NCBI GenBank assembly: GCA_036337435.1
Contig: JAYZEG010000083.1
Location: 1-33,253 of the forward strand
DNA length: 33,253 nucleotides
Source: Myxococcota bacterium
Lineage (GTDB): Bacteria; Myxococcota_A; Bradymonadia; UBA7976; UBA1532
Reading direction: 5' to 3'
Shown here: positions 1-33,253 of the stretch, piece by piece
How the letters are laid out: each line of letters opens with the position of its first letter
How positions within the stretch are numbered: position 1 is the first letter of the stretch
The notes under the pieces: model-generated
The model's database searches: none
Told to the model about the DNA's origin: nothing
The model's input: the letters and a program-made list of their open reading frames with translations, nothing else
Translations under genes and position numbers: made by a program

Positions 1-484
1 GTCTGAAGTGGTGGCCTTCACCGAGCGCGATGACGACGTCGATGTCCAATTTGCGTCGCTCTAGAAGCGCCAGTGCATCATGGATGGCTTGGCCCATGGC
101 CGGGACCCGTGCGTATTTTTCACTGCCGCCAATCAAGGGCAAAGCAATCTCTGATAGACCGGCTTGTGCAGCCAGCCTGATGGCCGATGCAGTACATCCG
201 TAGACTTTGACTGGCGGATACGGCTGACCACCTTCTTGGTCTGGCCACAAACACGTGAAAATTACAAACTTGCCATCGGGCAACAGTTCGGGTTGGCTGC
301 TCACACCCCAGCCTAAGTCAGGCAGTCTCATCTTTGGATACCTGAGGCAGAATTGTTGGCTGATTTTACCGTAGTTTCGGCGTTGGGTCTTTATGGTCAC
401 AACGAATGCGTCGTAATCGAATAGGTCGCATGACTCCATACGTTCTATCGCATTAGATTCGAAGCTTCGATCTTGATATTTCAT
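1..484 (-). CDS. Macro-domain-like protein (degenerate DarG/TARG1-type), 3' end runs off the window
   Basis: Not in the ORF track; translated by hand from ATG at 484 and open to the window edge: MKYQDRSFESNAIERMESCDLFDYDAFVVTIKTQRRNYGKISQQFCLRYP...YGCTASAIRLAAQAGLSEIALPLIGG. The DLF..DAFV, GKI.QQF..RYP and EIALPLIGG segments resemble the macrodomain motifs GDLF, GKGIA.QF...YP and SIAxPxLG. Confidence 0.5.
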   Translation of the reverse strand, partial: MKYQDRSFESNAIERMESCDLFDYDAFVVTIKTQRRNYGKISQQFCLRYPKMRLPDLGWGVSSQPELLPDGKFVIFTCLWPDQEGGQPYPPVKVYGCTASAIRLAAQAGLSEIALPLIGGSEKYARVPAMGQAIHDALALLERRKLDIDVVIALGEGHHFR

Positions 485-741
485 ACCGGCCTGAATTCCT
501 GACCATTGACATACGTGGTCTCGAACCTAACTCCATCACACTAAAATCAACGGCACAAGCGTACTTAGTTCAAACGCACAAGCGAACCCATACACGTCCG
601 ATTCGGTCGGTTTGCCGGCGTTGCCTTGAGATGGAGAGCTTTTGTGGGGACAGTGGGATTTAAGTGGACTCGAACGACCTACCCACCGCAGACAATCTCT
701 GGCCATCGACACTCGTAGTCGGGCATAATTAAAGCGGTCCA

Positions 742-1407
742 ATGAGACTTCGAATGGGGATCAGAGTGTGTTTCAAACGATGCTTTAAATACTCGGTGCT
801 CGTTTTGAGTGTCGGCTTTGTGGCGTCGGCCATGCTGCCGCTGACCCCGCGGGACGATCTTGTCGAGATGTTATTAGATAAGTCCAGTCGATCACCGGTC
901 AGCGTGCTTATCGATTATGACTACCCCATTCACATGCGCCGGCTTTGGGTTATTGCCCGAAAGGATGGCTACCGCCACGATGGCAAAACCTATCGTCGGG
1001 GCGGGGTGGTGATGAATACATGGGTGTCCCATGCACTGAGAAGTGGCTTGATTACGGCGACCTATTTTTCCAATGTCAAAGACTCGATGCTCTCCTCTCG
1101 AGGCTTGATGAAGACCCACCTACAGACCCATGACAGTCGCCGTCATGGGGCTCCAGCCCTCAGGGTAGATGGCCTGAGTCCGCAGCTCAACTCGGCCGTC
1201 AGAAAAAGGCACATCATTTTTCACAAATCGTATTCGCCAGTGAGTGCAGGCTGCTTTCAATCCTTGCCTTCCATCAATGAACGTTTGACTAAATTAATCG
1301 CAGGGGGCAGCTTGCTGTACGTTCATAAGTCCAATGCAATCGATGTAAAGCGGCCGCCTCGATTCATCGATTGGCGCTCGTACTTTGACGCGCTAGACTC
1401 GAGTTAA
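742..1407 (+). CDS. Murein L,D-transpeptidase catalytic domain family protein (YkuD_2-like)
   Basis: N-terminal hydrophobic segment; IDYxxP...RLWVI, VSH...SG, FSN...S..SS.G, LRVDGL...N...RKRHIIFH and catalytic H...SAGC motifs. Confidence 0.75.
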   Translation: MRLRMGIRVCFKRCFKYSVLVLSVGFVASAMLPLTPRDDLVEMLLDKSSRSPVSVLIDYDYPIHMRRLWVIARKDGYRHDGKTYRRGGVVMNTWVSHALRSGLITATYFSNVKDSMLSSRGLMKTHLQTHDSRRHGAPALRVDGLSPQLNSAVRKRHIIFHKSYSPVSAGCFQSLPSINERLTKLIAGGSLLYVHKSNAIDVKRPPRFIDWRSYFDALDSS

Positions 1408-1470
1408 ACACGGGTTACTGCGGGCTGTTCAACAGTTTCCGGTCAGTCGAAGCGGAGGTCGATTGTCGTA

Positions 1471-2184
1471 ATGAATTCAATCAAAGTCGCTTTGCATGTG
1501 CTATCTGTCCTCGCCCTTTTCCTATGGGTGCCTCCACAGGCGTTGAGTCAGGCGCGTCCTGCTCTGAGTCAATGTGGCAGCGACAATCGAATTGTGCGGA
1601 TTGCGATTCATGCTAGCGCGAATCAGAAGGGTTGGACACAGACCCAAGAACTGGGTTGGCTCGACGCACAGTTTAAACAGGCCAATCGGCTGTTTGAGCC
1701 CATTAAGATCTGTTTTGTGGGTCGGCTTTCGAAGCCCTTGTCGGACCGCGACAACCGAATCAGGACGCGGGCGCAACGTACCCGCCTTGGGCGAATGAAC
1801 GAACATCAGCACCCGGGTGACATTGCGCTCTTTATCGTAGACAGGTTGGATGACATTGATTTGATCGGACAACAGATTCGCGGCGTACATTGGCGGGATC
1901 CGAAAAATCGTCGGGACAGACGCTGGATCATCTTGTCTCGCCTCGCAAAATCCATGGTCCTTGCCCATGAGCTGGGACATTATTTTTCTCTGCCCCATTC
2001 AGACGACCCGATCAGTATCATGAACAAGCAAAAACGAGCTATGCCACCGTTCCGCGAGAGACGTTTTTCTGATGCCGAAATGAGGCAAATGGCTGGTTTT
2101 GCTGAGCCGCTTTTTCGACGTGGTTATTTGATTCGACGGACCGATGTCGTGAACCATGATTGGATGGATTTCTACCAACCTTAG
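1471..2184 (+). CDS. Secreted metzincin zinc metalloprotease (matrixin/M43-like)
   Basis: GGAGG at 1454-1458; signal peptide; HELGHYFSLPH (HExxHxxxxxH) followed by a Met-turn (SIM). Confidence 0.8.
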   Translation: MNSIKVALHVLSVLALFLWVPPQALSQARPALSQCGSDNRIVRIAIHASANQKGWTQTQELGWLDAQFKQANRLFEPIKICFVGRLSKPLSDRDNRIRTRAQRTRLGRMNEHQHPGDIALFIVDRLDDIDLIGQQIRGVHWRDPKNRRDRRWIILSRLAKSMVLAHELGHYFSLPHSDDPISIMNKQKRAMPPFRERRFSDAEMRQMAGFAEPLFRRGYLIRRTDVVNHDWMDFYQP

Positions 2185-2264
2185 GATCAGAAAAAACGCT
2201 GCCTCCGGCGACTTCTATCGCCCAGAGATGCTCCATGGTTACGGCATTAACCAGGGGTAGAGAC

Positions 2265-3875
2265 GTGAGTGTTTTCAGCAAAACTCTAGCTGCGGTGGAG
2301 CAGGGCAATCAGCCGGATCGGTGGGCCTTTATCCCCTACGACCAGCTTTCGGCTCAAACAGGCCTGTTGCGTGATACGCAACCTTCTGAGCTGGGATTGA
2401 TTTTCTGTGAGACGCGGTGGAAACCAAGTCAGCGGCCCTATCACAAGCAGAAACTCGCGCTTCTCTTATCCAATCAGCGGCAATTTGCCCTCGAGATGGC
2501 TCGAGCAGGTTACGCTGTGCGCTACCTCGATGACGATCGGCCCTATGCGAATGTTCTTGAAGACTGCGTGGACGAGTGCGGCGTCATCGATGTGATGGAG
2601 CCAGCAGAATTTGAACTTCGCCAACAGCTCCAACCGCTGGTCGAGCGGGGTTTGATCCGGCCCTTGCCGAACGATTATTGGTTTACCACCGTCGATGATT
2701 TTCGTCGTTCGCAAGGACAGCATCGCAAATGGCGAATGGACAGGTTCTACCGGTATGTACGAAAAAAATATGACGTGCTCGTCGACGGCAAAGGCAAGCC
2801 CGAGGGGGGTAAATGGAGCCACGATGCCGACAATCGAAAGCCGTGGAACGGGCAGCCAGACGCGCCCATTCGGCCCCGCTTTGAGCCGTGTCCAATCGTG
2901 ACTGAAGTGTGTGAGATGGTTGCGACTCGGTTTGCAGACCATCCGGGTGAGCTCAAGCCCGATGCAATCCCGAGCACAGCCGAACAGGCACAACGGCTCT
3001 GGGAATGGAATCTTGCCCATTGTTTGAGCCTATTTGGCCCGTATGAAGATGCCATGAGTCGGCAAGAAGTCTACCTTTTTCACACTGGTATCTCGTCGCT
3101 CCTGAACCTGGGCCGTTTACATCCCAGACGATTAATCGAAGACGTTGCGTCGATGGATATTCCACTGAATAGCAAGGAAGGCTTTATTCGCCAGGTCATT
3201 GGCTGGCGAGAGTTTGTCCGCCATGTCCATCGGGAGACCGACGGTTTTAGGCAGCTTGACGACCAATTTAAGGCGGCCGGTTCATCTGCACACAACCCGT
3301 CGTTTTTGGACGCACACAATCGCCTACCACCCTTGTTTTGGGGCGAGCAAAGTGGGCTTGCGTGTATGGACCACGTCATCTCTGAAGTGTGGGAGCATGG
3401 GTATACTCACCACATCAATCGGCTCATGGTCCTTGCAAATTGGGCTACGCTTCTCGACGTGTCGCCGAGAGAATTGAGCGACTGGTTCTGGGTTGCCTTC
3501 ACCGATGCTTACGATTGGGTGGTCGAACCCAATGTCATCGGTATGGGAACCTTTGGGGTCGGTGAACTCATGACAACAAAGCCGTATGTCTCTGGTTCAG
3601 CCTACATTAACAAGATGAGCGACTACTGCAGTGATTGTCAGTTTTCTCCAGGGAAAACCTGCCCGATGACATCCTTATATTGGGCTTTTTTAGATCGTCA
3701 TAGCGACCGACTCTCCGGCAATCCGCGACTTTCGTTGGTGCTTGGCTCGTCTCGGAAACGAGCGAGCGCAAAAAAACATGAGGATGCTCGAATTGCGCAG
3801 TTGGTAATGGAAACCCTGCAGCGTGGAGAAATGCTCAGTTTAGATCGAATGCATGAAATTGAGCTCGCGTCATGA
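2265..3875 (+). CDS. phrB: FeS-cluster bacterial cryptochrome/(6-4) photolyase (FeS-BCP, PhrB/CryB family)
   Basis: YDQL, HKQKL, WRMDRFYR, GGKWSHDADNR, FGPYEDAM, EGFIRQVIGWRE, HHINRLM and DAYDWV motifs; four cluster Cys (LAC, DYCSDC, TCP). ORF is open from 2160; GTG at 2265 with AGGGG upstream is the preferred start. Confidence 0.9.
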   Translation: MSVFSKTLAAVEQGNQPDRWAFIPYDQLSAQTGLLRDTQPSELGLIFCETRWKPSQRPYHKQKLALLLSNQRQFALEMARAGYAVRYLDDDRPYANVLEDCVDECGVIDVMEPAEFELRQQLQPLVERGLIRPLPNDYWFTTVDDFRRSQGQHRKWRMDRFYRYVRKKYDVLVDGKGKPEGGKWSHDADNRKPWNGQPDAPIRPRFEPCPIVTEVCEMVATRFADHPGELKPDAIPSTAEQAQRLWEWNLAHCLSLFGPYEDAMSRQEVYLFHTGISSLLNLGRLHPRRLIEDVASMDIPLNSKEGFIRQVIGWREFVRHVHRETDGFRQLDDQFKAAGSSAHNPSFLDAHNRLPPLFWGEQSGLACMDHVISEVWEHGYTHHINRLMVLANWATLLDVSPRELSDWFWVAFTDAYDWVVEPNVIGMGTFGVGELMTTKPYVSGSAYINKMSDYCSDCQFSPGKTCPMTSLYWAFLDRHSDRLSGNPRLSLVLGSSRKRASAKKHEDARIAQLVMETLQRGEMLSLDRMHEIELAS

Positions 3876-5386
3876 GCTCGACTCATGTGGTTTGGTTCAA
3901 AAGAGACTTGCGGACTGTCGACAACGAAGCATTGACCCGCGCGGCGCAACAAGCGCATGTCATTTGTCTCTACATCTATGAGCCGGCTGTGTTGAATCAT
4001 CCCGACTACGATGCCCGGCATCTCAGGTTCACAAACCAGTGTCTTGCCGAGTTAGACGACCGTTTGTCCCGACTCGGCGGTTCGTTACTGATTCGGTTTG
4101 GGCCTGCTGTCGATGTTCTGAACGCACTGTATTCGGAATGCGAATTTAGCACATTACACAGCCATATTGAGACTGGGAATGATGTGACCTATAAGCGGGA
4201 CCTGGCGGTTGCCCGGTGGGCAAAATCCATGAACGTAGACTGGCGAGAGTATGCCCAGCACGGCGTGTTCCGTCGTCTCAAAGACCGCGATGGCTGGTCA
4301 CGTAGATGGCTTCAGCAAATGCGTCGCCCACTTTTCGCTGAACCCGAGTCCATCACGTTTGCTCAACACGGACCCAGCGATGGCCTTAAGACCGCTGCGG
4401 AGCTCGGACTTGATGGTCATCGTTTAATCGACCCTCAGCAAGGCGGCATGTCCGTTGCTTACGAGACGCTTCATTCGTTTCTGACCGACAGAGGGTCAGG
4501 CTACCGCTTTGAGATGTCATCGCCCAATACAGCCTGGTCGGCTTGCAGTCGAATCAGCCCTCATCTCGCCTATGGCACAATTTCCATGCGCGAGATCCTT
4601 CAGAAAACGGAGGCGCGACAAGCGCGTGTCAGAGCATCCCGAGCTTTGAATCGGACCAAGGGTGATCCTTGGCTCGAATCTTTGGCAAGTTTTTCCAAGC
4701 GCCTTCGATGGCATTGCCACTTCATCCAGAAGCTAGAAAGTCAGCCAGACCTTGAGTTTCAAAACATGGCTCGAGTGTATGACGGCATGAGAGAACCCCA
4801 TTTTCGCGATGACTTCTTTGACGCTTGGAAAGCGGGTCTGACAGGCTACCCATTGGTGGATGCATGTATGCGGGCTTTGAGACAAACAGGGTGGTTGAAC
4901 TTTCGCATGAGGGCGATGCTCGTTTCATTTGCCTCCTACCATCTGTGGCTGCATTGGCGTCCGACCGCGATCTTTCTTGCCCAGCAATTTGTCGACTATG
5001 AGCCGGGCATTCATTATTCTCAGTGCCAAATGCAGAGCGGCACGACTGGGATCAACTCAGTCCGAATCTATTCACCGATAAAACAAGTTGCAGACCACGA
5101 CCCAGATGGGCAATTCATCAAGCGGTGGGTTCCAGAATTGGAGGCCGTACCCAATGAGTACATTGCAGAACCGGACAAAATGCCAGCAACTGTGCAACTC
5201 AGTGCTGGCTGTGTCATTGGCAGGGACTACCCGGCACCACTCGTGAGCCACCGTGCCGCTGTCGCCGCCGCGAAGAAACGGATCTATGCGCTCCGAAAAA
5301 CCGCGGGTGCAAGAGCAGAGTCGAAGAAAGTCTACGTCCGGCATGGAAGCCGACGAGGACCAGCCTCGCGTCGACGTCCCTCTTAG
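3872..5386 (+). CDS. Deoxyribodipyrimidine photolyase/cryptochrome family FAD-binding protein
   Basis: VWFKRDLR.DN, SRISPHL..G.IS, W..G.TGYPLVDACMR.L..TGW.NFRMR, DYEPGI and DP.G.FI..WVPEL motifs; ATGA overlap with the upstream photolyase. Confidence 0.9.
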   Translation: MSSTHVVWFKRDLRTVDNEALTRAAQQAHVICLYIYEPAVLNHPDYDARHLRFTNQCLAELDDRLSRLGGSLLIRFGPAVDVLNALYSECEFSTLHSHIETGNDVTYKRDLAVARWAKSMNVDWREYAQHGVFRRLKDRDGWSRRWLQQMRRPLFAEPESITFAQHGPSDGLKTAAELGLDGHRLIDPQQGGMSVAYETLHSFLTDRGSGYRFEMSSPNTAWSACSRISPHLAYGTISMREILQKTEARQARVRASRALNRTKGDPWLESLASFSKRLRWHCHFIQKLESQPDLEFQNMARVYDGMREPHFRDDFFDAWKAGLTGYPLVDACMRALRQTGWLNFRMRAMLVSFASYHLWLHWRPTAIFLAQQFVDYEPGIHYSQCQMQSGTTGINSVRIYSPIKQVADHDPDGQFIKRWVPELEAVPNEYIAEPDKMPATVQLSAGCVIGRDYPAPLVSHRAAVAAAKKRIYALRKTAGARAESKKVYVRHGSRRGPASRRRPS

Positions 5387-5838
5387 CGTGTATAGTGGTA
5401 ATGAAAAATGCAGGTGACCAAGATGGCGCGTGCGCTCCACCCAACGGTTCGAATCCAATTTGTCAGTACGAGGCGTCGATGGGCATTTGAATCGAATTCG
5501 GTCAAAAGTCGATTGTGGGCGGGAACCGAAAAGATTGCCGTTGCGATCCACACGAGAACCAGCAGGGCGAATGCGCGCCAAGCGAGTGCGAGTTGGGTTC
5601 CCATTGGTAAACAGATGACCAAACCTAATGCTGATGCAGCTTCCAGCAGCATCGCTGGTCCGACGGCCCAGCTGGTTCGCGCCATGTGCGCCTTTTGATA
5701 GGCCACATACTGGGCCTCGCCAACCCGAGCCATCAATGGATAATGAACGAGCTGGACGAACCAAATGAGTCCTGTCATGTAGAGGGTCGTGACCAAGTTC
5801 GTGGTCAGGACCAGGCCTGTTAATTCGGGGGCTAACAT
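5383..5838 (-). CDS. Conserved membrane protein (~4 TM)
   Basis: GGAGG RBS; hydrophobic helices; GLIW.VQ.VHYP...H...VGP.M..E and VPAH..L....N..RT pattern. Confidence 0.7.
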   Translation of the reverse strand: MLAPELTGLVLTTNLVTTLYMTGLIWFVQLVHYPLMARVGEAQYVAYQKAHMARTSWAVGPAMLLEAASALGLVICLPMGTQLALAWRAFALLVLVWIATAIFSVPAHNRLLTEFDSNAHRRLVLTNWIRTVGWSARAILVTCIFHYHYTR

Positions 5839-5855
5839 GATGTTGCGAAGCCTCC

Positions 5856-6626
5856 TTAAAATCCGATTTCGGTGCCATCCCAGGCATAAAAACCACCGGT
5901 ATGCTCGGCGTCGAGATTCCCAATAACCTCTGCTAAATATCGAGCACTTTGTCCCGGGGAAAAGAGCTTTTCAGGTGGTGTGCGGGATGTAAAGGGCGAC
6001 GACAGGTGCGTATCGACCGTTCCTGGGTGGAGGGCAACGCAAATGAGATGGCGCCACAAGCGTTTGGCTTCGATGGCAGCACATTTCAAAAGCATGTTCT
6101 GCGCAGCTTTAGACGCCCTGTAACTGTACCAGCCGCCGAGTCGGTTATCGCTGATGCTGCCGACTCTGGCCGAGAGCGATGCGAAGACCGTACGCTCACG
6201 TTTCGCTAACAGCGGGAGATAGTGCTTTATGGCTAATGCGACGCCGAAGGTATTGACCTTGAATACACGTTCCATCGATGCGGGGTCGAGGTGTCGCCAT
6301 GTACGTTCTGGACCAAGCGGGCCGTCGTGTAATAGGCCGCTGCAGTTAATGATGCAGTCCAAGTTGTCAAACCGGGCCGTCAGCACGTCCGCTAATCGCG
6401 CGCAAGACTGGTCGTCAGTGAGATCGAGTTGCATTCGGATCACGTTGTCTTGTTCTGGTGCTTCATCGACCCAGGCTGCGTCCCGGCTTGTCGTCACCAC
6501 AACGCTGGCAGGGCACTCCGTTGCGATGAGCTGAGCGAGTGATTCGCCAACACCACCTTTACCGCCAATGAGCAGCGTGTTAATCGGCCGCTTAAAGCCG
6601 AGAATACACTTGGTTTCAGCTGTCAT
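5856..6626 (-). CDS. Short-chain dehydrogenase/reductase, CsgA (C-factor)-like subgroup
   Basis: GGKGGVG Rossmann motif, INCSG, SARVGSISDNRLGGWYSYRASKAAQN (YxxxK) and LHPGTVDT. Confidence 0.9.
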   Translation of the reverse strand: MTAETKCILGFKRPINTLLIGGKGGVGESLAQLIATECPASVVVTTSRDAAWVDEAPEQDNVIRMQLDLTDDQSCARLADVLTARFDNLDCIINCSGLLHDGPLGPERTWRHLDPASMERVFKVNTFGVALAIKHYLPLLAKRERTVFASLSARVGSISDNRLGGWYSYRASKAAQNMLLKCAAIEAKRLWRHLICVALHPGTVDTHLSSPFTSRTPPEKLFSPGQSARYLAEVIGNLDAEHTGGFYAWDGTEIGF

Positions 6627-6651
6627 AATGGGTTCATCTTTGGTTGTGTAC

Positions 6652-7563
6652 TCATGTTTGTAATGTGCCTTTCGGTAGCGGAAGCAATAGGCGAGTTCGC
6701 TTCAAATACGCTCTGTAATCGGGGTCGTCGCCCCACCGCTGTTGGGCGCGCTGGCGCAGCATCGGTATCCCGCTCATGCGCGTGAGAAGGATATAGACGA
6801 AAATTGGGCTTAAGATGCCGAGCCATGCCGCGCCCGAATAAAGATGCAAGCCCGAGACAAATAGGCCGAACCAGAGCAAGATTTCCCCGAAGTAATTGGG
6901 GTGTTGCGACAACGACCAAAGGCCCTCGTCAATCCATTTTGCTTGCCCATCACCACGGGTTCGAAATTGATTTTTCTGCCGGTCGGCTATGACTTCGATC
7001 ATCATGCCCAGGCCCCAAAGCAACCAGCCCGTGAAATCGACCCATGTCAACTCTGAATCGGCTGTCTTTGCGGTCACGATAATGAGCACGGGGAGAAGCG
7101 TGAGAAAGGTCCATAACCCTTGCAAGGTCCACGTCATAAAAAACTGTGGTGTATTGAATTTGATCTCATCGAAGCGGCTGTCTTTGCCCACCGTGTGGAT
7201 GCGACGTCCGAGATAGAGGCCCAGGCGGAATGCCCAAATGAGGACGAGGAGACTGAGAACGGTTCGCCGAGGACCCGCGAGACCATGGGCGGCCGCTAGA
7301 CTCCAACTGACCGCAACCAGAACCACAAAGGTCGACGTGCCCACGATGTCGTAAAACGTCTCGGTTCGCTTGATTACCGCAGGTATGAACGCGACCCACT
7401 GTATCACCAGCGCCAGCGTGGCCAAATAGACAAACACGTTGACGCGGCCGACCTCTAAAGCCGCTGGGCCGACCACATAACTTAGCACTCCCACGACGAA
7501 CACCGCCACAAAGCATACAAGCAGGCTGGAAGCCCGGCTCACGGTCGGTGCCTCCGTACGCAC
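6652..7563 (-). CDS. DUF1295 (steroid 5-alpha-reductase-like) membrane protein
   Basis: Multiple TM helices; YD..G, W..RLG..L..R, D.RF, E..AD.QK..F, GLW..S.HPNYFGEI..W and SGIP motifs; GTG start with GAGG. Confidence 0.88.
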   Translation of the reverse strand: MRTEAPTVSRASSLLVCFVAVFVVGVLSYVVGPAALEVGRVNVFVYLATLALVIQWVAFIPAVIKRTETFYDIVGTSTFVVLVAVSWSLAAAHGLAGPRRTVLSLLVLIWAFRLGLYLGRRIHTVGKDSRFDEIKFNTPQFFMTWTLQGLWTFLTLLPVLIIVTAKTADSELTWVDFTGWLLWGLGMMIEVIADRQKNQFRTRGDGQAKWIDEGLWSLSQHPNYFGEILLWFGLFVSGLHLYSGAAWLGILSPIFVYILLTRMSGIPMLRQRAQQRWGDDPDYRAYLKRTRLLLPLPKGTLQT

Positions 7564-7631
7564 CGCCTCACCTGACGGCTCTCTGGAGCAAGCGCAGTCA
7601 TCGAAGCCGCTTTCCGTTCACGCCGCGTACG

Positions 7632-8285
7632 CTACGCGAGTGCCAGCCGTGGCTTCTGTGTGCGTTTGATTCGAGTCACCGGTCGATCTTCGTCGAGCAT
7701 GTGGCCCATTCGGACGCGTTTCGTTTCCAAGTAGTCGGTGTTGACACTGTTCTCACCAACGCTGATTTCGATTCGACCGACGACCGGAATCCCCTCGGCT
7801 TTCAATCCCTCAATTTTCAGCGGATTGTTGGTCATGAGTTCCACGGACTCGATTCCAGCCGCAGCGATCATCTCAGCCGCCATGTCGTATTGCCGCAGGT
7901 CGTCACCAAATCCCAGTTCGCGATTTGCGTCGACGGTATCGTACCCATCTTCTTGTAATCTGTAGGCACGGATCTTATTACCCAAGCCGATACCACGGCC
8001 CTCTTGGCGGAGATAAGCGACGGCACCCCGGCCGCGCTCTGCAATGTAAGCGAGTGCTGCTAACAACTGCGGCTTGCAATCACATTTGAGAGAGCCCAGC
8101 ACTTCACCTGTGAGGCATTCGGAGTGCACTCGCACGGGTAGGCGTTTGGCCCCGTCTAAGTCTCCAACAGAAATGAGTAGGTGTTCCTTGCCCTGGTGTC
8201 GATATACACGGACGTCAAAGTCCCCGTATTCAGTCGGTAAATGCGTCTGCGCATAAAACGGTCCATCAATGAGTTGTTCAGTCAC
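7632..8285 (-). CDS. ribA: GTP cyclohydrolase II
   Basis: LPT.YG.F, VRVHSECLTGEVLGSLKCDC (Zn Cys), YLRQEGRGIGL.NKI.AY.LQ, DTVDAN..LG, LMTNNP.K and YL.TK..RMGH. ORF is open from 8351; GTG at 8285 follows AGGGAG. Confidence 0.95.
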   Translation of the reverse strand: MTEQLIDGPFYAQTHLPTEYGDFDVRVYRHQGKEHLLISVGDLDGAKRLPVRVHSECLTGEVLGSLKCDCKPQLLAALAYIAERGRGAVAYLRQEGRGIGLGNKIRAYRLQEDGYDTVDANRELGFGDDLRQYDMAAEMIAAAGIESVELMTNNPLKIEGLKAEGIPVVGRIEISVGENSVNTDYLETKRVRMGHMLDEDRPVTRIKRTQKPRLALA

Positions 8286-8644
8286 CGCGATACTCCCTCT
8301 AATTGTGTGTGCGGCCGATGCCCTCGCGCCAGTGTCATGTACACGGCTCACCCGTTAGCCGAACGGCACTCCCTGCCATCCAACAGCGCATCGACAACTA
8401 AGAGAGTTGCACACAGTGCTGGCGGTTACCTACTCGTGATAATTTCTCGGGGTTGCACTTGCTGGATAAGGGTAAGCCCCCCTTGATTTGCTGCTGGCTT
8501 CAGTTTGTGTGCGTGCTCGGATCGGGTCGCTTGTCACACATTGAGGGGTCTCGAGGTCTCGTTTGCGTCTTGAAACCCAACTCGCTGGGGCGAGACGACC
8601 CTAGCCCAGACTGGTGAACGAGGTGAAGATGGGCCTCGGAGCGT

Positions 8645-8660
8645 TGGCACAATCAATGCA
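8645..8660 (+). promoter_or_regulatory. Sigma-54 (-24/-12) promoter for the 8709 lipoprotein gene
   Basis: TGGCACAATCAATGCA matches TGGCAC-N5-TTGCW with one mismatch and exact GG-N10-GC spacing, 48 bp before the ATG. Confidence 0.65.
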
Positions 8661-8708
8661 ACAGTGAGAGAACCAGGCGCGACGGCGAACCAATTTTAAG
8701 AGGTCAAT

Positions 8709-9983
8709 ATGATACGCTCCACTCTCGTTTTAGGTCTTCTCTCGTTGCTTGCAAGTGGCTGCACGCAACTCGATTTAACTGATGTTGATGCCCAAGAAAA
8801 AGAGTCGAGCTACCATGCGACTTTCATCGATATGACTTTTAAGGGCGTTTTACTCGCGAGCAACACTTGGGCACCGGAGCGAACGATTGAGCAGCAGCTT
8901 CTCTACACGATTGGCCAGCTGAATGGTGACCGAGCGGTCGGTCGTTTAGACAGGGTCGAGGTCGATTCCCTCGAAATTACAAAGCAGGGGGACGTGTATC
9001 GATTTGACTACACCGTCACCATGCCAGTTGCATGGTCGAAGAATAAGCCAATCCCTGAATCATACGAATTCGTGCTCCCCCTGAGTACGGTCACTCGTGA
9101 TTTGAAGGACTTTGCAGATACGTACGGTGAAACTTGCGTATCGTATGGTGCCCACGACGTCGATTCAGGGAGCATGTGGTACTATTATCGACCAAATCGG
9201 CGTCGATGCGAGTTGAACAATGAAGATGTTATTAGAGCCGTAGCGACCAGCGTGCCGAGTGTTCTCCAGACCAATGGACAGTATCCTGAGTACGACCAAG
9301 TCTGGAAAGACGGCCGTCTTGAGGTCGTCGCGATCTTTGGCCGAGCCGATGAAAACAAGCCGCCATCCGATGATATTGGTACACGAAATTTCCGTGTTTT
9401 CATCAGCAAGATCAAAGAGATGATCCCCAATGCCATCCAAATCCCAGAGTCCTTTGAAGGCGAGCTTGGTGTGGACGTCACAGAGATGATGATCGAGGGA
9501 CAAATCGATGAATCACGCTTCGTCTCGGTGACGATATTGGTGGTCGATAATGTCCGGACTGCCGACCGACAGTTTCGCGAGCGTTACAAGAGCCTGACGC
9601 CGACGGCTGATTTAATCATTTACAATGGGCATGCGGGATTGGGTCAAAACATCAGAGCATTGGCGTCCCGCGGCGAATGGAAAGCTGAGCAATATGTCAT
9701 TGTATTCATGAATGGCTGCGACACTTACGCGTATGTCGATGATGCTCTCTATGCGGCACACCGAGAGGTCAACCCCGATGATGAAATAGGAACTCGCTAT
9801 GTCGATCTCGTGACCAACGCGATGCCGGCCTATTTCTTCGACATGACCGGCGCGAGTATGGCACTTGTCGATGCGTTGGCGAAGCCCGATGAGCCAGCCA
9901 GTTATGACGAAATCTTTAAAAACATCGCTCGAGAGCAAATGGTTTTGGTGACGGGTGAAGAGGACAATGTCTTTCAGCCGTAA
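8709..9983 (+). CDS. Lipoprotein with a putative caspase/gingipain-like (clan CD) domain
   Basis: AAGAGG RBS; lipobox ASGC; LIIYNGHAG...YVIVFMNGCDT (His308, Cys337). The CDS is secure; the function is inferred. Confidence 0.6.
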   Translation: MIRSTLVLGLLSLLASGCTQLDLTDVDAQEKESSYHATFIDMTFKGVLLASNTWAPERTIEQQLLYTIGQLNGDRAVGRLDRVEVDSLEITKQGDVYRFDYTVTMPVAWSKNKPIPESYEFVLPLSTVTRDLKDFADTYGETCVSYGAHDVDSGSMWYYYRPNRRRCELNNEDVIRAVATSVPSVLQTNGQYPEYDQVWKDGRLEVVAIFGRADENKPPSDDIGTRNFRVFISKIKEMIPNAIQIPESFEGELGVDVTEMMIEGQIDESRFVSVTILVVDNVRTADRQFRERYKSLTPTADLIIYNGHAGLGQNIRALASRGEWKAEQYVIVFMNGCDTYAYVDDALYAAHREVNPDDEIGTRYVDLVTNAMPAYFFDMTGASMALVDALAKPDEPASYDEIFKNIAREQMVLVTGEEDNVFQP

Positions 9984-10000
9984 AGTGTATCAAGTCCATA

Positions 10001-10064
10001 AAGGCACGTCCGTCTGCGATGGACGTCCTTGAACAGCGGCGGGTGCCTTCGGGTCTCCTGCCGT
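10001..10064. terminator. Two tandem hairpins between convergent genes (probable terminator or 3' stabiliser)
   Basis: AAGG-c-ACGTCCGTC-tgc-GATGGACGT-CCTT (10001-10030) and GCGGCGGG..GCC-TTCG-GGT..CCTGCCGT with a C(UUCG)G tetraloop (10036-10064); no clear U-tract. Confidence 0.5.
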
Positions 10065-10078
10065 CATCAGTTCACGTG

Positions 10079-11599
10079 TTATGGCGCGTCCGCGTCATAG
10101 GTAATCCGATAAGAAAAACAGGCGTTGGCGTTCGGTGCTGAGACTCTGAAAGCAACTCTAACGTCGTCACTGCGCGCAGCCCGATCGTTGACTGTCGTCT
10201 CAAAGTTGCCGAGGCCGTCAACGATGTTTAGGCAGACTTCCTCAACATCACAGACTTCTTCTAAGGTCGGCGGTCCGGCAAAAGGATTTAAATTTGAATC
10301 TTGAGCCAATACTTTGGCGCATACTTCCCATTCGACATCAGCATCGATCTCGGTGATTTGCATCCGGACTAGGATGTCGTTGTTGCTCGCTCTCGCGCGC
10401 TCGTTCACCACAAAGTGATAGTAGTCCGTATCAAGACCATTTTGCAGCTCGCCAACGAAGCTCATTGGCTCCGCTTCATCCTCTTGGATCGCACCCAATT
10501 CATAGGCAGCTGAGCAAATTTGATTACCCGTTCCCGCTTCCCAACGGTCTGGTTCGACACCTTCATCCACAGTGCCGTCACAATCGTTATCGGTATTGTC
10601 ACACAGCTCTGGGGTTGGAACTGCATCTTCATCAACAGTGCCGTCACAATCGTTGTCTAGGGCATCACACACTTCGTCGATAGGCTCGATGCCACCCACG
10701 CAAGCAGGGACACCATCGTTACAAACAAGGCGCCCAACTTGACACTCACCGACATCATTCGAACACGGGGTGTCATCGGCGAGGTCGTCGACGCGTCCAT
10801 TACAGTCGTCATCCATGCCATTACAGCTCTCTTCGATCTCCCCTGGCAGGGCAACTGGCATACCGTTTTCACCGATACAAGCACCCCAGGTTCCTGCGGC
10901 ACCGCAGGTTTGCGTCCCGGGTCGACAAGAACCGACATCGACCGAGCATGGTGCTTCTTGACCGGCTTGACACTCGCAATTTTCGTCCGCGATTGAATCG
11001 CAATCATCATCGAGTTCATTGCCGCAGATTTCCGTTAAGTTGCCGGGAACTCGGCAATCCTGAAACTCGCCGTCGACGCAGACCTCCGTGCCTTCGTTGC
11101 ACTCGAGATTACACGGCCTGTACACGGTTTCATCCACACGGCCATCGCAGTCATTGTCCTGGGCATCGCATTCCTCAGCCGTCGCTTTTGGCGCATTGCA
11201 ATTCCTCCAAACCCCGTTTGAACACGTCTCGTTACCGTCTCCGCAGTCCGATGAACATTCGCGGGTCAGGTCTTCATCTACTCGCCCGTCGCAATCATTG
11301 TCAGTGCCATCACACATCTCATCATTGACGGGCGGGGCGCTACATCCACTCCAAACGCCCTGTGTACAGGTTTCATTGCCCGACCCGCATGCTGTCATGC
11401 AAACGCGTGGGTTAATGCCTTCATCGATACGCGAATCGCCATCTTCATCGAGACCATTACAGTACTCAACTGCATCATTCATCATCATTGAATTGCTACC
11501 GCCGGCACCGCCAAAGCCTGGGCTGTCCGCCGGAGGTGCCTCGGAATCACATGCACCGAGGCAGGCGAGGATGAACACGAACGAAATCACTTTATACAT
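10079..11599 (-). CDS. Cys/Asp-rich lipoprotein with MopE-related (putative metal-binding) repeats and a C-terminal PPC-like domain
   Basis: ATG at 11599 with AGGAG; lipobox LGAC; about 7 copies of E.C(D/N)..D(N/D)DCDG.VDE; C-terminal D.WE...N...A..LG...G.L....D.DYY.F. Confidence 0.8.
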   Translation of the reverse strand: MYKVISFVFILACLGACDSEAPPADSPGFGGAGGSNSMMMNDAVEYCNGLDEDGDSRIDEGINPRVCMTACGSGNETCTQGVWSGCSAPPVNDEMCDGTDNDCDGRVDEDLTRECSSDCGDGNETCSNGVWRNCNAPKATAEECDAQDNDCDGRVDETVYRPCNLECNEGTEVCVDGEFQDCRVPGNLTEICGNELDDDCDSIADENCECQAGQEAPCSVDVGSCRPGTQTCGAAGTWGACIGENGMPVALPGEIEESCNGMDDDCNGRVDDLADDTPCSNDVGECQVGRLVCNDGVPACVGGIEPIDEVCDALDNDCDGTVDEDAVPTPELCDNTDNDCDGTVDEGVEPDRWEAGTGNQICSAAYELGAIQEDEAEPMSFVGELQNGLDTDYYHFVVNERARASNNDILVRMQITEIDADVEWEVCAKVLAQDSNLNPFAGPPTLEEVCDVEEVCLNIVDGLGNFETTVNDRAARSDDVRVAFRVSAPNANACFSYRITYDADAP

Positions 11600-11770
11600 C
11601 GAAGACTCCTGGGACCAGTCGTTGGGCAAATCATAGGTGAACTCACTCAGCTGAGTCCACAGTCTACCTGATTTTTCCTCAGGTGCTATTTTGTCGAGAC
11701 AGAGAGTCAGATATTGCTATTTTGAGAGGGGCGACGGTGGTTTTATTGTCGATGAAAGGCCAGTCCCTAA

Positions 11771-12640
11771 ATGCACATGCTCCCGATCAATGCGCTTGTT
11801 CTCGCCCTGCTGTCGAGTGTTTGCTGGGCTCGGCCCGACTACGTTCGCAGAGTTCCGACACGCTACGGCTGCGAAACCTGTCATCTCGACCCGAGAAATC
11901 GAAACTTGCGGACTGGGTTTGGAATCGATTTCGGGCTGAGTCGCGGCATCTGGGCTGTCGACGACGACCCAATGGTGGGCATTTGTGCCCTTGATTCCGA
12001 CGGCGACGGATTATCCAACGGAACAGAATTAGGGGACCCCGATTGTGGGTGGCGCGTCGGCGATAGATTGCCCGCAGCCTCCGTCACAAATCCGGCCGAC
12101 GATTTAGACCCAGACCAATGTGGCGATGGCATACGCCAGGGCGGGGAGGCCTGCGACGGCCTCGATTTGGCCCAGGCTACATGTGAAAGCCAAGGTTTTC
12201 TCGGGGGCGAAGTGGCTTGCAGCGCAGCGTGCCAGTACGACTACAGCGATTGTTTACCAAGACCCCCCCCCGATGCGGGTGGTCACGATGCGGCCTTCGC
12301 AATGGACCAGGGTGTCGACCTGGATTCGTCGGCGGATATTGGCCCAAACGTTCAACCGGTGGACGACAGTCTCATCGACTCTGGTGTCGATGCTCTCGGT
12401 CATGCGCCCGACATGGCAACGCATACGGATGTTGGCCTACAGAGTGAAATTGACAGGGGGTCGGTGCATGATGCCAGCCCGAGTCCGGATGTAGAGACGC
12501 GTGTCGGAGACTCTCGCCCCACTGCCACACGGAGGGTGAGTGAGCGGGGTGGCTGCCAAGTGGCGATGGGTGGACCAAACACGGTTCTTTGGGCTTGTGG
12601 GCTGATGCTTATCCGCTTATTTCGACGAGGGGACCGATGA
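11771..12640 (+). CDS. Secreted protein: CxxCH + temptin-like domain, myxobacterial disulfide repeat, MYXO-CTERM-like anchor
   Basis: Signal peptide; GCETCH; FG.DF...W...C..DSDGDG.SNG.ELGDPDC.W; CGDG....GE.CDG.DL...TC...GF.GG; Asp-rich linker; GGC-hydrophobic-RR tail. Confidence 0.7.
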   Translation: MHMLPINALVLALLSSVCWARPDYVRRVPTRYGCETCHLDPRNRNLRTGFGIDFGLSRGIWAVDDDPMVGICALDSDGDGLSNGTELGDPDCGWRVGDRLPAASVTNPADDLDPDQCGDGIRQGGEACDGLDLAQATCESQGFLGGEVACSAACQYDYSDCLPRPPPDAGGHDAAFAMDQGVDLDSSADIGPNVQPVDDSLIDSGVDALGHAPDMATHTDVGLQSEIDRGSVHDASPSPDVETRVGDSRPTATRRVSERGGCQVAMGGPNTVLWACGLMLIRLFRRGDR

Positions 12641-13949
12641 CAGATTCTCGGCCGTCGGCGCCAAAATCATTTTTCTCCACACCCATTAGATGACAGATGG
12701 AGTTCCATAAGTCAGGCAGGGTCCGTGCACCGGCACTACCCTTGCTCGGAAAACGGATGAACCGACCCCGGTCAAGGCCCAATCCAGAGCCGCCGATGAG
12801 CGCAACTGGCCACCGCTGGTAGCCCGCATGGTGTTGTTCACCATTCTCATTGGTCCAGACGATGAGGGTGTTATCCATCATTGTGCCTTCGCCTTCTGGA
12901 ATGGCACTGAGGCGGTCGCAGAGGTTGGCGATTTGTTGCGCGTGGAAATTGTGAATCCGATCCAGCGAATCGAGTCCACCCTGATAGCCATGACCCATTT
13001 CGTGTTTCGTTCCGGTCAAACCAAGTTCTGGAAAACTCATGTCGAGGAAATTATAACCGCAGCCTGATGCGATGGTGACCACACGTGTCAGGTCGCAGGC
13101 GAGAGCGGCACCGGTGAGGTCAAAATGACCAACCAGCCGCCCTGCTATGGATCGGTCACCTACTGCGGCAAAGTTTTGCGCACATTGTCTGAGTTCATCG
13201 ACCCGCTCACCAAGAGATTGCTCTCGTCTTTCGATGGCGGCCATCGCCTCCTTGATTTGGTCTAATTTCGCCCGTTCACGACCACTTAGTTTTTTTTCGA
13301 GTCGTTCAATATCCCCGCGCAGAAGCTCAAAAACAGCGCGTTGGCGGATGTCGTTGGCCCCTCGTTGTGCAGCGATGGCACCAAAGAGTTGCTGATAGGC
13401 ATCATTGGGATCACAGAAATGAGGCACTGGGCGTTTGTCGCGGGTCGCAGAGATCGCTGTCAGCCTGGCGGCTTGCGTTTGCCCAACAGCCAGTAGCAAA
13501 TTCGGAAATGGGGTGCAGTGAGCCATTGTACGGCCCAGAAAAATATCGATTGTTTCTCCGCCTGGACGACCATTTTCGTTCGGTGGGTCGTTGGGTACGC
13601 ACGACAAGGCGGCATAAGCGGTGGAATGCCCACTTCCAGCTAGACCTTGGTCGTTGGACAATCCATCGACCAACACCAATTTGTCCCGATGCTGACTCAG
13701 TGCTGCCATCATGGGTGGCAGCTCAAACTCTCGAACATCCATAAACTCGGATGCGGGTTGATTCGGAATGCCGATGGGTGTGAAACGCTGGTAATTCATC
13801 CCACAGCCCTCGATAACAAACACGAGTCGTCTCGGAGGTTGACCTTCGCCGCATGCGAAAGCGGTCTTCGGCTCCAAGAGATTGAGCACGGAAAACCCCA
13901 TCAGACCTCCCAGAACTGTTTGACCGAATCTCCGCCTATCCATGCTCAT
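12609..13949 (-). CDS. DUF1552 domain protein with Tat signal
   Basis: DRRRF Tat-like motif; P.RLVF, TID, DP..AY..LFG, ALACDLTRV, H...H and PEG.GTM.DNTL..W.NE.G..H...WP motifs. Confidence 0.88.
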   Translation of the reverse strand: MSMDRRRFGQTVLGGLMGFSVLNLLEPKTAFACGEGQPPRRLVFVIEGCGMNYQRFTPIGIPNQPASEFMDVREFELPPMMAALSQHRDKLVLVDGLSNDQGLAGSGHSTAYAALSCVPNDPPNENGRPGGETIDIFLGRTMAHCTPFPNLLLAVGQTQAARLTAISATRDKRPVPHFCDPNDAYQQLFGAIAAQRGANDIRQRAVFELLRGDIERLEKKLSGRERAKLDQIKEAMAAIERREQSLGERVDELRQCAQNFAAVGDRSIAGRLVGHFDLTGAALACDLTRVVTIASGCGYNFLDMSFPELGLTGTKHEMGHGYQGGLDSLDRIHNFHAQQIANLCDRLSAIPEGEGTMMDNTLIVWTNENGEQHHAGYQRWPVALIGGSGLGLDRGRFIRFPSKGSAGARTLPDLWNSICHLMGVEKNDFGADGRESVIGPLVEISG

Positions 13950-15823
13950 TGCTGTTCTCCCTCGACCGCTGGCTGTCTTCGATATCGAAAGGTGTCTGAT
14001 ATGAACAAAGCGGTGAGTAACTGGCTAAAATCGCCACCTCGATCGTCTGTGTACTCTTGGATTTCGGTGAGCGTACATCCATCCCCTAATTGTTCTATTC
14101 GCCCCATAAAAAATCGAAATGCTGTTCGCGTCAGGCAGAGCCGAACTTGTCGCGACTCGGCCAAGCGCCGGGTTAAGTCTAAGGCGCCATCGATTGGGCC
14201 ATCCACATCACCACTGCCCTCTAGAACGCTGCGAGTATCGATAGGACTATTGGGTCCGACTTGGAGCAATCCGACATGATTAAATGTCTCGAATGCAAGG
14301 CCGAGGGGGTCCATTAAGCGATGGCACCCTTCGCATTCCGGTGCTGAGTGTGCATCCAAACGCTCACGCATGGTCGCACCCGGTTCAGGCTCCGGTAAAT
14401 TTTGATCGACTTCGATCGGGACGTCCGGAACCGGGTAACATAGCAGAGCTTCGCGAATGAATTTACCGCGCCCGACGGGATCGGTTTCATCGTTGCGCGA
14501 GTGAGCGATGAGCCAGGCTGGATGGGTGAGTAAACCAGCGCGAATATTCGGATCTTGCCTCGTTGGCGTTCCGGGCGCGCCCAACTCATCCGTATCGATA
14601 CATGATTCGCACGAGAGGGGCAGATCCGGGACGAACACACTCGACGTCAAAAGACGGCTAATTGAATCACCACCTCGCCGGATGAGGTAATCGATGGTGT
14701 GATCGGCCGAGCGAACGAGGCTCGCGATATTTAAATTTGGATACTGCGTGGGGTCTTTGAACACATTGACGGCCTCCCCATGACCAAAAAACTCTTGAAA
14801 AAAACGAGGCAAGGCTTTCCGTTCGTCGCGTCGGTTGAGCAGTCGTCTGACTTGGCTCCGTATCTGATCGACCGTCTCTAGTGCGCCGTTGGCGGCCGCA
14901 TCCATCAGAAGATCGTCCGGCGGTCCATCCAGAATACCGAAGGATAGCGCGTTTGCCATTTCGTAATGGCTCAAGTGATGTCTGCCATCTGCGTCTTGTG
15001 CCTGACCCCCCACTTCGACGCGAAAATAACTGTTTGGTGACATGGCCATAGCTTCGATGAGCATCTGAATGATTTCGAACGACGACAACGATTCAGTGTT
15101 CGCTTGAGCCACCGCGAGATATCTATCGAACTCATCGTCATCCATCGGGCGTCGCCACAGCTCCAGGGCCAGTTGCGATAACACCGCCCGGTAACAATCT
15201 GAGGTGCCTTGGCGCACTTCATCAAAAATACAGTCCGACAATCGAGTTGGCGACTCGGTCAGAGAGTCAGAAATCGCCCTTGCATTTTGTCTCAGCAAAT
15301 CAAAGGTTGGCCCGTCCATGCCGAAGTCGGCGGCCAGCTGGCTAAATTGTCGACCCGAATGAAGCCCATCAAACGGATTGCTGGTATCGAGACGATTGAA
15401 ATTGATCCCGACAACCCGGGTGACGACCTGTTTAAACTGAGCACCCGTTAGGCGCCAAAGGCGACTGGGAGTCGTTCGTATGCGAGACTCGTCGCAGGCG
15501 AAAACTGACTCATTGGACAAATACAGAGGGTCATCGACCAGTGCATAATCCATGGTGGGCAACGCGTCGGGGGCTGCATCAACACTGAACGAGTCGGGTT
15601 CGGCATCAGACTCGATGTCGGTATCCGTCGAACCGTCGAAGGAATTTCCAGCACCCGAGTCGAAAACGGAGGTATCCTTGCCGGTTTGGTCTAGGGCAAA
15701 CGCGTCAAGCGAACCGTCGGTCGTCAGCCGCGCTCCATCCTCAGGTTGACATCCTATGAGCAACAGACCCAGCACCACCAAAAGCGCATTCAACTGTTTT
15801 CGATATGTGGGAAACGGCTGCAC
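13946..15823 (-). CDS. DUF1592/DUF1595/DUF1588/DUF1585 domain lipoprotein (planctomycete-cytochrome-like, CxxCH)
   Basis: GTG with GGAGG; lipobox LIGC; RLT..Q, WRRP, SP...FR.E, YEMA..LSF....PPD..L, RAGLLTHP, PV.RG.FI...LLC and T.RERL..H...CEGCH..MDPLG..FE.F; ATGA overlap with the DUF1552 gene. Confidence 0.88.
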   Translation of the reverse strand: MQPFPTYRKQLNALLVVLGLLLIGCQPEDGARLTTDGSLDAFALDQTGKDTSVFDSGAGNSFDGSTDTDIESDAEPDSFSVDAAPDALPTMDYALVDDPLYLSNESVFACDESRIRTTPSRLWRLTGAQFKQVVTRVVGINFNRLDTSNPFDGLHSGRQFSQLAADFGMDGPTFDLLRQNARAISDSLTESPTRLSDCIFDEVRQGTSDCYRAVLSQLALELWRRPMDDDEFDRYLAVAQANTESLSSFEIIQMLIEAMAMSPNSYFRVEVGGQAQDADGRHHLSHYEMANALSFGILDGPPDDLLMDAAANGALETVDQIRSQVRRLLNRRDERKALPRFFQEFFGHGEAVNVFKDPTQYPNLNIASLVRSADHTIDYLIRRGGDSISRLLTSSVFVPDLPLSCESCIDTDELGAPGTPTRQDPNIRAGLLTHPAWLIAHSRNDETDPVGRGKFIREALLCYPVPDVPIEVDQNLPEPEPGATMRERLDAHSAPECEGCHRLMDPLGLAFETFNHVGLLQVGPNSPIDTRSVLEGSGDVDGPIDGALDLTRRLAESRQVRLCLTRTAFRFFMGRIEQLGDGCTLTEIQEYTDDRGGDFSQLLTALFISDTFRYRRQPAVEGEQQ

Positions 15824-15905
15824 GGCACCTCCAGATGCTCTCTATGGTGCCGAATCGTTCACAATTACTCAAACTCACCGTTGAATTGCAGGCTCAGAGA
15901 ACGAC

Positions 15906-16496
15906 TCAGGGCTTCTCACACTTTCCCATTCGTGCCTTACAAGCCCCTGTTTCCAAGCAGGCGCGGGACCGTCGACAGTCGGTGTCATTTTTCGCTAAGC
16001 AGGTTCCGCGGTTGACACTACAGCGACCCCATTCACGACAGACAAAAGCGTTCCGACAATCTGTATCGCTTCCAGGTTGGCAGCGGCCTCCGACCGCCCT
16101 GCAGTGGCCAAGTCCGCCACATAGGTCGACTTCGACATAGGCGCGTTTGACGTCGCGTATTCGTTCCTTTGCGGTTCGACATGAGGCTGCGCGGCGAGAA
16201 ACGCATTTGTTTTGACTCACGTCGCATTGGCCTGATCTCGCGCAAACCTCGGAGTGAAACCGGCAATCCTTTTCGGTGACGGCGGCGCATCGGCCGTCGA
16301 GTACAGAACAAAACCCGGCTTCAGAACACGCATTCGACTGCAAGCAATGTTCCTTTGTTACGGCAACGCATCGGCCCTGTAGACTCGCACAGAGACCCTT
16401 CTCTTTGCATTGGTCCGCACGTTGACACGGATCATCCCCATCGGAACAGCTGCACAAGAGACAGATCAGCAGATAATGGAACAGCGAACGGACCAT
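15906..16496 (-). CDS. Cys-rich repeat lipoprotein
   Basis: Lipobox LCSC after the ATG at 16496 (ORF open from 16595); about 6 repeats of C..S..C...G.C....G.C with ~25 aa period. Confidence 0.7.
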   Translation of the reverse strand: MVRSLFHYLLICLLCSCSDGDDPCQRADQCKEKGLCASLQGRCVAVTKEHCLQSNACSEAGFCSVLDGRCAAVTEKDCRFHSEVCARSGQCDVSQNKCVSRRAASCRTAKERIRDVKRAYVEVDLCGGLGHCRAVGGRCQPGSDTDCRNAFVCREWGRCSVNRGTCLAKNDTDCRRSRACLETGACKARMGKCEKP

Positions 16497-16843
16497 CCAA
16501 AGTTTACTGCGCTTGATTAGGTTTGTTTTGGCTCGATTACACATGTTTCTACAGTGAAGACGCCAGAGTACGTCTGAACTCACCAAGTTTGCCACAAATA
16601 TGTCAGCCAGCTAACAAAAACTGAGATGGTTGCCAAGTGTGAATTGCCTTTCAAGGGGATGCCCAAGGAGTGAGGTCCTGTCGTCTATCGTCCTAACGCG
16701 ATCCCAGGGCTGGCCGTAATCGGCGAATGGCAAAAGGATACGCCCTGATTTCATCCTGGATACAGCGGGTCCTGATATGCGAGGATCGTGAGAGTGCCAC
16801 AAGGGCTCTGTGAATCCAATCACAGGTCTGAGGAGGGGGATGA

Positions 16844-19303
16844 ATGAGACTACGATGGATCCTATTTGCCGGTCTGGTGTGTTTTGGTTACGTGGCTCCA
16901 TGTTGTGCCTTCGAGACGCCTTTTGGGCGCGAAGTCTCTGCCGCCATTGATCGAGGGCTCGATTTCTTCCGTCAAAGTCAGCAAGGAAATGGGGCCTTCA
17001 ATGTCGCCGGTGAACCTCGGGTTACGGGACTTGCGATCCTGTGTTTCCTGGAGCGTCGGCAATCGGCTGACTGGAACGCACCCCCAGTTGGCTATGTGGG
17101 CATGGACCAGAACGATCAGGAACGTATTCGCCGGGCTGTCGCGTACCTGCTCGACACTGACCCGGGGCTTTCCGGCCAGACTGCGCAATCGTACGTCACG
17201 GGTTCCAGTTTGATGGCTTTGAGCGTCTATATCGCGACCGGAGGCCCGGACGATGTCGGTGCTGGGCGTTCGGTAACAACAGGTCTTCAGAATGGGATCA
17301 CCGGACTCACTCGGAACCAAGTCTCTCGTGGGCCAAACTTTGGCGGTTGGGACTACGAAGATATGGAGGCTGACCAGGATGGTGATTTATCAACGACTCA
17401 GTTCGCGGCGGCTGGTCTTTCAGCAGCATCGGCGATCTACGCAAATGCCGCTGGGCCATTGGTCAACACGCCGACCTTTGTGACCAATGTGAAAAACGGT
17501 GACGGCGGACATCGCTATCGTGGTAACGATCAACGCCCCAGTACAAGTGCGATGACGGCATCGGGGGTCTGGACCTATCGCTTATCTGGCGTCGAGACCG
17601 ATGACGGCCGTGTACAATCTGCGCTGCGTTGGCTACAGCAAAATCATGATGTCGAGGCCGACCAAGGCAATGGATATTATTATGTGATGTGGGCTTCGGC
17701 TAAAGGCTATGAAGTGACTGCCGACGGTCACCAAGGAATAGACAGTACCCAGATTGGGGGGCAGTACAATCCGAATGACTTCGGCTACCCGGAGGAACCC
17801 CAAGGCTGGTATTTTGATTACGCATACAAGCTGATGCAGCTTCAAGATGGCGACGGAGGGTGGAGTCGCCCAGACAATTGGCGACCAGGTGCTGCAACCG
17901 CGTATGCCATTCTTGTTCTTGAACGCAGTCTCGGTGGCGCATGTATTGATACGGATGATGACGGCCTTTGTGGACCCGATGATAATTGCCCTGACGTTCC
18001 AAACCCAGACCAGCAAGATACCGATGGTGATGGCCTAGGCGATGTGTGCGATAACTGCCCGACCGTGAGTAATCCAGAGCAGGAAGATGACGATCAGGAT
18101 GGAACGGGGGATGTGTGCGAACGCCCATGTACGCCTGGTGTGCCACCGGATGGCGACGCTTGTGGCACAGATCAGCCTGGTGCCTGCCGCCTCGGTCGAC
18201 TCGAATGTATCAATGGTTTTTTTGTGTGCGCGGGGGAAATTGGTCCACAGCCTGAGACTTGCAACCAGGTTGATGATGATTGTGATGGGCTCATCGATGA
18301 AGGCGTACTCAACGCATGTGGTTTTTGCGACCAAGTCGGTGAGATTTGCGACCTAGCAGATAATGATTGCGATGGCCAATTCGATGAAGGGGATTTGTGT
18401 CCTGATGACGAAATCTGCGTACAGGGCCAATGTCGGCAACCCTGCGCGGGGAATGAATGCTTTAATGATGGCGAGAGATGTGATCGAGCAGACCAGGTCT
18501 GCGTCGAGCTCTGCTACGGTGTGGCCTGTCCCGGTGCTGCCGAGTGCGATCCCGAAACAGGTTTATGTGGTGATGCCTGTGTGGGGATAAGCTGCAACGC
18601 CGACCAAATGTGTGTTCACGGACAATGTTTAGATGGCCTTTGTGACGTCCATGGATGTCCGAGAGGTCAAGCGTGTATCGGTGGGGAATGCGTTGCAGAC
18701 CCGTGCCGAGGACGAATGTGTCCCGACGGTCAATTTTGTCGGGCGGGTGACTGTATTGCGTCGTGTGCGTTGGTCTCCTGTCGAGTGGGTGAATCGTGCA
18801 TAGACGGTCTGTGCGCGGAGGACCCGTGCGGAAGCTTTACTTGTCCCGCTGAAGATGAATGTGTTGATGGACAATGTGTACCATCCCTGTGCAGGGGCGT
18901 CGAATGCCGTGATGGGGCCCGGTGTGTTCGGGGTAATTGTCTTGGCGATCCTTGCCGAAACATAACGTGTCCACTCGGTCAATCATGCTTTGTTGTTCGC
19001 GACAGTGCCCAGTGCTTTAATGGACAAAGTGGGCCCCCAGGGCGAGATACGGTCATTGGCAGGGAAACGCGACCAACCCTCAGGGACGATGCAGGGGTGT
19101 CACCGCGTACGGATTCGATGGTGGGCGGAAGTCGACTGCCACCGCCATCCGGCAATATTGTCGATCCAAGTGTTGAGGCGACCCCAGGGTGTCAATGCAA
19201 CAGCGGGACACAACAGTCCAACATGCCTTTTTGGGTATTGGCGATCGTCTTGTTAAGACTCGTCAATTATAAGTTACGGACGGGAGCGAAAAGGCGATTA
19301 TGA
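16844..19303 (+). CDS. Large surface protein: prenyltransferase/squalene-cyclase-like alpha/alpha toroid, thrombospondin type-3 repeats, MopE-type repeats, Cys-rich stalk, MYXO-CTERM-like anchor
   Basis: GAGGAGG RBS; signal peptide; QW-like motifs (QQGNGAF, GGWDY, DGGHRY, QDGDGGW); DNCP...NP.Q.D.D.DG.GDVC twice; DDDCDGLIDE; about 10 C...C..G.C...C.G.C units; GCQC-hydrophobic-basic tail. Confidence 0.8.
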   Translation: MRLRWILFAGLVCFGYVAPCCAFETPFGREVSAAIDRGLDFFRQSQQGNGAFNVAGEPRVTGLAILCFLERRQSADWNAPPVGYVGMDQNDQERIRRAVAYLLDTDPGLSGQTAQSYVTGSSLMALSVYIATGGPDDVGAGRSVTTGLQNGITGLTRNQVSRGPNFGGWDYEDMEADQDGDLSTTQFAAAGLSAASAIYANAAGPLVNTPTFVTNVKNGDGGHRYRGNDQRPSTSAMTASGVWTYRLSGVETDDGRVQSALRWLQQNHDVEADQGNGYYYVMWASAKGYEVTADGHQGIDSTQIGGQYNPNDFGYPEEPQGWYFDYAYKLMQLQDGDGGWSRPDNWRPGAATAYAILVLERSLGGACIDTDDDGLCGPDDNCPDVPNPDQQDTDGDGLGDVCDNCPTVSNPEQEDDDQDGTGDVCERPCTPGVPPDGDACGTDQPGACRLGRLECINGFFVCAGEIGPQPETCNQVDDDCDGLIDEGVLNACGFCDQVGEICDLADNDCDGQFDEGDLCPDDEICVQGQCRQPCAGNECFNDGERCDRADQVCVELCYGVACPGAAECDPETGLCGDACVGISCNADQMCVHGQCLDGLCDVHGCPRGQACIGGECVADPCRGRMCPDGQFCRAGDCIASCALVSCRVGESCIDGLCAEDPCGSFTCPAEDECVDGQCVPSLCRGVECRDGARCVRGNCLGDPCRNITCPLGQSCFVVRDSAQCFNGQSGPPGRDTVIGRETRPTLRDDAGVSPRTDSMVGGSRLPPPSGNIVDPSVEATPGCQCNSGTQQSNMPFWVLAIVLLRLVNYKLRTGAKRRL

Positions 19304-19345
19304 GTCGGGAACTCACATCGTTCGTATGCAAGAGGGCCGTTGTGC

Positions 19346-19564
19346 CTAATGATGATCGTGCTCGGCAGCGGCACTGTTCATGACCTTCTCTTCGAACATA
19401 TTCATGAAGGTCAGCAAGACCGTTGTACCAATGCTCAAAACCAGCAGGCCGATAAGCCAGCCACCCTCTGTCGCCGCAAAAGGCATAATTGGGGCAAATA
19501 CAACATCCGCCCAGAAAGCCCAAACTGTCGTCAACAGCAGCATGAAAATCCAAACGTAAGGCAT
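19346..19564 (-). CDS. Small two-TM membrane protein (72 aa)
   Basis: GGAG RBS; two hydrophobic helices; fills the intergenic gap; ends in EHDHH. Confidence 0.55.
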   Translation of the reverse strand: MPYVWIFMLLLTTVWAFWADVVFAPIMPFAATEGGWLIGLLVLSIGTTVLLTFMNMFEEKVMNSAAAEHDHH

Positions 19565-19669
19565 AATGATCGTCTCCAGAGTCTCAAAGGTTTGCTGCTC
19601 AAGGCCGTGTTTTGTAACCGTGCCCGCAGCCGATAAGTATCATGTGCCATATAGAGGCCCTGAAGTCTA

Positions 19670-20575
19670 ATGAATCAGGAGTATTCGACGAGCGCAATGG
19701 ATGAAAAACCACCAAATGAACTTAAATATCTCACAGCATTCCGGGATGAAACAGCCTTACTGAATTGGGTTCGTCGTGTCTATCCCGTGCAATCCCTAGA
19801 GTTCTTTGATGGGGGCCATGAGCAATCATACATCTGGTTGGTTCGCACAAAGACGGGCGTGACAGCGGTTTTAAAAATGCACAAGGCTCATGGATCTGCC
19901 CGCCGCGAAGTCGATGCCTACCGGTTCGTTGAGCGGAACAAACTCCCCGGTACGCCTCGCCTGCTCCGACAGTGCGCCTCTGACAGTCGGATTCTTCTTT
20001 TGAGTCACGAGCGCGGTGAATCTGACCAATTGAATGAGGACACGGTGTTTCGTGCTGGTCAATTTTTGGGATCACTCCATAGAGCACCGTTTAAAGACAA
20101 TGACTCAGTTCCGTTGGTCGAGGCATTTGAGCTGCGATTTGAGGCCTTGCGCGGCCGAATTAAAGACCCCGACCTGCACCGTCTTCTCGTTCTTTTTCAG
20201 TCTAAATTGCTCAAATTTGAACTCGGACAAAGAGTTTTTTGCCATAGAGATTTCCGGCCCGAGAATTGGTTGAGTGATCCGAGTAATCATCGTTTGACGG
20301 TCCTAGACTTCGGTCATTGTAGACCTGGCTTATGGTTGGCTGACCTGATCCATCTGCGGGTGATGACGCTTGAACAACCTCAGCTTTGGGCGTCTTTCCT
20401 TGCCGGATATGACCGCGACCTCACAGAGACGGAATATAATCTTCTGTGGGCTTTGATTGGTCTCTATGGTGTGGCAACCTGTCTGCGTACCGACCAAGGA
20501 CCGGATGCAGTGTTGTCTCGTGGACAGAATTACGTGGACCTCAGTCATCGAGTGTTGTCAGCCTCCAGACCATGA
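19670..20575 (+). CDS. Aminoglycoside phosphotransferase (APH)/choline kinase family protein
   Basis: VLK, RE...Y, P.LL, LG.LH, Brenner motif HRDFRPENW and LDFG. Confidence 0.85.
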   Translation: MNQEYSTSAMDEKPPNELKYLTAFRDETALLNWVRRVYPVQSLEFFDGGHEQSYIWLVRTKTGVTAVLKMHKAHGSARREVDAYRFVERNKLPGTPRLLRQCASDSRILLLSHERGESDQLNEDTVFRAGQFLGSLHRAPFKDNDSVPLVEAFELRFEALRGRIKDPDLHRLLVLFQSKLLKFELGQRVFCHRDFRPENWLSDPSNHRLTVLDFGHCRPGLWLADLIHLRVMTLEQPQLWASFLAGYDRDLTETEYNLLWALIGLYGVATCLRTDQGPDAVLSRGQNYVDLSHRVLSASRP

Positions 20576-20626
20576 CTACGGCATATAAGGTGAACTAAGT
20601 CGGTTGGACTGAGTGAATGGGTAACG

Positions 20627-21763
20627 ATGATGAAAACCTGCAAAAAATTCGTCGGCTGCGCATCAATCGCTGTCATATTCGGATGGTTGGTGCTCGGCTG
20701 CACAAAATCTCAGCCTGAGGTCACACCGACGGCCCCTCAACAAATAAGTAAACCCGTCAAGGCTGGGGCACAAAAAAAGAGCCCGATTGGTCAGAATACA
20801 GATGAGAGTGTGGCGCCAAAACAGCTTAAGCCTGACCTGAGGACAGCGTTTAGGGCCGTACTCAAAGCTGGTTATAAAAAAGCAAGTGCCAAAGCGCATC
20901 CGCCCTATTGCCGAGTACAATACGGTGAGTTTTTTGTTGATCCTGACCACGCTTTGACATTCCTGAAAAAGAAATTAACGGAAGGCCGAATCCACGAAAA
21001 ACCACTTGCGTTGCATCTGTTGGCAAAGCTGGGCAAAAAAGCCAAATCCGCTGAGAGGTATGTTGCTCCAATCGCTATACGTGCTTGGGATTTAGCCTTT
21101 AATCGGTGCGTCGCAAAATTAAGAGGAGAGCGTGTGACGGGGGCAGCGCTCACGCCGACGGATGCTGAGCGAGAGCAGTGTATTGAGACCATCAATGGGT
21201 CGCGTCCTCCATCTGGACTTAAAATGGCATGCGAGACCTTGGGCGCAATTGGTGCTCAGTCGAGTGCTCACACTCTTCTAAAGCGTGGGATTGGGGGGTA
21301 TTTTGCCCGGGACTGTGTCTCGTTTTTAATGATGGCTGGCTCTGACAAGGCCCATACGCTCACGTTTATCGCAAATGAGCTCGAATCAAAGCCAAATTCA
21401 AATTTGGTAAAGAGCCTACTCATCGAGCGACGTGCTGAAGGAATCAAGATTTTGACGGGCATTCTTTCCGCCAGAGCGAAGCGCAGCGATCCGATCCCGG
21501 TTTGCCGAATTGCGCATATCGCCCAGGCCTACCATGAACGTGGAGGCAGCTTGAGTAAACTTGATCAAAATACGGTGAATCAGCTGCAGGCGTTGGCTCA
21601 GGCGACCGACAAGGAACAGGCGTCTGTGGCTGCTCCGTCCGTTGGCAAATGTGCACAACGTACACTGACGATTTTAGCGAGGCCGCCCGTTGCCACTCCC
21701 AAAGTTGACGTTCCCAACGTGGCACCGCAATCGGCGACATATCCATTCTGTCCAGACAAATGA
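20627..21763 (+). CDS. Hypothetical lipoprotein with HEAT-like helical repeats
   Basis: Lipobox VLGC; Pro/Lys linker; ALHLLAKLGKKAKSA and ACETLGAIG resemble HEAT/PBS repeats. Confidence 0.6.
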   Translation: MMKTCKKFVGCASIAVIFGWLVLGCTKSQPEVTPTAPQQISKPVKAGAQKKSPIGQNTDESVAPKQLKPDLRTAFRAVLKAGYKKASAKAHPPYCRVQYGEFFVDPDHALTFLKKKLTEGRIHEKPLALHLLAKLGKKAKSAERYVAPIAIRAWDLAFNRCVAKLRGERVTGAALTPTDAEREQCIETINGSRPPSGLKMACETLGAIGAQSSAHTLLKRGIGGYFARDCVSFLMMAGSDKAHTLTFIANELESKPNSNLVKSLLIERRAEGIKILTGILSARAKRSDPIPVCRIAHIAQAYHERGGSLSKLDQNTVNQLQALAQATDKEQASVAAPSVGKCAQRTLTILARPPVATPKVDVPNVAPQSATYPFCPDK

Positions 21764-21815
21764 GACAGGTTTTGACGTGGTGCCAGAGGGTGTCAAGTGG
21801 CTCAATGAAGATACG

Positions 21816-22787
21816 ATGAGTGTGGAAAAGAAAAATCGATGGCTGGTTTTGGTTCATGGCGGGGCTGGTGCAATGCGGTCCATGGGTCCGAAGAAAGAGG
21901 CTGACTATAGGCGTGGTCTCGCGGACGCCGTATTGGCCGGTGCCGATTGTCTGCGGAACGGTGGCCAGGCCATCGAGAGTGCTGTCGCCGCCGTACGTTC
22001 AATGGAACTGTCAGGCGCTTTTAATGCCGGCCATGGCAGTTGTCTCACGGCGGATGGTCTTGTGGAGGCCGATGCGGCTGTTATGAACGGAGCCGATCTG
22101 AGCTATGGGGCTGTTGCTGCCGTGCCGAGGTTAGGTAATGCAGTCGTGCTTGCCGAGACCATCAGATCCAAATCTCCACACTGCTTATTTGCAGGCCACC
22201 GAGCTTTACAGAGTATTGACGCGCTAAATGGTCCAGAACCGGAATTCATTGACCCCAGTCCTGGCCGACTGAGGAATTATCGTCAGCATCTAGAGCGCAT
22301 AGGACAGATGGACATCAAAATGGATGATTTGTCTCAGCTCGGCGGCACTCATAACGAAGGCGATACGGTCGGAGCCGTTGTCCTCGATCATGCAGGTGGT
22401 CTGGCAGCCGCTGTAAGCACAGGCGGGATTTGGTTGAAACAACCCGGTCGAGTTGGAGATTCACCGATCGCTGGAGCCGGACTCTGGGCAGAGAATGGCC
22501 TCATGGCTTGCGCGGCGACCGGAACGGGTGAATATATCATGCGTGCTGCCTTGGCGGCAGATCTGAGGGCACGGGTTCAACAAGGGGCGTCAATGGAACA
22601 AGCTGGTAAGGCCGCTATGGCCGCCCTCAGGACGCGATTTGGAGCCGGCCGGGCTGGTCTCATCGGTGTCGATCTCAATGGTCGAATCACCACAGCCTTC
22701 GACACGGCTGGTATGGGACGGGCCTGGCTCAGGGCGGGGGATACAACACCGGTTGTGCGGGTCTGGCCCGAGGATGACGACGCCTGA
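21816..22787 (+). CDS. iaaA: Isoaspartyl peptidase/L-asparaginase (Ntn hydrolase)
   Basis: VHGGAG, FNAG.GS, E.DA.VM.G, autocleavage GDTVGAV, STGG...K.PGRVGDSP..GAG and TG.GE. ORF is open from 21690; ATG at 21816 avoids overlap with the upstream gene. Confidence 0.92.
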   Translation: MSVEKKNRWLVLVHGGAGAMRSMGPKKEADYRRGLADAVLAGADCLRNGGQAIESAVAAVRSMELSGAFNAGHGSCLTADGLVEADAAVMNGADLSYGAVAAVPRLGNAVVLAETIRSKSPHCLFAGHRALQSIDALNGPEPEFIDPSPGRLRNYRQHLERIGQMDIKMDDLSQLGGTHNEGDTVGAVVLDHAGGLAAAVSTGGIWLKQPGRVGDSPIAGAGLWAENGLMACAATGTGEYIMRAALAADLRARVQQGASMEQAGKAAMAALRTRFGAGRAGLIGVDLNGRITTAFDTAGMGRAWLRAGDTTPVVRVWPEDDDA

Positions 22788-22802
22788 CCGACCAAGAAGT
22801 GC

Positions 22803-23036
22803 TTATTGCAAAAATGGGACGGTAGCGCACAGAGCGATGAGCAACGTCACAGTGATACTGGCTACGTTCCACCCAAACGAACGCGCTGTCGGCAACGGGT
22901 CACTGACGTCAATGACGGGCGTTTGATCATGCGGACAGATGTAGAAGTTTGGTGTTGTCCGGTAAAGACGCTGACACGTCGGACAGTAGCTCGGGCTGTG
23001 AGTGTCTGCTTGCGGTTTATTGACCATAAAAGCCAT
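22803..23036 (-). CDS. Small zinc-ribbon-like protein with C-terminal TM helix
   Basis: YCPTCQRLY......CPHDQTP followed by a hydrophobic C-terminus; does not overlap the next gene if that gene starts at 23227. Confidence 0.55.
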   Translation of the reverse strand: MAFMVNKPQADTHSPSYCPTCQRLYRTTPNFYICPHDQTPVIDVSDPLPTARSFGWNVASITVTLLIALCATVPFLQ

Positions 23037-23226
23037 CTCTTTCTCTGGTTTGTTGCACCTGACGGGCGCCGTTCGTCATTCTTACACCCGGCATAACGCT
23101 GCAATATGCAGGCCGAACCGACACGTTAAAAATATGACGGCCGTCGCAAATCGTCGTAGGCTTGCCCGACTCAGATTCGTCAGCAAGCGATCTAGATTCC
23201 CCTTGGTTCCAGATTTGGAGGTTTTT

Positions 23227-25323
23227 TTGGACAGTCTACAGCCAACGAGATTTCCACTGGTCTGCATCGTGGCCGCGAGTGCCCTCATCGTCTGTAGCTG
23301 TGACTCCAATCCTGGCGGCGACTCAGCGCCGTCGGCCGATGTCAGCGCGGACCAGCGTGTTGATTTAGGTGACCTACCTGAAGATGCGGGCATCCGAGAT
23401 GCGGTGACGCCAACAGGCCAGGACATGAACTGCCAGCGTGTTTTTCCGACACTGCTGCCCACAAATGAACGCCGCCGTTCATCTGATCACCGGGTCGGGA
23501 TAGACCGATTCGAAGACCCCCATTGGCTCCGCATTTCAGACGCCATACTCGATGATCCTGAAGCCCTTTTTGTGGCCACTTACAGGCGAGAAATAGATCG
23601 GTATGTGATTCGTTCCGGAACCCAGGATTCTCGCCGAGAGCTGATTTTGAAGAAAGTTGAGTCACGGGCTGGTGAGTGGCCCTTCCAGATTGAAGTTGGG
23701 CGTCTAACTGACGTGTTTCCCAATGTGAATCCGCGGGTGTTGGGGGATTATGAGCAGTTGCTGTCAAACTTCGTAAACCCAAATGACCTTGGACTTGAAG
23801 ACCTTGGATATTCGGCCGATGATGTCCGGGTCGGGTTTCTGCCTCGTGAACTCGAAGTCTATCCCTATCCGCTTCTTCGCCTCGTCTCTTTATTTGATTC
23901 TGACGACGCACCGGATCTCGTTTACGGAGTCCGTCCACATGCCAACGGCGTAGCCGGCACTCACGGTGGCCTCGATTTACTTCAAAGCCGAGCGACGCTC
24001 ATCTTGTCTGGACCCGGGTTCAAAGCAGCTACGGTGCTTGATGATGACGCGACCTTGGTGGATATCGCACCAACGGTTCTTGCTGCATTTGATGCGCCAA
24101 CGACCGGTGGCCAAGGAGCATGGGCATCCTATGCGGATGGCTTACACCTCCGTTGGCAAGATGGGCGAGTGTTGACCGAAGCACTTGATGCAACATCTTG
24201 TGTGCGGCCGAAACACATGGTTCTCATATTGTTTGATGGGTTGTTAGCGACCGAGATCAATCGGCAACTGTTATCCGATGAGCCAGATGTACAATTGCCC
24301 AATCTCAGGCACCTCGCGCAGGGTGGGGTTGTCTACAGATACGGAGCCATATCTGGGTTTCCATCTTACTCAGCACCAGGCCATGTCACCGTCGGGACCG
24401 GCCTTTGGCCAGGCCATCATGGCGTCCTCAGCAATCGATTCTATGGGCGCGCTGAACAGCGCGCAATTACACCGTTCGATCTGTTGGACAATCTGCCCTA
24501 CTTCATTCAAAACCCCCGTGAGGCATTGAGTCTTTACGATAGGTTGGTCAAGCCTGAAGCGGAGAATTTAGCTCAAGCAATTCACCGAAGTTTCGGCGAG
24601 TATGACCCAGATACCCGAACAGGTGCGTTTGTCGCTGTGATCAACGAGCTGACGTTTAAGGGGGCTGACTTTACGACTCTGGGTTTTTTCGGGGATGGAG
24701 GGGTGCGTAAGAAACTATTTGAGTATCGAGCCGCTGATGCCATTGCCATGACGCAGCTTGAGGTCTTGTTAACCGATCAGCGATTGCCCGTGCCAAAATT
24801 TCTCCAAATGTCGTTGCTCGCTACGGATGCTGCTGGTGAAGATGCAGGGCCTCACTCTCCGTTACTTCGGTCGAACCTTGTCGATATCGATGAGCGAATT
24901 GGACAGATTTTTGACCTCTTGGACGCGCGAGGTGTTCTCGAGCAAACAGCGTTCGTTTTGACATCCGATCATGGCATGGCACTTCAAGATCGGACGCGTC
25001 GTGCGACCATCCGCGACCGGATTCGAGCTGCACAAGTGAAGACATCGATGGTCTCTGGTGGATTAATTTATCTGCGGGGCTTGGTTTTAGAGGTCATCGA
25101 AGATCGAGGCAATTTTCTGAGGATAGTGGCTTTAGATGCAGACAACGGTGTTCCGGTCAGTGATGCGCAACTGGCTTGCTTGAACTGCGATAATTCGATT
25201 GAACAGATGTCGGATCGAGAGGGACAGGGGGATCTCAGTGTTCCAGCAACGGCCACCGAACTGGTCATACAGGCGACTCATCCCCGGTTCAATTCAGCGA
25301 CGTTGAGATATCGTAGACCTTAG
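23227..25323 (+). CDS. Alkaline phosphatase superfamily (NPP/type I phosphodiesterase) lipoprotein, circularly permuted
   Basis: GGAGG then TTG at 23227; lipobox VCSC; LILFDGL, PNL..L...G, FPSYSAPGH.T..TG..P.HHG...N, D...G...GP and TSDHGM, with THGG...ILSGPG...VDIAPT placed before them. ORF is open from 23002. Confidence 0.85.
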   Translation: MDSLQPTRFPLVCIVAASALIVCSCDSNPGGDSAPSADVSADQRVDLGDLPEDAGIRDAVTPTGQDMNCQRVFPTLLPTNERRRSSDHRVGIDRFEDPHWLRISDAILDDPEALFVATYRREIDRYVIRSGTQDSRRELILKKVESRAGEWPFQIEVGRLTDVFPNVNPRVLGDYEQLLSNFVNPNDLGLEDLGYSADDVRVGFLPRELEVYPYPLLRLVSLFDSDDAPDLVYGVRPHANGVAGTHGGLDLLQSRATLILSGPGFKAATVLDDDATLVDIAPTVLAAFDAPTTGGQGAWASYADGLHLRWQDGRVLTEALDATSCVRPKHMVLILFDGLLATEINRQLLSDEPDVQLPNLRHLAQGGVVYRYGAISGFPSYSAPGHVTVGTGLWPGHHGVLSNRFYGRAEQRAITPFDLLDNLPYFIQNPREALSLYDRLVKPEAENLAQAIHRSFGEYDPDTRTGAFVAVINELTFKGADFTTLGFFGDGGVRKKLFEYRAADAIAMTQLEVLLTDQRLPVPKFLQMSLLATDAAGEDAGPHSPLLRSNLVDIDERIGQIFDLLDARGVLEQTAFVLTSDHGMALQDRTRRATIRDRIRAAQVKTSMVSGGLIYLRGLVLEVIEDRGNFLRIVALDADNGVPVSDAQLACLNCDNSIEQMSDREGQGDLSVPATATELVIQATHPRFNSATLRYRRP

Positions 25324-25526
25324 CCATCAAGCTTCATGGGCCGAAGATGGTGGTCCTATGACGTCCAAAATTATGACTTTTTTTCTAAGTCGAGTTCTCG
25401 ATTTGAGTTCAAAATCTTACGTCAAGAAAAGTTTTCACGAGAACACTATTGATCCCGTCGCCTTAAATCTCCATTTTTTAGCGCTAGGCGATTTTACGAT
25501 GTAAAGTACGCCCACACGGAGGCTCA

Positions 25527-26303
25527 ATGCGAGAGACGGCATTCCACGGCTTTGATGTTATTCCTCGAGGGAATGTTGTGTCCGGCCTGGGAGTCTATCG
25601 GTTTGAGAGGACGTTGACCGCCCTCGAGCACCTTTCTTTCTTAGGCAAACTTGAATCGGCTCAGATGACCTCGGCGAACGGACGAATGAGTCGAGACTCC
25701 ATACCGGCACTGCCGGCCATGGGGCTCAAGCAGTTATTCGCTCTGGGTCACTGTGCGCCGCGAACGACGGCTGATGTCGAACTACAACAACAAACGCTAT
25801 TCGAACTTCATCGGGACTATGGCCTTGTGGAAGCGTGGGCATTTCTGGTGGATACCTGTGTGGATGTATCAACGCGCCAAACCACGGGAGAAATTCGTTG
25901 GCGGAACGGGGCACCTTGTCCAACGCAAATCGCATTTCAATGTGAGGGCGACTTGCCGAGTCAGAGCAGTCGGCACCTGGACCGCTTCGCGATCAATTTT
26001 AAATTGGCGACACGCGTCTGCCCCGAGTCGGCTGGGGTCTTGGTCGCGTTTTGTCAGCATTGGTTAGCACCCTACACGGACCACGTAGCCAAACAAAATG
26101 GGCAATACTGTGAACGGTCTGAGGCACAATGCTATATGTTGGGCGATGTGAATATCGGTGACGACGGCCGGACAGTTCGCTTTCGCATGGACCATCTGAT
26201 TCTCCCAGGCGCCCCAAAAGACTGCCTCAATCACACCCTCGCGGTGATCGAGCAAATCAACGACGTTTTGCCAGTGGAGAAGGCCTGGTTGGCTTGCGCT
26301 TAG
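25527..26303 (+). CDS. Hypothetical protein (258 aa)
   Basis: GGAGG at 25518-25522; longest ORF of the interval; no motif recognised. Confidence 0.65.
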   Translation: MRETAFHGFDVIPRGNVVSGLGVYRFERTLTALEHLSFLGKLESAQMTSANGRMSRDSIPALPAMGLKQLFALGHCAPRTTADVELQQQTLFELHRDYGLVEAWAFLVDTCVDVSTRQTTGEIRWRNGAPCPTQIAFQCEGDLPSQSSRHLDRFAINFKLATRVCPESAGVLVAFCQHWLAPYTDHVAKQNGQYCERSEAQCYMLGDVNIGDDGRTVRFRMDHLILPGAPKDCLNHTLAVIEQINDVLPVEKAWLACA

Positions 26304-26363
26304 GCGGCTCGCGACGGCTGCCTCGACAATCCTATCGAACCGAGCGCGTGAAACACAACAGCA

Positions 26364-27521
26364 CTATGGGCGTTCGGACTCATTCTCGGTTGTCTCAACA
26401 GACTCCGCTGGTGCCGTTTCTGCATCGTCAGTGATACTGGGCCGGTTACAGGCTTGATGAGCGGGTGACCCTTCGTCCCCGAAACGGTTGACGTCGCTAC
26501 ATGCCAGGGGCTCCAGACACGTCGAACCTCGTGCCGTTTCTACACACCGTGAGACACAGACACCCGTCTCTTCTTCATAGCCCAAGTTCGACATGGCGAT
26601 ACAGATGGTTGTCGAGGTATAGGGTTGCTGCGAATCTGGGCATAAACGGTCGCAGCCGAGGGAACAGACACCGGCTTGTTCAGCATCGTCGCCCTCGGTC
26701 AGCGCAATACACACGGCCCCTCGATACCCGCAGTCGTCCGCCGATTCGCATGGACCGCCGATCCATCTATGATTTGGTCGATTTTTAAGCAATTGCCTAG
26801 AGAACCGCCGCATGACGTTCCAATAGAGCCAGTTACCTCCCGTGCCCGGGAGAACCCAGGGTGTGTATGTGTAAAGTGCTGCTGTCGCTCGATTACTCGG
26901 GACGATCAGCTCTTCATCGGAGGTTCGCTTTCCTTGGTTGACAGACCAGCCACTGACCGTCACGCCACGTCTGTCCAATTCATCGATGTACGATCTAAAT
27001 AACCGCCCAGCACAATCGATTTGCTCGAACAGGCCGAGACGTCCGCGTCGACAGCTTGGATCACCATCGTGACACCCGCAGCCCATGGCCCGATCCAGCA
27101 GGAATTGCCCTGGTGCTTCTGTTTTAAATATCAAGCTGCTTTCAACTTGTAGTTTCACCAAGAGCACCAACGGGTTTATGCGATGTGTATTCGCAGAATC
27201 CACCAACTTTTGCGCCACGGTGACTCCGTTTTCAGCGTAGCTCGCCAAAAAACTGGCGTGTCCATAGGGTGTTAACTCCAAAAATTTTTGAATGTCCGCC
27301 TGATTAATAAAGTTTGCATCCTCGAAAACATCGTCGCTCATAATGAGGTTATGATTGAAAGTGTATCCGTCGGCTTTTCCGGCCTCGGTTGGCGTGAGGT
27401 CTGCAGCGACTGGATGGGTTTCGTCGGGGGATAATACGGGGTCTGAACAGGCATATAAGCCCAAGACGCAAGCGAACAGCCAGCTCTTTGTTGTAAAGCT
27501 GATGTCTCGCTTGCACCGCAT
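26364..27521 (-). CDS. Lipoprotein with lysozyme-like (putative peptidoglycan hydrolase) domain and C-terminal Cys-rich domain
   Basis: Lipobox LYAC; GKAD; IMSD..F...IQ.FL, INP.VLLVKLQVESSL, A.GCGC.D, N.ATAALYTYTP.V and GN; IGGPC....DC.....C and C...C...CPD at the C-terminus. Confidence 0.6.
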   Translation of the reverse strand: MRCKRDISFTTKSWLFACVLGLYACSDPVLSPDETHPVAADLTPTEAGKADGYTFNHNLIMSDDVFEDANFINQADIQKFLELTPYGHASFLASYAENGVTVAQKLVDSANTHRINPLVLLVKLQVESSLIFKTEAPGQFLLDRAMGCGCHDGDPSCRRGRLGLFEQIDCAGRLFRSYIDELDRRGVTVSGWSVNQGKRTSDEELIVPSNRATAALYTYTPWVLPGTGGNWLYWNVMRRFSRQLLKNRPNHRWIGGPCESADDCGYRGAVCIALTEGDDAEQAGVCSLGCDRLCPDSQQPYTSTTICIAMSNLGYEEETGVCVSRCVETARGSTCLEPLACSDVNRFGDEGSPAHQACNRPSITDDAETAPAESVETTENESERP

Positions 27522-27606
27522 TTAACCCCCCAAGAGCTCACGTTCTTCTGCGCGGCGAATCATACATCGTTCGATGTGGAAATACCAGTCCTGCAGTCGG
27601 TTTCGG

Positions 27607-28236
27607 TCAGTAAAGAACCGGCTCAGCATCGAGATGACGCCACAGATACCAGACCGCAACCGTTCGAAATGGCCTCCACGGTGCCGCGTACTCGGTCAAC
27701 TGTTCTGATGTCAAGCGATCGCCATTAGCGTAGAGGCTTTCGATACATCGCACGATGCCGATATCCCCTAGTGGGAGAATATCTGGCCTCATGAGCGTGA
27801 AAATGAGCATCATTTCCGCGGTCCATGGGCCGATTCCACGCAGCGTACATAACTCTTTGATGACGGCCTCGTCACTCAGCTCAGCCCAATTCTGCTCTGC
27901 CAGCCAATCGCCGCGCTCTGCAAGGTGCTGAATGTACTCGACCTTTCTGCCCGACAGTCCAACCGCTCTCAGTTCGTCAGTTTCTCTCGATAGGACTCGA
28001 CCGGGCACGACTTCACCCACGACGGTCACAAAGCGGCTCCAAATCGCATCCGCAGCTTTTGCTGAAATTTGTTGCCCGACGATTGCTCTTGTCAGCGTCT
28101 CAAAGAGCCGTCCATGGGATCGCAGGGGCGGTTCTTCGTAGGTGTCGATGAGGTCAGCCATCACTGCGTCGACGGCTCTCAGGTGGGTTTTCGCATCAGC
28201 CCAATAGGGTGGGGAGCCGGTGGCTATTCTTGTCAT
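27607..28236 (-). CDS. alkA: DNA-3-methyladenine glycosylase II (HhH-GPD)
   Basis: L.RAIVGQQIS..AA, GLS.RK..YI, HhH motif L.GIGPWTAEM, RPD.LP.GD and W.P.R..A..YLW. Confidence 0.92.
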   Translation of the reverse strand: MTRIATGSPPYWADAKTHLRAVDAVMADLIDTYEEPPLRSHGRLFETLTRAIVGQQISAKAADAIWSRFVTVVGEVVPGRVLSRETDELRAVGLSGRKVEYIQHLAERGDWLAEQNWAELSDEAVIKELCTLRGIGPWTAEMMLIFTLMRPDILPLGDIGIVRCIESLYANGDRLTSEQLTEYAAPWRPFRTVAVWYLWRHLDAEPVLY

Positions 28237-28348
28237 CGTGTTATCATCCGTTGCGGCGCGTTTGAAGGTCCTTTCGTCAACACAGTGATGTGTTGGCGGG
28301 CATGGCGGTCACTTGGCCCGGGCCGTAAATGCTTGTAGGCTTGTGTCT

Positions 28349-29101
28349 ATGAACCCGGCTTCTCTCATCAGTACGATTGTCGCGGTGCTTCTCTGGATTC
28401 TCAGTGGAGCCGTTTTTCTCATCCTCGGCAGCCTCTATCTTGCGCTGTCTTTCATCGTGAAGCCCCGTATGATTCATCAGATTACCAGGGGAGTCTGTCG
28501 AATTCTTCTGGTCTGTGCAGGGCAACGTTTGGTCATCAGAGGTCGATTTCCCGATGTGAAATCAAAGGCGTACATCTATGTATTTAATCACAATTCGATG
28601 TTGGACACCTTCATCATGATGGCCGTTCTTCCAGAATTTACGGCTGCTGTCGGTAAGAAGGAGCAGTTTTCGGTGCCCATTTGGGGGGCGATTCTCAGAC
28701 GTTTTGGTGCTGTTCCCCTTGACCGGCGGAATCGTGAGGCCGCCATCGCGAGTATGGATGCTATCGGCCGATCATTTGCCGACGGGCTTTCTCTGCTTGT
28801 GTCACCGGAAGGCACGCGGAGTCGGACCGGGGAGTTAGGCACCTTTAAGAAGGGGCCGTTTCATTTGGCCGTGCGTCATCAAGTCCCCGTCATTCCAACG
28901 GTCATTCATGGTGCGTTTAATTCGAAACGAAAGGGGGATTGGCGCATTTTCCCCAATCGCATTCAGATCGAAGTATGTCCACCGATTAGTCCAGAGCCAA
29001 GGGAGTATGGTGAGGCTGTTGAAGGCATACGTCACACCGTCCGAGGGGTATTTATCAACCGATTAGAGCGACAGAGAATCGCCTCATGTCGTGTTTCATA
29101 A
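28349..29101 (+). CDS. plsC: 1-acyl-sn-glycerol-3-phosphate acyltransferase
   Basis: N-terminal TM; NHNSMLD (HX4D), K.E.F..P, DR.N, PEGTRS and FKKG.F.LA. ORF is open from 28313. Confidence 0.9.
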   Translation: MNPASLISTIVAVLLWILSGAVFLILGSLYLALSFIVKPRMIHQITRGVCRILLVCAGQRLVIRGRFPDVKSKAYIYVFNHNSMLDTFIMMAVLPEFTAAVGKKEQFSVPIWGAILRRFGAVPLDRRNREAAIASMDAIGRSFADGLSLLVSPEGTRSRTGELGTFKKGPFHLAVRHQVPVIPTVIHGAFNSKRKGDWRIFPNRIQIEVCPPISPEPREYGEAVEGIRHTVRGVFINRLERQRIASCRVS

Positions 29102-29578
29102 GATTGGAGATCGGTCGGGTAAAACAGAAGTGACGTGTTTTGGCCAAGCATTGTTGAGGTGACCGTCGGCGTATCGTGCGCAGCCGAGAATCTGCCGGCC
29201 GTAGGTCACAATGCAGTCACCGTCGCTTAAGTCTGGTTGCTCGATTTGTATGGCTTTTCGGCGTACATAGTCGGCTAACTGTCCGCGATTCAAATCAATT
29301 ATATTACGCCGCGCATGTGCGCCGAAACGTTGGAGGAAGATGCTGGTCGGTTTACCTCGCGGTGGATCCCTACGCATAACCATCATACCGAAGGAGACGA
29401 GACAGCCCAGAACGAAAGGTTCGTTTTCACGGGGGGCGATCCAAACTTCGGTCTGACCAACCTTCTGCCAGAAGCGGTAGTCGCGAAAGGTGTTTGGATT
29501 CATGTCGAAGCGCCAGTGGCACCACGCTGGGACCAGGTCTTGATTTGGGTGAAGTCTAAATTCGACGGAGTTTCGCAA
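29096..29578 (-). CDS. Nip7-like pre-PUA/PUA protein (partner of the m5C methyltransferase)
   Basis: TTG at 29578 with GGAGG 8 nt upstream, inside the 3' end of the methyltransferase; W...RF.....F....FW.K....W, G....R.....KPT...QRFG.HA..N.IDL and G...V.....LG...Y..G.L....PK. ORF is open from 29635. Confidence 0.65.
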   Translation of the reverse strand: MRNSVEFRLHPNQDLVPAWCHWRFDMNPNTFRDYRFWQKVGQTEVWIAPRENEPFVLGCLVSFGMMVMRRDPPRGKPTSIFLQRFGAHARRNIIDLNRGQLADYVRRKAIQIEQPDLSDGDCIVTYGRQILGCARYADGHLNNAWPKHVTSVLPDRSPIL

Positions 29579-30491
29579 TGAAGAATCCTCCGGTGTCATT
29601 GTGGTGTGGCCAAAGTCGAATTGCATTGCAGACATCGTCTCGATATCGGTGGGAGCCCCATTGTGTCGTGCCGGCTTCCGTTTTCAGGGGTGGGGGGACA
29701 TGGATGGGGTCGATGATCGCTTGTTCTGTTGAAATTCGATCCAAAACGCCTTCATTTTCTTCGGGAGCATAGGTGCACGTCGAGTAGACGACAAACCCAC
29801 CAGGCTTGACCATGTCCAGTGCTTTGCGGAGCAAGGCGACCTGCACTTGGGCCACCGTATCTCTTTCCTTTTCAGTAATCAGTTGAGAGCGAGCCTGTGC
29901 TTTTCGGGATGTGCCCTCACAGGTGCACGGTGCGTCAACTAAGATTCGGTCAAATGGTTTCAGTGGCCGCTTTAAGCGGAGGCCATCGTCATGGTTTACG
30001 GTGACACAGGTAATGCCGAGGCGATTCAGATTCCAGCGTAAGCCACCGATACGGCCGTGCTTTTTCTCATTGGCGAGCAATTGACCTTGATCTTTCATAC
30101 CAATGGCCATTCTCACGGTTTTGCCGCCGGGGGCAGCGCACATATCTAATACGCGTTCGCCCGGCTGCGCGCCCACTAAGTCAGCGGCCAAGATCGAGGC
30201 CTCTTCCTGTACATAAACTTCGCCGATAAGATGTAGGAGCCATCGGCCCGGTTGGCTGTCTGATGGGAGTCGCCACCCATTGCTCGTCCAACCCAACCGC
30301 TTGGCTTGTGGACATAGTTGCATTATGTCCGCCTCGATTTCCTGGACAGACCGCTTGAGTGGATTAGCCCAGACCACCCGGGGTAAAGGTTTGGCGGACG
30401 CCTCTATGAACGCCGTATAGTCATCCACGAGTGCCTGATAACGGGTCAGTTTCTGCACGCGGGCCGATCCTCTTTTACGCTCGCGACTCAT
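29556..30491 (-). CDS. RsmB/NOP2 family RNA cytosine-C5 methyltransferase (stand-alone catalytic domain, Trm4/RsmF-like)
   Basis: YVQEEAS, DMCAAPGGKT (motif I), DRILVDAPC (motif IV), VYSTCT..PEENE (motif VI) and PHHNDTGGFF.AK. Confidence 0.93.
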   Translation of the reverse strand: MSRERKRGSARVQKLTRYQALVDDYTAFIEASAKPLPRVVWANPLKRSVQEIEADIMQLCPQAKRLGWTSNGWRLPSDSQPGRWLLHLIGEVYVQEEASILAADLVGAQPGERVLDMCAAPGGKTVRMAIGMKDQGQLLANEKKHGRIGGLRWNLNRLGITCVTVNHDDGLRLKRPLKPFDRILVDAPCTCEGTSRKAQARSQLITEKERDTVAQVQVALLRKALDMVKPGGFVVYSTCTYAPEENEGVLDRISTEQAIIDPIHVPPPLKTEAGTTQWGSHRYRDDVCNAIRLWPHHNDTGGFFIAKLRRI

Positions 30492-30612
30492 TTTTGATAT
30501 ACGAATCCCGTGACCGCAACGCTAATCGTCCGAGTATGGGGTCTATATGACTACAGCAGGGCGGATTGTCCGCCCACACTGCGCCGCACCGCGCCGGTAG
30601 GCCGATGCTTGA

Positions 30613-30636
30613 TTTCATCCACCTCAGTGGACGAAA
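30613..30636 (-). terminator. 10-bp hairpin just downstream of the RRM gene
   Basis: Minus strand TTTCGTCCAC-TGAG-GTGGATGAAA, 5 nt after the stop codon; no U-tract, so it may be a stabiliser rather than an intrinsic terminator. Confidence 0.4.
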
Positions 30637-30641
30637 GTGAT

Positions 30642-30935
30642 TTAGTTGCGTCCGAAGGAACGGCGACCGCCGCCGCCGCCACCGCCGCGCTGCTCGCGTG
30701 CAATGTCGACCCGGATGGTGCGTCCATCGAGTTCGCTATTTGAAAGTTGGTCAACGGCTGCTTGGGCACCTTCTTCGCTGGTGTAGGTTACGAAGCCGAA
30801 CCCGCGTGAACGACCACTCTCGCGATCCGTAATAACCTTTGCTTCGACAACTTCTCCACAGCTCTCAAATGCCGTGCGAAGTGAATCGTCAGTCGTGGCC
30901 CATGCCAAACCACCTACAAATACCTTGGAACTCAT
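30642..30935 (-). CDS. Single-RRM glycine-rich RNA-binding protein
   Basis: RNP2 VFVGGL, RNP1 RGFGFVTY, LDGR.IRV and a GGGGGGGRR tail; AAGGA RBS. Confidence 0.95.
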   Translation of the reverse strand: MSSKVFVGGLAWATTDDSLRTAFESCGEVVEAKVITDRESGRSRGFGFVTYTSEEGAQAAVDQLSNSELDGRTIRVDIAREQRGGGGGGGRRSFGRN

Positions 30936-31168
30936 TCTGCTCTGTCCTTATGGCAAGCTGTCTTGCCTGATACGTTTCTCTTCGATCGCCCTAAGCAGAA
31001 AAACCCAGAGCGTCGTTGTCTCTTTAGCCCACTCTCAAGGGAGCTGAGAAGTGAAATCAGTGATCCATGTCGTTTTTTTTAAAAATTGGGGTGTTTTTCA
31101 GCGAAATTTGTTTTTTGTTCGGGTTCGATCAGTGACAAACGAGAGTGTCTTTACTGGTCGACGGTCTC

Positions 31169-31591
31169 TCAGCGTTGATTTGGATCAGACCCACTGTGGT
31201 ACAACCACCGTCCATTGACCTGTCTGAAAAGACTCTTTTCTGTCATTTTGACGGCGCGTCCATCCTGTTCCAAGTGGGCATCAAATGTGACCCAGGCGCG
31301 CATGTCGGACCGTTCCTGTTCACCGATACTCAGTCCCTTGAATTTCGTCGACCTAGCAAAATCTCTCAGTTCCGTTAGCCAGGTTAAATGGTCGTTTCGC
31401 CAATGCGGTCCTGTTTTGTCCGTTGTCTTGATGATGTAGTCCAATATCCCCAGCGCATACGCGCAGTATCGGGAACGCATCAGTTGCAGGGGGATAAGGG
31501 GGTCTTTACCGCGATGAAAGGGACCACAGCAACGCTTGTATTTTAGCCCACTGTGGCATGCGCACTTTGAATTAGCGGAGGCCTTTGCCAT
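31169..31591 (-). CDS. ychJ: YchJ family SEC-C motif protein
   Basis: C.C.SG..Y..CC.PFH, LMRSRY.AY, YI..T, V.F.A and E.S.F....GRW.Y..G. Confidence 0.9.
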   Translation of the reverse strand: MAKASANSKCACHSGLKYKRCCGPFHRGKDPLIPLQLMRSRYCAYALGILDYIIKTTDKTGPHWRNDHLTWLTELRDFARSTKFKGLSIGEQERSDMRAWVTFDAHLEQDGRAVKMTEKSLFRQVNGRWLYHSGSDPNQR

Positions 31592-31628
31592 GGCTTATTT
31601 GTGTCCAAGGGGCATGATAGGGCACCCC

Positions 31629-32999
31629 TCACTGGATTATGGGAAACCGAATTGGAGCATCGAATATGATATGGGGAAAACGAATACCGCGCAGAATGAC
31701 TTGGTTTTGATTCAGACGGCCGCGGGAGCTGAGGGTATTTGTCCATGAAAAAGAAGAACCATCGATTCCGATACCCTGTTTTTGAATGCTGGTGATAGCC
31801 AAGCTTTGCGTTGTTTCGACGCACCCCACGTCGACACTCCGCATTTTGACCGCGGGTCCATCGACGGCACGCAATGTGCCTTCGTAGCTTAAGAATTCGA
31901 CCACACGACCATTGGGATCGATGAGTGCGAAGCCATCAGCGCCACCGTTTTGGAGGTTGGGGATATCGAACCACAGCGCCCCAAACCCTAATCCTTCGTC
32001 GTCGATACGACCTTCAAGCCCGACTTCCGCGTAAACACGCCCGTCTCGACCGTTGTATAAAATGAGGGTCCAGCCCACCAAACGGGTTCCGGCTTTTCCG
32101 GCGATCTCGATCCCCTCATTTGCATCGTCGCCACTGTTCTCGTAATGAAATTCGTTAATCCACGGTTGGACCTCTGATGGGTCGAAGATACTGAAATCAA
32201 AGTTAGGCAAATCATCGTCTGCATCAAAGATGGCTGCGACCCATTCCGGGTGGTCCACGAACGGATTTCGGTTGCCTTGAAGTTCGAACACGCGTTCATT
32301 TCGCAATCGCTCGCGGTCATCTACAGGGTCAAGTTCATGCCACTGGCGGAGCCGCGACAAACGCCCCATACAATTGCATCCAGCCTCAACGCCCCATTCG
32401 ACCAAGCGTAAATCTGGTTCGTCAGCGAAGTCGCCCTCATATCTCACATCCATATAGAACAAGGCTCGAGCGACGTCGCCTTTTTGGTGATCTGGAGGCT
32501 CCCAGGCGCGTGCTGAGAAAAACGAATCGGGTGATTCACGGTGGCTGTTACAATCGCCGGTGCACTCATCAAAAGGCTTGTTACTGCGGGCCGAATTAAC
32601 ATTGGCATCGCATGCGAAAATATGGTGCAGGTCGGTGTACGCGGGGGTCGAATGCGCTGCACCTAGCGAAACCGGCCAAACATGCTCTCGATTGTAGCCA
32701 GGCCAATCGTCCTTGGCCGCTGTGGCATCCGAGTAGATCAACTGTACTCGGTCAGGTGCTGTACTGGTTTCATCTAGAAAGTTGATGGCGTCGTGCACAT
32801 CAAATCGCTCGCTGCTGTAAGGAAAAACCTCCTGATTGACAATAATTTCGTGAACTGCGACACGAAGTTGGTGGCCATCCAGGCCAATGGCTGATGCATA
32901 GTAGTTATCCGCTCTATTCGCTTGAGCAATGCCAAGTAGAACAGTCAAGGCACTTATCATCAGGCAAAAAATTGTCAGATTGTGATGCTTGTATTGCAT
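31629..32999 (-). CDS. Secreted endonuclease I (EndA/NucM/Bsn family) with a lamin-tail-like C-terminal domain
   Basis: Signal peptide; YNREHVWP.S, TDLHH, N..RSN.PF, GDVARALFYM.VRY, W...DPVD..E..RN and QGNRNPF.DHP; then WINEFHY.N.G.D..E.IEIAG...LYNG...LQNG..DG. Confidence 0.9.
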   Translation of the reverse strand: MQYKHHNLTIFCLMISALTVLLGIAQANRADNYYASAIGLDGHQLRVAVHEIIVNQEVFPYSSERFDVHDAINFLDETSTAPDRVQLIYSDATAAKDDWPGYNREHVWPVSLGAAHSTPAYTDLHHIFACDANVNSARSNKPFDECTGDCNSHRESPDSFFSARAWEPPDHQKGDVARALFYMDVRYEGDFADEPDLRLVEWGVEAGCNCMGRLSRLRQWHELDPVDDRERLRNERVFELQGNRNPFVDHPEWVAAIFDADDDLPNFDFSIFDPSEVQPWINEFHYENSGDDANEGIEIAGKAGTRLVGWTLILYNGRDGRVYAEVGLEGRIDDEGLGFGALWFDIPNLQNGGADGFALIDPNGRVVEFLSYEGTLRAVDGPAVKMRSVDVGCVETTQSLAITSIQKQGIGIDGSSFSWTNTLSSRGRLNQNQVILRGIRFPHIIFDAPIRFPIIQ

Positions 33000-33190
33000 C
33001 GGAGACCCCTCGTTAATACCGTGTTCGCCCTAGATGACGCGCCCGTCAATCCGGATCTCACACAAAAACAGCACTGAGTTGGCATTTCCTGGTGGACCAT
33101 CATAGACGTACGGTAACCCAAGTGTCTAAAAAAACCTCAGGTGAGCGGACTTATGCTTATTTGGACATGTCATGGACCAGTGCCTCCAAC

Positions 33191-33221
33191 TGGCGATTAC
33201 ACCGGTGGCGCCGTTTTTTTT
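33191..33221 (+). terminator. Possible intrinsic terminator (hairpin + T8)
   Basis: GGCG-a-TTAC-accg-GTGG-CGCC followed by G and TTTTTTTT. Confidence 0.35.
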
Positions 33222-33253
33222 GGACGCATGTCATGTTTGTATTCGATTTGCTT

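Follow-up and report, generated by a model that had tools for sequence, protein, structure and literature searches.

Two overlapping genes on the minus strand of this Myxococcota contig probably encode a two-subunit RNA 5-methylcytosine (m5C) methyltransferase of the RsmF/YebU-aTrm4 family, as judged from the sequences of their products. The RsmF and Nop2 families are among the RNA m5C enzymes described in textbooks, and most bacteria make the RsmF-type enzyme as a single protein. The whole stretch of DNA analysed, 33,253 nucleotides in length, is referred to as the window. Within it, the gene for the catalytic subunit (29556..30491, minus strand; assigned from the open reading frames and Pfam) specifies 311 amino acids, and the partner gene (29096..29578, minus strand) specifies a stand-alone pre-PUA and PUA protein of 160 amino acids.

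In the mechanism that we propose, the first subunit would provide a complete catalytic core, including the motif IV and VI cysteines, and the second would correspond to the pre-PUA/PUA RNA-binding module of fused RsmF, made as a separate protein. Ribosomes finishing the enzyme gene would expose a GGAGG sequence and then start the partner at the TTG at 29578, such that both proteins would be made together. The partner would dock on the core in trans, by analogy with the RsmF module and with Nip7 on Nop2, and the docked partner may position the substrate RNA. The candidate targets, either singly or together, are the helix-44 cytosines of the 16S rRNA, as for RsmF, and the tRNA variable-loop positions C48/C49, as in the haloarchaeal case.

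The catalytic core and its separate PUA module

Pfam analysis of the enzyme yielded an RsmF_N domain (PF17125, residues 18-96; 2.3e-9, 38 bits against a cut-off of 34) followed by the Rossmann methyltransferase domain (PF01189; 4e-46, 157.6 bits against a cut-off of 27). These were the only Pfam matches, with neither a NusB-like N-terminal domain nor a C-terminal domain, in line with the original prediction of an m5C methyltransferase of 311 residues reduced to its core. The SAM-binding motif reads DxCAAPGGK, and the two catalytic cysteine motifs that had been proposed are present as Cys189 in motif IV (DAPCTC; codon 29927-29925, minus strand) and Cys239 in motif VI (STCT; codon 29777-29775, minus strand). 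Both residues, located from sequence and alignment, are unvaried in 22/22 aligned sequences of the bacterial family of the source genome. Following what is known of the RsmB/F family for the roles of the two residues, we take Cys239 to be the catalytic nucleophile. The other motifs quoted in the prediction, RY..LVDD..AF, PHHNDTGGFF.AKL, FW.K, KPT...QRFG and G.L....PK, likewise occur in the translations of enzyme and partner, apart from one spacing that was wrong by one residue. The reading frame ends at a TAG codon (29558-29556, minus strand).

By these sequence features the enzyme is a member of the RsmB/RsmF/NOP2 (PF01189) group of RNA m5C methyltransferases. The solved structures nearest to it by sequence are the archaeal protein 1ixk (6.7e-45), 3m6u (4.8e-40), human NOP2 (8.3e-38) and 2frx (4.2e-32). 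It stays below the NCBIfam equivalog cut-offs for RsmF (NF008898, 166.6 of 588 bits; NF041567, 182.6 of 690 bits) and below that for the aTrm4 model tRNA_cyt_mtase (NF040814, 176.3 of 550 bits), though it aligns with the latter at positions 14-304 of 305. As no equivalog cut-off is reached, no target can therefore be transferred by orthology.

The partner lies in a different frame from the enzyme, in an open reading frame that extends from 29096 to 29635 on the minus strand and closes with TGA (29098-29096, minus strand). A public gene call of exactly 160 amino acids matches it (P0001), and this call together with the conservation of the codon points to the TTG at 29578 as its start. The C-terminal part contains a PUA-like domain (29135..29275, minus strand) that matches PF13636 (Methyltranf_PUA) above the cut-off (4.5e-9, 36.6 bits against 27.6; 39 bits in a second run), and the protein is colinear with positions 363-469 of 480 of the NCBIfam RsmF model. 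The preceding pre-PUA domain would occupy approximately 29303..29560 (minus strand), with limits drawn from the secondary structure of the model and a weak match to DUF7122. The partner profile, compared with the PDB sequences, gave a weak colinear match to YebU (E 1.3) plus one match at chance level.

The structure predicted for the partner (pLDDT 91.8) displays a Nip7-type two-domain pre-PUA and PUA fold spanning the whole protein. A PUA-like fold had been named as a feature to look for, and in addition to the PF13636 domain the top Foldseek match of the model is E. coli YebU (2frx; E 6e-7, TM 0.69) over all 160 columns. In a structure comparison the model is equally near to Nip7 and to the C-termini of RsmF. 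The resemblance to Nip7 that the original prediction had read from the sequence did not hold up: the Nip7 models PF03657 and PF17833 gave no match in the partner at E up to 1, PF17833 gave none anywhere in the genome at E up to 0.1, and an hhalign comparison of the partner alignment with 11 archaeal Nip7 sequences returned a probability of 0.5%. The same prediction had named a partner that is simply the split-off C-terminus of RsmF as the outcome that would speak against it, and the PF13636 match and the colinearity with the RsmF model indicate exactly this. Thus, by sequence, the partner is the C-terminal pre-PUA/PUA module of RsmF, split off as a separate protein.

The match to DUF7122 (PF23437) is below the Pfam cut-off (E 0.012, 16.4 bits against 27). 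Homologues found with the partner profile score up to 112.7 bits (P0068; 1.1e-32), and in a structure search of the Atlas the partner matched a DUF7122 cluster with a TM of 0.83. The partner is a divergent relative of DUF7122 that falls below membership by score.

The overlapping gene junction and its conservation

The two genes overlap by 23 nucleotides, with the partner in the +1 frame, and a GGAGG Shine-Dalgarno sequence for the partner (29591-29587, minus strand) lies inside the enzyme codons ACC GGA GGA TTC, which encode T-G-G-F. The TTG start codon (29578-29576, minus strand) is located 8 nucleotides 3' of it. Both the extent of the overlap and the placement of GGAGG within the TGGFF codons had been noted beforehand and are present in the sequence. 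An in-frame ATG is found 5' of the GGAGG, at 29599; the relatives do not keep this ATG.

At 17/24 loci of the bacterial family the junction consists of GG[AG]GG followed by a TTG in the +1 frame, which is located 5 or 8 nucleotides past the Shine-Dalgarno sequence. The first of the two glycine codons is GGA in 16/17 type-A relatives, compared with 4.8% among the other glycine codons of the same reading frames (counted in type-A family loci with a locus GC of at least 0.62). At the equivalent glycine codon GGA was found in 3/39 fused homologues and in 0/75 haloarchaeal ones. The start and the Shine-Dalgarno sequence of the partner thus sit within the 3' end of the enzyme gene and are kept beyond what the enzyme protein needs; judged from this codon usage, GGAGG and TTG are held by selection. 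The translational coupling put forward in the original prediction is likewise predicted here, from the GGAGG-8 nucleotides-TTG arrangement and the preference for GGA.

The enzyme and the partner are encoded in separate frames at 24/24 loci of the family, including the source locus. Six family loci employ other starts, among them a GTG 4 nucleotides past the stop codon, a GTGA overlap in frame +2, a GTG at -7 in frame +2, and an ATG 16 nucleotides past the stop codon preceded by GGAGA. Both genes are under strong purifying selection (dN/dS against the closest relative 0.070 in the partner gene and 0.087 in the enzyme gene, each with saturated dS). Among 24 other genomes of the family the pair is present in 22, one genome has neither gene (G003), and in another the enzyme gene is at a contig end (G012); the pair occurs also in other families of the class. 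Its presence in 22/24 other family genomes implies that it has long been resident there, and its recurrence in all relatives examined puts the arrangement far beyond chance. We conclude that the split is real and old.

These observations bear on the suspicion that the split is only an ordinary fused rsmF gene disrupted by a frameshift error of assembly or sequencing, or by a mutation that recently turned it into a pseudogene. A change of one base near 29556-29575 would indeed merge both frames and give an RsmF-like protein of about 465 amino acids, and fused homologues are common (39 of the closest 80). However, the same split at 24/24 family loci, which come from different assemblies and show several junctions and frames, together with the purifying selection on both halves and the selective retention of GGAGG and TTG, makes this explanation exceedingly improbable, and the assembly frameshift was rejected.

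Alternatively, ribosomes could undergo a programmed +1 frameshift where the enzyme gene ends and so yield a fused RsmF-like protein. The enzyme gene ends in ATT-TAG here and in CTT-TGA in most relatives, similar to the CUU-UGA site of prfB; moreover, the partner is in the +1 frame, and most type-A loci end in TT before the stop codon, so that the partner frame reads a conserved Phe. The spacing argues against such an event, since the GGAGG is located 25 nucleotides before the last sense codon, and its distance to the TTG is ideal for a start; the stimulator of prfB frameshifting has a spacing of 3 nucleotides. Two of the type-A loci have CTA-TGA or TTA-TAG at this end (L034, L049). At the six family loci with other starts, as at many loci beyond the family, the partner is in frame +2, overlaps the enzyme gene through ATGA or GTGA, or starts past the stop codon. 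Given the spacing, the deviating codon ends and the other junction frames, programmed frameshifting was rejected as very improbable, and the initiation of a separate partner at the TTG is the reading that we retain.

Upstream of the enzyme gene lies a gene for an RRM protein (30642..30935, minus strand; PF00076, 1.3e-23), as the original prediction had stated. Its position beside the pair is not conserved: among the loci searched, the neighbour is shared with one other genome only, that of the closest relative (L002 and L027, one and the same contig). A functional link was rejected on this ground, and the RRM gene is probably context and not part of the module. A promoter and terminator scan of 28900-31200 gave 0 sites, and Rfam and tRNA scans over the whole window gave no match.

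Fused, split and archaeal homologues

Among the closest 80 loci with homologues of the enzyme, 40 are split and 39 are fused, and in the fused loci the partner profile matches the C-terminus of the enzyme reading frame itself. The original interpretation needs correction here, in that roughly half of the closest homologues are fused proteins of the ordinary kind.

In Haloarchaea (Halobacteriales) a homologous enzyme and partner are adjacent on the same strand in 80/80 best loci, which confirms the likeness to a haloarchaeal pair that had been recognised from the motifs. In these 80 loci the partners match the partner profile with E values from 2e-24 to 2e-33, and the enzymes of the 24 haloarchaeal loci among the matches listed give 4e-35 to 5e-74. 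The enzyme adjacent to the partner is the sole PF01189 gene over the cut-off in 5/5 named haloarchaeal genomes. Haloferax is not among the best 80 loci, and the connection to its enzyme HVO_1594 rests on these five other haloarchaeal genomes and on published papers; a DUF7122 match is present in the H. volcanii genome.

A pairing in the style of archaeal NOP2 and Nip7, as originally proposed, does exist in some archaea: 6/12 archaeal Nip7 loci have a homologous methyltransferase gene whose end is overlapped by the canonical Nip7 gene. Partner-type genes with no adjoining methyltransferase gene occur in at least two genomes of archaea, G080 (L283) and G064 (L293), and the partner may therefore act by itself. 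Together with a fold as near to Nip7 as to RsmF, this would fit a partner that works independently, as a Nip7-like factor of RNA binding or ribosome biogenesis, and shares the operon without being a subunit of the enzyme. We consider this improbable: by sequence the partner equals a module that is covalently attached to the enzyme in 39 of the closest 80 homologue loci, and within the family its gene is without exception overlapping or directly adjacent to that of the enzyme, with both genes kept or lost together. The assignment of the partner as an enzyme subunit is therefore preferred.

In a careful tree the clade of the source pair (support 100/98) and the haloarchaeal clade (99/100) are separate and each monophyletic, and the deep branching between them is not settled. 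E. coli RsmF is placed on a long branch outside the clade of the source pair, which comprises Myxococcota, halophile-type Gammaproteobacteria and one Desulfovibrionales genome. Quick trees had suggested a single all-bacterial clade apart from the haloarchaea, which was upheld neither by the careful tree nor by an AU test. In the latter, a tree joining the clade of the source pair with the haloarchaeal clade was not rejected (p 0.667), and this joined tree scores 14.4 log-likelihood units above the quick free tree.

The joined tree and the presence of the homologous pair in all of the best haloarchaeal loci would be compatible with the horizontal acquisition from haloarchaea that was originally proposed, and the mixture of phyla within the clade implies that the cassette moves between phyla. 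On the other hand, the source pair is not nested among the sampled haloarchaea, since both clades are monophyletic, and the unrooted relation gives no direction. The haloarchaeal partner starts after or around the stop codon and never at a GGA-GG junction, and the pair is widespread in the family and in other families of the class. Transfer from haloarchaea thus appears unlikely.

Relation to known systems and implications

Bacterial RsmF/YebU, as represented by the E. coli 16S rRNA m5C1407 methyltransferase (2frx) and the enzymes of T. thermophilus (3m6u-x) and Enterococcus (3m4x), is one chain with the pre-PUA/PUA module at its C-terminus; here, overlapping genes encode two polypeptides, and the enzyme stops at residue 311 with the module separate at every family locus. 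The enzyme described here also falls short of the RsmF equivalog scores given above. Passages in PMC13694986 and PMC2836557 implicate both the PUA and the methyltransferase domain of RsmF in binding of the 30S subunit. We found no literature match for a split RsmF with a PUA protein, and co-mentions of Nip7 and RsmF/YebU in the literature examined were incidental.

The archaeal aTrm4 enzymes (P. abyssi PAB1947; P. horikoshii PH1374, PDB 1ixk) resemble the enzyme described here in being core-only proteins of about 310 amino acids, and 1ixk is its top solved sequence match, whereas the aTrm4 cut-off is not reached. The specificity of aTrm4 needs a separate protein, archease, according to the title of Auxilien et al. 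2007, cited in PMC2836557. Archease is an unrelated, non-PUA protein, while the helper proposed here is a PUA protein.

The eukaryotic Nop2 (NSUN1)-Nip7 heterodimer of the pre-60S particle, for which a section of PMC4510066 describes a tight interaction, differs in several respects. The partner described here has no detectable sequence relation to Nip7, the enzyme is without the long N- and C-terminal extensions of Nop2, and the overlapping gene pair contrasts with the unlinked Nop2 and Nip7 genes of eukaryotes; the target of Nop2 is the 25S/28S rRNA.

A further parallel is the haloarchaeal HVO_1594-type enzyme with its DUF7122-PUA gene, which combines a homologous core with an adjacent stand-alone partner, as here, and differs in its separate clade, the strong DUF7122 N-domain of its partner and its other junction. 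Excerpts of two papers indicate that HVO_1594 is needed for tRNA m5C in H. volcanii (PMC3017900) and that the rRNA of this organism is without m5C (PMC2584109). For the gene adjoining the haloarchaeal enzyme we found no published role, and DUF7122 gave no literature matches.

Taken together, one type of catalytic core and PUA module is seen in three arrangements, namely fused, split with overlapping genes, and with a canonical Nip7 gene taking the place of the partner gene. The need of Nop2 for Nip7 and the role of the C-terminal module of RsmF are usually handled as separate questions. We tentatively suggest, as a possibility somewhat short of an even chance, that prokaryotes have their counterpart of Nip7 in the stand-alone pre-PUA/PUA protein, which would be an obligatory and exchangeable RNA-targeting subunit of m5C methyltransferases of the RsmF/Trm4/Nop2 type. 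If so, a single ancestral enzyme of two parts would now exist in four states: as fused RsmF, as DUF7122-type operons in Myxococcota and haloarchaea, as methyltransferase-Nip7 operons in archaea and as the eukaryotic Nop2-Nip7 heterodimer. The gene beside HVO_1594 would then be needed for tRNA m5C in H. volcanii, and the source pair may methylate tRNA besides, or instead of, 16S rRNA.

The pair offers a natural experimental system for the function of the module, since one can produce the core either alone or together with the partner. The pair also gives a testable role to DUF7122, an uncharacterised Pfam family, and to hundreds of "hypothetical" proteins in the databases. Annotators of genomes should avoid labelling such pairs as frameshifted rsmF pseudogenes. 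Moreover, the partner points to a subunit of the haloarchaeal tRNA m5C enzyme that has probably been missed so far.

Overlap of the methyltransferase and partner genes

The enzyme gene, an open reading frame of 311 aa on the minus strand (29556-30491), ends with a TAG at 29558-29556. The partner frame, +1 relative to the enzyme, runs on the same strand to position 29096. Within the enzyme codons ACC GGA GGA TTC TTC ATT GCG (T-G-G-F-F-I-A) lies a GGAGG at 29591-29587, followed after 8 nt by a TTG in the partner's frame at 29578-29576, the predicted partner start. The positions of TTG and TAG thus yield an overlap of 23 nt and a partner of 160 aa, and the coordinates 29556-29591 agree with the original prediction of a 23-bp overlap, a partner of about 160 aa and a GGAGG inside the TGGFF codons. 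A public gene call for the partner is likewise exactly 160 aa long, and an in-frame ATG at 29599, 5' of the GGAGG, is not conserved in relatives.

All 24 loci examined in the bacterial family, including the window, are split into two genes. At 17 loci the junction comprises GG[AG]GG, a spacer of 5 or 8 nt and a TTG in the +1 frame (type-A junction). Two loci have a partner GTG 4 nt past the enzyme stop, one a GTGA overlap in frame +2, one a GTG at -7 in frame +2, and two an ATG 16 nt past the stop preceded by GGAGA; these classes cover 23 of the 24 loci, with L015 left out. Since family loci use different junction solutions, an assembly frameshift is excluded as the cause of the split. A programmed frameshift joining enzyme and partner was likewise considered; the same differences argue against it as a general mechanism. 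The reading of GGAGG as a Shine-Dalgarno sequence is supported by a codon control: of the 17 type-A loci whose GC reaches 0.62 or more, 16 encode the first glycine of T-G-G with GGA and one with GGG, GGA accounting for 4.8% of the remaining Gly codons in their ORFs. Fused homologues have GGA at this position in 3 of 39 cases, haloarchaeal homologues in 0 of 75.

The two genes co-occur: of the 24 other family genomes, 22 carry both, the partner spanning 16 genera, and G003, a genome of 89% completeness, carries neither; in G012 the contig ends at the enzyme gene. Compared with the closest relative, the partner has a dN/dS of 0.070 and the enzyme one of 0.087, values that are rough because dS is saturated. 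The window's genome contains a second PF01189 gene (contig C1) and no others.

The RRM protein gene (30642-30935) indeed lies upstream of the enzyme gene, as originally noted. Among the loci searched, a single further genome has this neighbour, which is probably incidental. On the other side, a convergent acyltransferase gene (28313-29101, plus strand) overlaps the partner 3' end by 6 nt (29096-29101) and recurs in both same-genus relatives. The 150-nt spacer between the RRM and methyltransferase genes contains a 7-bp GC-rich hairpin, GGGCGGA-CAA-TCCGCCC (30559-30575, minus strand), which lacks a T-run and received no call in the terminator scan. Across most of the family's other genera (L004-L012 and others), the sequence upstream of the enzyme appears to encode an ABC-transporter permease rather than an RRM protein; the apparent permease ends ...LVGGLTAGGVKG* and its 3' end is overlapped by the enzyme open frame.

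The partner, RsmF and Nip7

The Pfam scan of the enzyme detected PF17125 (RsmF_N) and PF01189 and no further Pfam domain, in line with the predicted core-only architecture. It resembles the NCBIfam models for Thermus RsmF, archaeal tRNA m5C49 and E. coli RsmF to a similar degree, scoring far under the cut-off of each. The partner matches the RsmF PUA-like domain PF13636 (4.5e-9) and, weakly, DUF7122 (E 0.012), and its NCBIfam alignment to the E. coli-type RsmF model of 480 positions spans 363-469. Its structural model, built from the alignment, is confident (pLDDT 91.8, pTM 0.84); with Foldseek the top match was E. coli YebU/RsmF (E 6e-7, TM 0.69, all 160 columns), followed by 3m4x and T. thermophilus RsmF and then by Nip7 (E 0.012). 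The proposed likeness to Nip7 thus extends to the modelled fold, which the two share, but not to the sequence: Pfam gave no Nip7 match, and an hhalign comparison with 11 archaeal Nip7 sequences returned a probability of 0.5%. Because RsmF leads the fold matches and a sequence link to Nip7 is absent, the partner is, as judged by its sequence, a detached RsmF C-terminal module, the alternative that the original prediction had set against its own proposal.

Among 61 archaeal genomes sampled from one haloarchaeon's phylum, strong canonical Nip7 was found in 12 and a full-length partner-type protein (DUF7122/PF13636) in 11, with both only in G064. The two types are hence nearly mutually exclusive, a pattern that is weak as statistics because it is lineage-level and the counts are not independent. 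No Nip7 PUA match exceeded the cut-off in ten archaeal genomes with the enzyme-partner pair (five haloarchaeal, five small MAGs labelled Micrarchaeota or uncultured archaeon). At half of the 12 loci with strong Nip7 (L277-L282, in G070, G091, G059, G108, G100 and G081; e.g. L279:1498-2983, minus strand), a PF01189 methyltransferase core similar to the window's enzyme (E 1.4e-41 to 6.1e-47) lies directly upstream, the ATG of Nip7 (PF17833 and PF03657) overlapping its end by about 8 nt; Pfam confirms the arrangement in two of the six. The gene order equals that of the window, with Nip7 standing in the partner's position. Partner-type genes with PF13636 also occur at L283 (G080; here with DUF7122) and L293 (G064), where the fetched flanks contain no methyltransferase gene, so that operon linkage of the partner is not universal in archaea.

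Taken together, the window pair very probably represents a conserved, translationally coupled, two-subunit RsmF/aTrm4-type RNA m5C methyltransferase with predicted association and start codon. It resembles RsmF in combining a core with a C-terminal module, which the partner would supply in trans to the catalytic core, but differs from RsmF proper in comprising two chains and in scoring under the equivalog cut-off. In architecture it is likewise similar to Nop2-Nip7, whereas the partner falls outside Nip7 by sequence.

Split, fused and stand-alone forms

Among the 80 loci with the closest enzyme homologues, taken from species-representative genomes partly overlapping the family set, the partner profile matches a separate ORF in 40 and the C-terminus of the enzyme ORF (about 455-570 aa) in 39, some of the latter being longer open frames extended upstream; one locus is cut by a contig end. 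Junctions vary by lineage, including ATGA overlaps, in-frame TGA-CGC-ATG and starts past the stop, and type A is common to Myxococcota, some Gammaproteobacteria and one Desulfovibrionales genome. In a Bacteroidota MAG (L101, near 3394-3400), enzyme and partner share one frame with TGA-CGC alone before the partner ATG, which is a third kind of junction.

An exhaustive search with the partner profile retrieved 1410 cluster representatives at E <= 1e-3, of which 597 reach E <= 1e-10; 144 of the best 150 are shorter than 250 aa. Most of the 139 of these proteins scanned with Pfam contain PF13636, many match DUF7122 weakly and three strongly, and one matches the YebU pre-PUA domain. Stand-alone clusters of the partner kind in the Atlas span several phyla of bacteria and archaea, and some carry the automatic name RsmF C-terminal domain-like; public entries name orthologues "hypothetical protein" or give them a generic NOL1/NOP2 label.

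The careful tree places the window's enzyme in a robust clade (100/98) of 13 split and one fused sequence, and haloarchaeal enzymes in their own clade (99/100), with the relations between major clades not resolved. The fused member, L039:2294-3784 (plus strand), is a 497-aa open frame with a linker of about 35 aa after ...GGFFVAKLRRL, nested in the split clade and reflecting either retention of the ancestral state or a re-fusion. The quick trees contain one supported clade of all bacterial sequences. We do not rely on this branch because joining the window's clade with haloarchaea was not rejected by the AU test (p 0.667) and the joined tree scored above the quick free tree; the careful tree does not uphold it either. 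The trees imply 5-9 changes between split and fused states, at least 3-4 of them forced by supported branches; therefore fission, or re-fusion, is repeated. E. coli RsmF lies outside the clade that unites most fused bacterial homologues with the window's enzyme. In the careful tree it joins the archaeal enzymes linked to Nip7 (99/95), which may be an artefact, as both are long branches.

The haloarchaeal pair and candidate targets

P0068, a protein with a strong DUF7122 and PUA match, led to 80 Halobacteriales species loci. The predicted likeness to a haloarchaeal pair was upheld, as all 80 encode a homologous enzyme and partner on the same strand. In 78 the enzyme homologue ends at most 200 nt upstream of the partner; at one of the other two, L108, a long spurious open frame upset the distance measure. 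In all five named haloarchaeal genomes, the partner-linked enzyme is the sole PF01189 gene over cut-off. One study describes HVO_1594 as the single COG0144 gene of H. volcanii, predicted for tRNA m5C at positions 39, 40, 48 and 49, and the rRNA of this organism as devoid of m5C (PMC2584109). Another states that deletion of HVO_1594 abolishes m5C in tRNA (PMC3017900), and E. coli RsmF, according to a third, also generates m5C49 in tRNA-Tyr under stress (PMC11572931). Accordingly, 16S rRNA, tRNA or both are candidate targets of the window's pair.
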